Of a stretch of DNA of 64,000 nt, positions 1-64,000 are shown one piece after another; position 1 is the stretch's first letter; each line of letters starts with the position of its first letter. Location: positions 44,838 through 108,837 of the forward strand of contig JAZSOS010000033.1 in NCBI GenBank assembly GCA_045537045.1, read 5' to 3'. This stretch comes from Eubacteriales bacterium. Its GTDB lineage: Bacteria; Bacillota; Clostridia; Oscillospirales; JAAYXM01. The notes under the pieces are model-generated. The model saw only the letters and a program-made list of their open reading frames with translations. It did not search any database and was not told the origin of the DNA. A program made the translations under genes and the position numbers.

Positions 1-487
1 CTTCCTTGATATCGGAGGTTGCAACGTCAATCCAGTGGATGTAGTAATACGTTTTATCTCCTGCTTCCGCGATATCCATTGTGATGGTACCGGGGGTAAG
101 AGTGATTGAGTTTGCAAGCATAGACTGTGCATACTCGCTCTTAAGGTCGGTTTCGATTTTAACGATACCGGGGTTTACGTTCTTAAATCCGAATGCGCGG
201 AGCGCAACGTCAATGTTTGCCTTTGTAAGCTCCCACATGAAGATTATAAGGCAATAGAACACCCAGATAACAAATCGAATGGGGTTAAAGAGGAAGAATG
301 CCTTTTCATGGATGAAGAAGCGTGCAGAGAACAGTGCACAAATTACGCTTACAAGTGCGCCTGCAATAAGAATCTGCACGGATGCTCCGCCTGTGAAGAT
401 TGAAACAATCTGTCCCGTTATCAACAGCCAGAATATGTAACACACAATCGCCGTTGACAAAAATGCTGAAAACTTTGTCTTTTTCAA
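1..487 (-). CDS. mnhE: Na+/H+ antiporter subunit E-like (MnhE/MbhA) membrane subunit of the hydrogenase operon; 3' end runs off the window
   Basis: Manual translation from TTG at 487: MKKTKFSAFLSTAIVCYIFWLL...ANIDVA...NPGIVKIETDLKSEYAQSMLANSITLTPGTITMD...YIHWID; LANSITLTPGT is the MnhE signature. Confidence 0.85.
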   Translation of the reverse strand, partial: MKKTKFSAFLSTAIVCYIFWLLITGQIVSIFTGGASVQILIAGALVSVICALFSARFFIHEKAFFLFNPIRFVIWVFYCLIIFMWELTKANIDVALRAFGFKNVNPGIVKIETDLKSEYAQSMLANSITLTPGTITMDIAEAGDKTYYYIHWIDVATSDIKE

Positions 488-502
488 AGGAACATCACCA
501 AC

Positions 503-1162
503 TTACTTTTTGATTTTTTCGGCTATCTTTTCTGACAGCCATGTGCAAAACTCCGAAGCTCCTTCTCCCGTCTTTGTGGAAACGGGAAAAACGCCGGCTT
601 TTGCGTTTAAATCCGAAACGTTACGGCGGACTCTTTCTTCGTCAAACTCAAAATACGGCATCATGTCGTATTTGTTAATGACGAGAGCATCGGTCGTCGC
701 AAACATAAGCGGATATTTTTCTACCTTGTCGTCTCCCTCCGGAACGCTGAGGATTGCAACACGCATATCCTCACCGATATTAAACTCCGCGGGGCAGACG
801 AGATTTCCTATATTCTCGACGATAAGCACATCAAGCTCATCGAGATTAAAGAACGAAAGCATATGACGTATTGACATAGCCTCAATATGGCACGCGCCGT
901 CTGTCTGAAGCTGAACAACGGGAATGCCCATCTTGTCAATCTTGTCTGCATCTATCGCACCGGCGATATCACCCTCGATAACGCCGATTTTATACGTTTC
1001 GCGCAGGCGGTTTATGATATCGGTTATAAGGCTGGTCTTTCCGGCCCCCGGTGAACCCATAACATTTATAAGGCATATGTTGTGTTCACGCAGAGTTGCC
1101 TTAACCTCTTCGCTTACGTCCTCATTCCATTCGAGAATCTGCTTTACAATTTTTATTTCCAT
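503..1162 (-). CDS. hypB: hydrogenase nickel incorporation GTPase HypB
   Basis: GSPGAGKT P-loop, CH motif (GACHIEA), ENIGNLVCPAEF, SVPEGDDK, NKxD. Confidence 0.95.
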   Translation of the reverse strand: MEIKIVKQILEWNEDVSEEVKATLREHNICLINVMGSPGAGKTSLITDIINRLRETYKIGVIEGDIAGAIDADKIDKMGIPVVQLQTDGACHIEAMSIRHMLSFFNLDELDVLIVENIGNLVCPAEFNIGEDMRVAILSVPEGDDKVEKYPLMFATTDALVINKYDMMPYFEFDEERVRRNVSDLNAKAGVFPVSTKTGEGASEFCTWLSEKIAEKIKK

Positions 1163-1164
1163 TG

Positions 1165-1506
1165 TTATTCGACCTCCAGGCTGTCCACGTAATACTCACG
1201 GCCTGTCATAAGCTTTATCTCGGCACTGTCACATTCCGGACAGCGAATTTTGCGCTTCGGAATTTCGCCGTTATAGCCACAGGAATTACATTTTATCGTA
1301 ATCGGGATTTTTTCAACGGAAAGACGCGCGCCCTCGGCAATTGTGCCGCGACTTGCAATGTTGAAATACTCCTGAATACACTCCGGAAGTACACCCGACA
1401 TCTCGCCGATTTTCAGGCGGATTTCAAGTATCTTCTTCGCACCGTGGCGTCGAGCCTCCGGAACAGCTGCTTCGATAATTCCTTCTGTTATTGCAAGCTC
1501 GTGCAT
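1165..1506 (-). CDS. hypA: hydrogenase maturation nickel metallochaperone HypA
   Basis: N-terminal MHE, two CxxC (CNSC, CPEC), C-terminal GRE...LEVE. Confidence 0.95.
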   Translation of the reverse strand: MHELAITEGIIEAAVPEARRHGAKKILEIRLKIGEMSGVLPECIQEYFNIASRGTIAEGARLSVEKIPITIKCNSCGYNGEIPKRKIRCPECDSAEIKLMTGREYYVDSLEVE

Positions 1507-1509
1507 GGC

Positions 1510-2592
1510 TTATCTGTCCATACAGCTAAAGCACGGGTCGATACTTGCAACGATGAGCCCTGCGTCTGCAACAGAGTTGCCGCGGAGCATCGTCGGGATC
1601 GTCGGAGCCGTCTTGAAGGTCGGAACGTGGATGCTGACACGTTTGTTAAATTCGCTGCCGTCGGTAACTACCTTATAACAGAGCTGACCGCGCGGCGCCT
1701 CGTGGCGTACCATATACTCACCTGCCGGAATCTTCGGAATCTTAACTCCGAGATTAATCGGACCTGTCGGGAGCATTTCAAGAGCCTGACGGATAATCTT
1801 GATGCTCTCAAAGTTTTCAAGGACGCGGATAACTACGCGTGAGAAAACGTCACAGGTGTGGTAAACTGCCTTGTCAAACTCAAAATCCTCATAGCAGCAG
1901 TACGGTGCATCCTTACGGACATCGACTGCAACGTTTGACGCTCTTGCGTGCGGGCCTACTGCACCGATGCGGATGGAATCCTCTGTCGTGAGAACGCCAA
2001 CCCCCTGTGTACGGAGAGCAACGGTCTTGTCTGAGAGAAGAATGTCGCGAAGGCGGATCATGGATTTTTCTACTTTATCGAGCATTTCAAGAATCTTTCT
2101 TCTCTTGTCATCGTCGATATCTCGGCGGGAACCGCCGATTGTTACCATACCGTAGTTTACGCGGTTGCCCGAGATTTCCTCAAGCATATCCATAATAACC
2201 TCGCGTTCATTCCATGTGTGCATAAAGAGGCTGTCGTGGCCGATAAGGTGAAGCGCGATACCAAGCCATAGAAAATGCGAATGGAGACGTTCCAGCTCAT
2301 TCATGATAACGCGAATATACTGACCGCGCTTGGGGACGTTCATCCCCGCAATGTTTTCAAGCGCCATAGCATAGCCAAGCGCATGAGAGTGCGAGCAGAT
2401 ACCGCAGACGCGCTCAACAAGCACTATCGTCTGGATGAAATTTTTCTGCTGCGCAAGCTTTTCAATACCTCTGTGGTTGTAACCGATAAACACCTCAGCA
2501 TCGGTAATCTGCTCACCGTCCGTATAAAGACGCGCGTGAACAGGCTCCTCAAGCGCCGGATGGTACGGTCCGATAGGAACAATATAGCTCAT
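1510..2592 (-). CDS. group 4 (energy-converting) [NiFe]-hydrogenase large subunit, EchE/MbhL-like
   Basis: GPYHPALEEP, GYNHRGIEK, L1 ERVCGICSHSH, EAPRG, L2 DPCFSCMDR at the C-terminus. Confidence 0.92.
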   Translation of the reverse strand: MSYIVPIGPYHPALEEPVHARLYTDGEQITDAEVFIGYNHRGIEKLAQQKNFIQTIVLVERVCGICSHSHALGYAMALENIAGMNVPKRGQYIRVIMNELERLHSHFLWLGIALHLIGHDSLFMHTWNEREVIMDMLEEISGNRVNYGMVTIGGSRRDIDDDKRRKILEMLDKVEKSMIRLRDILLSDKTVALRTQGVGVLTTEDSIRIGAVGPHARASNVAVDVRKDAPYCCYEDFEFDKAVYHTCDVFSRVVIRVLENFESIKIIRQALEMLPTGPINLGVKIPKIPAGEYMVRHEAPRGQLCYKVVTDGSEFNKRVSIHVPTFKTAPTIPTMLRGNSVADAGLIVASIDPCFSCMDR

Positions 2593-2595
2593 GTG

Positions 2596-2988
2596 TTACT
2601 CCCCTTTCTTTCCGTGTGCCTTATCAATCAGCTCATCCATAGGTGTAACTATGATCTGTCCCTGACCGTCAAGCATATTGTCGGGCATGAAGAGACGCTT
2701 TGATGTGTCAAGTCCCTCAAACGTGACGTCCATAAGCTCAACAATCTCACGTTCTGCCCATTCCGCGCCAAGATCGTAGATAGGTGCAATCGAGGGCAAA
2801 ACGCTCTCGCCGTCCACCGTGTAGGATTCAATGCCGCTTCCGACCTCATACTCGTATGAAATATTCGGTTTTCCTTCATCGTTGATGAAGCCGTGAATCA
2901 TTGCAAGAGCAACGCCGGCTGCGCGCATTCTTTCCGCAGTGGGCACTACTTCGTCCTTGGTGATTGAAATTTTCTTATATTCCTGCAT
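2596..2988 (-). CDS. NuoC-like hydrogenase subunit (EchD/MbhK-like)
   Basis: PSIAPIY...AEWAEREIVELMDVTFEG complex I 30 kDa motif; first gene of the hydrogenase operon. Confidence 0.85.
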   Translation of the reverse strand: MQEYKKISITKDEVVPTAERMRAAGVALAMIHGFINDEGKPNISYEYEVGSGIESYTVDGESVLPSIAPIYDLGAEWAEREIVELMDVTFEGLDTSKRLFMPDNMLDGQGQIIVTPMDELIDKAHGKKGE

Positions 2989-3097
2989 TTTTCCACCTCA
3001 CCCGTGAAATATTATTTTTGCACCCTTTAGTATAGCATATTTTTGCAGAAAAATAAAGTCCCGAAGTGCAAAATTTCCGCAAAATGCGTGTTTTTGT

Positions 3098-3115
3098 TTG
3101 TTTATTTTTTCACAT
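3098..3115. promoter_or_regulatory. possible Rex-type operator upstream of the hydrogenase operon
   Basis: TTGTTTA-TTTT-TTCACAT resembles TTGT(G/T)AA-N4-TT(C/A)ACAA; the context is AT-rich. Confidence 0.3.
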
Positions 3116-3289
3116 TCCCGCTAAGTGTCGAAATTTCTTTCCCAGGAATAAAAAATAACTGAAATATTATATTCAAAGTTATTGAAAATCAAATGCTTAT
3201 TTAGTATAATATATAATATAAGGTAAATTATCTAATTCCTGGACCTATCGTTTTTTTCCATTTTGTCCTGCGGAAAGGAAGTTTTATTT

Positions 3290-4120
3290 ATGAGCATTGC
3301 AGATAGGCTTTTTATCGAAAATTGCAAAGATATCCTTGAAAACGGAGTGTGGGACACGGATTATGACGTTCGCCCCCGCTGGGAGGACGGAACGCCGGCA
3401 CATACCGTAAAAAAATTCGGCGTTGTAAACCGTTATGACCTCTCACAGGAGTTTCCCATTCTTACAATACGCCGCACCGCGCTTAAATCCGCGGTTGACG
3501 AGCTTTTGTGGATATGGCAGAAAAAGTCAAACAAAATTTCGGAGCTTAAAAGCCGCATATGGGATTCGTGGGCGGATGAGAACGGTACTATCGGCAAGGC
3601 TTACGGATATCAGCTCGGAAAGCCGCACCGTTACCGCGAAGGGTTATTTGATCAGGTTGACCGCGTTCTTTTCGATTTGAAGAACAATCCGACAAGCCGC
3701 CGGATAATGACCAACATCTATAACCACGACGAGCTTTGCGACATGCAGCTTTATCCCTGCGCGTACAGCATGACGTTCAACGTAAGCGGCAATAAGCTCA
3801 ACGCAATTCTCAACCAGCGCTCACAGGATATGCTTACGGCAAACGGATGGAACACTTGTCAGTATGCCGTTCTTGTTCATATGATGGCACACGTCAGCGG
3901 ACTGGAGGTCGGCGAGCTTGTTCACGTTATCGCCGATGCGCATATATATGACCGCCACATCCCGCTTGTGGAAAAGCTTTTAGAGTGTGAAACATACGAC
4001 GCGCCCACCTTTGTTATGAACAAAGAAAAAACCGATTTCTACGACTTTACCGTCGAAGATTTCCGACTTGAAAATTACAGATACAGCGATTTTAACCTAC
4101 AAATCCCGGTTGCAATATAA
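3290..4120 (+). CDS. thyA: thymidylate synthase
   Basis: ELLW, GKAYGYQL, SRRI, LYPC, NQRSQD, AHIYDRH; ATG at 3290 after an AAGGA RBS. Confidence 0.96.
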   Translation: MSIADRLFIENCKDILENGVWDTDYDVRPRWEDGTPAHTVKKFGVVNRYDLSQEFPILTIRRTALKSAVDELLWIWQKKSNKISELKSRIWDSWADENGTIGKAYGYQLGKPHRYREGLFDQVDRVLFDLKNNPTSRRIMTNIYNHDELCDMQLYPCAYSMTFNVSGNKLNAILNQRSQDMLTANGWNTCQYAVLVHMMAHVSGLEVGELVHVIADAHIYDRHIPLVEKLLECETYDAPTFVMNKEKTDFYDFTVEDFRLENYRYSDFNLQIPVAI

Positions 4121-4190
4121 AATACTGATAAATTTTACGTATCCCGAATATATATTTAGAAAAAAGGAAAAATAACAGGGAGGAATTTTC

Positions 4191-4676
4191 GTGAACATCA
4201 TTGCATCGGCAGACATCGGATGGGGCATAGGCCGCGGTGGAGAGCTTCTTTATCACATTCCGGAGGATATGCGCTACTTCAAAGAAATGACAACGGGCAA
4301 AACCGTAATTATGGGACGTGCAACGCTTTTCTCACTTCCCGGCGGCAAACCGCTTCCAAAGCGCAGAAACATTATTTTATCAACAACTCTCGCAGAGGTC
4401 GAGGGTGCAGAGGTCTGCAAAACTCCGGCGGGAATTGCAGAGCTTTTAAAGGATGAGAAGAGCGAGGATATATTTGTAATCGGCGGCGAGAGCGTTTACC
4501 GCGATATGCTTCCGTTCTGCGACACGGCGTACATAACGCGCGTTGAGGCAATGTCAGAGGCTGACCGTCATCTTGTCAACCTCGATGATGCGCCGGATTG
4601 GGAAATTGTCCGCCGCTCACCGATGTATGCTCACAACGGTGTGTGCTTTAAATTTGTAACATATAAAAGAAAGTAA
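4191..4676 (+). CDS. folA: dihydrofolate reductase
   Basis: GIG..G.L..HIPEDMRYFK..T.GK.VIMGR.T, PLPKRRNIILS, VIGG; follows thyA. Confidence 0.95.
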   Translation: MNIIASADIGWGIGRGGELLYHIPEDMRYFKEMTTGKTVIMGRATLFSLPGGKPLPKRRNIILSTTLAEVEGAEVCKTPAGIAELLKDEKSEDIFVIGGESVYRDMLPFCDTAYITRVEAMSEADRHLVNLDDAPDWEIVRRSPMYAHNGVCFKFVTYKRK

Positions 4677-4716
4677 GAAAACAAAACATTATCAGATAAA
4701 ATTCGGAGGACATCAG

Positions 4717-6507
4717 ATGCTTATTACCAATGATATTAAGTACGTCGGCGTGAACGACCACGAAATTGATTTGTTTGAGGGACAGTATACCGTTCCCAAC
4801 GGTATGTCGTATAACTCATACGTAATCCTTGACGAAAAAATTGCCGTGCTTGACACGGTTGACGCGCGCTTTACTCACGCCTGGCTTGACAACATACAGA
4901 ACACACTTGACGGCAGAGTTCCGGATTATCTTATCATCCAGCATATGGAGCCGGACCATTCAGCAAACATAGCAAACTTCATAAAGGCATACCCCGATGC
5001 AAAAATTGTTTCCTCGGAAAAATCCTTTACTATGATGAAGCAGTTTTTCGGCACTGATTTTTCCGAGCGTCAGGTAGTTGTCGGCGAGGGTGATACATTA
5101 ACCTTGGGGACGCACACTCTTACCTTTGTCTCAGCACCTATGGTACACTGGCCTGAGGTCATCGTGACCTATGACAGCCGTGACAAGGTCCTCTTTTCAG
5201 CAGACGGCTTCGGCAAATTCGGCGCGCTTGACGCCGATGAGGACTGGGCATGCGAAGCGCGCCGCTATTACATCGGCATTGTCGGAAAATATGGCGTGCA
5301 GGTTCAGAATCTTCTCAAAAAAGCGGCATCTCTTGACATTGAAAAAATCTGCCCGCTCCACGGTCCCGTGCTTTCAGAAAACCTCGGCTACTATATAAAC
5401 CTCTACAACACCTGGTCAAGCTACCAGCCGGAGGAGGAGGGCATTGTAATTGCCTATACCTCGGTTTACGGCAACACGAAAAAGGCAGTTGTGAAGCTTG
5501 CGGACAAGCTCCGCGCGAAGGGTTGCCCAAAGGTTGTTATAAACGACCTTGCACGCTGTGATATGGCAGAGGCTGTTGAAGATGCCTTCCGTTACAGCAA
5601 AATCGTCTTTGCGACAACAACCTACAACGCGGAGATCTTCCCGTTTATGCGTGAATTTATAAACCACCTTACCGAGCGTGGATTCAAAAACAGAACGGTT
5701 GCGTTTATTGAAAACGGAAGCTGGGCTCCTCTTGCGGCAAAGGTTATGCGCGAGATGCTTTCAAAGTGCAAGAATCTCACCGAGGCAGAAACCACGGTCA
5801 GAATCATGTCTGCGCTGAACGATGAGAGCATGGCACAGCTTGATGCTCTCTCCGATGAGCTTTGCCGCGAATACCTTGCACAGCAGGATTCCACGGCGAA
5901 CAAGAATGACCTTACGGCACTGTTCAATATCGGATATGGTCTCTATGTCGTCACCTCTAACGACGGCAAGCGTGACAACGGTCTTATTGTAAACACCGTT
6001 ACACAGGTTACAAACGTTCCGAACAGAATCGCCGTTACAATAAACAAAGACAACTACTCACACCACATTATAAAAAACTCAGGAAAGATGAACATAAACT
6101 GTCTTTCCGTTGACGCGCCTTTTGAGGTTTTCGAGCGTTTCGGATTCCAGAGCGGAAGAAATACCGATAAGTTTGCCGGTTGCGATGTTCTACGTTCGGA
6201 CAACGATCTCGTTTTCCTTTCGCGCTTTATAAATTCATTTATGTCGCTTGACGTTGAGCAGTATGTTGACCTTGATACCCACGGAATGTTTATATGCAGT
6301 GTTTCCGAGGCGCGCGTCATCTCTGACCGTGAAACGCTGACATATTCGTATTATCACGAAAACGTCAAGCCGAAGCCTCAGGTAGAAGGCAAAAAAGGGT
6401 ATGTCTGCAAAATCTGCGGATTTGTGTATGAGGGTGACAAGCTTCCCGATGACTTTGTCTGCCCGCTCTGCAAGCACCCCGCATCTGATTTTGAAGAGAT
6501 AAAGTAA
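4717..6507 (+). CDS. fprA: flavodiiron protein (FprA family) with fused flavin-reductase and rubredoxin domains
   Basis: HMEPDH, VHWPE, SADGFG and PLHG diiron ligands; flavodoxin YTSVYGNT; flavin reductase IGYGLYVV...THGMFI; C-terminal CKICG...CPLC. Confidence 0.92.
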   Translation: MLITNDIKYVGVNDHEIDLFEGQYTVPNGMSYNSYVILDEKIAVLDTVDARFTHAWLDNIQNTLDGRVPDYLIIQHMEPDHSANIANFIKAYPDAKIVSSEKSFTMMKQFFGTDFSERQVVVGEGDTLTLGTHTLTFVSAPMVHWPEVIVTYDSRDKVLFSADGFGKFGALDADEDWACEARRYYIGIVGKYGVQVQNLLKKAASLDIEKICPLHGPVLSENLGYYINLYNTWSSYQPEEEGIVIAYTSVYGNTKKAVVKLADKLRAKGCPKVVINDLARCDMAEAVEDAFRYSKIVFATTTYNAEIFPFMREFINHLTERGFKNRTVAFIENGSWAPLAAKVMREMLSKCKNLTEAETTVRIMSALNDESMAQLDALSDELCREYLAQQDSTANKNDLTALFNIGYGLYVVTSNDGKRDNGLIVNTVTQVTNVPNRIAVTINKDNYSHHIIKNSGKMNINCLSVDAPFEVFERFGFQSGRNTDKFAGCDVLRSDNDLVFLSRFINSFMSLDVEQYVDLDTHGMFICSVSEARVISDRETLTYSYYHENVKPKPQVEGKKGYVCKICGFVYEGDKLPDDFVCPLCKHPASDFEEIK

Positions 6508-6529
6508 AATTTCAGGAGGATTTTTAAGT

Positions 6530-6688
6530 ATGAAATATGTATGTGACGTATGCGGATGGGTATATGATGAAGAAGTGGGCGATGAATAGCTCGGATTTGC
6601 CCCCGGAACAAAGTTTGAGGAACTTCCGGACGATTTTGAATGTCCCCTCTGCTTTGTAGGAAAGGACAGCTTCAGCCCCGAAGAATAA
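6530..6688 (+). pseudogene. rubredoxin interrupted by an in-frame TAG (pseudogene, sequencing error or read-through)
   Basis: [51 protein letters not shown]; AGGAGG RBS; TAG at 6587-6589; absent from the ORF track. Confidence 0.85.
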
Positions 6689-6755
6689 AAGTGACAGATG
6701 ATGTGAAAAACTTTGTTTTTTACATCATCTGATATACATAAGAGGAGTTTTTGTT

Positions 6756-7508
6756 ATGACTATGGTATTGCTTACAGCGCTCGGTGTCGGCGGCGCGACC
6801 GTGTTCGGCTCACTTGTCGGCTTTGCTTTCAAAAAGATATCAACAAAATTTTCTGATATCGTCCTTTCCTTTGCAGCAGGGGTCATGCTTGCGGCGGCAG
6901 TGCTGGGTCTTGTCCTTCCGTCACTTGAGTACGGCGGGAAATACAGCCTTTTCATAACTGTTGCAGGAATATTTGCCGGTGCGCTGTGCTTAAATCTCAT
7001 TGACAAGCTTGTTCCCCACCTTCACAGACTTGCAGGTGCCGACCGCGAAGAACACAACAATGCAAATTTAAATCGTGTTCTTCTCTTCGTCGCGGCAATA
7101 GCGATTCACAACTTTCCCGAAGGAATTGCTGCAGGTGTCGGTTTTGGCTCGGGTGACACATCTCAGGCTCTTATTATCGCCGGCGGCATTGCCCTGCAGA
7201 ACATTCCCGAAGGAATGGTAATAATCGGCCCGATGCTTGCGGCAGGAATTCCCGCGGGCAGAACATTCTTCTGCGCGCTTGCGACCGGTCTTGTCGAGGT
7301 TCTCGGCACGTTTATGGGGTATTTCGCTGTAAGCCTGTCAAGCGCAGTTCTTCCTTTCGCGCTTGCATTTGCCGGCGGCACCATGCTTTATGTAATCAGC
7401 GATGAAATGATTCCCGAAACCCACGCGCACGGCAATGAGCGGGGCGCAACTTACGCCTTACTTGTGGGTTTTTGCGTAATGCTTATAACAGATGTGCTTT
7501 TAGGTTAA
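6756..7508 (+). CDS. ZIP family metal transporter (ZupT/GufA-like)
   Basis: FAAGVML, AIHNFPEG, LQNIPEG, AGGTMLYV..EMIPE; multiple TM segments. Confidence 0.9.
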   Translation: MTMVLLTALGVGGATVFGSLVGFAFKKISTKFSDIVLSFAAGVMLAAAVLGLVLPSLEYGGKYSLFITVAGIFAGALCLNLIDKLVPHLHRLAGADREEHNNANLNRVLLFVAAIAIHNFPEGIAAGVGFGSGDTSQALIIAGGIALQNIPEGMVIIGPMLAAGIPAGRTFFCALATGLVEVLGTFMGYFAVSLSSAVLPFALAFAGGTMLYVISDEMIPETHAHGNERGATYALLVGFCVMLITDVLLG

Positions 7509-7520
7509 GGAGTGTTTTTC

Positions 7521-8438
7521 ATGATTAACGAGAAAAAATCAAAAGTCGTGTGCACTGTCCCCGCAGAGGAGGTCGCACGGGTCAAGGGTCTCGGGTTTCT
7601 GCGCGACAAGACAACGCCGGACTGTTTTAACGGACGCGTCATAACTCGCAACGGAAAAATCACAACAGCCGAGATGCAGACAATAGCATCCGCCGCAGAA
7701 AAATTCGGCAGCGGTGAGGTTTCCATGACATCCCGCCTCACTGTTGAAATCCAGCGCGTTCCATTTGAGAACATTGCTCCGTTATGTACATATCTTGAAG
7801 AAAACGGACTTGAAACCGGCGGCACAGGACCGAAGGTTCGCCCCGTTGTTTCATGCAAGGGTACAACGTGCCAGTTCGGGCTTATTGACACCTTTGCCAT
7901 CTCCGAAGAAATACACAAACGCTTTTATAAAGGTTATCACGATGTTAAGCTTCCGCACAAGTTTAAAATTGCCGTTGGCGGATGCCCGAACAATTGCGTA
8001 AAGCCGGATATAAACGACCTTGGTATCATTGGCGCACGCGTACCGGTTATAAATTACGACAAATGCCGCGGATGCAAAAAATGCGCTGTTGTATCCTCTT
8101 GTCCTATGAAAGCGGCTGCGCTTTCGGGTGAGAAGATAGAAAAGGATGCTCTTCTCTGCAACAGCTGCGGGCGTTGCATAGGAAAATGTCCTTTCGGTGC
8201 ATTTGAAGAATACACAAACGGCGCAAGAATTTACATCGGCGGACGTTGGGGCAAGAAAACGGCGCGCGGACGCGCCCTTTCAAAGCTCTTTACTGACACA
8301 TCAGAGCTTCTTGATACGGTAGAGCGCACAATCTGCTTCTTCCGTGACGAAGGCCTTCCCGGCGAGCGTTTTGCCGATACAATAGAGCGCCTTGGCTTTG
8401 AATATGCCGAGAAAAAGATTTTAAACTTCCATAAATAA
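7521..8438 (+). CDS. nitrite/sulfite reductase-like Fe-S protein with ferredoxin insertion (AsrC/Dsr-like)
   Basis: MTSR, VSCKGTTC, LPHKFKIAVGGCPNNC, NDLG, CRGCKKC and CNSCGRCIGKCP clusters, IGGRWG. Confidence 0.8.
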   Translation: MINEKKSKVVCTVPAEEVARVKGLGFLRDKTTPDCFNGRVITRNGKITTAEMQTIASAAEKFGSGEVSMTSRLTVEIQRVPFENIAPLCTYLEENGLETGGTGPKVRPVVSCKGTTCQFGLIDTFAISEEIHKRFYKGYHDVKLPHKFKIAVGGCPNNCVKPDINDLGIIGARVPVINYDKCRGCKKCAVVSSCPMKAAALSGEKIEKDALLCNSCGRCIGKCPFGAFEEYTNGARIYIGGRWGKKTARGRALSKLFTDTSELLDTVERTICFFRDEGLPGERFADTIERLGFEYAEKKILNFHK

Positions 8439-8447
8439 AAAATCCGA

Positions 8448-8475
8448 CCCCGCGGAGTGATATCACTCTGCGGGG
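8448..8475. terminator. hairpin between convergent genes (likely bidirectional terminator)
   Basis: CCCCGCGGAGTGATATCACTCTGCGGGG near-perfect palindrome. Confidence 0.65.
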
Positions 8476-8496
8476 CATTTAATATATTATCCGTTT

Positions 8497-9681
8497 TTAT
8501 GCTTTAAATACGACGTTGCCGTTTACCATTGTGAGAGAAACGTCGATGTTGTCATCGAAGATGATGATATCTGCATATGCGCCCTCGCGGATTGTTCCTC
8601 GGTCGCGAAGATTTGCCATGCGTGCGGGATTTGCCGTAGCCATACGCACAGCATCAAGAAGCGTGCAGTCTGCCATATTTATCATATTGCGTACAAGGCG
8701 GTTTGTTGTGGAAATACTTCCTGCAAACGCCGTGCCGTCCATAAGCTTCGCTACGCCGTTTTCAATAATTACCTCGTAACCGTTCTTAAGGCTTCCTGCG
8801 ATAAATGTTCCGCCGTCTGCCGCACCTGCACCGCGGAGAGCATCGGTAATGAGCGAAATGCGGTCAACGCCCTTGAATTTTACGATAAACTTTAAAAGAG
8901 ATGCCGGCAGATGGCAACCGTCTGCGATAATCTCAACGTCCATTCCGTCAATCATATACGCCGCCTCAACAACGCCCGCATAGCGATATGCATTCTTGCG
9001 GTGAACAGTGCTGCAGCCGGAGTAAAGATGTGTTATAAGCTGATATCCCCAGTCGTATGCTTCCATAACCGTATCGTAATCTGCATCGGAATGGCCGACA
9101 GCAACAACAACATCGTGATCCATGCAGTGACGTGCAAATTCAGCAGAGCCGGGAAGCTCCGGTGCGGAGCTCCAACGCGCTAGCTTGTCACCGTATTTTT
9201 CAAGAAGCGGGAGATAATCTTCTTTCTTAGGAGGAGTTATGTACTCGGGGTTCTGCGCACCTGCCTGTGCAAGCGCAAAGTACGGTCCTTCGAGGTGAAT
9301 ACCCGGCATATATGCGCCCTTTGTGTTCTTTGCATTCGCCTCGTCAAGAACCTCAAACATCTGAACGTATTCCTCAACAACACCGGAGGAAGCAGTCGGG
9401 AGAAGAACTGTCGTACCAAATTTTGCGTGAAGCTCTGCCGCTGCAAGGAACGCATCAACAGTTCCGTCCATAAAGTCACCGCCACCGCCACCGTGGACGT
9501 GGATGTCGATAAATCCGGGAGAGATATACTTCCCACCCGCATCGTGACCAACATCAAACGGACGTTCTTCTGCCGTTACCGCGACAACGCGTTCACCGTC
9601 GGTGTATACCGCTGTGCCCTCAGAGGCAATGGTGTTACCGAGAATTACTTTGCCGTTATAAAACTTATGTACCATAATCAT
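8497..9681 (-). CDS. nagA: N-acetylglucosamine-6-phosphate deacetylase family amidohydrolase
   Basis: PGFIDIHVHG, HLEGPY, APEL, GHS, THL, IADGCH, ITDA, AGS, NPA. Confidence 0.88.
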   Translation of the reverse strand: MIMVHKFYNGKVILGNTIASEGTAVYTDGERVVAVTAEERPFDVGHDAGGKYISPGFIDIHVHGGGGGDFMDGTVDAFLAAAELHAKFGTTVLLPTASSGVVEEYVQMFEVLDEANAKNTKGAYMPGIHLEGPYFALAQAGAQNPEYITPPKKEDYLPLLEKYGDKLARWSSAPELPGSAEFARHCMDHDVVVAVGHSDADYDTVMEAYDWGYQLITHLYSGCSTVHRKNAYRYAGVVEAAYMIDGMDVEIIADGCHLPASLLKFIVKFKGVDRISLITDALRGAGAADGGTFIAGSLKNGYEVIIENGVAKLMDGTAFAGSISTTNRLVRNMINMADCTLLDAVRMATANPARMANLRDRGTIREGAYADIIIFDDNIDVSLTMVNGNVVFKA

Positions 9682-9778
9682 TCACCTTTTTATAAATAGT
9701 TTACATATGTAATAATAAAACAATTAAGAAAAAAAATCAACAGTTATTTTCGGCTATGCATACGCAAAAAATTTTTGG

Positions 9779-9827
9779 TTGACATAACGGTTACAATATG
9801 TTACAATATATGTAATTGTTTTGTAAT
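9779..9827 (+). promoter_or_regulatory. sigma-A promoter with WalR-like direct repeats
   Basis: TTGACA(9779)-17-TACAAT(9802); TGTAAT-N5-TGTAAT at 9811-9827; GTTACA at 9790 and 9800. Confidence 0.55.
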
Positions 9828-9843
9828 TAGGAGTAATTTTTGC

Positions 9844-10947
9844 ATGAGGAAAATCTTTATGGGCGCCGTTCTGGCGCTGTGCCTTTTCTGCGGAATTTCA
9901 ACTGCCGTTGCGGCGAATGTCCCGACAGAAGCTGAGGCATATCAGAAAATTGTGGCTATGAAAAGCCAGTATCCCGAAGGGAAAACATGGACGAACGCTA
10001 CCCGCTATAACTGGAAGGGCGGTTCTTACGGTGCCGGCGGTTGCATGGGCTTTGCGTTTCGTATGTCAGATGCGGCGTTTGGAAATCTTCCTGCACGTGA
10101 CATTTATCCGTCATCCGGAAAGCCGATAACCATTTCCATGCTTCGCGTGGGCGATATTCTCCGCCTGCCGGGTCACAGCGTTGTTGTTCTTGAAAAGCAC
10201 GCAGACCACATCATCATCACCGAAGGCAACTATCAGCGCAGTGTTCACTGGGGACGTAAGATAACTGCCGCTCAGGTTAAAAAAGCGAGCTATTACACAA
10301 CTCGTTATCCCGTCGGTTATACCGAGCCGACTCCTGCAACAAAGACCGCGTCTGCAGTAAAGGAACCTGAAAAAATTTCCGTCACGGTGAACGGCGTTAC
10401 ATATCAGATTGTTGATATTGCATCACACTGGGCGCGTGAGCATATAAAGGCATGCCTTACAAGCTCACTTCTCTCAACGAGCGGTGAGGCATCATACGCA
10501 TACTTTATGCCTAACGCAAGCGCAACCCGCGCACAGGTTGTTACAGCGCTTTACCGCGCAAAGGGCTCACCTAAGCCGGCATATTCAAGCTCGTTTGCGG
10601 ATGTTCCGCAGGATTGCTACTACGCAGATGCAGTTTCGTGGGCATCACAGAACGGTATTGTAACAGGCGTTACAGACACATCCTTTGCTCCTGATGCCGA
10701 GGTTACGCGTGAACAGCTTGCAGTTATAATGTACCGCTTTGCAAATGGCACGGAAACCGAGGGCGACCTCTCCGTATATGCAGACTGCGGCAACATTTCT
10801 TCATTCGCTGAAAATGCAGTACTCTGGGCAGTAAAGAACAACATAATTTCCGGCAAGAACGGACTTCTTCTGCCGCAGGGGAAAACATCACGTGCAGAGT
10901 TTGCTACGATGATTGTGCGATTCTCGATGTCTTTGGCTAAAGCATAA
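9844..10947 (+). CDS. secreted SLH-domain protein with N-terminal CHAP/NlpC-like domain
   Basis: Signal peptide; GCMGFA...GHSVVV...EGN; SLH repeats (HWA...TRAQ, FADV...TREQLA, YAD...SRAEFA). Confidence 0.8.
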   Translation: MRKIFMGAVLALCLFCGISTAVAANVPTEAEAYQKIVAMKSQYPEGKTWTNATRYNWKGGSYGAGGCMGFAFRMSDAAFGNLPARDIYPSSGKPITISMLRVGDILRLPGHSVVVLEKHADHIIITEGNYQRSVHWGRKITAAQVKKASYYTTRYPVGYTEPTPATKTASAVKEPEKISVTVNGVTYQIVDIASHWAREHIKACLTSSLLSTSGEASYAYFMPNASATRAQVVTALYRAKGSPKPAYSSSFADVPQDCYYADAVSWASQNGIVTGVTDTSFAPDAEVTREQLAVIMYRFANGTETEGDLSVYADCGNISSFAENAVLWAVKNNIISGKNGLLLPQGKTSRAEFATMIVRFSMSLAKA

Positions 10948-10964
10948 GCAACTCAGATATTACA

Positions 10965-11005
10965 GAAGCTGTAGAAAAAAACGTTGACTTTTTCTACAGC
11001 TTCTC
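10965..11005. terminator. hairpin between convergent SLH gene and uvrA
   Basis: AGAAGCTGTAGAAAAA...TTTTTCTACAGCTTCT inverted repeat followed by a T-rich tract. Confidence 0.7.
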
Positions 11006-11020
11006 TTTTGTATTCTTTTT

Positions 11021-13849
11021 TTATATCAGCACGTTCTTAAGATAGTGACCGGTGTATGACTCTTTCGCCTTTGCCACCTCTTCCGGTGTTCCTGTTGCCA
11101 CGATTTCACCGCCGCCATCGCCGCCCTCGGGACCGAGGTCGATAACGTGGTCGGCACATTTTATAACATCAAGGTTATGCTCGATAACAACAACGGTGTT
11201 CCCTGCGTCCGTAAGGCGAGCGAGCATATCAACAAGCTTATGAACATCGGCTACGTGAAGCCCTGTTGTCGGCTCGTCGAGAATGTAAATAGTTTTGCCC
11301 GTGCTTCTTCTTGACAGCTCTGTTGCAAGCTTTACGCGCTGCGCCTCACCGCCGGAGAGCGTTGTTGAGCTTTGCCCGAGCTTTATATAGCCTAGGCCTA
11401 CATCGCAAAGCGTCTGCATCTTACGCGCGATTTTCGGCACATTTTTGAAAAACTCGCACGCTTCCTCACACGTCATATCAAGCACTTCAAAGATGTTTTT
11501 GCCCTTGTATTTAACCTCAAGCGTTTCGCGGTTATATCTCTTCCCGTGGCACACATCACAGGTGACGTAAATGTCCGGGAGAAAGTGCATCTCAATCTTA
11601 TTTACACCGTCTCCGGCACATGCCTCACATCTGCCGCCCTTTACGTTAAAGGAGAAACGGCTGCTTGTATACCCGCGCATCTTCGCATCGGGGCTCATCG
11701 CAAAAAGCGTGCGTATATCATTGAAAACGCCGGTATACGTCGCCGGATTTGAGCGCGGAGTTCGCCCGATAGGTGACTGGTCGATGTCTATTATCTTGTC
11801 AAGATGCTCTATCCCTTCTATTTTTTTGAACTTACCGGGATGCGTTTTTGCGCCGTTGAGTTCTTGGGCAAGGTGTTTATATAGAATTTCATTGGTGAGC
11901 GAAGATTTCCCCGATCCGGAAACACCCGTTATGCAGGTGAATTTCCCAAGTGGAATCGAAACGTCGATATTTTTGAGGTTGTTCTCACTTGCCCCCATTA
12001 TTTTCAGAGACTTTCCTGTTCCCTTTCTTCTCTTTTCCGGAACCGGAATTTTTTTCTTACCGGAGAGATACTGACCGGTAATTGAACGCTTTTCCGCAAT
12101 AATATCATCTATTGAGCCTGCGGCAACAATCTCGCCGCCGTGAACGCCCGCACCGGGTCCTACGTCTACGATAAAGTCCGCCGCGCGCATAGTATCCTCA
12201 TCGTGTTCTACAACAATAAGCGTGTTGCCGAGGTCACGAAGCTGACAAAGCGTTGCGAGAAGCTTGTCATTATCGCGCTGGTGAAGCCCTATCGACGGCT
12301 CGTCAAGAATGTAGAGTACGCCCATAAGCGATGCGCCAATCTGCGTGGCGAGGCGTATACGCTGGCTCTCACCGCCGGAAAGCGTTCCCGCACTTCTTGA
12401 GAGTGTGAGATACGAAAGACCTACGCTCTTCAAAAAACCAAGTCGCGCCTTTATCTCCCGGAGTATCAGCTCGGCTATCTTCTTTTCCCTCTCGCCGAGC
12501 TTGTCATCAAGGCTGTTTACAAAATCAAGTGCATCGTTTACCGACATATCACACATCTGGGCAATGTTTATATCGCCTATGGTTACTGCAAGCGCCTCGC
12601 GGCGAAGTCTTTTTCCTCCGCAGGTTGCACACGGCGTGCTTATCATACATTCCTCAATCTCTGCCTTTGAATACTCGCTCGCCGTTTCATGATAACGTCG
12701 CTCAAGGTTTGCGACAAGACCTTCCCATGCCTGAGTGTAGTTCCCCTGACCGTAAGACTTGTCGTAGTGAAGCGGAATTTTTTCACCGTTCGTTCCGTAA
12801 AGCAATGCGTTATAAGCCTTTTCGGGAATTTCCCCAACCGGCGTTGCAAGGTCAAAGCCGTAGTGCGAGGCTAACCCGTCATAATACATTCTGCAGATTG
12901 TTCCGGGGGCGGCGTTTGTCCATCCGGAGGCGTGGATTGCGCCCTCGAGAATGGATTTTGTCTTGTCCGGAATTATCATATCAGGGTCAACCTTTAAGTG
13001 CGTGCCGAGTCCCGTACAGTCCGGACACGCGCCGTGAGGGTTATTAAAAGAAAACATCCTCGGCGTAAGCTCTTCAATGCTGATTCCGCAGTCCTCGCAC
13101 GCATAGTTCTGCGAAAACATAAGCTCTTCCCCTCCGATTACATCAACTAAAATTATGCCTCCGGAGAGATTTGACGCAGTTTCTATCGAATCGGCAAGTC
13201 TTGTTTCAATGCCTTCCTTTATAACAAGACGGTCAATTATTATTTCAATATTGTGCTTTTTGTTCTTCTCAAGCTTTATATCCTCGGAAAGGTCGTAGAT
13301 GTTGCCGTCAACTCTTGCGCGGACATAACCTGATTTTTTTGCACTCTCAAAAACCTTCTCATGCTCACCCTTTCTTCCTCGGACAACCGGGGCAAGAATT
13401 TGAAACTTTGTTCCCTCCGGAAGAGAGAGAATGCGATCGCATATCTGGTCAATCGTCTGCTGCTCAATTACCTTTCCACACACAGGACAATGCGGAGTTC
13501 CGGCACGCGCCCACAAAAGACGCAGATAGTCATAAATCTCCGTTACTGTACCGACGGTCGAACGCGGATTTTTTGATGTTGTTTTCTGGTCGATTGAAAT
13601 TGCGGGTGAAAGCCCCTCTATATAGTCAACATCCGGCTTTTCCATACGCCCGAGAAACATTCTCGCATATGATGAAAGCGACTCGACATATCTTCTCTGC
13701 CCTTCGGCATAAATCGTGTCAAAGGCAAGGCTCGATTTTCCCGAGCCGGAAAGCCCCGTGACAACAATAAGGCTGTCGCGCGGGATTTCTATATCGACAT
13801 TTTTAAGATTATGTTCTCTTGCACCTTTTACATAAATCGTTTTATTCAT
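11021..13849 (-). CDS. uvrA: excinuclease ABC subunit A
   Basis: GAREHNLKN, two Walker A ([18 protein letters not shown]), LSGGE signatures, zinc fingers. Confidence 0.98.
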
Positions 13850-13852
13850 CTG

Positions 13853-15814
13853 TTACTCACCTCTGAGTTCTATTATCCTGTCGCGGAGCATTGCTGCATA
13901 CTCAAACTCAAGCATCTTTGATGCCTCACGCATATCGCGCTCGAGCTTGCGTATCATCTCATCACGCTCAGATTTTGTTAGCTTTTCTTTCTTAACTGCG
14001 CTTGCATCCTTTGAAATTTCGAGAAGCTCTGCAACGTCCTTCTTTATGGTTTTGGGAACTATTCCGTGCTTTTCGTTATACGCAGACTGAATCCTTCTTC
14101 TGCGCTCAGTTTCATCAATTGCGCGCTGCATTGAGCCGGTCATATTATCGGCGTACATAATAACCTTACCGTGGTCGTTTCGTGCCGCACGTCCCATCGT
14201 CTGAATAAGCGAGGTTTCACTTCTGAGGAAGCCTTCCTTGTCTGCATCAAGTATCGCGACAAGCGACACCTCGGGAATATCAAGACCTTCGCGGAGAAGA
14301 TTTATTCCGACAAGTACATCAAATGTGCCGAGGCGCAAATCACGGATTATTTCTATTCTCTCAATAGTTTCTACGTTGTGGTGTAGATACTTCACCTTTA
14401 TTCCCACGTTTTCAAGATACGCAGTTAAATCCTCTGCCATCTTCTTTGTAAGCGTTGTGACAAGCACGCGCTCGCGTTTTTCCACACGCGCATTTATCTC
14501 GCCGATGAGGTCATCAATCTGCCCCTCTGTCGGGCGGACGGAAATCTCCGGGTCAAGCAATCCCGTCGGGCGGATAAGCTGTTCTGCTATATTTGCTGAG
14601 CGCTCTCTCTCATACTCTCCCGGCGTTGCGGAAACATAAACAACCTGATTTATATGCTCTTCAAACTCGCCAAAGTTAAGCGGTCTGTTGTCAAACGCGC
14701 TCGGCAAACGGAAGCCGTATTTAACAAGAACTTCCTTTCTCGCACGGTCGCCTGCATACATTCCTCGCACCTGCGGGAGTGTCACGTGAGACTCGTCAAC
14801 GATAAGAAGAAAATCATTGGGAAAATAATCCATAAGCGTAAAGGGTGCCGAGCCCGGCTCTCTTCCGCTTATTATGCGTGAGTAGTTTTCAATCCCGGTG
14901 CAGTAGCCAAGCTCCTGCATCATCTCAACGTCATACTGCGTGCGTTGGCGAAGCCTTTGCGCCTCTAAAAGCTTTCCGTCCTCTTCAAACTGCCGCACGC
15001 AAAGCTCCATTTCATCTATTATGTCGTTGCACGCCTTTGCCATTTTCTCCGGCGTGGAAACATAGTGTGATGCGGGATATATAGCGACGTGGGAAAGCTC
15101 GCGCTTTGCCGCACCCGTAACGATATTTATTTCCGAAATGCGGTCAACCTCATCACCGAAAAACTCAACGCGTATGCCCGTGTCATTTGAATAAACGGGG
15201 AATATCTCAACGGTATCACCGCGCACGCGGAATTTATTTCGCTCAAACGCAATGTCATTGCGCTCATAGCGGATTTCAACAAGCTTGCGTATAAGCGCAT
15301 CGCGCTCATAAGTTTTACCGGGGCGCAGGGAGATAACCATACTTGAATAATCTATCGGGTCACCGAGACCGTAAATGCACGAAACACTGGCAACAATGAT
15401 AACATCCCGCCGCTCGCCAAGCGACGCGGTTGCGCTGTGGCGCAGGCGGTCAATCTCCTCGTTTGTGGACGAGTCCTTTTCGATATATGTGTCGGTGTGC
15501 GGGATATATGCCTCCGGCTGGTAATAATCAAAGTAAGATACAAAATACTCTACGGCGTTTTCAGGAAAGAATGCACGAAGCTCCGAGCATAGCTGGGCGG
15601 CAAGCGTTTTGTTGTGTGCAAGCACAAGCGTAGGCTTTTGCACGCGCTCTATGATATTTGCCATTGTAAAGGTCTTTCCCGAGCCGGTAACACCGAGAAG
15701 CGTCTGCTCGGAAAGCCCCATTTCAATTCCCGATACGAGTGCAGAGATAGCCTCCGGCTGGTCACCAGACGGAGTATACTCTGAAACAAGCTTGAATTTT
15801 CTATTTTCTTCCAC
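13853..15814 (-). CDS. uvrB: excinuclease ABC subunit B
   Basis: [39 protein letters not shown]-terminal UVR domain. Confidence 0.98.
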
Positions 15815-15841
15815 GGCGCAACACCCAGCTTTCGGAAATTC

Positions 15842-16972
15842 TTATATAATACACATAAATGCAGTTAGAATACCTAAAAATGCAAAGTTAAAAACAGAGA
15901 ACATAATAATATAATGACGCACTTTTCCCGGATTATGCTTTAAGTACTCGCGAAACGTTATAAGGCTTGCTAGAGATGCAATAAGCGTACCTGTACCGCC
16001 AATATTCACGCCGATAAGAAGATTTGCGTAATCCTCCGTAAACTGTGAAAGAAGAATAGAAGACGGAACGTTGCTTATCACCTGACAGGAAAGGATAGAA
16101 GAAAGAAGTGTGCTTTTTTCAAGAAGAGAGGAAAAAAGAGTGTTCACAGCAGGGATTCGCGCCATATTTCCTGCAAAGATGAAGAAAAACACAAAGGTTA
16201 AAAGCAAAGGATAGTCAACTGCACGTAAAGCCTTTCTGTCGGCAAAGAAAAGAACCGCCGGAATGATTACAAGCCCTGACTGATAAGGGATAACACGGAA
16301 AACAATAACAATTGAAAGAACAAATAGAATACTGTAAAGAATCGTGCGCCGCAGGTTGAGGGGTGTCTTTGCATAGCACAAGAAAAGCGGCTCCGGCTTC
16401 ACAAAAATTATGCAGCAAGCCGTTATAAGAAGCACCGAAAGGATAAACGGAGGAAACATTATCTGCATAAACTCGTATGTCGGAATGCTGAATTTTGTGT
16501 AGAGATAAAGGTTCTGCGGATTTCCGAACGGAGTGAGCATACCGCCGAGGTTTGCCGCTATGTTCTGCATAACGAAGGTGAAAGACATATAATTTGTTTT
16601 GTTGGTCGCGGTCAGAACGAAATATCCAAGCGGAAGAAAGGTTAAAAGCGCCATATCGTTTGCAATAAACATAGAGCCGATAAACGTGATATATACAAGC
16701 GCAAGTACACTCAGTCTCGCATTTTTGAAAACAGAAACAACTTTTCTGGCAAGAACATAGAAAAAGTTTATATTCCGAAGTGCGCAGACAACTGCAAGAA
16801 CACAGAAAAGGCATGTAAGTGTTTTAAAATCAAAATACCCGATATACGCGCGGTCAACAGGAACGATAAGGCTTGTTGTGAGCGCAGCCGCAAACGCGAT
16901 GCTCATAACTGCATTTTCTTTGAAAAATCTGAAAATGCGCAAATAGTTTTTCTCAGGTGCTGCGGTTTGCAT
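15842..16972 (-). CDS. SLC13/ArsB-NhaD family anion permease (citrate transporter-like)
   Basis: IANDMAL, AANLGGMLTPFGNPQNLYL, QVISNVP, NIGGTGTLIASLA. Confidence 0.85.
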   Translation of the reverse strand: MQTAAPEKNYLRIFRFFKENAVMSIAFAAALTTSLIVPVDRAYIGYFDFKTLTCLFCVLAVVCALRNINFFYVLARKVVSVFKNARLSVLALVYITFIGSMFIANDMALLTFLPLGYFVLTATNKTNYMSFTFVMQNIAANLGGMLTPFGNPQNLYLYTKFSIPTYEFMQIMFPPFILSVLLITACCIIFVKPEPLFLCYAKTPLNLRRTILYSILFVLSIVIVFRVIPYQSGLVIIPAVLFFADRKALRAVDYPLLLTFVFFFIFAGNMARIPAVNTLFSSLLEKSTLLSSILSCQVISNVPSSILLSQFTEDYANLLIGVNIGGTGTLIASLASLITFREYLKHNPGKVRHYIIMFSVFNFAFLGILTAFMCII

Positions 16973-17029
16973 TATATTAAACTCCCTTTTTGTTGTTTTT
17001 AAACCTTAAGGTGTTCTTCTCCCCTCGGC

Positions 17030-18616
17030 TTAACGCTTCAGAACTGCTTCCGCAACGCGGATTCCGTCAACCGCAGAGGACAGTATCCCTCCGGCATATC
17101 CCGCGCCCTCTCCGCACGGATAAATCCCGCGCAGAGATGCCTGAAGCGTATCGTCACGCAATATGCGCACAGGTGAGGATGAGCGCGTTTCCGGTGCGGT
17201 AAGCACCGCTTCTCCGTCTGCAAACGCGCGGACAAGGCGGGAAAAGCCCAAAAGCCCCGCACGCAGTGTTTCATTTACATAGTCGGGGAAAAGTGCGGAG
17301 ATGTCACATTCGCGCACTCCCGGACGGAACGACGGTACGATTTTACCGAATCCCGTTTTCCTTCCCGTAAGAAATCCCTCAACCGTCTGTGCAGGAGCAT
17401 AGAAGTTCTCGCCACCGAGAGAAAATGCCGCACGCTCAATACTCCGCTGAAGCTCGACACCTGCAAGCGGAGAAGTCCCTCCGAAATCCTCAGGCATAAC
17501 GTTTACAAGCAGTGCGCTGTTTGAGTTTTCAAGATTTCTGGCATAAAGGCTCATTCCGTTCGTAACAACGCCGCCCGCTTCGCTCGATGCATTTATAACC
17601 TCGCCGCCCGGACACATACAGAAGGTATATACCGCGCGACCGTTCGGATAGCGGTTTGAAAGCTTGTAATCTGCCGCGCCTAGCGCCGGATGTCCGGCAA
17701 ATTCACCGTAACGGCATACGTCTATATCAAAGCGCAGGTGCTCTATTCTCACACCCATCGAAAACGGCTTCTGCTCCATCGTTACGCCCATATCAAGAAG
17801 AAGCGAAAAAACATCGCGCGCAGAGTGCCCGACGGCAAGCACGATATCGTCCGTTTCAAACGATATTTCTCCCGACTTAAGTTTGCACACCGCTTCACAG
17901 ACATGACCGTCCTTTGACCTTATTTCACTTAGTGTGCAGTTAAAATAAACCTCGCCGCCAAGCTCCTTTATCTTCTCGCGGATTCCCGAAACAACTCCCG
18001 GAAGCTTGTCCGAGCCAATGTGCGGGTTTCTTATATACATAATCTCAGGCGGTGCGCCATGTTCAACAAACGTGCGGAAAACCTCAAACCGACGTGCGTC
18101 GTGCGTTCCGGAATTGAGCTTTCCGTCAGAAAACGTTCCCGCGCCGCCCTCGCCAAACTGCACGTTTGACGATGTGTTAAGCCTGCCACACTCAAAAAAG
18201 CGCGATACGGATACTGCACGCTCTTCCACGCTTTCTCCGCGCTCTATAAGTATTGGACGCGCACCATGGCGCGCAAGCGTAAGCGCACAGAAAAGTCCCG
18301 CCGGTCCCGCACCGACAACAACAGGACGGTGCTGCGGAAGGACGGGTGTTGGTGCCTTGATTTTTTCTACGCACGGGAGAAGCGTTATATCTCCACGCTT
18401 TATTCGTGAGACGATTTTCTTCTCATCACCGCGCACGGAAACATCCACGGAATACACAAAGCAGACACGCGTCTTGTCTCTGGCATCCACGGCCTTTTTA
18501 ACAATATCAAGCTTTTGTATCTCTCCCGGTGCAATGCCCAGCGCACGGGCTGCGCGCTTTGCGAGAAGCGTCTCCTTCTCATCAAGAGAAAGCTTTAAAT
18601 TACCTATTCTTATCAT
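17030..18616 (-). CDS. FAD-dependent oxidoreductase of unknown function
   Basis: VVGAGPAG, QFGEGGAGTFSDGKL, FCMCPGG, NGMS, GEGAGYAGGI. Confidence 0.85.
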   Translation of the reverse strand: MIRIGNLKLSLDEKETLLAKRAARALGIAPGEIQKLDIVKKAVDARDKTRVCFVYSVDVSVRGDEKKIVSRIKRGDITLLPCVEKIKAPTPVLPQHRPVVVGAGPAGLFCALTLARHGARPILIERGESVEERAVSVSRFFECGRLNTSSNVQFGEGGAGTFSDGKLNSGTHDARRFEVFRTFVEHGAPPEIMYIRNPHIGSDKLPGVVSGIREKIKELGGEVYFNCTLSEIRSKDGHVCEAVCKLKSGEISFETDDIVLAVGHSARDVFSLLLDMGVTMEQKPFSMGVRIEHLRFDIDVCRYGEFAGHPALGAADYKLSNRYPNGRAVYTFCMCPGGEVINASSEAGGVVTNGMSLYARNLENSNSALLVNVMPEDFGGTSPLAGVELQRSIERAAFSLGGENFYAPAQTVEGFLTGRKTGFGKIVPSFRPGVRECDISALFPDYVNETLRAGLLGFSRLVRAFADGEAVLTAPETRSSSPVRILRDDTLQASLRGIYPCGEGAGYAGGILSSAVDGIRVAEAVLKR

Positions 18617-18855
18617 AACAAAAACTTCCGTTATTCAAATTAATCTCAACATATTATTATAACAAAATTCATTTTAAAAGTAAATACCGCCATATCATTT
18701 TTGTATTTTATGCAGGTTTTCTTATGTTTTTCTTATAATCGGTCACTTTTTTACATTAATACTGTGGACTTTTCTTCCTTTATGTGGTATATTTATAATG
18801 TAGAATTTTGTGCAGAGAAAATCTCTCTGCTTTTAATCAAGGAGGAATATCAAAA

Positions 18856-20469
18856 ATGAAGCTCAATTATGCAGGTCTTCAGGATAAGGCCGGCTGGGAA
18901 GCCGCCGGTGTCACACTTCCGAAGTATGACTGGAAGGCAATGGCAGAAGAGACCGAAAAAAATCCCACATGGGTTCACTTCGGTGCAGGTAACATCTTCC
19001 GCGGCTTTGTTGCAAAGCTCCAGCACGACCTTCTCAACGCAGGTCACGTAAAAGGCGGTATCGTTGCTGCCGACACATTCGACTTTGACAACATCGACAT
19101 GATTTACCGTCCGTATGACGCAATGACGATGCTCGTTCTCCTCATGCCCGACGGCACAATGAAGAAAGAGGTTGTCGCATCCATCTCCGAGGGTCTCTGC
19201 GCAGGTGCTGCATATCCCGAGGATGTTGAAAAGCTTAAGAAAATCTTCCGCAACCCGAGCCTCCAGATGGTTTCCTACACCATCACGGAAAAGGGTTATG
19301 CTCTCCGCAACATTCAGGGCGAGTTCTTCCCGTTTGTTGAAGCAGACTTCAAGAACGGTCCGGAAAACTGCTCTCACGCAATGAGCCGCACAGCAGCATT
19401 CCTTCTTGAGCGCTTTAACGCTTGCAAGGCTCCGATTGCTGTTGTTTCTATGGACAACTGCTCTCACAACGGTGAGAAGCTCCGCGCTTCTGTTATGACT
19501 GTTGTTGAGAAGTGGCATGAAAACGGATTTGTTTCCGACGAGTTCGTTGCATGGGTAACAGACGAGAAGAACGTCTCCTTCCCGTGGTCAATGATTGATA
19601 AAATCACCCCGCGTCCGGCAAAGGTTGTTGAGGATGCTCTTGCAGATGCAGGAATTGAGGATATGGCTCCGAAGATTACTCCGAAGAACACCTTCGTTGC
19701 TCCGTTCGTAAACGCAGAAGAGCCGCAGTATCTTGTTGTTGAGGATCGCTTCCCGAACGGCCGCCCGCCGCTTGAGAAGGCTGGTGTTTTCCTCACAGAC
19801 CGCGACACGGTTAACAACACAGAAACAATGAAGGTAACAACCTGCCTTAACCCGCTCCACACCTGCCTTGCAGTTTATGGCTGCGTTCTCGGCTTTGACA
19901 CAATCGCATCCGAGATGAAAGACGCGCAGCTTTCCGCTCTCGTTCGTAAGGTCGGCTACGAGGAAGGTCTCCCGGTCGTTGTTGACCCGAAGATTCTCTC
20001 CCCGAAGGCATTTATCGATGAAGTTATCGAAAAGCGTCTCCCGAACCCGTTCGTTCCTGACACACCGCAGCGTATCGCCTGCGATACATCGCAGAAGGTT
20101 GCTATCCGCTTCGGCGAAACAATAAAGAGCTACATCGCTCGCGAGGATCTTGACCCGACAACTCTTACATACATCCCTCTCGCACTTGCAGGCTGGCTCC
20201 GCTATGTCCTTGCAATTGACGATAACGGCAATGCGTTTGAGTGCTCACCGGATCCGATGCTTGAGACAATGCAGAAGCAGCTCTCTTCTGTCAAGTTCGG
20301 CGAGCCGGCAAGCGTCAAGGGTAACATCGATGCTATCCTTACAAACGACACCCTCTTCGGTGTTGACCTTAAAAAGGTCGGTTTAGCTGACAAGGTTGAA
20401 GGAATGCTTGCAGAAATGATTGCAGGTGTCGGCGCTGTCCGCGCAACACTTAAGAAATACCTCGGTTAA
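18856..20469 (+). CDS. uxuB: mannitol dehydrogenase family protein (fructuronate reductase-like)
   Basis: WVHFGAGNIFRG, TITEKGY, SMDNCSHNG, MIDKITP, KVTTCLNPLH, RIACDTSQK. Confidence 0.8.
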   Translation: MKLNYAGLQDKAGWEAAGVTLPKYDWKAMAEETEKNPTWVHFGAGNIFRGFVAKLQHDLLNAGHVKGGIVAADTFDFDNIDMIYRPYDAMTMLVLLMPDGTMKKEVVASISEGLCAGAAYPEDVEKLKKIFRNPSLQMVSYTITEKGYALRNIQGEFFPFVEADFKNGPENCSHAMSRTAAFLLERFNACKAPIAVVSMDNCSHNGEKLRASVMTVVEKWHENGFVSDEFVAWVTDEKNVSFPWSMIDKITPRPAKVVEDALADAGIEDMAPKITPKNTFVAPFVNAEEPQYLVVEDRFPNGRPPLEKAGVFLTDRDTVNNTETMKVTTCLNPLHTCLAVYGCVLGFDTIASEMKDAQLSALVRKVGYEEGLPVVVDPKILSPKAFIDEVIEKRLPNPFVPDTPQRIACDTSQKVAIRFGETIKSYIAREDLDPTTLTYIPLALAGWLRYVLAIDDNGNAFECSPDPMLETMQKQLSSVKFGEPASVKGNIDAILTNDTLFGVDLKKVGLADKVEGMLAEMIAGVGAVRATLKKYLG

Positions 20470-20483
20470 TAATGTACAGCTTA

Positions 20484-20505
20484 TCCCCCGCCATACGGCG
20501 GGGGA
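20484..20505. repeat. GC-rich REP-like hairpin (CCCGCC-Nn-GGCGGG family)
   Basis: TCCCCCGCC-ATAC-GGCGGGGGA just after the stop codon. Confidence 0.55.
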
Positions 20506-20691
20506 GATTACTTTGTCAATATACTATTATTCCCCTCCATCCGGTGTGGAAAGTATTTTTTAATATACAGTATCCGCATACTGACAGCTGGGGATTTGCT
20601 TTGTCCCTTGCAGTATGTTAACTTGTGTTTGCACTTTGTTACATAACCCGAAAAAATGCGCAAAAGTCCATAAAAAAGCCAAAAAACACAC

Positions 20692-20719
20692 TTGACAAAA
20701 AACCCCTCTGTGTTATAAT
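20692..20719 (+). promoter_or_regulatory. sigma-A promoter
   Basis: TTGACA-16-TATAAT with extended -10 TG. Confidence 0.65.
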
Positions 20720-20819
20720 TGCGGTGTTAGGCGAATTCTCTGTATATCGGTATAATATCGCTATGCATGATCCCTTATCTCAAGTAATGGAAATATTTTT
20801 TGAAAGGAGCCTGAACACT

Positions 20820-21896
20820 ATGAAAAAACTAAATGTTGCCGTAATCGGATACGGCAGAAGCGGATGTGACATCCATTCAAATTTCTTCAAGTCCGAGAAC
20901 AACGACATCATCAACGTTGTCGCAGTTGTCGAGCTTGACCCTGCACGTGAAGCTGCTGCAAAGGCAGACTTTTGTTGCGATACATACAACGACTACAAAG
21001 CTCTTTTTAACCGCAATGACATTGACCTCGTTGTCAACGCATCTTATTCCCACATGCACTACCCCATCACTCTTGACCTTATAAACCACGGTTTTAACGT
21101 ACTTACAGAGAAGCCCATCTGCAAGACGGCAGATCAGCTTCGTGAACTTATCGCTGCTGCAAAGAAGAACAATGTTCTTTTCACCATCTTCCAGCAGTCT
21201 CGTCTTTCCCAGTACTTTATGGAAATGGAAAGAATCATTAAATCGGGCATTCTTGGTGACGTAAAGCTCGTGCGTTGCCGTTTCAGCGGATTCAGCCGCC
21301 GCTATGACTGGCAGACAGCAATCTGCCGCGATGCTGGCAACATGAGAAACACCGGTCCGCACCCGTTTGAGCAGTGCATTTGGCTTTCCGGCACAGACGA
21401 AATGCCGAAGAACATTTACTCCAAGCTTGAAATCTGGAACTCTGTCGGCGATGCAGAGGACTATGTCTATGCAATTCTCGAATACGAGAACGGCCCGCGC
21501 TTTGAAATTGAAACAAACCCGTCCGACCCGTACAACGATGGCTGGCTCTATCGCGTTTACGGCAACCGCGGTGCAATGCGCGTTTCTTCCACAAAGATTG
21601 AATATCAGTATTACCTCGAGGAAGAGAGCCCGCAGCCGAAGTTTGATATCAACTCTCTCCACAACGAAGACGGCTCACCTGCCTACTGCTCGGATAAGAT
21701 TGAATGGCACAAGGAAGAGCTTGAACTCCACGGCGATGCATTTGAGTTCGGTACTGCTGCATACTACCACAGGCTGTACGACCACATGGTAAACGGCGGT
21801 GAGCTCTTTATCAAGCCGGAGCACATCATTCCGGAAATCGCTATCTTTGAAGAAATCGAGCGCCAGAACCCGCTTACACAGACAATTTTTGAGTAA
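20820..21896 (+). CDS. Gfo/Idh/MocA family oxidoreductase
   Basis: VIGYGRSG Rossmann motif, EKP, GPH; ATG at 20820 after AAGGAG. Confidence 0.88.
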   Translation: MKKLNVAVIGYGRSGCDIHSNFFKSENNDIINVVAVVELDPAREAAAKADFCCDTYNDYKALFNRNDIDLVVNASYSHMHYPITLDLINHGFNVLTEKPICKTADQLRELIAAAKKNNVLFTIFQQSRLSQYFMEMERIIKSGILGDVKLVRCRFSGFSRRYDWQTAICRDAGNMRNTGPHPFEQCIWLSGTDEMPKNIYSKLEIWNSVGDAEDYVYAILEYENGPRFEIETNPSDPYNDGWLYRVYGNRGAMRVSSTKIEYQYYLEEESPQPKFDINSLHNEDGSPAYCSDKIEWHKEELELHGDAFEFGTAAYYHRLYDHMVNGGELFIKPEHIIPEIAIFEEIERQNPLTQTIFE

Positions 21897-21910
21897 CGGA
21901 GGAAGACACG

Positions 21911-22792
21911 ATGTTTAAAATAGCTCTTCTTGGCACGGAAAATTCCCACGCCCGTGCGTTTTGCAACCTCATTTACAAAGGCTGCGCACTTAACGGAAAT
22001 GTTCCGTATGCTGATTTTGAAGTAATTGGTCTCTGCGGCGACAGCGAAGAGGAAAACAAGCTCCTTCAGGAAATCACCGGTGGCAAAGCTGAGATTTCCG
22101 ACAACGGGGACAAGTGGGTTGACGAGGTTGATGCCGTTATGGTAACAGCCCGCCACGGCGGCAAGCACCTTTCATATGCAAAAAAGTACATAGAAGCAGG
22201 CAAACCTGCATTTATAGATAAGCCGATTACCATTGACCCGGAAGAAGCTCTTGAGCTTGCACGCATTGCAAAGAAGAACAACGTTCCTCTCTGCGGCGGT
22301 TCTTCCCTCGGTGTTATTGAAGATACACAGAAGATGAAAGCACTCCGTCTGGCTCAGGAAGAGCCCATCTTCGGCGGCAGTGTTTCTGCTCCCATCAATA
22401 TGAAAAACGACTGGGGCGATTTCTTCTTCTATTCCCAGCATCTCGTTCAGATTATGACAGAAGTTTTCGGTCATAATGTTGAATCCGTACTTGCAGTTGG
22501 CAGAGAAAATGCAGCAACGCTTATTGCCCGTTATCCGGATTATGACGTATCCGGTCACTATGGCACATACGGATACAGCGCAACAATCTATGCAAATAGT
22601 GAAACTCACCACCAGAGTCTTTCTCTTGCAAACGCATACGCCAATGAGTTCCACCGCTTCGAGCATATGGTGCGCACCGGCGGTATGCCTGAGACATATG
22701 AGGAGCTTATCACCCCCGTTTTCATCCTCAACGCTATCAAGGAATCCCTCGATACCGGCAAGGAAGTTAAGGTCGCAAAATTCGAGATATAA
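21911..22792 (+). CDS. Gfo/Idh/MocA family oxidoreductase
   Basis: LGTENSHA, FIDKP, YSQH. Confidence 0.8.
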   Translation: MFKIALLGTENSHARAFCNLIYKGCALNGNVPYADFEVIGLCGDSEEENKLLQEITGGKAEISDNGDKWVDEVDAVMVTARHGGKHLSYAKKYIEAGKPAFIDKPITIDPEEALELARIAKKNNVPLCGGSSLGVIEDTQKMKALRLAQEEPIFGGSVSAPINMKNDWGDFFFYSQHLVQIMTEVFGHNVESVLAVGRENAATLIARYPDYDVSGHYGTYGYSATIYANSETHHQSLSLANAYANEFHRFEHMVRTGGMPETYEELITPVFILNAIKESLDTGKEVKVAKFEI

Positions 22793-22804
22793 AGATTGAA
22801 ATCT

Positions 22805-22827
22805 CCCGCCTCCGCGGCGGGTTTTTT
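22805..22827 (+). terminator. intrinsic terminator
   Basis: CCCGCC-TCCGC-GGCGGG followed by T6. Confidence 0.7.
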
Positions 22828-22950
22828 ATCCTCTTTTTTGCGCACCAAAGCTTTTTTCCTATCCCTGCATTTTACTACTAAAACAACAAGCGATGCCGGG
22901 AAAGCCCTGCACCGCTTGTTGTTTTGAGGTATAATATAGATAGGGGGGGA

Positions 22951-25053
22951 TCAAAATCTGAAGAGGGTGAAGTTGCGGATAAGCGTTACAAGCGTGTTTG
23001 CAACGGTTGACATCATCTTTATGAAGATATCAAGCGCAACGCCTACAACGTCCTTTCTCGTATCACCCACGGTGTCACCGGTAACAGCCGCCTTGTGAGC
23101 TGCGCTGCCCTTGCCGTGACCCTGTATAGCACCGCTTTCAATGTACTTCTTCGCATTGTCAAACGCGCCGCCGGAGTTGCCCATAAAGAGTGCACGCGGA
23201 ATCGCACAAACCGTCGCACCGACGAGGAGACCGCCGACGAACTCAACGCCGAAGAGGAAGCCTCCCGCAATCGGGATGAGAAGAGCAAGGCATGACGGGA
23301 TAAGCATTTTACGAAGTGCCTGACGTGCCGCCATCTCAACACAGCGGTTATATTCCGGCTGTACGGTGCCTTCAAGCACACCGGGGATTGAAAGCTGACG
23401 GTCGCCCTCTTCTGCCATAAGGCGGGCAGACTCGATTGTGTTATCTGTAAGAAGAGCGGAGAAATATTCAACAAGCGCGCCGCCGATAATCGCACCGGCA
23501 ACAACGATAAAGCTTGCCATATTGAGAATCGGTGCTCCCGATGAATAATTTCCGACATATGCTGTGATAAGAGAAACCGTTGCAAATGCAGCAGAGCCGA
23601 TAGCAAAGCCCTTACCGATAGCCGCAGTTGTGTTACCGACAGAGTCAAGCTTGTCGGTAATTACGCGAACCTCAGGTGCAAGGTGACAGGATTCTGCAAG
23701 GCCGCCAGCGTTATCTGCGATGGGACCGAATGCGTCAATTGAAACTGTTGCGCCGACGAATGCAAGCATACCGAGCGCGGAAATCGCGATACCGTATGTG
23801 CCGCAGAAGATACCTGCAAGAACAAGCGCAACACCGATAAGAAGAATCGGCGCAAGGCATGAGCGTGAGCCGACAGCGTCGCCCTTTGTGATGACGAAAC
23901 TCTCGCCGTCCTTTGCCATCTCTGCAAGCTGCTGTGTGGGCTTGAAATCAGCAGATGTATAATACTCTGTGATTGTTCCGATTGCAATACCGCAGACGAT
24001 ACCCAGAACGCTTGATATCCACGGACTGAGCCAACCAAAGCGGAAATCTGCAATTTCAATATCCTTGAAGATAACATAAGATGCAACAAGACCGATGATT
24101 ATTGTGAGACCTGCAGAAATCCATGTTGCGAGGTTAAGCTCACGCGAGGGGTTATCTCCCATCTTTCGGATTGCCGCAAAGCCGAGACCAAAAAGACATC
24201 CGAGAAGCCCGCCGCCAGCGAGGATTATCGGGAAAATTGCGGTAGCAGAGAAAATTGCATCACCGAGCGGTGCAAAGTTTGAAACAGCAATCATAATGGC
24301 CGCCGCCATTGTTGCAACAAAGCTCTCAAGAAGGTCAGAGCAGTTACCTGCAATGTCGTTTACATTATCGCCGATAAAGTCAGCCACAACGTTCGGAACG
24401 CGGCTGTCATCCTCCGGCATATCGTGGCGGATTTTTGCAAGGATATCTGCCGAGATATCAGCTGCCTTTGTGTAGTTACCACCCGCAACGCGGTTGAACA
24501 TGGCAACAACAGAGCAACCGAGCGAGTAAGTGGAAATTCTCATAATCGACGGGTTGCAGGAAATGTTTGCAAGAAAACCGGTGCCGGTGGCATCAGCGTC
24601 AACGCCGCCCCACATAAGAAGAACAGAGACAAGGCCGAACATACCGAAAGCCTGAACAGCAAGACCGGAGATGCTTCCTCCACAGAGCGCAACCTTTACC
24701 GTCTCCCCGATGGAAAGGGATTCGCGCGCACGGTTCGCCGTGCGAACGTTTGCATATGTAGCACTTCTCATGCCGAGCACGCACACAATACTGCTCATTG
24801 CAGCACCCATAATGAAGGTGATACCGCTTGTCTTTTCAATAAAGAGAGAAAAGACAAGTGCGACGAGAACAACCACGATGGAGATGGTTTTATACTCCGT
24901 CTTCATAAACGTGGACGAACCGCTGCGGATGATAGCCGCCATCTCAGCCATCTCGGCTGTGCCTTCATTCATCTTGCGTATACGAACATAGTTAAACGCA
25001 ACGTAGCAGAAGGTTAAAACGATTACTGCGAGGACTATTACATAGGGTGACAT
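22951..25053 (-). CDS. hppA: membrane-bound cation-translocating pyrophosphatase (divergent)
   Basis: GGNYTKAAD, PEDD, GDNV, EYYT, DAFGPIADNAGG, GNTTAAIGKG, DNAKKYIE, GDTVGD. Confidence 0.92.
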   Translation of the reverse strand: MSPYVIVLAVIVLTFCYVAFNYVRIRKMNEGTAEMAEMAAIIRSGSSTFMKTEYKTISIVVVLVALVFSLFIEKTSGITFIMGAAMSSIVCVLGMRSATYANVRTANRARESLSIGETVKVALCGGSISGLAVQAFGMFGLVSVLLMWGGVDADATGTGFLANISCNPSIMRISTYSLGCSVVAMFNRVAGGNYTKAADISADILAKIRHDMPEDDSRVPNVVADFIGDNVNDIAGNCSDLLESFVATMAAAIMIAVSNFAPLGDAIFSATAIFPIILAGGGLLGCLFGLGFAAIRKMGDNPSRELNLATWISAGLTIIIGLVASYVIFKDIEIADFRFGWLSPWISSVLGIVCGIAIGTITEYYTSADFKPTQQLAEMAKDGESFVITKGDAVGSRSCLAPILLIGVALVLAGIFCGTYGIAISALGMLAFVGATVSIDAFGPIADNAGGLAESCHLAPEVRVITDKLDSVGNTTAAIGKGFAIGSAAFATVSLITAYVGNYSSGAPILNMASFIVVAGAIIGGALVEYFSALLTDNTIESARLMAEEGDRQLSIPGVLEGTVQPEYNRCVEMAARQALRKMLIPSCLALLIPIAGGFLFGVEFVGGLLVGATVCAIPRALFMGNSGGAFDNAKKYIESGAIQGHGKGSAAHKAAVTGDTVGDTRKDVVGVALDIFIKMMSTVANTLVTLIRNFTLFRF

Positions 25054-25124
25054 AGCCTTTGCCTCCTGATTAAATTTAATATATGTATATTCCGCAAAAA
25101 TGGAAATATTACATTTTCTGATAT

Positions 25125-25217
25125 ATTATACAATAAAGTTACCAAAAACGCAATAATTGTTAAAAAATAAACATCTTTCGTTAAAAAATAGACAATTTAT
25201 TGATAAATACTTAACAA
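25125..25217 (-). promoter_or_regulatory. hppA promoter with three tandem Rex-like palindromes upstream
   Basis: Minus-strand TTGCGT-17-TATAAT (25153-25125); 18-mers at 25157, 25178 and 25200 resembling TTGTTAA-N4-TTAACAA. Confidence 0.45.
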
Positions 25218-25362
25218 AAAACGAACCTCCTCTTATGAGGAAAGCCGTATCCCCAAAAGAAAAAGTAAATCCGCAGAGGCAGCGCCTTCTCTTTTGCCGG
25301 AGAGAGCGCTGTTTTACTTGTTACGTTGATAGAAACTTTTTCAAAAAACCTCAAAAAAACAC

Positions 25363-25391
25363 TTGACAAACCCCGCTAAATAGCGTATAAT
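25363..25391 (+). promoter_or_regulatory. consensus sigma-A promoter of tRNA-Val
   Basis: TTGACA-17-TATAAT. Confidence 0.8.
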
Positions 25392-25411
25392 GGTTTAGCA
25401 TTTAGACGAAT

Positions 25412-25487
25412 GGACGATTAGCTCAGCTGGTAGAGCATCTGCTTGACGTGCAGAGGGTCAGCGGTTCGAGTCCGTTATCGTCCACCA
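25412..25487 (+). tRNA. tRNA-Val (GAC)
   Basis: GGACGAT/ATCGTCC acceptor stem, D arm GCTCAGCTGGTAGAGC, anticodon loop TTGACGT, T loop GTTCGAG, encoded CCA. Confidence 0.97.
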
Positions 25488-25526
25488 GAAAAAGCACCGA
25501 TTTTGATATAAAATCGGTGCTTTTTC
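25488..25526 (+). terminator. intrinsic terminator after tRNA
   Basis: GAAAAAGCACCGATTTT-GATAT-AAAATCGGTGCTTTTTC perfect 17-bp inverted repeat. Confidence 0.8.
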
Positions 25527-25527
25527 A

Positions 25528-25679
25528 ATGAAATACGCCTTACTGCGTGTGAAATAATACTGCCGCATTGTGAAATAGCTTTGCTGTGAAATATCTGCTT
25601 CGCAAATGTTTAAGGCATATTTTATTTCACAAAAGGCATCAGGTTTCTATTTCACATCGAGCAAAGCGAAATATTTCAC
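25528..25679. repeat. nested GTGAAATA / TATTTCAC repeat element
   Basis: (G/A)TGAAATA at 25528, 25549, 25570 and 25586; TATTTCAC at 25623, 25648 and 25672. Confidence 0.75.
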
Positions 25680-25709
25680 CAAAGACACTCGTTTCAAATC
25701 AACTGCCCC

Positions 25710-25738
25710 TTGACAAATTACATATTATATATTATAAT
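25710..25738 (+). promoter_or_regulatory. consensus sigma-A promoter of uraA
   Basis: TTGACA-17-TATAAT. Confidence 0.75.
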
Positions 25739-25765
25739 TTTTGACAGAATACGACGCGAGAGGAC

Positions 25766-25858
25766 ACCTTTAAAATCGGTACGGAGATACCGACAAGGTT
25801 TACGCTGTATCACGTGGGTCTTTACAACGCCTTGCCGGTTTCCGGTGAGGCGTTTTTT
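25766..25858 (+). promoter_or_regulatory. PyrR-binding attenuator leader
   Basis: ACCTTTAA-AATCGGTACGGAGATACCGA-CAAGGT resembles the PyrR binding loop; terminator ACGCCTTGCCGG-TTT-CCGGTGAGGCGT-TTTTT lies upstream of the uracil permease. Confidence 0.7.
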
Positions 25859-25885
25859 GCGTCAAAAAACGGAGGAGAAAAGAAA

Positions 25886-27256
25886 ATGAAAATGATTTTC
25901 GACGTAGAATCAAAACCCAAGTTCGGCCAGCTTATCATCTTTGCGATTCAGCAGATGCTCGCAATTATGGCAGCCACGATCGCCGTGCCGATGATCATCG
26001 GCAATGGAATGTCCACAGCTGCTGCTATGTTCGGCGCAGGTGTCGGAACAATTGTTTACCTGCTGTTCACCAAGTTCAAAAGCCCGGTATTCCTCGGCTC
26101 GTCCTTTGCGTTTATCGGCCCGATGCTTGCAGCGTTTGCCGGCGGCGTTTCAATGGCGCTCGGCTATCTCGGCCTTATCATCGGCGCAGCAATGGCAGGT
26201 CTTGTTTATGTTATCATCGCAGCTGTTATAAAGCTTGCAGGCGTTAACTGGATCAACAAGCTTATGCCGCCGGTCGTTATCGGCCCGACGGTTGCTCTCA
26301 TCGGTCTTTCCCTTGCAGGTGCGGCTATCAACGACGTATTCTCTTACGGCGCACAGGACGGTAACGGTGCGTTCATTATGACAGGTGGCATCTGGGCATC
26401 TCTCATTTGCGCACTCATCACATTCGCAGTAGTTTGCATCTGCTCGGTTTACGGCAAGAAGATGGCTCGCCTCATCCCGTTCATCATCGGTATTCTTGCA
26501 GGTTATGCAGTTGCGGCTGTATTTACCGTTATCGGCAATTACGCAGGCATTGACGCTCTCAAGGTTATTGACTTTAGCGTATTCTCAAGCTATATGCTTG
26601 CAGACGGCGGGGTTTCTCTCAACACCTTCTTAAGCCTTCCGGATTTCACTTTCCTCACGGCAATCGACGGTGTTGCAGAGCTTAATGCACAGTATCTTGC
26701 CACACTCTTTGTTGCATATGTTCCGGTTGCTTTCGTTGTTTTCGCTGAGCATATTGCAGACCACAAGAACCTCTCAAGCATCATCGAGCGCGACCTTCTC
26801 ACCCAGCCGGGTCTTCACAGAACGCTTCTCGGTGACGGCGTTGGCTCTATGGTTGGCGCAATCTTCGGAGGTTGCCCGAACACAACATACGGTGAGAGCG
26901 TTGGCTGCGTTGCTATCACAAAGAACGCATCTGTACGAACAATCCTCGTTGCAGCTATTGGTTGTATCCTTCTTTCGTTCATCACCCCGCTTGTTGCATT
27001 CGTTGACTCTATCCCGGGTTGCGTAATGGGCGGCGTCTGCATCACGCTTTACGGCTTTATCGCAGTTTCCGGTCTTAAGATGATTCAGAAGGTTGACCTT
27101 GAAGACAACTCAAATCTCTTCACCGTTGCAGCTATCCTCATCCCCGGTATCGGCGGTATGGCAATGACTATCGGCAAGGTAACGATTACAACAATCGCTT
27201 GCGCACTTATCCTCGGTATCCTTACAAACATAATGCTTTCAAAGAAAAAGGATTAA
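25886..27256 (+). CDS. uraA: uracil/xanthine permease (NCS2 family)
   Basis: LGSSFAF, PPVVIGP, EHIADH, NTTYGESVG; PyrR leader. Confidence 0.9.
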   Translation: MKMIFDVESKPKFGQLIIFAIQQMLAIMAATIAVPMIIGNGMSTAAAMFGAGVGTIVYLLFTKFKSPVFLGSSFAFIGPMLAAFAGGVSMALGYLGLIIGAAMAGLVYVIIAAVIKLAGVNWINKLMPPVVIGPTVALIGLSLAGAAINDVFSYGAQDGNGAFIMTGGIWASLICALITFAVVCICSVYGKKMARLIPFIIGILAGYAVAAVFTVIGNYAGIDALKVIDFSVFSSYMLADGGVSLNTFLSLPDFTFLTAIDGVAELNAQYLATLFVAYVPVAFVVFAEHIADHKNLSSIIERDLLTQPGLHRTLLGDGVGSMVGAIFGGCPNTTYGESVGCVAITKNASVRTILVAAIGCILLSFITPLVAFVDSIPGCVMGGVCITLYGFIAVSGLKMIQKVDLEDNSNLFTVAAILIPGIGGMAMTIGKVTITTIACALILGILTNIMLSKKKD

Positions 27257-27272
27257 ATCCCTACGATTTACA

Positions 27273-27447
27273 AACCTCCCGCCTGACGGCGGGAGGTTGT
27301 TGTTTTTTAAGGAAGAGAATAATATCCCAAATCAGAATTCCCCCGCAGAAGCGGGGGAATTGTCGTTTCTGAGCAGATTCCCGTCATTCTGCCGGGGTAG
27401 CAGGAGGATTTATTACGCAAAAATACCCCGCCGATGGCGGGGTGTTT
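27273..27447. repeat. cluster of GC-rich REP-like hairpins between convergent uraA and gdhA
   Basis: AACCTCCCGCC/GGCGGGAGGTT (27273-27298), AATTCCCCCGC/GCGGGGGAATT (27336-27361), AAATACCCCGCC/GGCGGGGTGTTT (27421-27447). Confidence 0.65.
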
Positions 27448-27456
27448 GCATTCCAA

Positions 27457-28803
27457 TTAATATACGCCTTCTGCGAGCATTGCCTCTGCAACCTTCTTAA
27501 AGCCGGCGATGTTAGCACCTGCGATAAGGTCATAGCCGAGACCGACTTCCTCTGCAGCCTTTGCGGAGTTGTCGTGGATGTTCTTCATAATGAGGTGAAG
27601 CTTTGCATCAACCTCTTCCGGCTCCCAGTTGTAACGCATGGAGTTCTGAGCCATTTCAAGAGCGGATGTTGCGACACCGCCTGCATTAACAGCCTTTGAC
27701 GGAGCAACAATCTTAACGTTCTTCTTAAGATACTCAATAGCCTCGTTTGTTGTCGGCATATTTGCAACCTCGATGTAATACTCAACACCGTTTGCTGCAA
27801 TCTGCTCTGCTTCCTTCATGCCAATTTCGTTCTGGTATGCGCACGGCATGCAGATGTCAACCTTCTCGCCCCATACCTTTTCACCCGGAACAAACTTGCA
27901 GCCGAACTTGTCTGCATAGTCCTGAGCGCGATCGCGGCCTGAAGAACGCATCTCGAGGAGGAAATTAATCTTCTCTTCTGTTACGATGCCGTCCGGATCA
28001 TAGCAGTAGCCGTCCGGGCCGGAGATTGTAACAACCTTACCGCCGAGCTGTGCGACCTTCTCGCAAACGCCCCATGCAACGTTACCGAATCCGGAGACTG
28101 CAACGGTCTTACCCTTTATTGTATCACCGAAATGCTTGAGAACTTCTTCAAGGTAGTAAACAGCACCGTAGCCTGTTGCTTCCGGACGGAAGTAGGATCC
28201 GCCGTATGTAAGACCCTTACCTGTGAGAACGCCGTTCTCCCAGCAAGCCTTGATTCTCTTGTACTGACCGAAGAGGTAACCCACCTCACGTGCGCCAACG
28301 CCGATATCGCCTGCCGGAACGTCAACGTCCGGACCAATGTGACGGTAAAGCTCTGTCATAAATGCCTGGCAGAAGCGAAGGATTTCGGAATCAGACTTGC
28401 CGCGCGGGTCAAAGTCCGAGCCGCCCTTACCACCGCCGATCGGAAGACCGGTGAGGCTGTTCTTAAATGTCTGCTCAAAAGCAAGAAACTTCATTGTGTC
28501 GATAGTTACGGACGGGTGGAAGCGAAGTCCTCCCTTGTACGGGCCGATTGCGCCGTTGAACTGGACGCGGTAACCGCGGTTTGTGTGATAATTGCCGTTG
28601 TCATCTTCCCATGTAACGCGGAAAGAAATCTGACGATCCGGCTCACAAAGTCTTTCAAGAAGACCTGCCTTTTCGTATTCCGGATGCTGTGCAACGATAG
28701 GCTCGATGCTTGCAAAAACCTCTTCTACCGTCTGGATAAAGAGGGTTTCGCCCTTGTTGCGTGCCTTGACCTCGTCAAGGACTCTTTGCATATAAGGTGT
28801 CAT
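27457..28803 (-). CDS. gdhA: glutamate dehydrogenase (NADP-type GdhA family), copy 1
   Basis: [48 protein letters not shown]. Confidence 0.95.
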   Translation of the reverse strand: MTPYMQRVLDEVKARNKGETLFIQTVEEVFASIEPIVAQHPEYEKAGLLERLCEPDRQISFRVTWEDDNGNYHTNRGYRVQFNGAIGPYKGGLRFHPSVTIDTMKFLAFEQTFKNSLTGLPIGGGKGGSDFDPRGKSDSEILRFCQAFMTELYRHIGPDVDVPAGDIGVGAREVGYLFGQYKRIKACWENGVLTGKGLTYGGSYFRPEATGYGAVYYLEEVLKHFGDTIKGKTVAVSGFGNVAWGVCEKVAQLGGKVVTISGPDGYCYDPDGIVTEEKINFLLEMRSSGRDRAQDYADKFGCKFVPGEKVWGEKVDICMPCAYQNEIGMKEAEQIAANGVEYYIEVANMPTTNEAIEYLKKNVKIVAPSKAVNAGGVATSALEMAQNSMRYNWEPEEVDAKLHLIMKNIHDNSAKAAEEVGLGYDLIAGANIAGFKKVAEAMLAEGVY

Positions 28804-29103
28804 GCTTGTTTCCTCCATTTTCTGTTATTTTTCTACTGTTTAATTATACTCTCTTGAGCAATAATGTCAAGTAAATTCGGCAAAAAAACAAAAAAATACA
28901 CAAGCCATGCAAAAAAATCCTCCTGCAAACTTTTAACAAGCAATATCGTATGAATCCCGCGCAATTTTGTACTTTTCTGTGTTTATTCCGTAACAAAATC
29001 ACATTTTTCTTTCTATGCAAAGCTCTCAATAATATATCTTGCAAAAATTACCTGTTTTATGGTATACTAAAATAGTATAATAATTGAAAAGAGGCATGAA
29101 GCT

Positions 29104-31044
29104 ATGGAGCAGAAAAAATTTTATATCACCACTGCCATTGCTTACACATCACGCAAGCCACATATAGGCAACACATATGAGGTTGTCCTCACCGATGCCA
29201 TCGCGCGCTTCAGGCGCCGTATGGGTTATGATGTGTTTTTCCTTACCGGAACTGATGAGCATGGGCAGAAGATTGAGGATATCGCAAAGGAAACCGGTGT
29301 AACACCTAAGGAGTATGTTGACGGTGTTGCCGGTGAAATCAGAAATATCTGGGATATGATGAACTCAAGCTATGACAAGTTCATCCGCACAACGGACAAA
29401 GAGCACGTCGAAACCGTTCAGAAAATTTTCAAAAAGCTCTATGACCAGGGCGATATATACAAGGGCGAATACGAGGGCTGGTACTGTGTACCGTGCGAGT
29501 CCTTTTTCACCGACACGCAGGTTGAAGGCGGCGTTTGCCCTGACTGCGGACGACCGGTAAAGAAAACCAATGAGGAAGCATACTTTTTCAGAATGAGTAA
29601 ATACCAGGATGCTTTGATGAAGCATATCAAGGAAAACCCGGACTTCATCCAGCCTGAAAGCCGAAAGCGCGAAATGGTGAACAACTTCTTAAAGCCGGGG
29701 CTTCAGGACCTGTGCGTCTCCCGCTCATCATTCAAGTGGGGTGTTCCCGTAACGTTTGATGACAAGCACGTTATCTACGTCTGGATTGACGCGCTTTCAA
29801 ACTACATCACCGCCCTCGGATATTCTCCTGACGGCTCCGGTGAGCTTTACAACAAATACTGGCCGGCAGATGTCCACATCATCGGAAAGGACATTCTCCG
29901 CTTCCACACAATCTACTGGCCGATTATGCTTATGGCACTGGGTGAGCCACTTCCGAAAAAGGTTTTCGGTCACCCGTGGCTTCTTTTCGGAACGGATAAG
30001 ATGAGCAAATCACGTGGCAATGTTATCTATGCAGATGACCTTGTACGCCACTTCGGTGTTGACGCGGTGCGTTACTATGTCCTCCGCGAAATGCCTTTTG
30101 CTCAGGACGGAACAATCACTTACGAAACAATTATCGCGCGCTTTAACGCAGACCTTGCAAACACGCTCGGAAACCTCGTCAACCGCACGGTTGCGATGGC
30201 TAACAAATATTTCGGCGGCACGGTCTCTCACACCGGCGTCACCGACACGATGGATGCAGACCTTATAGACTGCGCAATAAAATGCCGCGATGCTGTTGCA
30301 GAAAGGATGGAGGAATACCGCGTTGCGGACGCCCTTGAGGAAATTATCTCCCTTGCGCGCCGCAGCAACAAATACATCGACGAGACAGCACCGTGGGCGC
30401 TTGCAAAGGACGAGGAGAAGAAAGAAAGACTTTCAACCGTTCTCTTTAACCTTCTCGAATCCATCCGCTTTATCGGAACGCTTATTTACCCGTTCATGCC
30501 GGAAACCGCAGAAAAAATCATCGCTCAGTGCGGAGCGAAAGCATCCGATGTCGCATCCCTTTCCGAGTTTGCACAGAGCGGAAGCATAACCGCAGGCGAG
30601 GCAGAAGTTCTCTTCGCAAGAATTGATGAAGCAAAGAAGCTTGCAGAACTTAATGCCGAGATGGAAGCTTCAATGGCAGCAGCTGCAGCGGCAAATGAGC
30701 CGGAAGAAGAAAAAACACCGGAAATTTCTATTGATGATTTCGACAAGGTTGAACTTCGCGTTGTGAAAATCCTTGAATGTGAGCCGGTAAAGAAGTCTGA
30801 CAAGCTTCTGCGCCTTATCGTTGATGACGGCGAGGGACAGCGCCAGATTGTCTCCGGCATCGCACAGCAGTATACCCCCGATGAGCTTATCGGCAAAAAG
30901 GTAATCCTTGTTGCTAACCTCGCGCCCGCAAAGCTTCGCGGCGTTGAAAGCCACGGTATGCTTCTCGCGGCAGACCTTCCCGACGGCGGCTGCAAGGTCA
31001 TCTTTGCAGATGATGCAATCCCCGCAGGAGCCGCGATTCATTAA
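29104..31044 (+). CDS. metG: methionine--tRNA ligase
   Basis: HIGN, GTDEHG, YVWIDAL, GKDI, KMSKS, C-terminal tRNA-binding domain. Confidence 0.97.
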   Translation: MEQKKFYITTAIAYTSRKPHIGNTYEVVLTDAIARFRRRMGYDVFFLTGTDEHGQKIEDIAKETGVTPKEYVDGVAGEIRNIWDMMNSSYDKFIRTTDKEHVETVQKIFKKLYDQGDIYKGEYEGWYCVPCESFFTDTQVEGGVCPDCGRPVKKTNEEAYFFRMSKYQDALMKHIKENPDFIQPESRKREMVNNFLKPGLQDLCVSRSSFKWGVPVTFDDKHVIYVWIDALSNYITALGYSPDGSGELYNKYWPADVHIIGKDILRFHTIYWPIMLMALGEPLPKKVFGHPWLLFGTDKMSKSRGNVIYADDLVRHFGVDAVRYYVLREMPFAQDGTITYETIIARFNADLANTLGNLVNRTVAMANKYFGGTVSHTGVTDTMDADLIDCAIKCRDAVAERMEEYRVADALEEIISLARRSNKYIDETAPWALAKDEEKKERLSTVLFNLLESIRFIGTLIYPFMPETAEKIIAQCGAKASDVASLSEFAQSGSITAGEAEVLFARIDEAKKLAELNAEMEASMAAAAAANEPEEEKTPEISIDDFDKVELRVVKILECEPVKKSDKLLRLIVDDGEGQRQIVSGIAQQYTPDELIGKKVILVANLAPAKLRGVESHGMLLAADLPDGGCKVIFADDAIPAGAAIH

Positions 31045-31063
31045 GAAATAACGCAATTGCAAC

Positions 31064-31101
31064 ATCCCCCGTGAGGCGGAACTCTCCGCTTCACGGGGGA
31101 T
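31064..31101. terminator. bidirectional terminator hairpin
   Basis: ATCCCCCGTGAGGCGGA...TCCGCTTCACGGGGGAT. Confidence 0.7.
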
Positions 31102-31109
31102 TAATTTTT

Positions 31110-32111
31110 TTACTTTAATGAGATTATAACGGTTTCTGTTTTCGGGTTGGAGTTGTTTTCATCAATCGTGTCGTTTGTGACTGTCATATACGCGTGCGAA
31201 AACTCTGCCCGCAGTCCCGGAGAAATCGCTTCTATCCGATCGATAACCGTCTGACACTCGGCTTCGATTTCCGCTTTATCGTTTACCGGTGCATCGGTTC
31301 TTACAAGAAGAAGAGGCATTGCACCGTATTCGCCGTCGTTTACGATGCTTATGCGGTAGAGCGACGAGTTTGCCGTATCGGGAAGAGCATACGGAAGTGC
31401 GATTTTTTCTGCAATCTCCGTATAGAGCTTGTAGCACATATCTTCCATTTCAACATCGTTTTCGTATCTCATATACCCGCCAGGGCGATACGCGCTCCCG
31501 AGCATACAGGAATAGATATACGCGGGTACGGTGTTTCCAGCGGCGCTTATTTCCTTTGTCTTTTCGTATACTGCGGGTGCATCCATGCCGTTGTACTTAT
31601 ACACTGTCGGAGTGAAGTATCCGATTTTAAAGCCGTCTGCCGTTGCGGTCATCATAACGGACATCATATACGAAATCTTCTCCCCCTCGGAAACGTAAAG
31701 CGCGCAAAGAAGATCTTCGCTTGCGGGAACAAGTTCGAGATATGTCTTATCCTCTGCCGCGTGCTTTGCCTTTATAAGCGTATCACTGACCTTAAGCCCG
31801 CTTAAATAGTACTTGTCAAAAGGCACAAACGGATTTTTTGCCATCCCATGAAGCTCAGAGAAAAGAGCAGCAATGTCTTCGGCATTAGTCTGGAGGCTCT
31901 CGTCAAGAAGCGGAAGCACGCCTGCAGCATCGTCCTCTTCATAGCAACGGAAAAACTCGGAAAGCACCTGCTCCGCGTCGGTACGCAGCTCATCAGAAAG
32001 CTCAGATGTAAGCGTATATTCACCTGCTGTTTCCGGCTTATTCCCGCATCCGCAAAGCAGAAGCGCAAGCGCCGCGGCAAACGCAGTTACACATAAAAAT
32101 GTCTTTTTCAT
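31110..32111 (-). CDS. hypothetical lipoprotein
   Basis: MKK + hydrophobic stretch + LCGC lipobox; no family recognised. Confidence 0.75.
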   Translation of the reverse strand: MKKTFLCVTAFAAALALLLCGCGNKPETAGEYTLTSELSDELRTDAEQVLSEFFRCYEEDDAAGVLPLLDESLQTNAEDIAALFSELHGMAKNPFVPFDKYYLSGLKVSDTLIKAKHAAEDKTYLELVPASEDLLCALYVSEGEKISYMMSVMMTATADGFKIGYFTPTVYKYNGMDAPAVYEKTKEISAAGNTVPAYIYSCMLGSAYRPGGYMRYENDVEMEDMCYKLYTEIAEKIALPYALPDTANSSLYRISIVNDGEYGAMPLLLVRTDAPVNDKAEIEAECQTVIDRIEAISPGLRAEFSHAYMTVTNDTIDENNSNPKTETVIISLK

Positions 32112-32114
32112 ATA

Positions 32115-33320
32115 TTATCTTCTCCTTCTCTTTTTCTTTTTCGCACGGTAAATCCGTTTTCTTATTATAATTGCCGCACACAGAAGAATAAATGCGCTAA
32201 CAATGCACAATACAATTAGCGCGACTGACTTTATGATTCCGCCGACAATGCCTTTTATCGTATCGCGTCGTATCTCACCGTCAGTTTTGGCGGAAACGTC
32301 AATTGAAACAGAGCACGGTGTTCTCAGAATTTCTTCTCCGTCGGTGTATGAGAACACGGCATAGTCAACACCGTCCTCCATTGTGACGGAAAGCGAGACA
32401 TCCTCGCGCGTTTTTCCTGCGGGAAGAAGAAGCTCTACCGGCTTATCAAACGCATATCCACCTGCCGGAAGATCTGATGTGTCATAGCTTGTTTCGCTGA
32501 AATTTTCAAATCCCCAGTCGAGCAATGCCTTTGTATCGGCGTATTTGTCTTTATCTTTTACGCACTTCATAACAACGGCGATAAGGCATCTGCCGTCCCG
32601 CTCCGCCGCCGTTACGAGAGTGCATTTTGAAACGCGTGTCCATCCGGCCTTTCCACCAATTATACCGTCATACTTCATATCCGGAACGCTTACCATATAG
32701 TGCTGGTTTACGAATGTGCGCGACTCCGGCTGTTCGTTTGTCGGCGCCATAACGTATTTATACGTACCGAAAACCTTGCGGAACGTCTCGTTTTTCAATG
32801 CATAGCGGCAAATCATCGCCATATCATATGCGGTAGTATAATGATTATCGTCACTTAGCCCGTGTGCATTGACGAAATTTGAATTTTTCGCACCCGCGCG
32901 AACGGCTGTTTCGTTCATCATCTCCGTAAACGCCTCAATTGAACCGGCTGCCTTTTCCGCAATCCCGTTGCATGCATCATTTGCCGACATCAGAAGCGCT
33001 GCATACACCGCCTGCTCCATCGTTATCTCCTCGCCCTCGTCAAGCGCAATGTGGCTTGAGCCGACGGGAAGGGAAAACACGGCATAGTGCGACATCGTCA
33101 TTTTTTCCGTCATCGGAAGCTTTTCAAGTCCCGTTATGACGGTGAGTATTTTTGTTATGCTTGCAGGGTACATCTGCTTATGCATTTCTTTGTCATACAG
33201 CACCTGCCCCGTTTCCGCATCAATGAGCACCGCAGATTCCGAAACAAGCTCCGGAGCCGCGGCAAACGCGGTTACCGTAAGTAAAAGAACCACTGAAAGC
33301 ACGATATAAAATCTTTTCAC
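32115..33320 (-). CDS. D-alanyl-D-alanine carboxypeptidase (peptidase S11)
   Basis: PASITK, SAN, GKAG; signal peptide and C-terminal TM with basic tail. Confidence 0.9.
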   Translation of the reverse strand: MKRFYIVLSVVLLLTVTAFAAAPELVSESAVLIDAETGQVLYDKEMHKQMYPASITKILTVITGLEKLPMTEKMTMSHYAVFSLPVGSSHIALDEGEEITMEQAVYAALLMSANDACNGIAEKAAGSIEAFTEMMNETAVRAGAKNSNFVNAHGLSDDNHYTTAYDMAMICRYALKNETFRKVFGTYKYVMAPTNEQPESRTFVNQHYMVSVPDMKYDGIIGGKAGWTRVSKCTLVTAAERDGRCLIAVVMKCVKDKDKYADTKALLDWGFENFSETSYDTSDLPAGGYAFDKPVELLLPAGKTREDVSLSVTMEDGVDYAVFSYTDGEEILRTPCSVSIDVSAKTDGEIRRDTIKGIVGGIIKSVALIVLCIVSAFILLCAAIIIRKRIYRAKKKKRRRR

Positions 33321-33340
33321 AATTCCCTCTCCTGTTGCAT

Positions 33341-34306
33341 TTAATTACGACGCATATCGTTTCCTAAAAACTCTAGCTTTATAAAATCACCCTTGATACG
33401 GGAGAAGAATGCCGTTCCATAGTCTTTTATAATATCATTTTCCTCATTTGAGGAAATTATTACGGTTTTTTTGTCTGCATTCTGCCTCATATTTACGATA
33501 TTGAACAGCGCGGCGATGGTGAACGGTGTTTTCATCTCGCGCCCAACGTCATCCAGAATAAGAAGGTCGCACGTTTCATACACGTCTGTGTTTGCGTCGC
33601 TTCTTCCGAACTTCACCGCCTCATATTCTCCCAGAACGGAGAAAGCAGTGCCGAAAACGACGGAAAATCCGCGGTCAGCAACTCTTCGCGCAATGCATGA
33701 CGCAAGAAACGTCTTCCCCAGTCCAGGTTCACCTGTGAGGAAGAGGTTTTCGCTATCCGCACCGAAAGTCTCGGCATAATCGCGTGCAAACTCCAGCACC
33801 TCGCACATCTGAGCGCGGGGAGAAAGAGCCGTTCCGTTTTCGGGATAGCGCGATGTATCAAACTCTGCAAAATCACATTTTTTAAGAACAAGCTTCTTAT
33901 TTATCTCATCGGCAACCGCACGGCGGTATCTGGTGATAACACACGGACAAAGCTCCCCGCCGGTGTATCCGGAATCACTGCACACCTCGCACGAATATCT
34001 CGGCTCAAGTGCGCTCTCGGGAATGTTTGCCTCCGAGAGAAGCTTCTTCCGTTCAGCAACAAGAGCAAGGTTTTTCTCTTTTGCGCGTGCAATAAGTGTC
34101 GCTGTATCCTCGCCCTTACCAAATGATGCGCGTATGACGTCAAATACCGTTGTGCGAAGTGCGGCGTCAATCTCTGCTACGCGTGGCAATGCACCGTAAA
34201 CTTTAAGCTTTCGCGCTTCTGCCTCAGCCTCTGCACGGATTTTTTCGTTTTCAAGAGTATGTAAAACATTTTCGAGAATTTCTTTATCGTATTTTATTCC
34301 GCTCAT
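33341..34306 (-). CDS. DnaC/IstB-like AAA+ ATPase (helicase loader family)
   Basis: CEVCSDSG...CPC zinc motif, GEPGLGKT, LLILDDVG; follows dnaD-like gene. Confidence 0.85.
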   Translation of the reverse strand: MSGIKYDKEILENVLHTLENEKIRAEAEAEARKLKVYGALPRVAEIDAALRTTVFDVIRASFGKGEDTATLIARAKEKNLALVAERKKLLSEANIPESALEPRYSCEVCSDSGYTGGELCPCVITRYRRAVADEINKKLVLKKCDFAEFDTSRYPENGTALSPRAQMCEVLEFARDYAETFGADSENLFLTGEPGLGKTFLASCIARRVADRGFSVVFGTAFSVLGEYEAVKFGRSDANTDVYETCDLLILDDVGREMKTPFTIAALFNIVNMRQNADKKTVIISSNEENDIIKDYGTAFFSRIKGDFIKLEFLGNDMRRN

Positions 34307-35241
34307 ACAGCACTTCCCTGCCTTTTCTTCCTGTTAAGCTCGCGAAGTCTCATTGCCGCGCTTTCGTCCGCGCCCTGAGGTGCCGGTGCTTGACTTGGTT
34401 TCTTGTCTCCGGACTCAACATCAGCGAGAGTCTTTGCGCCAAGCGCGCTCCACGACACCAGAATTCTGTGCATATAGCTCCACTTGAGCGAGCCGGTGTT
34501 TACAACAGTTTTATCATATGCCGCCTCGATAAGCTCGTCCGAAAGCCCGAAGGTCATCCACTCGGAAATATATTTTTCCTCCGTGGGCGAAAGAGCACGT
34601 CCCGAAATCCGCAAAAGCTCTGCAAATCTCGTCTTCTCGCGGCCAAGCTTTTCCTGCTCATTTAAGTATTCCTCCGCGCGGCCTAGCGTAAGCACACCTG
34701 CGCGCACCCATGCCTTCGCACGTTTTTCAACCGTACGCATCGTCGGCACGCGCCCCGGACCGTAACGCTTTCTCATATCGTCAATACAGCTTTTCACAAG
34801 CAGACATATAACGTCCACCGGAAGCCCCAACCACGAGTAAATACCCAAAAGCACCTGCAAATCGACCGTGGAAAGAAGCTTGCCGAGCGATTCTTCACAG
34901 AAATTGACAAGGTATTTAAAGTTGCTGTCCGAACCGATATGCTCTGCCACATCTGCCGACGAATATTCCGGTATGGCATCTGAGCGCTCGGGAATATTTA
35001 TTCCCTCCGTCTTTCCGATAAGTCCGCGCGCCTCAAGAAACGACATCGCACGCGACATTTCCTCTGCGCTCATTTTCAGACGCTTTTCTGCGGCAGAGAT
35101 ATCAAGCTCTCCGGAGTGTGACAATATATATATGTAAAGAAGTGCGGCGTTTCCGTCAGCGCTGTCGAGAAGAAGGTTTGCCGAATGCGACGGGATAACC
35201 ACATCCAGAGATTTCGGCACCTTCAGTTTTAAAACTCCCAT
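34303..35241 (-). CDS. DnaD domain replication protein
   Basis: Two DnaD-like repeats (AKAWVRAGVLT; YMHRILVSWSALGAKT). Confidence 0.8.
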   Translation of the reverse strand: MGVLKLKVPKSLDVVIPSHSANLLLDSADGNAALLYIYILSHSGELDISAAEKRLKMSAEEMSRAMSFLEARGLIGKTEGINIPERSDAIPEYSSADVAEHIGSDSNFKYLVNFCEESLGKLLSTVDLQVLLGIYSWLGLPVDVICLLVKSCIDDMRKRYGPGRVPTMRTVEKRAKAWVRAGVLTLGRAEEYLNEQEKLGREKTRFAELLRISGRALSPTEEKYISEWMTFGLSDELIEAAYDKTVVNTGSLKWSYMHRILVSWSALGAKTLADVESGDKKPSQAPAPQGADESAAMRLRELNRKKRQGSAV

Positions 35242-35377
35242 TATTATTTCTCCCACACAAGCCAAATATAATAATACATAATAAAGTATATCACAAAACC
35301 TATCCGCTGACAAGAATAATGTTTCGCCGTCAAAATTTTTTAAAATTGCAAAAAAGGAAAAATTTCTAAAAAAACTC

Positions 35378-35425
35378 TTGACAACTGTAAAAAGTATGAT
35401 ATACTATAATTAGTAATGATTACTA
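35378..35425 (+). promoter_or_regulatory. ferritin promoter with Fur-family 7-1-7 operator
   Basis: TTGACA-16-TATACT; perfect TAGTAAT-G-ATTACTA palindrome at 35411-35425. Confidence 0.6.
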
Positions 35426-35448
35426 CTTATTTTAAGGAGGACTACATA

Positions 35449-35958
35449 ATGAACGTAAACGTAGCAAAGCTTATGAACGAACAGATTAACAAGGAGCTTT
35501 ATTCAGCTTATCTCTATCTTGATTTTTCAATTTTCTATGAGCAGCAGGGCCTCGACGGCTTCGCAAACTGGTATATGGTTCAGGCGCAGGAGGAGCGCGA
35601 CCACGCAATGCTTTTCCTTAAATATCTCCAGCTCAACGGTGAAAAGGCAGAGCTTGATGCTGTGGGTAAGCCGGACAAGGAAATGAAAACGCTTATGGAT
35701 CCGCTGAAGTTCGGACTTGAACATGAACAGTATGTAACAAGCCTTATCAATGACATCTACGCCGCGGCGTATGAGGTAAAGGATTTCCGCGCAATGCAGT
35801 TCCTCGACTGGTTTGTTAAAGAACAACTCGAGGAAGAGAAGAACGCGGATGATATGATAAAGAAGATGGAGCTTTTCGGCAACGATTCCAAGGGGCTTTA
35901 TTCCCTCGATTCTGAATATGCCGCAAGAGTATACACGGCCCCGTCTCTTGTTCTGTAA
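35449..35958 (+). CDS. ftnA: non-heme ferritin
   Basis: QINKELYSAYLY, EERDH, EHE, FLDWFVKEQLEEE ferroxidase residues. Confidence 0.93.
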   Translation: MNVNVAKLMNEQINKELYSAYLYLDFSIFYEQQGLDGFANWYMVQAQEERDHAMLFLKYLQLNGEKAELDAVGKPDKEMKTLMDPLKFGLEHEQYVTSLINDIYAAAYEVKDFRAMQFLDWFVKEQLEEEKNADDMIKKMELFGNDSKGLYSLDSEYAARVYTAPSLVL

Positions 35959-35969
35959 AAATAAATATG

Positions 35970-36003
35970 AAGAAGAGGCTCATGTTCAGAGCCTCTTCTT
36001 TTA
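35970..36003 (+). terminator. intrinsic terminator
   Basis: AAGAAGAGGCTC...GAGCCTCTTCTT followed by T residues. Confidence 0.7.
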
Positions 36004-36115
36004 TTTCCGAAAATTCCCGTACTTTTCTCAATAATTGTTATTGACCTTCGGCGAAATAAATGTTACTATTATATAGCGTTAAATAAATAACAAAATGTAT
36101 CAAGGTAGGGATAGT

Positions 36116-36958
36116 ATGTATAAGATAATAAAAAAAGAATACCTTAATCCCACAGTTGTGAGGATGGAGGTTTTGGCACCCGAGGTTGCCCGCCGCGCAG
36201 ATGCAGGTCAGTTCATTATTCTCCGCGCAACAGAGGACGGCGAAAGAATGCCGCTTACCGTTGCTGACTACGACAGAGAAAAAGGCACGGTTACGATAAT
36301 CTTCCAGGTTGTCGGCGCAACTACTGAAACGCTCCGTCACCTTGAAGAAGGTGACTATATCGCTGATTTTGCAGGTCCGCTCGGACGCAAGACTGAGACC
36401 GAAGGCCTTTCTTCAGTCGCAGTTGTCGGCGGTGGTGTGGGAAGCGCAATTGCATATCCCGTTGCAAAGAAGCTTCATGCGCAGGGTGCGTATGTCGATG
36501 CAATCGTCGGCTTCCGTACGCGCGATCTCGTTATACTTGAGGACGAGTTCCGCGCATCAAGCTCTGAGCTTCACATTATGACTGATGACGGCACATACGG
36601 CGAGCGCGGACTTGTTACGGAGGTTCTTGAAAATCTAATCAATGCAGGAAGAAAGTATGACGAGGTTATTGCCATCGGCCCGCTTCCGATGATGAAGTTC
36701 GTTTCACTTCTTACAAAAAAATACGGTATCAAAACCGTTGTCAGCATGAACCCGATTATGATTGACGGTACAGGTATGTGCGGTTGTTGCCGCCTTACCG
36801 TGGGCGGCGAGACGAAGTTTGCATGCGTTGACGGCCCTGAGTTTGATGGACATCTCGTTGACTTTGACGAAGCAATACGCCGCAGCCGTATGTACAGTGA
36901 TTTTGAATCACATTCACGCGAAGAGACGTGCAATCTCTTCAAAAAGGAGGTAGAGTAA
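36116..36958 (+). CDS. nfnA: electron-bifurcating transhydrogenase small subunit NfnA
   Basis: GQF..ERMPLT, GPLG, GGGVG, DGTGMCGCCR...CVDGPEF; paired with nfnB. Confidence 0.88.
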   Translation: MYKIIKKEYLNPTVVRMEVLAPEVARRADAGQFIILRATEDGERMPLTVADYDREKGTVTIIFQVVGATTETLRHLEEGDYIADFAGPLGRKTETEGLSSVAVVGGGVGSAIAYPVAKKLHAQGAYVDAIVGFRTRDLVILEDEFRASSSELHIMTDDGTYGERGLVTEVLENLINAGRKYDEVIAIGPLPMMKFVSLLTKKYGIKTVVSMNPIMIDGTGMCGCCRLTVGGETKFACVDGPEFDGHLVDFDEAIRRSRMYSDFESHSREETCNLFKKEVE

Positions 36959-36960
36959 CT

Positions 36961-38337
36961 ATGGCTAATATGTCTCCGAAAAAAAATCCTATGCCCCAGC
37001 AGGAGCCTTGCGTACGTTGCAAAAACTTTGATGAGGTTGCACTTGGATATACCGAAGAGCAGGCAATTGACGAAGCAAAGCGCTGCCTTAACTGTAAAAC
37101 ACGCCCGTGTGTTGCAGGATGCCCCATTGCGGTGCAGATTCCTGAATTTATCGCACGCGTCGCCGAGGGCGATTTTGACGGCGCATATAAAGTGATAACC
37201 GAAACCAATTCTCTCCCCGCAGTTTGCGGAAGAGTCTGCCCGCAGGAAACGCAGTGCGAGTCAAAATGCGTTCGCGGAATAAAGGGCGAGTCCGTCGGAA
37301 TAGGGCGTCTTGAGCGCTTCGTTGCTGACTGGCATATGAAGAATGTAAAAACAGAGGCAAAAAAGATAGAGAAAAACGGACATCGTGTTGCCGTTATCGG
37401 TGCAGGTCCTTCTGGTCTCTCGTGCGCCGGAAGCCTTGCCGCTCGCGGATATGACGTCACTATTTTTGAGGCACTTCACGTTGCCGGCGGTGTTCTGTCC
37501 TATGGTATTCCGGAATTCCGTCTCCCCGGTGAGGTTGTAAAGCACGAAATTGACGAGCTGCGCGCTCTTGGTGTTGAAATTAAAACCAATATGATAATCG
37601 GAAAAACACTGCTTATTGACGAGCTGTTTGAAGAAGGATATGAAGCCGTATTTATTGGCTCCGGCGCAGGGCTTCCGAAGTTTATGAACATCCCCGGCGA
37701 GAACTTAAACGGCGTTTACTCCGCAAACGAGTTCCTCACGCGTATAAACCTTATGGGCGCGTATAAGGAGGACTCAAAAACCCCGATTATGCACGCAAAG
37801 CACGTTTGTGTCGTTGGTGGCGGAAACGTTGCAATGGATGCGGCGCGCTCTGCAAAGAGAACGGGCGCGGATGTAACACTTGTGTACCGCCGCACAGCAA
37901 ACGAGCTTCCTGCACGTAAGGAGGAGGTTGAGCATGCGCTTGAAGAGGGAATCAAATTTGAATTCCTTACCTCTCCGATTTCAATAAACGGTGACGGCGC
38001 GGTTTCATCAATCACTTGTGACAGAATGTGTCTTTCTGACCCTGACGAATCCGGAAGAAGACGCCCGATGGTTATTGAAAACAGCGAGTTTGATATAGAG
38101 TGCGACTGCGTTATCATGTCAATCGGAACATCCCCGAATCCGCTTATCGCATCTGCAACAGACGGACTTGACACCCAGAAATGGGGCGGAATCGTTGCCG
38201 ATGAAGTCGGCAAAACAAGCCGCGATATGGTCTGGGCAGGCGGAGACGCCGTGACAGGTGCGGCAACGGTAATCCTTGCTATGGGTGCCGGAAAGACCGC
38301 CGCCGAGGAAATTGACAAAGCGATTATGGGTAAATAA
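36961..38337 (+). CDS. nfnB: NfnB / glutamate synthase beta-like large subunit
   Basis: RCLNC...CVAGCP, CGRVCPQETQCE, GAGPSG, GGGNVAMD, YRR, GGDAVTG. Confidence 0.88.
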   Translation: MANMSPKKNPMPQQEPCVRCKNFDEVALGYTEEQAIDEAKRCLNCKTRPCVAGCPIAVQIPEFIARVAEGDFDGAYKVITETNSLPAVCGRVCPQETQCESKCVRGIKGESVGIGRLERFVADWHMKNVKTEAKKIEKNGHRVAVIGAGPSGLSCAGSLAARGYDVTIFEALHVAGGVLSYGIPEFRLPGEVVKHEIDELRALGVEIKTNMIIGKTLLIDELFEEGYEAVFIGSGAGLPKFMNIPGENLNGVYSANEFLTRINLMGAYKEDSKTPIMHAKHVCVVGGGNVAMDAARSAKRTGADVTLVYRRTANELPARKEEVEHALEEGIKFEFLTSPISINGDGAVSSITCDRMCLSDPDESGRRRPMVIENSEFDIECDCVIMSIGTSPNPLIASATDGLDTQKWGGIVADEVGKTSRDMVWAGGDAVTGAATVILAMGAGKTAAEEIDKAIMGK

Positions 38338-38350
38338 GAAATATATAGTT

Positions 38351-38376
38351 ATCACCCCGCCGTACGGCGGGGTGAT
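38351..38376. terminator. GC-rich palindrome between convergent genes
   Basis: ATCACCCCGCCGTACGGCGGGGTGAT perfect palindrome. Confidence 0.65.
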
Positions 38377-38392
38377 TTATTGGTTTGCATTT

Positions 38393-39253
38393 TTATCTGT
38401 TTCTTCCGAGGAAGAATACGGCGAGAGTGCCGGGTCCGGAGTGAGAACCGATAACCGGACCTACATACGTTATGATTTCCACACGAGCACCCTTCTCCTC
38501 AAGAAGCGCTTTTATTTCAGCAACATCCTCTTCACAGTCTCCATGGGAGATGTAAACCCTGCCGTTTTTGTCGAGCGCAAGCTCATTGTATTTATCAGCG
38601 ATGGTTCGAAGTGCGGTTTTTCTTCCTCGCACCTTTGCTACATTTATGAGATGTCCCTCATTGTCAACGTGCATAACCGGCTTGATGTTCAGCATGCCTC
38701 CGACAAATGCCGCAGTGGGGCTTACGCGCCCGCCGCGCTTTAAGTATTTAAGGTCATCCACCGTAAACCAGTGGCAGAGATTCAAGCGTATATCCATAAC
38801 GTAGCGCGCAACATCTTCAATGCCTGCACCTTCATCCTTTTTATCTGCGGCAAGCATAACAAGAAGTCCCTGCCCTGCCGATGCACAAAGCGTGTCAATC
38901 GCAATAACGCGGCGATCGGGAAACTCATCAAGAAGCTCCTCTGCTGCAAGGCGGCCGGCATTGTAGGTGTTGCTCAGTCCCGAGGAAAATCCGAGATACA
39001 GGACATCACGCCCATTAACAAGCTCTTCTCGGAAAATCTCTTTAAAACCCTCTATGTTTATTGCGGAGGTCTTTGCAACTGCACCGTTTCTCATTCTGTC
39101 GTAAAAGTCCTTTGCGGAAAGCTCCTCGTTTTTATATTCCTTGTCCTCATCCATAAATCGGAAGGTGAGGCTCTGTGCGCGTATGCCGCGGCGGGCGAGA
39201 ACCTCTGCCGAGAGATCGCAGCCAGAATCTGTAATAATAACATAATCGTTCAT
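38393..39253 (-). CDS. DegV/FakB family fatty-acid-binding protein
   Basis: TDSGCDL, KTS, SSGLSNTY, DDLKYLKRGGR, IKP, HSGPG. Confidence 0.92.
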   Translation of the reverse strand: MNDYVIITDSGCDLSAEVLARRGIRAQSLTFRFMDEDKEYKNEELSAKDFYDRMRNGAVAKTSAINIEGFKEIFREELVNGRDVLYLGFSSGLSNTYNAGRLAAEELLDEFPDRRVIAIDTLCASAGQGLLVMLAADKKDEGAGIEDVARYVMDIRLNLCHWFTVDDLKYLKRGGRVSPTAAFVGGMLNIKPVMHVDNEGHLINVAKVRGRKTALRTIADKYNELALDKNGRVYISHGDCEEDVAEIKALLEEKGARVEIITYVGPVIGSHSGPGTLAVFFLGRNR

Positions 39254-39457
39254 GTGTAAATTCCCCTTCTGTAAATTATGAACATATTCTACCACACATT
39301 TGCTGTTTTTTAAACACTTTGGTTCCCTCTATTTCAAAAACGCATAGTAGAGCGTAAAATCCAACATTCTACCAGCAGTAGAATTAACAAAATAAACGTT
39401 GTTTTATACTCAAAATTATGATACAATAATTAAAAAGCAGAATCGGAGGGGTGAAAC

Positions 39458-40063
39458 ATGGACGATTTAAGGCTTGTAATCGCAAAAAATATATCGGAAC
39501 TTCGCCGTGCGGCAGAAATGACACAGTTTGAGCTGGCAGAGCGGCTTAACTATTCCGACAAAGCCGTATCAAAGTGGGAGCGGGGCGAGTCCGTGCCGGA
39601 TATTGCCGTACTCAAGAACATTGCGGATATCTTTTCCGTCACCGTAGATTATCTTTTGGAAGAAGAGCACGCAAAGAAACGCTTTGATAAACCGCAGAAC
39701 CGAATCCGCCTTGCCAACCGCGGATTCATTACCGGAATGTCTGTAACGCTTGTGTGGCTTGTTGCACTTCTTGCATTTGTAACCGGAGATATGTTCCGCG
39801 AGCAAACACTCGGATATCACTGGCTCGTATTTTTGTGGGCAGTGCCCATAACATTTATCGTATGGCTTGTGCTCAATTCCGTTTGGTTTAACAAGCGGCG
39901 CAATTTTCTCATTATATCTTTTCTTATGTGGACAAGCCTTGCCGCCATCCACATTTCATTTCTTCTTCTCGCAGATATAAATATCCGTTTTATATATCTT
40001 CTCGGCGTTCCCGGACAGATAATCGTTCTGTTCTGGTCTTTTATACGCTCAAAAAAGCTGTAA
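39458..40063 (+). CDS. XRE-family HTH regulator with C-terminal membrane domain
   Basis: TQFELAERLNYSDKAVSKWERGESVPD; four hydrophobic helices. Confidence 0.85.
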   Translation: MDDLRLVIAKNISELRRAAEMTQFELAERLNYSDKAVSKWERGESVPDIAVLKNIADIFSVTVDYLLEEEHAKKRFDKPQNRIRLANRGFITGMSVTLVWLVALLAFVTGDMFREQTLGYHWLVFLWAVPITFIVWLVLNSVWFNKRRNFLIISFLMWTSLAAIHISFLLLADINIRFIYLLGVPGQIIVLFWSFIRSKKL

Positions 40064-40130
40064 CAAAAAGCCGGTTTTATAAGACATAAAAACGGGTGTG
40101 GCAAACTTCATTTGCCTCACCCGTTTTTTG

Positions 40131-40553
40131 TTATACAATTGTTCCCGCATCCTTCTTCGGATTTACGATGTCACGCCAATCCATATCCCCGCGTGCAAGA
40201 CCGTGGATAAGAACCTCGGCTGTTGCGATGTTTGTAGCAACAGGTACGTTGTGCATATCACAAAGCCGCAGGATAGACATTATTGCCGGTTCGTGCGGAA
40301 GTTCTGTAATCGGGTCGCGGAAAAACAGCATCATATCAATTTCGTTATATGCTATTCTCGCACCGATTTGCTGGTCACCGCCCTGCGCCCCCGAAAGGAA
40401 GCGGCGTACCTCAAGCCCGGTAGCATCGGAAACGAGCTTTGCCGTTGTTCCCGTTCCGCAGAGAGAATGCTGTGCAAGCACGCCCTTGTATGCGATGCAG
40501 AACTGAACCATCAGTTCTTTCTTCTTGTCATGTGCAATAAGTGCTATGTTCAT
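40131..40553 (-). CDS. mgsA: methylglyoxal synthase
   Basis: [31 protein letters not shown]. Confidence 0.93.
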
Positions 40554-40569
40554 ATCTATACCCTCATAC

Positions 40570-41328
40570 TTAAGCCTTTTTCGGTATTTTCATAAGCGGA
40601 ACGCTTTCCCCGCAGATGCGCCGTGCAATATTTCGGTAAGCCTTTGCGGCAGGCGCACGAAGATTTGAAAACAGAAGTGTACCTTTGTTTGCCGCCTCTA
40701 TAACTGCTCTGTCCTCAGGAATAATTCCGATAAGGCGGGTGCTTGTCCGGTCAATTGCCTCATCAATATTCGCGGCGGCAAGCTTTTTTATAAGAGACGG
40801 CCGCACACGGTTCACAACAAGGCGGATATCTCCTATTCCCCTCTTTTTAAGAGACTCGCGCGTCAGGCGCGCATCGCGCAGGCTGACGGTATCCGTTGTT
40901 GCAACAAGAATGGCGCAGTCTGCCGCGGCGGCGGCAAGGTTGAAACCGAAATCAAGGCCTGCCGGACAGTCTATTATGCAGAAGTCACACATCCGCTTGA
41001 TTTCACGCACCAGCTCTGCCATCTGGCGTGGAGTTACATCTCTCCCGGCTTTTTCACCGAGCGGAGCGGAAATCAGGCGCAAATTCTCAATAAGAGGATG
41101 AGTAAGCAGCGCCTTTTCAAGCGAAACATTTCCCGATATAACATCGGTAAAATCAAAGAGAGCGGAATCTGAAACACCGAGAACTATATCCATATTACGC
41201 AATCCTACATCGGCATCAAGCACAATAACACGCTTGTCCATTGCCGCAAGACAACAGGCAATCCCCGATGCAACCGAGGTCTTGCCCGTTCCGCCCTTGC
41301 CGGATGCCACGCATATAGCACGTCCCAT
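40570..41328 (-). CDS. minD: septum site-determining ATPase MinD
   Basis: [31 protein letters not shown]. Confidence 0.88.
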
Positions 41329-41416
41329 TGCCCTTTCGCTCCTCATTTTAACATACTTTACTATAGTATACAATAAATATTTCGATTTGTAAATTGTTTT
41401 TTCGCAAGTAGCCTTA

Positions 41417-43474
41417 TCATCTTATGAGAACACCGGTATTCAGGCGAACATCGTTTTCAAAGCTTGCTCCGAAATATGCATCAAAAACAGCCTTTGCAAC
41501 GGATGGAATTCGGCTTCCCTGACCGCCGTTTTCAACAACTACGGCAATTGCAACCTCAGGATCGTCTATGGGCGCAAACGCAACGTAAAGCGCGTGTGAA
41601 CCGCCGGGCGCCTGCGCACTTCCCGTTTTTCCGCCTACAGCCACGCCGTATGTTCCGAATACGGAATATGATGTTCCTCCTGCCTCCTGCGCACCGGCAT
41701 GCATTCCCTCTATAACCGCGTGGTATGTTTCTTCGCTCATATCAACACGCCCGACAATCTCCGGCACAGTCTTTTTCGTCTCTTCGTTTGTATCTGGGTT
41801 TCGCACGCTTTTTAAAAGATGCGGTTTATACCGTACGCCGCGGTTTACGAGCTGTGCAACGTAGTTTGCAAGCTGAAGCGGCGTTACCATGGTATCAGAC
41901 TGACCTATCGCCGCAGAGAGCGTCTCACCCGGATACCACGTTTTTCCCTTCTCCTCACGCGCCGTGCGAGATGCTATTTTGCCGGAAACCTCACCGGGGA
42001 TTTCAATACCCGTTTTCTCTCCAAGCCCGAAACGCGCCGCCCATGCGGCGAGGCTGTCGATGCCGACGCGCCTGCCCACGTCATAGAAAAAGTAATTGCA
42101 CGATACCTTCAGGGCTTCCGACACATCAATCTTCCCGTGCGTTTTTCCGTACTGGCGGAAAATATCGCACATCGGAGTTGTGCTGGGGGCATAGTACATA
42201 TACTTGCCCGTAGTAAGCATTTTTTCCTCCGGCGCTATTATGTTTTCCTCAAGTCCCGCAACGGCAGTTATCATTTTGAAAGTAGAGCCAGGCGGGAAAG
42301 CACCCTGAATTGTGCGATTGAAAAGAGGAAGGTATTTATCATTGAAAAGTGCATTGTACTGCTTTTTATACTGTGTTATGTCATACGTCGGATACGATGC
42401 GGAGACCAGAAGCCCTCCCGTCTTAACATCAACGGCAACCACAGCCGCACCCTTTGCATTGTCTCCGCCCCAGCGGGAATTGGTTTTTCCCTCTGCACGC
42501 AGACGCGGAACAAGCTCTGCAAGCGCTGCTTCCGCCGCTTCCTGCATCTTTAAATCAATCGTAAGAATACAGTTCTGACCGAGTTTCGGCGGTTCTTCAT
42601 ATAAAACCGTTGTTGTCTTTCCCGTTGTTGTCGTCTCAGTGGTTTTCGAGCCGTCTATACCGCGGAGATAATGCTCATAAGCCTTCTCTATACCGTCCTT
42701 ACCGACCATATCGGTCATTTTATATCCTTTTTTGCGAAGCTCGGCGTATTCCTCGCGCCAGATGATATCAACTCTGCCAAGAATGTGCGCGGCGGACTTT
42801 GTTTTGTATTCGCGAATCGGCTCTACTTCAATAAGAACACCGGGAAGTGTGCGCGAATGCTCTTTTATTTTGGTTACAAGCGTACGGTCAACGTCACGCG
42901 CAAATGTGTACGGTGCGGATTTTGAAAAACCGCGCATCTCCATTTCATAGCAAATACCGCAAAGCTTGCGGCAAAGCACCTTATCGGTTGTTTTTATGTT
43001 AAAGCGCTCGGCCAGGAGCATGAGAAACTCATCCGCCGAGAGGTTTTCTTCCCATTTTCTGTCCTTTATATATTCCTTAACCGCGCGCTCATCCGCGCTT
43101 CCGTCTCCATTTGCAAACGTGAACGCCACAGGAGAAGAAAGCGTAAGCGGCAAGGTGTCGATATACTCCTGTCCCGCGCCGTCGCAAAGGTTGACAAGAT
43201 AAGTAAGAACTCCCTCGCGGCCGTCCTTATTCCACGTCGTAGCATCAAACACAACAGAAAAGCTCATTCGGTTTGTAACCATCGGTCTGCCGAAGCGGTC
43301 AAGAATCTCCCCGCGCGGCGCGGTTACAGTTACTGTCCTCGACGTTCGCTTTGTTGAGCGTTCAAGATAATCCTCACCCGAAACAATCTGCAGAAAGTAA
43401 AGGCGACCAAAAAACACGACCGCCGCCAAAAACGCGGCCGCCACAAGAACCCATATGCGTTTTGAGTTCTGCAT
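41417..43474 (-). CDS. mrdA: penicillin-binding protein 2 (class B)
   Basis: RGEILDR, PGSTFK, SCN, KTG; in the mreCD operon. Confidence 0.92.
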   Translation of the reverse strand: MQNSKRIWVLVAAAFLAAVVFFGRLYFLQIVSGEDYLERSTKRTSRTVTVTAPRGEILDRFGRPMVTNRMSFSVVFDATTWNKDGREGVLTYLVNLCDGAGQEYIDTLPLTLSSPVAFTFANGDGSADERAVKEYIKDRKWEENLSADEFLMLLAERFNIKTTDKVLCRKLCGICYEMEMRGFSKSAPYTFARDVDRTLVTKIKEHSRTLPGVLIEVEPIREYKTKSAAHILGRVDIIWREEYAELRKKGYKMTDMVGKDGIEKAYEHYLRGIDGSKTTETTTTGKTTTVLYEEPPKLGQNCILTIDLKMQEAAEAALAELVPRLRAEGKTNSRWGGDNAKGAAVVAVDVKTGGLLVSASYPTYDITQYKKQYNALFNDKYLPLFNRTIQGAFPPGSTFKMITAVAGLEENIIAPEEKMLTTGKYMYYAPSTTPMCDIFRQYGKTHGKIDVSEALKVSCNYFFYDVGRRVGIDSLAAWAARFGLGEKTGIEIPGEVSGKIASRTAREEKGKTWYPGETLSAAIGQSDTMVTPLQLANYVAQLVNRGVRYKPHLLKSVRNPDTNEETKKTVPEIVGRVDMSEETYHAVIEGMHAGAQEAGGTSYSVFGTYGVAVGGKTGSAQAPGGSHALYVAFAPIDDPEVAIAVVVENGGQGSRIPSVAKAVFDAYFGASFENDVRLNTGVLIR

Positions 43475-43495
43475 AACTCTTCGCCTCCGTAATTT

Positions 43496-44014
43496 TTACT
43501 CTTCCATCTCCTCAAAGCTACGCCCCGTTTTCTTTACAATTGCATACAAAAACGGAGTAAACGGCAGTGTTGCAAGAAGCTCACCCGGAATTACATACAA
43601 AAGCGGCAGTGCACTTGCCTCTCCGCGAGCAAGCATATACACGCAGTAGTGAATGAAATGCATTGCTGAAATAAGAACCGCCCAGTCAATAATCGCCATA
43701 CCGAAGCTTTTCCAGTACATCAACGTATTCATAAGGCAAATCAGAAATGCGAGGGCAGTCATAACGATAATATAAAATCCCTCGTGCGAGGAATAGAACG
43801 CATCGCAGATGAAACCTCCGATAAGACCTGCAATCATGCCCTCTCCCACGCCCTCGTGCAAGGCTATTGCCGCAACGATGAAGGGGATAAGCGACGGCGC
43901 ACACGAGAAGACACGGAACGACGAAAAAAGCGTACTTGAAAGCAACACCGAAGCAAGCATCAGCGCGGCGTAGCACGTCCATTTATACAGCTTTTTGCGT
44001 ATATTCAGTGTCAT
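43496..44014 (-). CDS. mreD: rod shape-determining protein MreD-like membrane protein
   Basis: Hydrophobic, about 170 aa, between mreC and mrdA; G..AGLIGGFICD motif. Confidence 0.75.
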   Translation of the reverse strand: MTLNIRKKLYKWTCYAALMLASVLLSSTLFSSFRVFSCAPSLIPFIVAAIALHEGVGEGMIAGLIGGFICDAFYSSHEGFYIIVMTALAFLICLMNTLMYWKSFGMAIIDWAVLISAMHFIHYCVYMLARGEASALPLLYVIPGELLATLPFTPFLYAIVKKTGRSFEEMEE

Positions 44015-44026
44015 AAGCACTCTCCG

Positions 44027-44866
44027 TCAGTTTGTAATCTCAAAGCTTTTGATGACAAGCACGTGGTTTATACCGTCAAGGTCAACCGCAGGGCGGACAA
44101 TGGCATATTTTGATATCCCATGGCTTTCGTTTTTAACCTCTACCACGCTTCCGAGAACGATTCCCTTAGGGAAAAGCCCTCCGACCCCCGAGGTTTCAAT
44201 AACGTCACCGGCAAGAATCTGTGTGTTCTTCGGCAAGTAGCTTAATCGGAAAAGCCCTTCTGCCATAAGCTCGAAATCCCCCTCAGCACTTGCAACGTCA
44301 CGCGTGCGTGAGGCGATTGCCGAAGCCTCCATCGTAGTGTCCGTAAGTGCGGTAACGGTTGCCCACGTTGTTCCCACCTCGCTGATGAAACCTACCATTC
44401 CATCGGCGGTGATAACGCAGTTATCTGCCGCAATACCGGCACTTGAACCTTTGTTTATCGTAAAGCTGCGCGTCCAGTTATCCCCGTTTTTTGCAACAAT
44501 TTCTGCCGCTTCAAACACAAAGGATGAGTCGCGCTCGCGCATTGCAAGAGCGGCGCGAAGCTGTTCATTTTCCTTTTCTATCGCGCTGTTTTCGCGGATT
44601 GCCTGACGCGCAACCGACAGCTCATAGCGCAAGGTTTCGTTTTCAGCCTCAAGCTCGTCGTAGCGCGTTGCGCGTGCCGCCCGCTCTCCGAAAAAGTCCG
44701 TCACCGCGCCAACAGCACTCTGCACCGGCTCGGAAATGATGTTCACGAGCGAGCCGATGGGGGAAATTCTCCCACCGGACACGGCGGAAAATATGGCAAG
44801 AATAAGCGCAATCAGAACTGCAATGAGCGCTGTTACAACTGTTTTTTTTGAAAAAAAGTCATTCAT
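44027..44866 (-). CDS. mreC: rod shape-determining protein MreC
   Basis: TM, ENE.LR coiled coil, INKGSSAG, GMVG, TSG.GGLFPKGI; ATG overlaps the maf TGA. Confidence 0.92.
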   Translation of the reverse strand: MNDFFSKKTVVTALIAVLIALILAIFSAVSGGRISPIGSLVNIISEPVQSAVGAVTDFFGERAARATRYDELEAENETLRYELSVARQAIRENSAIEKENEQLRAALAMRERDSSFVFEAAEIVAKNGDNWTRSFTINKGSSAGIAADNCVITADGMVGFISEVGTTWATVTALTDTTMEASAIASRTRDVASAEGDFELMAEGLFRLSYLPKNTQILAGDVIETSGVGGLFPKGIVLGSVVEVKNESHGISKYAIVRPAVDLDGINHVLVIKSFEITN

Positions 44867-45414
44867 CGGATTTCCTCCAGCATTTGTGACAGGCGTTTCA
44901 TCGGAAGCCCTATAACATTGAAGTAGTCCCCTGCGATGTGCGAAACAAACTCTCCCGCACCGCCCTGGATTCCGTAAGCACCTGCTTTGTCCATACACTC
45001 GCCGGTGGCAACGTATGCGTCTATCTCGTCAGCGGAAAGGTCACGGAAAATCACTTCCGTGCAGACAGCATCGGTATATTCACGTCCGTTATGTATTATG
45101 CACACACCGGTGTATACCTTCTGCACACCGCCTGACATTGCAGTAAGCATTTCTCTGGCATGCGCCTCGCTTCTTGGCTTACCAAGCACCTCTCCGTCAA
45201 ACGCAACAACGGTGTCCGCTCCTATAACAGTATCCTCCGGATGACGGAGGGCAACCTCACGCGCCTTTATGCGCGCAAGCTCACAGACGTAAGAGGAAAC
45301 CTCGCCGCCGAAAAACTCCGGCTCGCACGCATTTGATACGTCTATTTCAAATTCAGTTGTCAAAAGAGATAAGAGCTCACGCCGGCGCGGAGATTTTGAT
45401 GCAAGAATCAGCAT
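44863..45414 (-). CDS. maf: Maf nucleotide pyrophosphatase
   Basis: LASKSPRRRELL, GADTVV, LGKP, DKAGAYGIQG, NVIGLP. Confidence 0.95.
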   Translation of the reverse strand: MLILASKSPRRRELLSLLTTEFEIDVSNACEPEFFGGEVSSYVCELARIKAREVALRHPEDTVIGADTVVAFDGEVLGKPRSEAHAREMLTAMSGGVQKVYTGVCIIHNGREYTDAVCTEVIFRDLSADEIDAYVATGECMDKAGAYGIQGGAGEFVSHIAGDYFNVIGLPMKRLSQMLEEIR

Positions 45415-45469
45415 TCTGTACTTCCTTCGCTTTCAATCAGAATATTTTCTGCAGCTTATCATTTTGCAA

Positions 45470-45904
45470 TCACTTGCGCCCTGTGCTTCCAAAACCGCCT
45501 GCACCACGCTCTGTTTCCGATATTGAATCAACAACACAAAGCTCCGGCGTTTCCACGGGTATAATGAGAAGCTGGGCAATTCTGTCGCCGGGATTTATCT
45601 CAAACTCTTCTTTTCCGAGGTTTATAAGCCCGACCTTTATTTCTCCGCGGTAGTCGCTGTCGATAATTCCAACGCCGTTCGCAAGCGAAATTCCGTGCTT
45701 TATTGCAAGTCCGCTTCTCGCGCATACAACTGCAACAAGGTTCTTTGACGGAAGCTCAATTGCAACACCCGTAGGAACAGGGAAAATCTCTCCGGGAGAG
45801 AGAATGTACTTTTCGGAAATATCCGCACGCAAGTCATATCCCGCCGCACCGTCCGATGCGCGCGTGGGAACCGATGCTGTGGCACTAAGCAATTTTATAT
45901 TCAT
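45470..45904 (-). CDS. dut: dUTP diphosphatase
   Basis: AGYDL, RSGLA, GIIDSDYRGE, RIAQL, RGAGGFGSTG. Confidence 0.95.
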   Translation of the reverse strand: MNIKLLSATASVPTRASDGAAGYDLRADISEKYILSPGEIFPVPTGVAIELPSKNLVAVVCARSGLAIKHGISLANGVGIIDSDYRGEIKVGLINLGKEEFEINPGDRIAQLLIIPVETPELCVVDSISETERGAGGFGSTGRK

Positions 45905-46014
45905 GGAAAATGCTCCTTTATCCTCTTGTTTTCGCATTTTTATTCTACATATAATTAGTATACCATACCCCGCGCCCGAATTAAAGATAAATTTGTAAAT
46001 TTTTCTTTTACGTC

Positions 46015-46085
46015 CTGCAGAAACTTGGCAAAATCGTGGCAGAAACCTGGCAATATTTTGGCAAAAAGATGGCAAAAAGATGGCA
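46015..46085. repeat. 11-bp-period tandem array of TGGCA motifs
   Basis: TGGCA at 46026, 46037, 46048, 46059, 46070 and 46081, plus degenerate CTGCA at 46015. Confidence 0.85.
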
Positions 46086-46246
46086 CCGCAAAAAATAAAA
46101 AATGTGATAATATAAAAACAGCCTGAAAACGCACACTTTTCCGGTGTGCGGATTTTTGTTTGTCAAGGGAAGGGAGAGAGAAGAAAATGACATAGAAAAC
46201 AGTTGCAAAAGAAAAACAAAATCATTATAATGAAAGGAGGAAAGAA

Positions 46247-46813
46247 ATGAGTTTAAACGAAACACTTTTTTTAGCAGTCTTTAACGGTGAAGATTTCTCT
46301 CCGGAGGTTTCCACCAGCAAAAAGTTCAAACATTGGGTAAGCTTGGATGACGAAAAGCGTTGCTTTGATTGCGGTGAAAACCACGGAAAAATATGGGGAA
46401 TGAACGAGCCTGCCAAGCCAAAACCGCCCATGCATCCATGGGATAGGTGCAAAATACAGCCTATGCAAGCAATTAAAGCCGGGACTGCTACTTCAAACAA
46501 CACAAACGGCGCAGACTGGTCGTTGAAGCACAAAGGCTTGTTGCCGGAATATTATATTACTCCGGACGAGCTGGAGTCTTATGGTTGGCGAAATGGTAAA
46601 AAAGTATCAAAATTCGTATCTGGTAAAATGCTTTTCGGAGGCATTTATGATAATGATAACCTTCATTTGCCTCAGAAGCCCGGACGGATATGGTATGAAG
46701 CCGATATAAACTACACCGGTGGAAAACGAAAAAAACAACGGATTGTATGGTCAAACGACGGACTTATTTTTGTTACATACGATCACTATGAAACTTTTTA
46801 CGAAATTATATAA
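46247..46813 (+). CDS. barnase-type ribonuclease toxin with N-terminal MuF-like (phage head morphogenesis) motif
   Basis: C-terminal LPEYYIT...GW...LP...RIWYEADINY..G.R...RIVWSNDG....DHYETF aligns to barnase; N-terminal W...D.K.CxxC...HG...PPMHPWDRC; AGGAGG RBS; no signal peptide. Confidence 0.85.
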   Translation: MSLNETLFLAVFNGEDFSPEVSTSKKFKHWVSLDDEKRCFDCGENHGKIWGMNEPAKPKPPMHPWDRCKIQPMQAIKAGTATSNNTNGADWSLKHKGLLPEYYITPDELESYGWRNGKKVSKFVSGKMLFGGIYDNDNLHLPQKPGRIWYEADINYTGGKRKKQRIVWSNDGLIFVTYDHYETFYEII

Positions 46814-46834
46814 TACAGGAGGAGGTATGAGAAA

Positions 46835-47119
46835 ATGGAAGAAATACGCCACGCAACACTTGACCTCAGCGGATGCAAAACCTTATGGGATTTGCATACC
46901 CGGATACGGGATTCATTAGACTTTCCGGATTATTATGGAAAAAACTGGCCGGCTTTCTGGGATTGTATCAATCGGGATTGCGAGTATAATTTCATCACCG
47001 TAACCGGAGAATCGAAGGTTGCAAGTATACTTGACAGCAGCGTTGCAAAAATGAATGAGATTCTGGAAAGAAACAAACAATACTGGCATGGTTATTTCGA
47101 TTATGAAATAATCGATTGA
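46835..47119 (+). CDS. barstar-family ribonuclease inhibitor (immunity protein)
   Basis: DLHTRIRDSLDFPDYYGKNWPAFWDCI matches barstar [26 protein letters not shown]. Confidence 0.9.
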   Translation: MEEIRHATLDLSGCKTLWDLHTRIRDSLDFPDYYGKNWPAFWDCINRDCEYNFITVTGESKVASILDSSVAKMNEILERNKQYWHGYFDYEIID

Positions 47120-47137
47120 TACCGTTCAAACATAAAT

Positions 47138-47279
47138 AGGGATTGTAGCGAAATGTATTTTGCTGCAATCCCTTTGGGGCTTTAGAAAAATAGTGCAGAA
47201 TGAACAAATCGGACCCGAAGCAGTACATAAGTACGTCGAGAGGTCCGATTTGTTTAGAGCATAAAGTATAACTTTATGC
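47138..47279. repeat. multi-hairpin dispersed repeat element (copy 1)
   Basis: AGGGATTGTAGC...GCTGCAATCCCT hairpin; AACAAATCGGACC/GGTCCGATTTGTT stem enclosing GAAGCAGTACATAAGTAC; GCATAAAGT/ACTTTATGC hairpin. Confidence 0.6.
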
Positions 47280-47330
47280 GGTCTGTGCTGTTTTGCTGCA
47301 GCCCCTTGCCGGTTAATCAATACATTTTCT

Positions 47331-49427
47331 TTACTCAACACCGCGGTAATAAAGTCCGCGGGTGTATTCGTGCGGAGCATAGGAATCGCCGCTTGCATAC
47401 GCATCAAACACCTGCACACACTCGCGCGAGTTTTCGCTTGTGAAATACAGCCGTGCAAACGCCGCGCCGACGCTTTTCCAGTCACGCGCCTTATCCGCAA
47501 GGAAAAGCTTCTTTGAATTTACGATAAGCGTTCTGTGATTAAATTCGCGCAGCAGCGGAAATGACGCACCGGTGCGGTCACAAAGTACATGGTGATTTGC
47601 ACAAACGCACGCACCAGTCTGCGCTTTCACAACGCAGTTTTCGCATATCATAAGCGGAAGCCTGCCGTATACAACGATTTCTGTGTCGATAATCTTGGAT
47701 ATATCCCGTATCTGAGGGAAGGTAAGCTCAGGCGAGAGCAATGCGGTCTGCACGCCGGTGTGACGGATTTCACGCAACGCATAAGAGTTGAAAACATTGA
47801 TGCCGAAATCAGCAAAAAGCTCAGAAAAGCCAAAGCGTTTTGCAAGCTGGATATGTCCGGTATTTCCGACCGATACGCGGAAAATGCCAGCTTCCCTTGC
47901 TTTTTCGGCATATATGCGGAGAAGCTCTGTCTCCGTGTCCTTTATTATGCGCGGAAGGACCGCAACAACTGCGCATTTTTCCGATATTTCACATATACGA
48001 GCAATATTTTTTTCGTCAAACTCGCAAAGCGGGATATACATATACGCAATATCGCGCGCAAGAAGCTCATCGCTTATCTGTGAAACACTTCTTACCGACA
48101 CCGTAAAGCGCGGCGGAGTTTTCCGGTTCACAAGACGGAATCCCGTGTTGAACTTGCCCTCCGTCCGCTCCGTTTTCTCACCGCCCGGAAGTTTGCCGAG
48201 AACCTCGCGGCGCAGTGCGTTAAGCTCTGACAGCGCAAGCGCGAGCCCCTCGCCAAGCTTTATGTTGACTTTGCTTACAACAAACCCCGTACCGCCTGTT
48301 TTCTTAAGCTGAGTTTCCACCGCCTCATAAGTCAGCGGAACGTTGCGTGCAGGCTCAGGAATCTTCCCCTCGGCGTATGCACGCTCGCCCTTGCCGTCGA
48401 TTGCGGCAAGCACCGCCGGGCGGTCTTTTTCTATTATGCAGAACATCTCTATTTCCGATGTTTTTTCGGGGATGTCTTTTTCATAAGTTTTCCGCGCCGC
48501 TGCAAGAAGATTTTCCGGCGCGTTTGTTTCTGTACGGATACCGAACATCTCTTTTCCGAATTCCCCTTTATAATACCCCTCGGTAAATCCGCTGCGTGAG
48601 AAAATGTCGTTTAAAATCCGTTTTTCTTTATCAGTTGCCGCACGACCTTCGTTTAATATGCGTGAATATATTCCCGTAACGGTTGCGACATACTCTGCGC
48701 GCTTCATGCGCCCCTCAATCTTAAGAGAAACAACGCCCATATCGGAAAGCTCGGTAATATAATCCGCAAGGCAAAGGTCGCGCAGAGAGAGTGGATATGC
48801 ATTCACACCACCTTCTCCAAGCTTGTATTGCATACGGCACGGCTGGGCGCAGAGACCGCGGTTTCCGCTTCTTCTGCCAATAACTGCGCTCATCTCGCAC
48901 TGTCCGGAGTAGCACATACACAGTGCTCCGTGGACGAAAACCTCAATTTCTATCGGACTTTCCTTGCATATATAGCGAATTTCCTCACGCGAAAGCTCAC
49001 GCGCAAGAACTACGCGTGAAAAACCGAGTGAGGAAAGATATTTTACTCCTTCAAGGTTGTGCACCGTCATCTGGGTGGATGCGTGTAGCGGAAGTTCCGG
49101 TGCAACAGACCGAAAAATACGTGCAACGCCAAAATCCGCGATGATGACAGCGTCCACTCCTGCGCGGTTTACATCGCGAGCAAGAGCCTCGACGCGTTCA
49201 GCTTCGCGGTCGGTGATGTGGGTATTTACCGTAACATAAACCTTAACGCCGCGCTTGTGAGCGTAGTCACACACGGCGGAAAGGTTGCGCTCGGTAAAGT
49301 TTTTTGCAAGGCGGCGGGCATTGAAGTCCCCCACGCCGAGATAAACAGCATCCGCGCCGTTGCATACGGCGGCGCGGAGTGCTTCCATACTCCCTGCGGG
49401 AGCCAGAATTTCAGCTTTTTTCTGCAT
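47331..49427 (-). CDS. U32 family peptidase-like protein (long, RlhA-like RNA hydroxylation family)
   Basis: EILAPAG, GADAVY, HASTQ, EVFVHGALCMCYSGQC, NRGLCAQPCR, KIEGR, C-terminal TRG. Confidence 0.88.
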   Translation of the reverse strand: MQKKAEILAPAGSMEALRAAVCNGADAVYLGVGDFNARRLAKNFTERNLSAVCDYAHKRGVKVYVTVNTHITDREAERVEALARDVNRAGVDAVIIADFGVARIFRSVAPELPLHASTQMTVHNLEGVKYLSSLGFSRVVLARELSREEIRYICKESPIEIEVFVHGALCMCYSGQCEMSAVIGRRSGNRGLCAQPCRMQYKLGEGGVNAYPLSLRDLCLADYITELSDMGVVSLKIEGRMKRAEYVATVTGIYSRILNEGRAATDKEKRILNDIFSRSGFTEGYYKGEFGKEMFGIRTETNAPENLLAAARKTYEKDIPEKTSEIEMFCIIEKDRPAVLAAIDGKGERAYAEGKIPEPARNVPLTYEAVETQLKKTGGTGFVVSKVNIKLGEGLALALSELNALRREVLGKLPGGEKTERTEGKFNTGFRLVNRKTPPRFTVSVRSVSQISDELLARDIAYMYIPLCEFDEKNIARICEISEKCAVVAVLPRIIKDTETELLRIYAEKAREAGIFRVSVGNTGHIQLAKRFGFSELFADFGINVFNSYALREIRHTGVQTALLSPELTFPQIRDISKIIDTEIVVYGRLPLMICENCVVKAQTGACVCANHHVLCDRTGASFPLLREFNHRTLIVNSKKLFLADKARDWKSVGAAFARLYFTSENSRECVQVFDAYASGDSYAPHEYTRGLYYRGVE

Positions 49428-49738
49428 TATTTCGCAGAAAGACGTGCAATTTCACGCTTTAAGTCCATAATTTCGGACTTCATGCGGCTGCCGTCCTCAA
49501 GATAATCCTTAAGCTGTGTGCGAAGATTTTCCGCAGTTTCAAGAGCCTTGTAATATTCATCAGAAATATTGACGGCGGAAAGAATTGCCGCCTCGATGAG
49601 AGAGAAGTTGCCGCCCTTCAAAACCTCGTTTACCTTTACGTCAACGTGTGCGGCGACGCGGCGTGTGTATTCCTCGTTCTCGCCGCTGACAAGACGGAGC
49701 TCTACCCCGCCGATGTTTACCGATATAGCGTTTTTCAT
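49427..49738 (-). CDS. zapA: cell division protein ZapA
   Basis: VNIGG...EEY...VA.HVD...AAILSAVNISDE plus coiled coil. Confidence 0.82.
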   Translation of the reverse strand: MKNAISVNIGGVELRLVSGENEEYTRRVAAHVDVKVNEVLKGGNFSLIEAAILSAVNISDEYYKALETAENLRTQLKDYLEDGSRMKSEIMDLKREIARLSAK

Positions 49739-49763
49739 GACCTCTACCTCCACATTATGAGTT

Positions 49764-50984
49764 TTATTTTATAATTGCTTTATGGAAGACCTTTTTACCC
49801 TTCTTTATCTTCACGCCGGCAGTGAGTGCATCCTTAGATACAACAAAGTCTGCCGCAGAGACCTTCTCGCCGTCAAGCGCAACACCGCCCTGCTGAACAA
49901 GACGTCTTGCCTCACCCTTTGACGGGCAGAGACCGCAGAGAAGAAGAAGGTCTAAAATTCCAACACCATCACCTACATCCGATGTTGATAACTCTGTTGT
50001 CGGCATATTCGAATCATCCCCGCCGCCGGAGAAAAGGCTCTTTGCGGCATCGCGTGCCTTGTCTGCCTCTTCCTTGCCGTGGACAAGAGCGCAAAGCTCG
50101 TAAGCAAGAAGCTCTTTCTTTTCGTTGATGCGGCTATCTTCCCACTTTTCAATCTCGTCAATTTCCTCAATCGGAATGAACGTGAGCATGCGGATGCACT
50201 TCATAACGTCAGCATCATCAACGTTTCTCCAGTACTGGAAGAACTCAAACGGGCTTGTCTTGTTCGGGTCAAGCCATACAGCACCGCGGGCGGTCTTACC
50301 CATCTTTTTGCCCTCGGAATTGAGGAGAAGCGTAATCGTCATTGCGTGGGCATCCTCGCCGAGCTTTTTGCGGATAAGCTCCGTGCCGCCAAGCATATTG
50401 CTCCACTGGTCGTTGCCTCCGAACTGCATATTGCAGCCGTATTTCTGATACATATAGTAAAAGTCGTAAGACTGCATAATCATATAGTTGAACTCAAGGA
50501 ACGAAAGTCCCTTTTCCATACGCTGCTTATAGCACTCTGCGCGGAGCATATTGTTGACGGAGAAGCATGCACCAACCTCGCGAAGAACATCAACGTAGTT
50601 AAGGGGGAGAAGCCAGTCGGCATTGTTGACCATCATCGCCTTTCCCTCGCCGAACTCAATAAAGCGCTCCATCTGCTTTTTGAAGCAGTCGCAGTTGTGC
50701 TGTATCGTTTCCTGCGTCATCATTGAGCGCATATCGGTACGTCCCGACGGGTCACCGATCATCGCCGTACCGCCGCCGATGAGAGCAATGGGGCGGTTGC
50801 CAGCCATCTGCAGACGCTTCATAAGGCAAAGCGCCATAAAATGGCCGACGTGGAGAGAGTCCGCAGTAGGGTCAAAACCGATATAGAACGTAGCGCGGCC
50901 GTTGTTTACGAGGTCGCGGATTTCGTCTTCATTTGTTACCTGCGCGATAAGACCGCGCGCAACAAGCTCTTCATAAATCTTCAT
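49764..50984 (-). CDS. tyrS: tyrosine--tRNA ligase
   Basis: GFDPTADSLHVGH, QFGGNDQW, KMGKT, C-terminal S4 domain. Confidence 0.97.
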   Translation of the reverse strand: MKIYEELVARGLIAQVTNEDEIRDLVNNGRATFYIGFDPTADSLHVGHFMALCLMKRLQMAGNRPIALIGGGTAMIGDPSGRTDMRSMMTQETIQHNCDCFKKQMERFIEFGEGKAMMVNNADWLLPLNYVDVLREVGACFSVNNMLRAECYKQRMEKGLSFLEFNYMIMQSYDFYYMYQKYGCNMQFGGNDQWSNMLGGTELIRKKLGEDAHAMTITLLLNSEGKKMGKTARGAVWLDPNKTSPFEFFQYWRNVDDADVMKCIRMLTFIPIEEIDEIEKWEDSRINEKKELLAYELCALVHGKEEADKARDAAKSLFSGGGDDSNMPTTELSTSDVGDGVGILDLLLLCGLCPSKGEARRLVQQGGVALDGEKVSAADFVVSKDALTAGVKIKKGKKVFHKAIIK

Positions 50985-51138
50985 AGTGAAAAAACCATCC
51001 TTTAACCGCTCATTTTACATATAAATATAATATAACATATAAAAAGGTAAATTGCAAGGAAAACAACTCTGTTTTTTGTTGCAAACGGACGGATTATATT
51101 GTATAATTTATAATAGTATATTATGGAGTTGATTTACC

Positions 51139-53358
51139 TTGTATCATAAGCTCAGTATAGAAGAAACCTTAAAGGCGTTTGATGTTAACCCCGAAACGGG
51201 ACTTTCCGATAAAGAGGCGCATCACCGCACTTCACAGAGTGTGACAAAGAGCGACGGTTCTTCGTTTTTCAAATTTGCGGCGCGGTCTATCTCCCGCCCC
51301 GTTATCATCATTCTATTTGTTTCTGCAATCCTCTATGCCGCACTCGGAGGATGGATTGAGGCTCTCCTCATTGCGACTGTTATCACCCTGCACACCGTTT
51401 TTTCTGCGGAGTGCAAGCGCCGAGGAGAGCGAACCCTTGACCGCTCGGTTTCTGCATCGGTAACGCACGCAATTGTTTTGCGCAACGGAGCTAAGATGAA
51501 GCTTTCCTCTGACCGCCTTGTTGTCGGCGATGTCGTTACGCTCAAACCCGGGCGCGTTGTTCCCGCGGATTTGCGCCTTATATCAACAGAAAACCTTATT
51601 ATCGACGAAAGCGCGCTTACGGGACGTGCCCGCGCGGAAAAGGACTGTGACTATCAGAGCACAAGCGATGTCCGCATAGAATTTCGCGACAACTGCGCCT
51701 TTGAAGGCACGGTTGTTCTTGAAGGACGCGGCGATGGCGTTGTCATTGCAACGGGTATGTCCACCGAAATGAGCCGTCTGACACTCCCGCTCGACGTTCC
51801 GGAAAAAGACACCTCTCCGTCTTTTTCACGCATAGAAAAGCTCACTCGCCGGTTAAGTATTATAACAAGCCTTGCGTGTGTGGCAGTTTTTGCAATATCG
51901 CTTGCATATGACGTAGGCTTTCTTACGGCACTTCTTGCCTCGGCATCCCTTGCGGTTGCCGCCATTCCCGAAAGCTTCGGCACAATTGTTCTCACAAGCC
52001 TTGCCCGGGGTGCGGAAAAACTCCGTTCGGAGGGTTTTTCGGCAAAGAACATGCGCGCAGCAGAGATGCTGGGAGAGGTGAGCATCTTCACCACAGAGCT
52101 TCCGAAAATGGGGGTTGCGGCTACGTACTCAAGCGGACGCATACATTCCCCGCAGGAGGAGGACACAATTCCGTTCCTTGAAGGGCTTCTTCTCTGTGAG
52201 CTTAAAAACCCGTCGTTGTATGCTTTTGCATCGCACAAGTGCGATGCGGAAAACGTTTCCGCAAGCTTCCCGCGCATCGGCGAATATATGGGCGAGGTTG
52301 CAACCACGCTCCACCGAGCAGGAGAAACAACAATATCCTACACCGGCGGCAATGCATCCGAAATACTCTCGCGTTCAACCCTTATCTGGGATTTCGGGCG
52401 CGTGAGAACTCTTACAGCTTCCGACCGCGAGGAAATTGAAGAGTGCATCCGCACTTTTGAAGAAGACGGTTACACCCAGACAGCGCTGGGGCTTCGCTCG
52501 GGCGATGATGTCCCGTGCGATAACAACCTCATTTTCCTTGGCATTGCGGCAACCCGTGCAGAGGTTAATGAGGCGGCAAACCCTGACACCGCGGCACTTA
52601 ACGCGGCGGGTGTGCGCGTGCTTCTTCTCACCGAGGGTGATGCGGAAAAGGCGCGCCTTGGCGCAACGGCACTGAAAATCCCGTGCGACAACATACTCTG
52701 CGCACGCGAGCTTTCCTCTCTCTCCGACGAGGAGATATACGAACGTATAAATGACACCTTTGTTTTTGCGTCTCTGCACGCACAGGACAAGGTGCGTATA
52801 ATAAATGTTCTAAAGTCTTACGGCTATTCTGTTGCTTCAGTAGGGGATGGAATATCCGATGCGCCCGCGCTTGATGCATCAGACATCGGCATGAGCGACC
52901 TGCACGCACGCGATGCAGCAAAAGACGCTTCTGACGTTATTTTTGACGGCAGCTTCTCTGCCGACCGCGCAATAATCCACGGCAAAATTATCCGCACAAA
53001 TATCCGCCGTGCCGTGACGTACCTTGCCGCGGCAAACACGGCTGAGCTTATATGCGTGCTTCTCTCCGCCGCCTGCGGCTTTGGATTCCCGCTTACAGCA
53101 CTGCAGATTCTTCTTGTAAATCTTATCACGGACACATTCCCCGCTCTCTTGCTTGTGCGCGGCGGATTCCTTCAGAAAAATCCGTCCCGTATGGCATATA
53201 TCTGGGGCGCGGTTCTCGGTCTTTTAATGCCGTTTGTCTTCCGCGTTCTCACTCAGACAACAGGACTTTTCCTTGCACAGTGGATTACCTTTGCCGCACT
53301 CACAGCAGGCGAGCTTTTGTTGGCGCTTCCGATGTATTTTGCCGGGCGCAGAAAGTAG
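51139..53358 (+). CDS. degenerate P2A-like cation P-type ATPase lacking the catalytic aspartate motif
   Basis: GLS, LVVGDVV...VPADLRL...IDESALTG, ATGMSTE, AAIPE, GDG, NLITD identify the family; DKTGT is replaced by FTTELPKM. Confidence 0.85.
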   Translation: MYHKLSIEETLKAFDVNPETGLSDKEAHHRTSQSVTKSDGSSFFKFAARSISRPVIIILFVSAILYAALGGWIEALLIATVITLHTVFSAECKRRGERTLDRSVSASVTHAIVLRNGAKMKLSSDRLVVGDVVTLKPGRVVPADLRLISTENLIIDESALTGRARAEKDCDYQSTSDVRIEFRDNCAFEGTVVLEGRGDGVVIATGMSTEMSRLTLPLDVPEKDTSPSFSRIEKLTRRLSIITSLACVAVFAISLAYDVGFLTALLASASLAVAAIPESFGTIVLTSLARGAEKLRSEGFSAKNMRAAEMLGEVSIFTTELPKMGVAATYSSGRIHSPQEEDTIPFLEGLLLCELKNPSLYAFASHKCDAENVSASFPRIGEYMGEVATTLHRAGETTISYTGGNASEILSRSTLIWDFGRVRTLTASDREEIEECIRTFEEDGYTQTALGLRSGDDVPCDNNLIFLGIAATRAEVNEAANPDTAALNAAGVRVLLLTEGDAEKARLGATALKIPCDNILCARELSSLSDEEIYERINDTFVFASLHAQDKVRIINVLKSYGYSVASVGDGISDAPALDASDIGMSDLHARDAAKDASDVIFDGSFSADRAIIHGKIIRTNIRRAVTYLAAANTAELICVLLSAACGFGFPLTALQILLVNLITDTFPALLLVRGGFLQKNPSRMAYIWGAVLGLLMPFVFRVLTQTTGLFLAQWITFAALTAGELLLALPMYFAGRRK

Positions 53359-53367
53359 GTTTTTGCT

Positions 53368-53994
53368 ATGGCTTCTGAAATTGAGCTTAAATATGCTCCG
53401 CCCGCGGATTTGCGGGCGGAAACGCTGTTTTCTGATGAACGCATTGCCCCGTTTTCCAAAAAACGGTTCCGGTATGAAATGCACACGGAATATCTTGATA
53501 CGGAAAACAGCGATGCGAAAAAGAGCGGCATAACGCTTCGCCGCCGCTTTGAAAATGGCGAGAGCGTGCTTTATGCAAAATGCAAAAGATACGATGCAGA
53601 TGCGCTGAGCGTGCGCGGTGAGTGGCGCGTAATTGGCGATGATATCATAAGCGCGGCAAAGCGTTTGTATGATGCCGGCGCACCGACGGAAAACCTTTGT
53701 GGGCTTCCGCTTTTAGTCTGCGCTTCCGTGCGTTTTGTTCGCGAAGAGGTTCTTGTCACACCGTATGATGGCTTTTCCTTTCTTCTCTCTTTTGATGATG
53801 GAGTTTTCGGTGAGAACAAGTACTTTACGGAAATTGAACTTGAGCTTGTTTCGGGAAGTGAGGAAGAACTTGTAGCCTTTGGCAATGCCCTTGCAAAAAA
53901 ATACAAACTTGTTTCCGAACCACGTTCAAAATATGCAAGAGCGCTGGAAGCAGGAGGAAATTATGGAATATATTGCAATAAACAAATGATTTAA
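53368..53994 (+). CDS. CYTH domain protein (triphosphate tunnel metalloenzyme)
   Basis: EIELKY, YLDT, LRRR, EIELEL, SKYARAL. Confidence 0.88.
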   Translation: MASEIELKYAPPADLRAETLFSDERIAPFSKKRFRYEMHTEYLDTENSDAKKSGITLRRRFENGESVLYAKCKRYDADALSVRGEWRVIGDDIISAAKRLYDAGAPTENLCGLPLLVCASVRFVREEVLVTPYDGFSFLLSFDDGVFGENKYFTEIELELVSGSEEELVAFGNALAKKYKLVSEPRSKYARALEAGGNYGIYCNKQMI

Positions 53995-54012
53995 CCGTAT
54001 TTGGAGGAAGTT

Positions 54013-55875
54013 ATGGAGTATATTGCAGGAAAATATGATATAGCCGTTATCGGCGCGGGACATGCGGGCATTGAGGCGGCGCTCTCTGCCGCACGGCTCG
54101 GTTGCCGCGTTGCGTGCTTCTCTATAAATCTCGATTCTGTCGGGAATATGCCGTGCAATCCCGCAATCGGCGGCACGGCAAAAGGACACCTCGTGCGCGA
54201 GATAGATGCCCTCGGCGGTGAGATGGGACGCGCGGCAGATGATACGTGCATCCAGTATCGCATGCTCAACCGCGGCAAAGGTCCGGCGGTATATTCTCTG
54301 CGTGCGCAGGCAGACCGCCGCGCATATCAGGCGAGAATGAAGCGAGTTCTTGAAGCTACGGACAACCTTGACCTTATTCAGGCGGAGGTTGTTGATATCG
54401 GCATTGAAAACGGGGCTGTCACATCCGTCCTTACCGCAACAGGCGGACGCTATCTCTGCCGGGCGGCGATTGTCGCCACGGGCACATACCTCGGCGGGAA
54501 AACAACCGTCGGCGAAACGGCGCGCATCGGTGGCCCTGACGGAATGTTTGCCGCAACAGAGCTTACGGGCAATCTTCTCCGCGCAGGAATTGAACTTCGC
54601 CGCTTCAAGACGGGCACTCCCCCGCGCATCAATGCGCGCAGTGTGGATTTTTCCGCAATGGAGCCGCAACCGGGCGATACGGACATCTATCCGTTTTCGT
54701 TTGATACGGAGCACGAAATTGAAAACCGCGCAATATGCCATCTTACATATACCAACGCCGAAACCCACCGCATTATCCGCGAAAACCTGCACCGTTCTCC
54801 CCTTTTCTCCGGAAACATAGAGGGTGTCGGTCCGCGCTACTGCCCGTCTATTGAAGACAAGGTTATGCGCTTTGCGGAAAAAGAACGGCATCAGCTTTTT
54901 ATTGAACCGATGGGACTCGGCACTGACGAAATGTACATTCAGGGGCTTTCTTCCTCTCTCCCCGAGGATATCCAGCTTCTTATCGTCCACTCCATCCGCG
55001 GACTTGAAAATGCACAGATAATGCGCTTTGCCTACGCCATAGAATACGACTGCATCGACCCTCTCACGCTCCTTCCGACGCTTGAGGTAAAGACGGTTTC
55101 GGGTCTTTACGGCGCAGGACAGTTTAACGGCTCGTCGGGATACGAGGAGGCCGCGGCACAAGGGCTTCTTGCCGGCATCAACGCCGCACGAAAGCTTCAG
55201 GGGAAAACCCCCGTTATCCTTGACCGCTCGGACGCATATATCGGTACGCTTATTGATGACCTTGTCACCAAAGGAACTAACGAGCCATACCGCATGATGA
55301 CCTCGCGCTCGGAATACCGTCTGTATCTACGTCAGGACAACGCAGACCTACGCCTTACGGAGCTTGGATATGAGATAGGTTTGGTCAGCGAGAAAAAGTA
55401 CAACAGAATGATAAACAAGCGCTCAGCGTGCGAGCGCGAGCTTGCCAGAGTTGAAAAGGCTATAATCCCGCCGGGCAAGGAAATTAACGACTTTCTCCAA
55501 AACGCCGGAACGTCACCGCTGGTCACTGGTGCATCCGTCGCAGACCTTATTCGCCGCCCTCAGCTTACATACGAAAGCCTTGCGCCGTTTGACAAAACGA
55601 GAAGCGAACTTCCATACGATGTTCGCGAGCAGGTGGAAATTTCGCTGAAATACGACGGATATATAAAGCGACAGAAGGTGCAGATAGAGCAGTTTAAAAA
55701 GCTTGAGGGCGTTAAAATCCCCGACGGAATAGATTATATGTCGCTTATCGGACTTCGCACAGAAGCACGGCAGAAGCTTACTAAAATTCGTCCCGGCTCC
55801 GTCGGGCAGGCATCACGCATATCGGGCGTAAGCCCTGCAGACATCGCCGCACTGCTGCTGTATCTGAAAAAATAA
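54013..55875 (+). CDS. mnmG: tRNA uridine-5-carboxymethylaminomethyl modification enzyme MnmG
   Basis: [58 protein letters not shown]. Confidence 0.97.
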
Positions 55876-56025
55876 TAATAGGTGATTTTTTCTCTCTGTG
55901 AATTAATCGTCATTTTTACCAAAAATTGCAAGGCGCACCATTCGCCTTGCAATTTATTTTTGCTAAAATTTCAAAAAAATCCACAAAAAGCCTTGTTAAT
56001 TAATTATTTAACAACTTTTCGCAAG

Positions 56026-56054
56026 TTGACAAAACGTAAATTGCGTGGTATACT
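56026..56054 (+). promoter_or_regulatory. sigma-A promoter of second gdhA
   Basis: TTGACA-17-TATACT with extended -10 TG. Confidence 0.65.
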
Positions 56055-56080
56055 ATTGGACATACTACAAAAGGAGTTGA

Positions 56081-57436
<1,356 letters not shown>

Positions 57437-57471
57437 TTTTTGCTACCATTCCACCCCACCATCATTTTTGC

Positions 57472-57567
57472 GAAAGGGACTGTAAAAAAGTGATTTACTT
57501 TTTTACAGTCCCTTTCATATGCAATAGGAAAAGCTTTAAAATGACCAAAACGAACGGAAGCAGTACA
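57472..57567. repeat. dispersed repeat element (copy 2), with 20-bp perfect inverted repeat
   Basis: GAAAGGGACTGTAAAAAAGT/ACTTTTTTACAGTCCCTTTC, then AATGACCAAAACGAACGGAAGCAGTACA, similar to 47199-47227. Confidence 0.6.
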
Positions 57568-57669
57568 CAGCTAAGGTTTAAACTCAGGGAAATTTTAAAT
57601 AATTGTTTGCAGTTGACAGAAAACAGGCGTATAATATAGGAGAAATAGCCTTTAAAGGGGACAGAAGAA

Positions 57670-58812
57670 ATGGTCATGGATTTAAAACAGTATTGCAAAG
57701 AAGCTTACAAGCTTATGCTCGACACATTGCGCGAGCTGTGCGCCATTCCCGCTCCGTCACATTTTGAACACGAGCGTGCAGCATACTGCAAAAAGTGGCT
57801 TGAAAATATCGGTGCAAAGAACGTACACATAGACGAAGCACTTAACGTTATCTATCCTCTCGGGTGTGATGACAGCAATGAAATTACGGTTTTTGTTGCG
57901 CATACGGATACTGTTTTCCCTGACATGCAGCCGATGCCGTATCACGATGACGGTGAGAGGATTCACTGCCCCGGCGTCGGTGATGACACGGGAGGCCTCA
58001 CGGTTTTGCTTGCCATGGCAAAGTATTTTACTGAAAACAACATAGTTCCCGAAAAAGGAATAATGTTTGTTTGCAACTCCTGCGAAGAAGGACTCGGTAA
58101 CCTTAAGGGTACAAGACAGCTTTTCCGTGACTTTGACGGCAGAATCGCACGCTTTATAAGCTTTGACAGCGAGGCGCTTGACTCCGTTGCCGACCGTTGC
58201 GTCGGCTCACACCGCTATGAGGTTGAGGTTCTTACCGAGGGCGGCCATTCGTGGGTGAAATTCGGTGTTGAGAACGCAATTGCAAACCTTGCCGGAATAA
58301 TCGGCAAAATCTATGATATTGCGCTTCCTGAAAAAGAAAACTCAAAAACCACCTTCAACGTCGGTGAAATCTCAGGAGGAACTTCCGTAAACACCATTGC
58401 ACAGAACGCAAAAATGCTCTGCGAATACCGTTCTGAAGATGCAGAATGCCTTGCATACATGGAAAAGAAGTTTGCGGAGATTTTTGAAGCTGCACTCACA
58501 GAGGATGTCCGCGTAGTAGTAAAGAGAGTCGGAGAGCGCCCGTGCGGAATCGTTCCGGATGAAAAAATAGAAGAGCTTCGGCGTGTGCTTGTGCCCATAA
58601 TTGAAGCCATTTCCGGAAATAAGGCACATTTCAGAAGCTCCTCCACCGATTGCAACATTCCTCTTTCGCTCGGCATTCCCGCCATCTGCATTGGCGTTTG
58701 TGTACACAGTGGAAGCCATACGCGCGAAGAATGGCTTGAGAAAAAGTCCCTCATTCGGGGGCTTGAGCTTGCAGTAAGAGCAGGACTCGCCTTTTCGGGG
58801 GCAGAAGTCTGA
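57670..58812 (+). CDS. M20/M25/M40 family metallo-hydrolase
   Basis: AHTDTVFP, GVGDD, CEEGLGNLKG, GGHS, STDCN, HTREE. Confidence 0.9.
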   Translation: MVMDLKQYCKEAYKLMLDTLRELCAIPAPSHFEHERAAYCKKWLENIGAKNVHIDEALNVIYPLGCDDSNEITVFVAHTDTVFPDMQPMPYHDDGERIHCPGVGDDTGGLTVLLAMAKYFTENNIVPEKGIMFVCNSCEEGLGNLKGTRQLFRDFDGRIARFISFDSEALDSVADRCVGSHRYEVEVLTEGGHSWVKFGVENAIANLAGIIGKIYDIALPEKENSKTTFNVGEISGGTSVNTIAQNAKMLCEYRSEDAECLAYMEKKFAEIFEAALTEDVRVVVKRVGERPCGIVPDEKIEELRRVLVPIIEAISGNKAHFRSSSTDCNIPLSLGIPAICIGVCVHSGSHTREEWLEKKSLIRGLELAVRAGLAFSGAEV

Positions 58813-58978
58813 AAATAAATTTTCGGGCAGATGAAAGATAAGCGGGGCAACAAAAAATCCACAATCCTGAGATTTTTGAGTATTTTGCAGAACTGTGTAA
58901 GCCTTACTGAACACAGCTTGCGCTCCGTGATGACAAGCTTATCGACTGCAAATGATAATAGCCTTTAAAAAAAACAGC

Positions 58979-59015
58979 ACTCCGGAACGCAACACTTTGC
59001 GTTCCGGAGCTTTTT
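58979..59015. terminator. bidirectional terminator hairpin
   Basis: CTCCGGAACGCAA-CACT-TTGCGTTCCGGAG followed by T5. Confidence 0.7.
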
Positions 59016-59030
59016 ACTCAGCAAATCACC

Positions 59031-59855
59031 TTAAACATGATGCAGAATGGGTTCGAATGCTACTCCGTCTGTGGGGCTTACGCCGAGACGATCGGACAGC
59101 TTTACCGCCCTGCAAAGGAAACGCGAGGTCTTTTTTATGGCACGGCGCAAAGGCATGCCGCGGAGAAGATGCCCGGCAAGAAGCGATGCGAAAAGGTCTC
59201 CCGTACCGCAAAACTGCCCCGCTATGTACTTTGATGATGTGACGTAGCTCTCATCGGAAACGCCGTCATACACGATGTTGAAAACGCGGCCTCGGCGGTA
59301 TATGCCGGTAATTACGCACCTCCGTGCGCCGCCTGCGCAAAGCGTCTTTGCAAGAGAGATAAGCTCTCCATCATTTGCCTGTGAAAGACGCTCGTAGCTC
59401 TCATCCGCGAGCAGACACGCTTCCGTTAAATTGGGCGTGATAATATCGGCACGCGCGGCAAGACACTTCATTTTCTCTACAAGTTCATTTGTATATGTCG
59501 AGTATAGTTTCCCGTCGTCGCCCATGACGGGGTCAACGAAAAGAAGCGTGTCCTCTCCCTTTGCGCGCTCAATAAAGCGTGAGATGATATCCACCTGTCT
59601 CTCCGAGCCGAGGAACCCTGTATAAATCCCGTCAAACCGGAGCGAAAGCTTGTCAAAACCTTCAAGATAGCCCTCTAAGCTTTCTGTGAGGTCGTGAAAG
59701 TAATATTCGTCAAACGCGGTGTGGTTGGACAGCACGGCCGTCGGAACGCTCAGTACCCGCACGCCGAGTGCGCTCATAACCGGCACAGAAACATTCAGCG
59801 CACATCTTCCAAATCCCGTCAGATCATTTATAACAGCACAGTTTTTAAGCTCCAT
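59031..59855 (-). CDS. pdxK: pyridoxal/pyridoxamine kinase
   Basis: NDLTGFGRCAL, LSNHT, YTGFLGS, VDPVMGDDG, TPNLTEA, GTGDLFAS. Confidence 0.88.
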   Translation of the reverse strand: MELKNCAVINDLTGFGRCALNVSVPVMSALGVRVLSVPTAVLSNHTAFDEYYFHDLTESLEGYLEGFDKLSLRFDGIYTGFLGSERQVDIISRFIERAKGEDTLLFVDPVMGDDGKLYSTYTNELVEKMKCLAARADIITPNLTEACLLADESYERLSQANDGELISLAKTLCAGGARRCVITGIYRRGRVFNIVYDGVSDESYVTSSKYIAGQFCGTGDLFASLLAGHLLRGMPLRRAIKKTSRFLCRAVKLSDRLGVSPTDGVAFEPILHHV

Positions 59856-60005
59856 GGCCGCATTTTTTCCTTTCGCGTTATCTGTTGCTGGTGCAATATT
59901 ATAATTATACACGCCGAAAGTTGTTTTGTAAAGGTTGAAATTTCCGATGCAATGGTGTATACTAATATAATATGAAAATTATCAAATAAAAACGGAGAAT
60001 CAAAA

Positions 60006-60833
60006 ATGTTAGGATGCAGACCTGTCAACCGTCGCTTACTGAAAGCGGCATCATCGCGTGCCATGCAGGGAAGCTGGCTGCGCTCGTTCCTTATTACGCT
60101 TCTATCTTCCTTTATTCCTATGATTATTCTGAGCACGCTTCCTTTCCGCATACCCATTGAAGAGGAAATTCTTGCTACCGGCGGAGATGCAATGAAGCTC
60201 TTCTCACTTTTCCTCCCTGAAACGATATCCTCGCGCACCGTTGCCTCGTTCATCGTAACGGGCATTATATATCTTCTCATAGTCTGCCCGTTCACGGTCG
60301 GCGTTCACCGCTTTTACCTTGCCGTCGCATCGGGAGATAGAGGAAAGTTTTCCCATGTTTTTTCCCCTTTTACAAGCCTTAAGACCGTGTTTTCTTCCAT
60401 TGGTCTTTCGCTTATCACGGCAGGGGCATCCCTTCTCTGGATGCTCGCACTTATCGTGCCGCCGCTCATCCTTATGTATCTCGGCACTATGATAAAGTCC
60501 GTGTTTGTAGTTTTCCTGTGCTTTATTCTTTATTTTATTGTGATGATTGTGTGGATTCTTAAAATAAGTATCTACAAGTTCGCCTTTTATATCTTTGCAG
60601 AGGGCAAGACGGGCGGTGCGTGGAAATCCTTCCGCGAGATGCAGAGAATAACCCGAGGAAGAACATCGGAGCTTATGGGGCTTCGCGCATCGTATTTTGG
60701 CTGGGACCTCGCTGCGGGATTCTTCTCGGCACTTGTTTTCGTCTACACCGCTCTTTTCTCCACGGTGTACGCAAAATACCTTTTCTGTCTGCGCAACGAA
60801 GGTACAACCTTCGAGCCGGGCATGGAGCCGTAA
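60006..60833 (+). CDS. integral membrane protein (DUF975-like)
   Basis: LK..S...M.GSW N-terminus, several TM helices, FAFYIFAE...SFREM...G...EL..L..SYFGW. Confidence 0.65.
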   Translation: MLGCRPVNRRLLKAASSRAMQGSWLRSFLITLLSSFIPMIILSTLPFRIPIEEEILATGGDAMKLFSLFLPETISSRTVASFIVTGIIYLLIVCPFTVGVHRFYLAVASGDRGKFSHVFSPFTSLKTVFSSIGLSLITAGASLLWMLALIVPPLILMYLGTMIKSVFVVFLCFILYFIVMIVWILKISIYKFAFYIFAEGKTGGAWKSFREMQRITRGRTSELMGLRASYFGWDLAAGFFSALVFVYTALFSTVYAKYLFCLRNEGTTFEPGMEP

Positions 60834-60966
60834 TGGGGGCAACGGTCGGTTGCGCTCTTCCGAAAAAGATAATTTTTTTACGCAGTGAATTTTTGTTGAT
60901 TTCAAGCCATTTTCGGAATTTAGCAAAAAAAATTCAAAAAAAAGCGAAACTTTTTCAAAAAAGTAC

Positions 60967-60995
60967 TTGCAATTATAAATAAAGTGTTATATAAT
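60967..60995 (+). promoter_or_regulatory. sigma-A promoter of small peptide gene
   Basis: TTGCAA-17-TATAAT preceded by A-tracts. Confidence 0.65.
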
Positions 60996-61033
60996 GTTAC
61001 TGCAAATCTATTTTGGGGAAGGGGTCTGTAATT

Positions 61034-61189
61034 ATGAAGCTTTATACAGAACCAAAACTCGAAATCGTCACAATCAAGGCTAACGATGTTATCACAACAT
61101 CCGGCTTCGAGAGCCTGTTCAGGGTTTCAAGCATCGAAGACGGCGGTCATGCAAGCCTTAACAGCTACGCAGCCAAGACTATACAATAA
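61034..61189 (+). CDS. 51-aa small peptide (YxxPxLE...DVITTS), possible RiPP precursor-like
   Basis: MKLYTEPKLEIVTIKANDVITTSGFESLFRVSSIEDGGHASLNSYAAKTIQ; own promoter and GGAAGGGG RBS; below the ORF-track cutoff. Confidence 0.7.
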   Translation: MKLYTEPKLEIVTIKANDVITTSGFESLFRVSSIEDGGHASLNSYAAKTIQ

Positions 61190-61303
61190 GCTGTTACCGT
61201 GACGATGAGTCTGCGATGCAGGCAGACACATTGTGCATACTTAAAATTGGCGAAAACTCATAAAGGGGTAACAGTGCACATTACCCCTTTATAATCGACT
61301 CTA

Positions 61304-61333
61304 CACGCGTGTGGTTTTGCCACACGCGTTTTT
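61304..61333 (+). terminator. intrinsic terminator
   Basis: ACGCGTGTGG-TTTTG-CCACACGCGT followed by a T tract. Confidence 0.7.
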
Positions 61334-61365
61334 CTGTGAAAACGCGTGAAAGGAAGCTTTAAAAT

Positions 61366-62025
61366 ATGATAAAGATAAGTGGTGCTATATTTGATATGGA
61401 CGGAACGCTGACGGACTCCATGCAGGTGTGGAAAACCGTAGGCAGTGAATTTTTAAAATCCTGCGGGAAGGAACCTCGCGAGGATGTCGACCGCCGCTTT
61501 TGCAGCATGAGTGTATACGATGCCGTGCGCTTTATGAAGGCGGAATATGGAATCGAGGGAAGCCACGACGAGGTTACCGATGCGATAAACAAAACGGTCG
61601 AGCGCCGGTATCTGCACGAGGTTCCGTTAAAGGACGGCGTTACGCAGCTTCTGCGTGAGCTTCATTCAATGGGCATTCCCATGTGCATTGCAACGGCAAC
61701 GGAAAAGTATATGGCAGACGCCGCGCTGAAAAGACTCGGCGTCAGGCACTTTTTCAAAGAGATTTTCACAAGCCGTGAGACCGGTATCGGAAAGGAAGCA
61801 CCGGATATCTATCTTCGCGGATGTGCGCTTTTCGGCACCGAGCCTTCTGATACGGCTGTTTTCGAAGACTCCTTTGTTGCCGCCGGCACGGCAAAGCGTG
61901 CAGGCTTTATTGTAGCGGGTCTGTATGACAAAAGCTTTGAATACAAGTGGGACGAGGTTCAAAAACTTTCGGACATAAGCGCCGTGAATATGCGCGATAT
62001 GTGCGGAAAATTCTCGAAAAAGTAA
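61366..62025 (+). CDS. HAD family phosphatase
   Basis: FDMDGTLTDS, IATAT, GKEAPDIY, FEDS. Confidence 0.9.
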   Translation: MIKISGAIFDMDGTLTDSMQVWKTVGSEFLKSCGKEPREDVDRRFCSMSVYDAVRFMKAEYGIEGSHDEVTDAINKTVERRYLHEVPLKDGVTQLLRELHSMGIPMCIATATEKYMADAALKRLGVRHFFKEIFTSRETGIGKEAPDIYLRGCALFGTEPSDTAVFEDSFVAAGTAKRAGFIVAGLYDKSFEYKWDEVQKLSDISAVNMRDMCGKFSKK

Positions 62026-62176
62026 ATTTTCTTCGCAATGCGTATAAAATCGGGCAGTAAAGCTTGCTTTACTGCCCGATTTGTTGTAAAATAGTATATG
62101 TATAATTATATATGAAAATTATCAGCCGAATATAGAAAGCATAAGCCGAAGGCTTAACAAATGAGAGGTGGAACGA

Positions 62177-63499
62177 ATGGCATTTAATTTCAAAGGCGGA
62201 ATACATCCCGACACCAGAAAGTCGGCAACACATAAAAAATCCATCGAGGAAATGAAACCACCGCGCGTGGTTGTTCTTCCCGTTATAATGCATAAAGGCA
62301 CGCCATGCGGCCCTATCGTTGATGTGGGTGAGCGCGTGCTCATCGGGCAGAAGATTGCGGAATCAACATCACCCGACTCCTGCCCTGTTCACTCCCCGAT
62401 ATCCGGAACCGTATGTGCGGTAGAACCGCGTGTTACCGTTTCCGGTGAAAAGGTATTGTCCGTGGTTATAGAAAACGATTTTGAAGAGGAGTCGGTTCCC
62501 GTCGGAGAGACGTATGACCGCTTTCGTACAATTTCCGCTCAGGAGCTTTCTGCCATTGCGCGGGAATGCGGTGTTGTGGGTCTCGGCGGCTCAGCACGCC
62601 CGCTCTCAGGGAAGCTTCTTGATGCGGCAGACAGGGTTGATACCCTTATTATAAACGGTGCGGAATGTGAGCCATATGTCACTGCGGACAACAGAATTAT
62701 GGTTGAATACAGCGAGGAGCTTCACGACGGTGCAATGATTATTGCAAAGGCAGTCGGCGCACGCGAAGTCATTCTTGCAATTGAATCTGATAAGGCACAC
62801 GCGATTGCGGAAATGCGGCGTGTGTTCACGAAAAAATCCGGAATCAAGCTTTCGGTTGTACACACAAAGTACCCGCAGGGTGCAGAGCGCCAGCTTATCT
62901 CTGCACTGCTCGGGCGGGAAATTCCCCCGGACGGAACGGGGGCTGATGTCGGCGCTCTTTGCGTGAATGTTTCCACCGTTGTGGCTCTTTCCCGTGCCGT
63001 ACGCGAAGGAAGACCTCTTTATGAGCGCGTGGTTACGGTTTCCGGCTCTGCCGTTGCAAACCCGAAAAATCTGCTTGTTAAAATCGGAACTCCAATTGAA
63101 GATCTGTTTGATGCGTGCGGTGGATTTCTTGAGCATCCCGACCGCATAATAGCCGGCGGACCGATGATGGGGCACTCCCAGTTTTCGCTCGATGCTCCGG
63201 TGCAGAAGGGCACAAATGCAGTTCTTGCATTCTGCCGCGGTGAGGAAAAAAATGAACCGGAGAGCGTGTGCATCCGTTGTGGAAAATGCGTGGATGCCTG
63301 TCCGATGAACCTCATGCCGCTTTACATTTACAGAGATTATAAGGCCGGAAAGATTTCGGCATGCGAAGAACAAAATGTTTTTGACTGCACGGAATGCGGA
63401 TGCTGTGCATACATCTGCCCTGCACGTATATCGCTTGTTTCCGCCCTTAAAGCGGCAAAGCGAAAGATTCTTGCGCAGAAAAAGGAGGAGCGGCAATGA
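62177..63499 (+). CDS. rnfC: Rnf electron transport complex subunit C
   Basis: FKGGIHP, VHSPISG, NGAECEPY, YPQGAE, GGPMMG, CIRCGKCVDACP, CTECGCCAYICP. Confidence 0.92.
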   Translation: MAFNFKGGIHPDTRKSATHKKSIEEMKPPRVVVLPVIMHKGTPCGPIVDVGERVLIGQKIAESTSPDSCPVHSPISGTVCAVEPRVTVSGEKVLSVVIENDFEEESVPVGETYDRFRTISAQELSAIARECGVVGLGGSARPLSGKLLDAADRVDTLIINGAECEPYVTADNRIMVEYSEELHDGAMIIAKAVGAREVILAIESDKAHAIAEMRRVFTKKSGIKLSVVHTKYPQGAERQLISALLGREIPPDGTGADVGALCVNVSTVVALSRAVREGRPLYERVVTVSGSAVANPKNLLVKIGTPIEDLFDACGGFLEHPDRIIAGGPMMGHSQFSLDAPVQKGTNAVLAFCRGEEKNEPESVCIRCGKCVDACPMNLMPLYIYRDYKAGKISACEEQNVFDCTECGCCAYICPARISLVSALKAAKRKILAQKKEERQ

Positions 63500-64000
63500 G
63501 ACTTGACAACAAACGCTTTCTTATGTCCGGCGCACCGCACATAAAAGCGGAGGAAAACACGCGTTCAATTATGATGGATGTCATAATCGCTCTTATTTTC
63601 CCTCTAATTATGGCTGTTTACTTTTTCGGCTGGCGCGCGCTTTCTCTTACCGGCGTTTCGGTTTTCTCATGCGTTTTCTTCGAGCGGCTCTATATCCGCC
63701 TTGCAAAAAAAGAAAAAACAACCGCTGATTTATCGGCCATCGTTACGGGAATGATTCTTGCGCTTACTCTTCCGGTTGCAACTCCTTTATGGACTGCCGT
63801 AATCGGAGGTGCATTTGCCATTATCGTGGTAAAACAGCTTTACGGGGGGCTGGGTAAAAACTTTCTCAACCCTGCGCTCGCGGCTCGGGCATTCCTGCTC
63901 TCTTTCCCAACTCTTGTATCGCTCTATACAAAACCGAGTCTTGGTGCCGGGGCGCTTCCTCTGTTTGCAAATATCTCTCCGGAGAGTCTCTCCCCTGAAT
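63496..64000 (+). CDS. rnfD: Rnf electron transport complex subunit D (partial, runs off the window)
   Basis: MRLDNKRFLMSGAPHI...IMMDVIIAL...DLSAIVTGMILALTLP...KQLYGGLGKNFLNPALAAR; ATG overlaps the rnfC TGA. Confidence 0.92.
   Translation, partial: MRLDNKRFLMSGAPHIKAEENTRSIMMDVIIALIFPLIMAVYFFGWRALSLTGVSVFSCVFFERLYIRLAKKEKTTADLSAIVTGMILALTLPVATPLWTAVIGGAFAIIVVKQLYGGLGKNFLNPALAARAFLLSFPTLVSLYTKPSLGAGALPLFANISPESLSPE

Follow-up and report, generated by a model that had tools for sequence, protein, structure and literature searches.

The window, a stretch of 64,000 nucleotides, contains an uninterrupted open reading frame of 739 amino acids (51139..53358, forward strand, as are all features given below) that begins with TTG and encodes a degenerate P2A-type ATPase, referred to as the pseudo-pump herein. 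This gene very likely descends from a P2A-type (LMCA1/PMR1/SERCA-like) Ca2+ pump, is catalytically dead and is maintained by selection, and it very probably has a new job other than pumping. Its product is a pseudoenzyme in the operational sense, that is, an enzyme homolog whose catalytic residues are gone and which is under purifying selection. An earlier note on this DNA had proposed a repurposed pseudoenzyme rather than a decaying gene, and both the clade-wide loss of catalytic motifs and the purifying selection described below support that proposal.

The protein belongs to the P-type ATPase superfamily by homology and by its fold of A, P and N domains plus transmembrane helices. It matched the Pfam models E1-E2_ATPase (PF00122; 7.8e-35; 120.5 bits, cut-off 28.1) and Cation_ATPase_N (4e-8), and the Hydrolase (P-domain) and Cation_ATPase_C models remained below their cut-offs. 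The generic P-type model TIGR01494 was matched with a score of 112.5 against a cut-off of 62.3. The best NCBIfam matches were the PMR1/SPCA (TIGR01522) and SERCA-type (TIGR01116) Ca2+-ATPase models, whose equivalog cut-offs were missed widely (249.5 versus 798.3 and 218.2 versus 703.4, respectively). By sequence, the closest solved relative is LMCA1, a Ca2+-ATPase of Listeria (6zhh_A, 7.3e-65; profile 1.7e-214). The comparison of a structure prediction with SERCA and LMCA1, which had been suggested as a check, yielded a confident AlphaFold model (pLDDT 85.3, pTM 0.71) that Foldseek matched to LMCA1 with an E-value of 3e-43 and a TMq of 0.74 to the E1-Ca state. The structures nearest to the model were all E1-type states (TMq 0.74-0.76 for 4kyt, 8iwp and 9evc; up to 0.76 to SERCA E1), a likeness that may only mirror a bias of the predictor. 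Unlike the pseudo-pump, LMCA1 (PDB 6zhh, 6zhf, 9evc), its best solved relative by both sequence and fold, is a working pump that has all catalytic motifs, 10 transmembrane helices and an Arg rather than a Glu on M8.

Upon alignment of the window protein to intact pumps, we found that the motifs of all three cytoplasmic domains were altered. The A-domain loop reads TGRA for TGES (residues 161-164; 51619..51630), and the two positions after TG vary clade-wide. The phosphorylation segment has been remodelled to IFTTELPKM (I316-M324; 52084..52110), in which 6 residues are deleted relative to DKTGTLTQN, removing KTGTLT; E320 falls in the column of the catalytic Asp, and P322 is fixed. In the shortened N domain (residues 336-465; 52144..52533; dN/dS 0.045-0.065), YTKGA reads YTGGNASE (403-408, with GGN for KGA at 403-405), 85% of the clade has Gly at the Lys position of KGAPE, and the nucleotide-binding segment FDSxRK is deleted, a loss that the earlier note had missed. 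Further along, DPPR is absent, TGD(H) reads TEGD (498-501, ITGDH to LTEGD; 52630..52641) and GDGVND reads GDGISD (569-574; 52843..52860), where position 570 varies with at least 11 changes. The alignment confirmed every one of the changes to TGES, DKTGT, KGAPE, DPPR, TGD and GDGxND that had been noticed from the letters. Held against a functional pump, the protein fails on DKTGT, on TGES, on the N-domain nucleotide-binding elements and on the hinge motifs DPPR/TGDN/GDGxNDxP. Every conformational step of a P-type ATPase is tied to the phosphorylation of one aspartate, and from this established chemistry we infer that catalysis has been lost. An Asp-to-Glu exchange at the phosphorylation site reportedly inactivates SERCA.

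The exchange of Asp for Glu and the accompanying deletion are real in the window copy (E320 and a gap of 6 columns), but Asp is kept by 31 of the 41 clade members. All 41 have an acidic residue here, and Asp and Glu have been exchanged at least five times within the clade, which suggests that the charge is selected and not the identity of the nucleophile. The defining lesion is therefore the deletion of KTGTLT together with the fixed Pro at +2, not the Asp-to-Glu exchange. The nucleophile loop of HAD motif I, DxDx(T/V), is not matched either, as the clade has [D/E][I/L]P, the first residue being Glu in the window copy. The stronger claim that all cytoplasmic chemistry had been lost holds for the catalytic motifs but not for three residues, T498 and D574 (each in 41 of 41 clade members) and K551 (52789..52791; Lys in 39 of 41), which we take to be the Thr of HAD motif II, the Asp of motif IV and the Lys of motif III. 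The conservation of these three residues, along with the Asp that most members keep, goes against the explanation that we favor below. Some phosphate or metal chemistry could conceivably persist at the P domain in part of the clade.

The degenerate gene is not peculiar to the window. All 18 further species genomes of its genus (g1), a genus of uncultured bacteria, contained the ~740-aa form with an uninterrupted frame, and the degenerate pattern was found in 39 full-length database proteins, the window's included, at 48-95% identity, as well as in 15 further g1 species genomes, those from which a full-length gene could be extracted. In four sister genera within the family (g3, g5, g6 and g7), the gene at the corresponding ATPase-CYTH-mnmG locus encodes a fully intact Ca pump of ~870 aa, and all 10 orthologs from these genera have TGES, DKTGTLT, KGA, DPP, TGDH and GDGVNDAP. 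In a quick LG+G4 tree search, in which the row from genus g2 was flagged as a long branch, 22 of 22 degenerate rows fell on one side of a branch with an SH-aLRT of 100 and a stem of 0.86, nested among the intact orthologs. The rare 6-residue deletion is common to the degenerate forms, which are one clade with a single origin and which descend from P2A pumps by phylogeny and synteny. The loss of DKTGT, which the earlier note had proposed to trace among homologs, is therefore shared across the clade in database proteins and g1 genomes alike, and close relatives with an intact DKTGT did not turn up.

The intact same-locus P2A ATPases of the sister genera (L025-L034; P0041-P0045, 862-868 aa) are positional orthologs of the pseudo-pump at 33-40% identity. 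They share with it the order of the domains, the ligands on M4, M5 and M6 and a translationally coupled CYTH gene. Unlike the pseudo-pump, they have TGES, DKTGTLT, FDSxRK, KGA, DPPR, TGDH, GDGVNDAP, the M6-M7 loop (L6-7), helices M9-M10 and a Gln on M8. Within g1, no intact paralog was found at E<=1e-60 in 6 of the 18 congeners, two of which reach a completeness of 90% or more. Four g1 species had no second P2A-like gene at this threshold, which implies that the function of the pseudo-pump is independent of an intact paralog. We considered regulation of such a paralog as a general explanation and rejected it, since the paralog-free congeners count against it.

Selection on the pseudo-pump was as strong as that on intact pumps. 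We obtained dN/dS values of 0.041-0.059 for all 10 pairs in which dS was unsaturated (0.09-0.68), all of which come from five closely related genomes and are hence non-independent. The corresponding values were 0.045 and 0.062 for the intact orthologs (at dS 0.52 and 0.98) and 0.15-0.25 for the adjacent CYTH gene. Thus, dN/dS is not only below 1, which the earlier note had proposed to test, but equal to that of the intact orthologs. Every domain of the pseudo-pump was below 0.17, and the lowest values, ~0.01, were found in the remodelled P-site segment (residues 301-335) and in M5-M6. The A, N and P domains, at 0.02-0.065, are constrained as strongly as the membrane core, which makes a bare leak or channel less likely, and most clade-invariant residues fall within them.

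The presumed ion site is largely retained. M4 carries the PEGL-type motif IPES (276-279, with P277 and E278; 51964..51975), in which the Glu position is Glu in 33 of the 41 members, Asp in 3 and Tyr in 5. M5 reads NTAE (633-636; 53035..53046), with N633 and E636 in 36 of 41 each, and M6 reads NLITD (661-665; 53119..53133), with N661, T664 and D665 in 35, 37 and 41 of 41, respectively. The protein thereby has the M4 motif and the Asn, Glu, Asn, Thr and Asp ligands of M5 and M6 that mark a P2A ATPase. On M8, the Glu at E725 (53311..53313) is shared by 38 of the 41 clade members, and the four nearest intact sisters have Gln there. The corresponding M8 residue of LMCA1 is an Arg, which presumably fills the SERCA site-I position. 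We take E278, N633, E636, N661, T664, D665 and E725 to be the ligands of SERCA sites I and II; these presumed side chains are thus common to the PMR1/SPCA and SERCA types and the pseudo-pump, whereas the phosphorylation chemistry is not. Elsewhere in the membrane region, a piece of 14-17 residues has been deleted from L6-7, and M9-M10 are lost, being absent from the alignment and from the AlphaFold model, which has 8 transmembrane helices versus ten in P2A pumps. Like the FDSxRK deletion, these two losses and the M8 Glu had gone unnoticed in the earlier note. The claim that the ion-site residues are kept holds for all of them in the window and for 33-41 of 41 members at each residue, but one subclade (P0020, P0022, P0023, P0030, P0036 and the G014 gene) has other residues at four or five ligand positions, with Tyr for the M4 Glu and loss of the M5 Asn and Glu and the M6 Asn. 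Since this subclade keeps an intact gene, the clade-wide function cannot depend on a complete ion site.

The translation signals and the neighboring genes are conserved as well. A candidate sigma-70-like promoter, TTGCAA-17-TATAAT (51079..51107), was picked up by a consensus scan as a pattern match with 10/12 positions, and a Shine-Dalgarno sequence, GGAG (51125..51128), lies 10 nt 5' of the TTG start within the conserved GGAGTTGAT leader. In a comparison of leaders, the Shine-Dalgarno-like core was found in 16 and the TTG start in 14 of 17 orthologs. A gene for a CYTH protein (triphosphate tunnel metalloenzyme; 53368..53994), which keeps its ExExK motif, begins 9 nt past the ATPase stop and is followed by mnmG (gidA; 54001..55875) as the third gene. 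This ATPase-CYTH(-mnmG) order was seen at 27 of 30 loci, and the remaining 3 loci stop inside the ATPase gene. In all 26 intact pairs, the CYTH start lies -17 to +29 nt from the ATPase stop, with an overlap in 18, and the catalytic tunnel residues are invariant across the neighboring CYTH genes. In one genome (G011), ~440 nt of the CYTH gene are absent, and the adjoining pseudo-pump is intact at 95% identity. A prediction of a complex between the pseudo-pump and CYTH from alignments scored 0.00 against a mark of 0.32 and returned no answer, and it does not count as evidence.

To account for these observations, we propose an explanation in two layers, which as a whole is plausible without yet being probable. 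In the first layer, which is very likely, two genera within one Oscillospiraceae-like family had an ancestor in which the pump gene that precedes CYTH-mnmG lost KTGTLT of the phosphorylation loop, the TGES dephosphorylation loop, the parts of the N domain that bind the nucleotide, DPPR, TGD and part of the M6-M7 loop, and M9-M10 were lost later. With these losses, the ATP-driven E1P/E2P cycle could no longer run. As the most likely role of the remaining protein, we tentatively suggest that of a conformational switch which responds to a cation and does not pump. In an E1-like state, the retained M4/M5/M6/M8 site would take up a cation, probably Ca2+, from the cytoplasmic side, and the tightly constrained link between M4-M5 and the P domain would pass this on as a movement of the conserved A/N/P headpiece, which would be the output surface of a sensor or regulator that acts on a partner. 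It is also possible, if somewhat speculative, that this conversion from pump to sensor (or to a gated pathway) included a SERCA-like two-site pocket completed by the M8 Gln-to-Glu exchange, with the cation-driven headpiece signaling to a new ligand or partner.

A passive cation pathway, through which Ca2+ (or Ca2+/H+) would run down its gradient via the retained ion site in a uniporter, exchanger or gated leak, presupposes that the ATP-driven gates are gone and that the M6-M7 loop and M9-M10 have been removed. The latter two losses fit this explanation, as do the ligands kept in most members, the extra acidic ligand gained on M8 and the very low dN/dS of M5-M6. We nevertheless regard it as unlikely, since the strongly constrained A, N and P domains would be superfluous in a bare pore, and since one subclade lacks most of the ligands. 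Moreover, the outward gate of canonical pumps opens only in E2P. That same subclade, and the concentration of clade-invariant residues in the cytoplasmic domains, would be accommodated by an ion-independent scaffold or membrane anchor, in which the headpiece binds a partner protein or small ligand and the membrane part provides localization. Such a partner could be the co-transcribed CYTH enzyme, given its tight coupling and invariant tunnel residues. However, the pairing with CYTH is older than the degeneration and is the same beside intact pumps, so it does not explain the change of the pump; the truncated CYTH gene of G011 next to an intact pseudo-pump also speaks against this partner. Because M5-M6 and the ion ligands are, in most members, among the most constrained parts, a scaffold of this kind is doubtful too.

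Residual or altered catalysis, whether by phosphorylation of the Asp-bearing members from a non-ATP donor such as acetyl phosphate or Pi or by a phosphatase-like HAD domain, would make sense of the prevalent Asp and of the conserved T498, K551 and D574. We consider it quite improbable because the +2 position is an invariant Pro, KTGTLT is deleted, TGES is lost and the first Asp position of GDGxND has changed repeatedly, and because Asp and Glu were exchanged with undiminished constraint, the window copy having Glu. Lastly, a decaying pseudogene or an assembly artefact has the loss of catalytic motifs in its favor and nothing else. None of the 18 other species of the genus has an interrupted frame, the start codon and Shine-Dalgarno sequence are conserved, the dN/dS values equal those of intact orthologs and the same lesions recur in independent assemblies. 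The neutral evolution and assembly errors that the earlier note had named as grounds for doubt are thus contradicted, leaving this explanation extremely improbable. Among these alternatives, the cation-dependent switch remains the role that we favor.

A literature search on non-catalytic or pseudoenzyme P-type ATPases returned no described bacterial counterpart, and in a term search of a 2023 review (PMC10654040), "non-catalytic" and "inactive" were absent and "pseudo" occurred only in a species name. The human protein TMEM94/ERMA has a P-type-like architecture without TGES, and a structural study found in it neither ATPase activity nor a phosphorylation cycle (PMC12134183). Its status is contested, as another report makes the case for an ER Mg2+ ATPase (PMC13322241). 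TMEM94/ERMA is eukaryotic, has 10 transmembrane helices and is not closely related to the pseudo-pump, which has clear intact orthologs. The P4-ATPase domain of apicomplexan GC-alpha was dropped as an analogue, since it is reported to look functional (PMC7858053).

Here, a family dropped the phosphorylation chemistry at one datable point and then stayed under pump-level purifying selection genus-wide. It offers a natural experiment in what a P-type scaffold can do without ATP, be it ion sensing, a gated leak or scaffolding, and shows which residues are needed for structure as opposed to catalysis. If the conversion from pump to sensor is correct, this would be the first bacterial family of non-catalytic P2-type ATPases to be described, and the intact positional orthologs would serve as built-in controls. 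Two sources name members "HAD family hydrolase" and one "hypothetical protein", and most members are nameless. A homology-based "cation pump" label would overstate the capacity of these bacteria for Ca2+ export; in four species, the pseudo-pump is the only P2A-like gene found (E<=1e-60).

The degenerate P2A-type ATPase gene studied here (51139-53358, + strand), which we call the pseudo-pump, is an uninterrupted ORF of 739 codons that opens with TTG. An SD-like core, GGAG, lies 10 nt upstream of the start, and a promoter-like sequence pattern, TTGCAA-17-TATAAT, is found on the same strand at 51079-51107. Across 17 orthologs, the TTG start was retained in 14 and the SD-like core in 16. We also observed a conserved GGAGTTGAT leader preceding the start (window 51120-51141 and the orthologous leaders); a conserved non-ATG start after this leader suggests deliberately modest translation initiation. 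The protein matched the Pfam models E1-E2_ATPase (7.8e-35) and Cation_ATPase_N (4e-8), with the P-domain model (Hydrolase) and Cation_ATPase_C under cut-off. PMR1-type and SERCA-type Ca2+-ATPases ranked highest in NCBIfam, at 249.5 bits (cut-off 798.3) and 218.2 bits (cut-off 703.4), and the generic P-type model alone cleared its cut-off. The nearest solved protein was the Listeria Ca2+-ATPase LMCA1 (7.3e-65), and the HMMER alignment set SIFTTE of the pseudo-pump opposite SVICTD of LMCA1, placing E320 on the catalytic Asp. An earlier note, made from the sequence alone, had described a pseudo-P-type ATPase with eroded catalytic motifs and retained ion ligands; alignment with intact pumps confirmed all of its motif readings at the coordinates it gave.

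The motif loss is a property of a clade, not of a single gene. A search of 5.8 billion proteins matched 40 clusters at 48-95% identity, all 733-768 aa long except for two of 819 aa and two fragments. Below this first group came proteins of 862-868 aa, with identity down at 35-38%, followed by ordinary ~885-aa Ca-ATPases. When 60 sequences were aligned (A1), every first-group member had the same pattern of losses, with [D/E][I/L]P and a 6-column gap in place of DKTGTLTQN. The two residues following the TG of TGES vary, the FDSxRK segment is deleted, the Lys of KGA is mostly Gly, DPPR is absent, T-x-x-D stands in place of TGD, and GDGxND is degenerate. Furthermore, the M6-M7 loop carries a 14-17-residue deletion, and M9-M10 are missing except in the two 819-aa proteins. 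When 1.84 billion representatives at 50% identity were searched with a profile, only two degenerate ones, P0019 (1258 bits) and P0121 (708 bits), ranked above intact pumps, which began with P0122 (525 bits) and continued through the representatives listed below it. Since there are only two at this identity, the family is narrow. One otherwise canonical Ca-ATPase-like representative, P0241 (881 aa), has DTTGT where DKTGT is expected.

The window's genome belongs to a GTDB-type family of 32 genomes, 30 of which had matches at E<=1e-100. These included all 18 other species of the window's genus (g1), at 51-95% identity and in the ~740-aa form wherever the gene was complete. The order ATPase-CYTH(-mnmG) was found at 27 of the 30 loci, and the remaining three stop within the ATPase gene. 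In the sister genera g3, g5, g6, and g7, ten same-locus genes (869-889-aa frames) have all catalytic motifs intact. The second degenerate genus, g2 (one genome, 843-aa frame), shares a 6-residue deletion with g1 and has lost TGES, KGA, DPPR, and TGD; its gene retains M9-M10. In a maximum-likelihood tree of 46 rows (a quick LG+G4 search in which the g2 row was flagged as a long branch), all 22 degenerate rows fell on one side of a branch with SH-aLRT 100. This clade has a stem of 0.86 substitutions per site and branches from within the intact orthologs at the same locus, P0041 and P0042 being its closest neighbours. The common deletion supports the same grouping independently of the tree. We infer that the catalytic motifs would have been lost in the g1+g2 ancestor, along with the N-domain and L6-7 deletions; M8 Gln would then have become Glu in g1, the 819-aa forms among them, and M9-M10 would have been lost last, in the main g1 group. 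The nearest intact sister, P0041 (863 aa), has slightly eroded motifs, namely TGEK for TGES, DKTGALT for DKTGTLT, DLPR for DPPR, and TGDD for TGDH, and may be a pump in transition or one that has weakened.

In evolutionary terms, the pseudo-pump gene is functional. Nei-Gojobori dN/dS was 0.041-0.059 in 10/10 pairs with dS 0.09-0.68, all from five genomes that are close kin, and 0.11-0.20 in 11 saturated pairs with dS >1.5. By the same method, intact orthologs gave 0.045 (dS 0.52) and 0.062 (dS 0.98), and the adjoining CYTH gene 0.15-0.25. Per-domain values in the five closely related genomes were <0.17 throughout: lowest (~0.01) in the remodelled phosphorylation segment (301-335) and M5-M6, 0.02-0.065 in the A, N, and P domains, and highest (0.08-0.16) in M7-M8. 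Constraint is strongest on the headpiece and the M4-M6 core. At depth, the pseudo-pump diverges faster than the intact 888-aa paralog of the window's genome, with identities to that genome of 67, 64, 53, 55, 55, and 54% versus 83, 82, 78, 78, 77, and 77% in G020, G013, G014, G021, G028, and G025. In the closest relatives the pseudo-pump is the better conserved, at 95 and 94% versus 91 and 91%.

Residues were scored on a tree comprising 41 degenerate sequences. At the phosphorylation site, 31 of them carry Asp and 10 carry Glu, with 5 or more changes between states, and Pro at +2 of this site is fixed; the first-Asp position of GDGxND changed at least 11 times. Neither T498 nor D574 varies, and 39/41 keep K551. 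Most clade-invariant residues fall in the A, N, and P domains, though raw conservation is not comparable with that of the intact set because the clade is phylogenetically narrower. As for the ion site, E278 is Glu in 33/41 (Asp in 3, Tyr in 5), and N633 (36/41), E636 (36/41), N661 (35/41), T664 (37/41), and D665 (41/41) are retained. E725 in M8 is Glu in 38/41 and Gln in the four nearest intact sisters. LMCA1 aligns an M8 Arg here, which sits where SERCA has its site-I Glu. A subclade (P0020, P0022, P0023, P0030, P0036, and the G014 gene at L020) has most ligands replaced, with PYG versus PEG in M4 and loss of the M5 Asn/Glu and M6 Asn. The genes of this subclade are intact, so its ion site has been either given up or retuned. 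Given the family alignment, AlphaFold2 predicted eight transmembrane helices and an unwinding of M4 at P277 (pLDDT 85.3, pTM 0.71). Foldseek matched this model to Ca-, Mg-, and Na,K-pumps only; LMCA1 gave the best E-value (3e-43), and the top TM-scores belonged to E1-type states (4kyt, 0.76; 8iwp and 8iww, 0.75; 9evc, 0.74).

By established P-type ATPase chemistry, a protein that lacks the nucleotide pocket and both the DKTGT and TGES loops is unable to run the Post-Albers cycle; judged by its sequence, the pseudo-pump would be such a protein. It is a P2A Ca2+-ATPase by descent but lacks the defining catalytic features, so classifying it as a pump would be wrong. Because the gene is evolutionarily functional and its headpiece and M4-M6 core are most constrained, we tentatively favor a cation-dependent conformational switch, a reading that we nevertheless hold at somewhat less than even odds. 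A gated leak and a scaffold that acts independently of ions are each less probable, at about one chance in five by our estimate, and residual catalysis in a protein with these losses is improbable. Decay of a gene under such constraint is scarcely credible. The nearest published analogue that we found to the pseudo-pump is human TMEM94/ERMA, whose ATPase status is denied in one structural study (PMC12134183) and asserted in another paper (PMC13322241). Literature searches and a term search of a 2023 review (PMC10654040) returned no described bacterial non-catalytic P-type ATPase family.

Downstream of the pseudo-pump lies the CYTH gene (53368-53994), a triphosphate tunnel metalloenzyme gene with its ExExK motif present. 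This motif and all tunnel residues are kept in 26/26 sequences. CYTH starts between -17 and +29 nt relative to the stop of the ATPase gene, overlapping it in 18/26 loci (a count that excludes the G011 locus), and this tight pairing is family-wide (window, L007-L034) and the same beside intact or degenerate pumps. Outside the family, CYTH homologs occurred in 27 genomes out of 143 that were sampled across the other families of the order; among 22 fetched loci, a distant P-type ATPase adjoined CYTH in three (L062-L064, one genus of family f23) and was absent in 19. Our literature search on P-type ATPase and CYTH found no paper connecting the two. At the G011 locus (L006, G011:C34), the stretch from the ATPase stop to mnmG is short of ~440 nt of CYTH and still matches that gene only over its C-terminal ~35 codons, through either a genuine deletion or an artefact of MAG assembly; the pseudo-pump beside it is intact at 95% identity.

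The intact 888-aa paralog was found in 12 of 18 congeners. In four g1 genomes (G017, G027, G016, and G022), we detected no second P2A-like gene at E<=1e-60, and their E1-E2_ATPase matches comprised only the pseudo-pump and a single pump of 716-784 aa. A functioning P2A Ca2+ exporter may be missing from these species. In G019, a 99% complete genome, the intact-type paralog was matched in two frames (198 aa and 724 aa; G019:C10:103673-105942) and may be frameshifted or disrupted.
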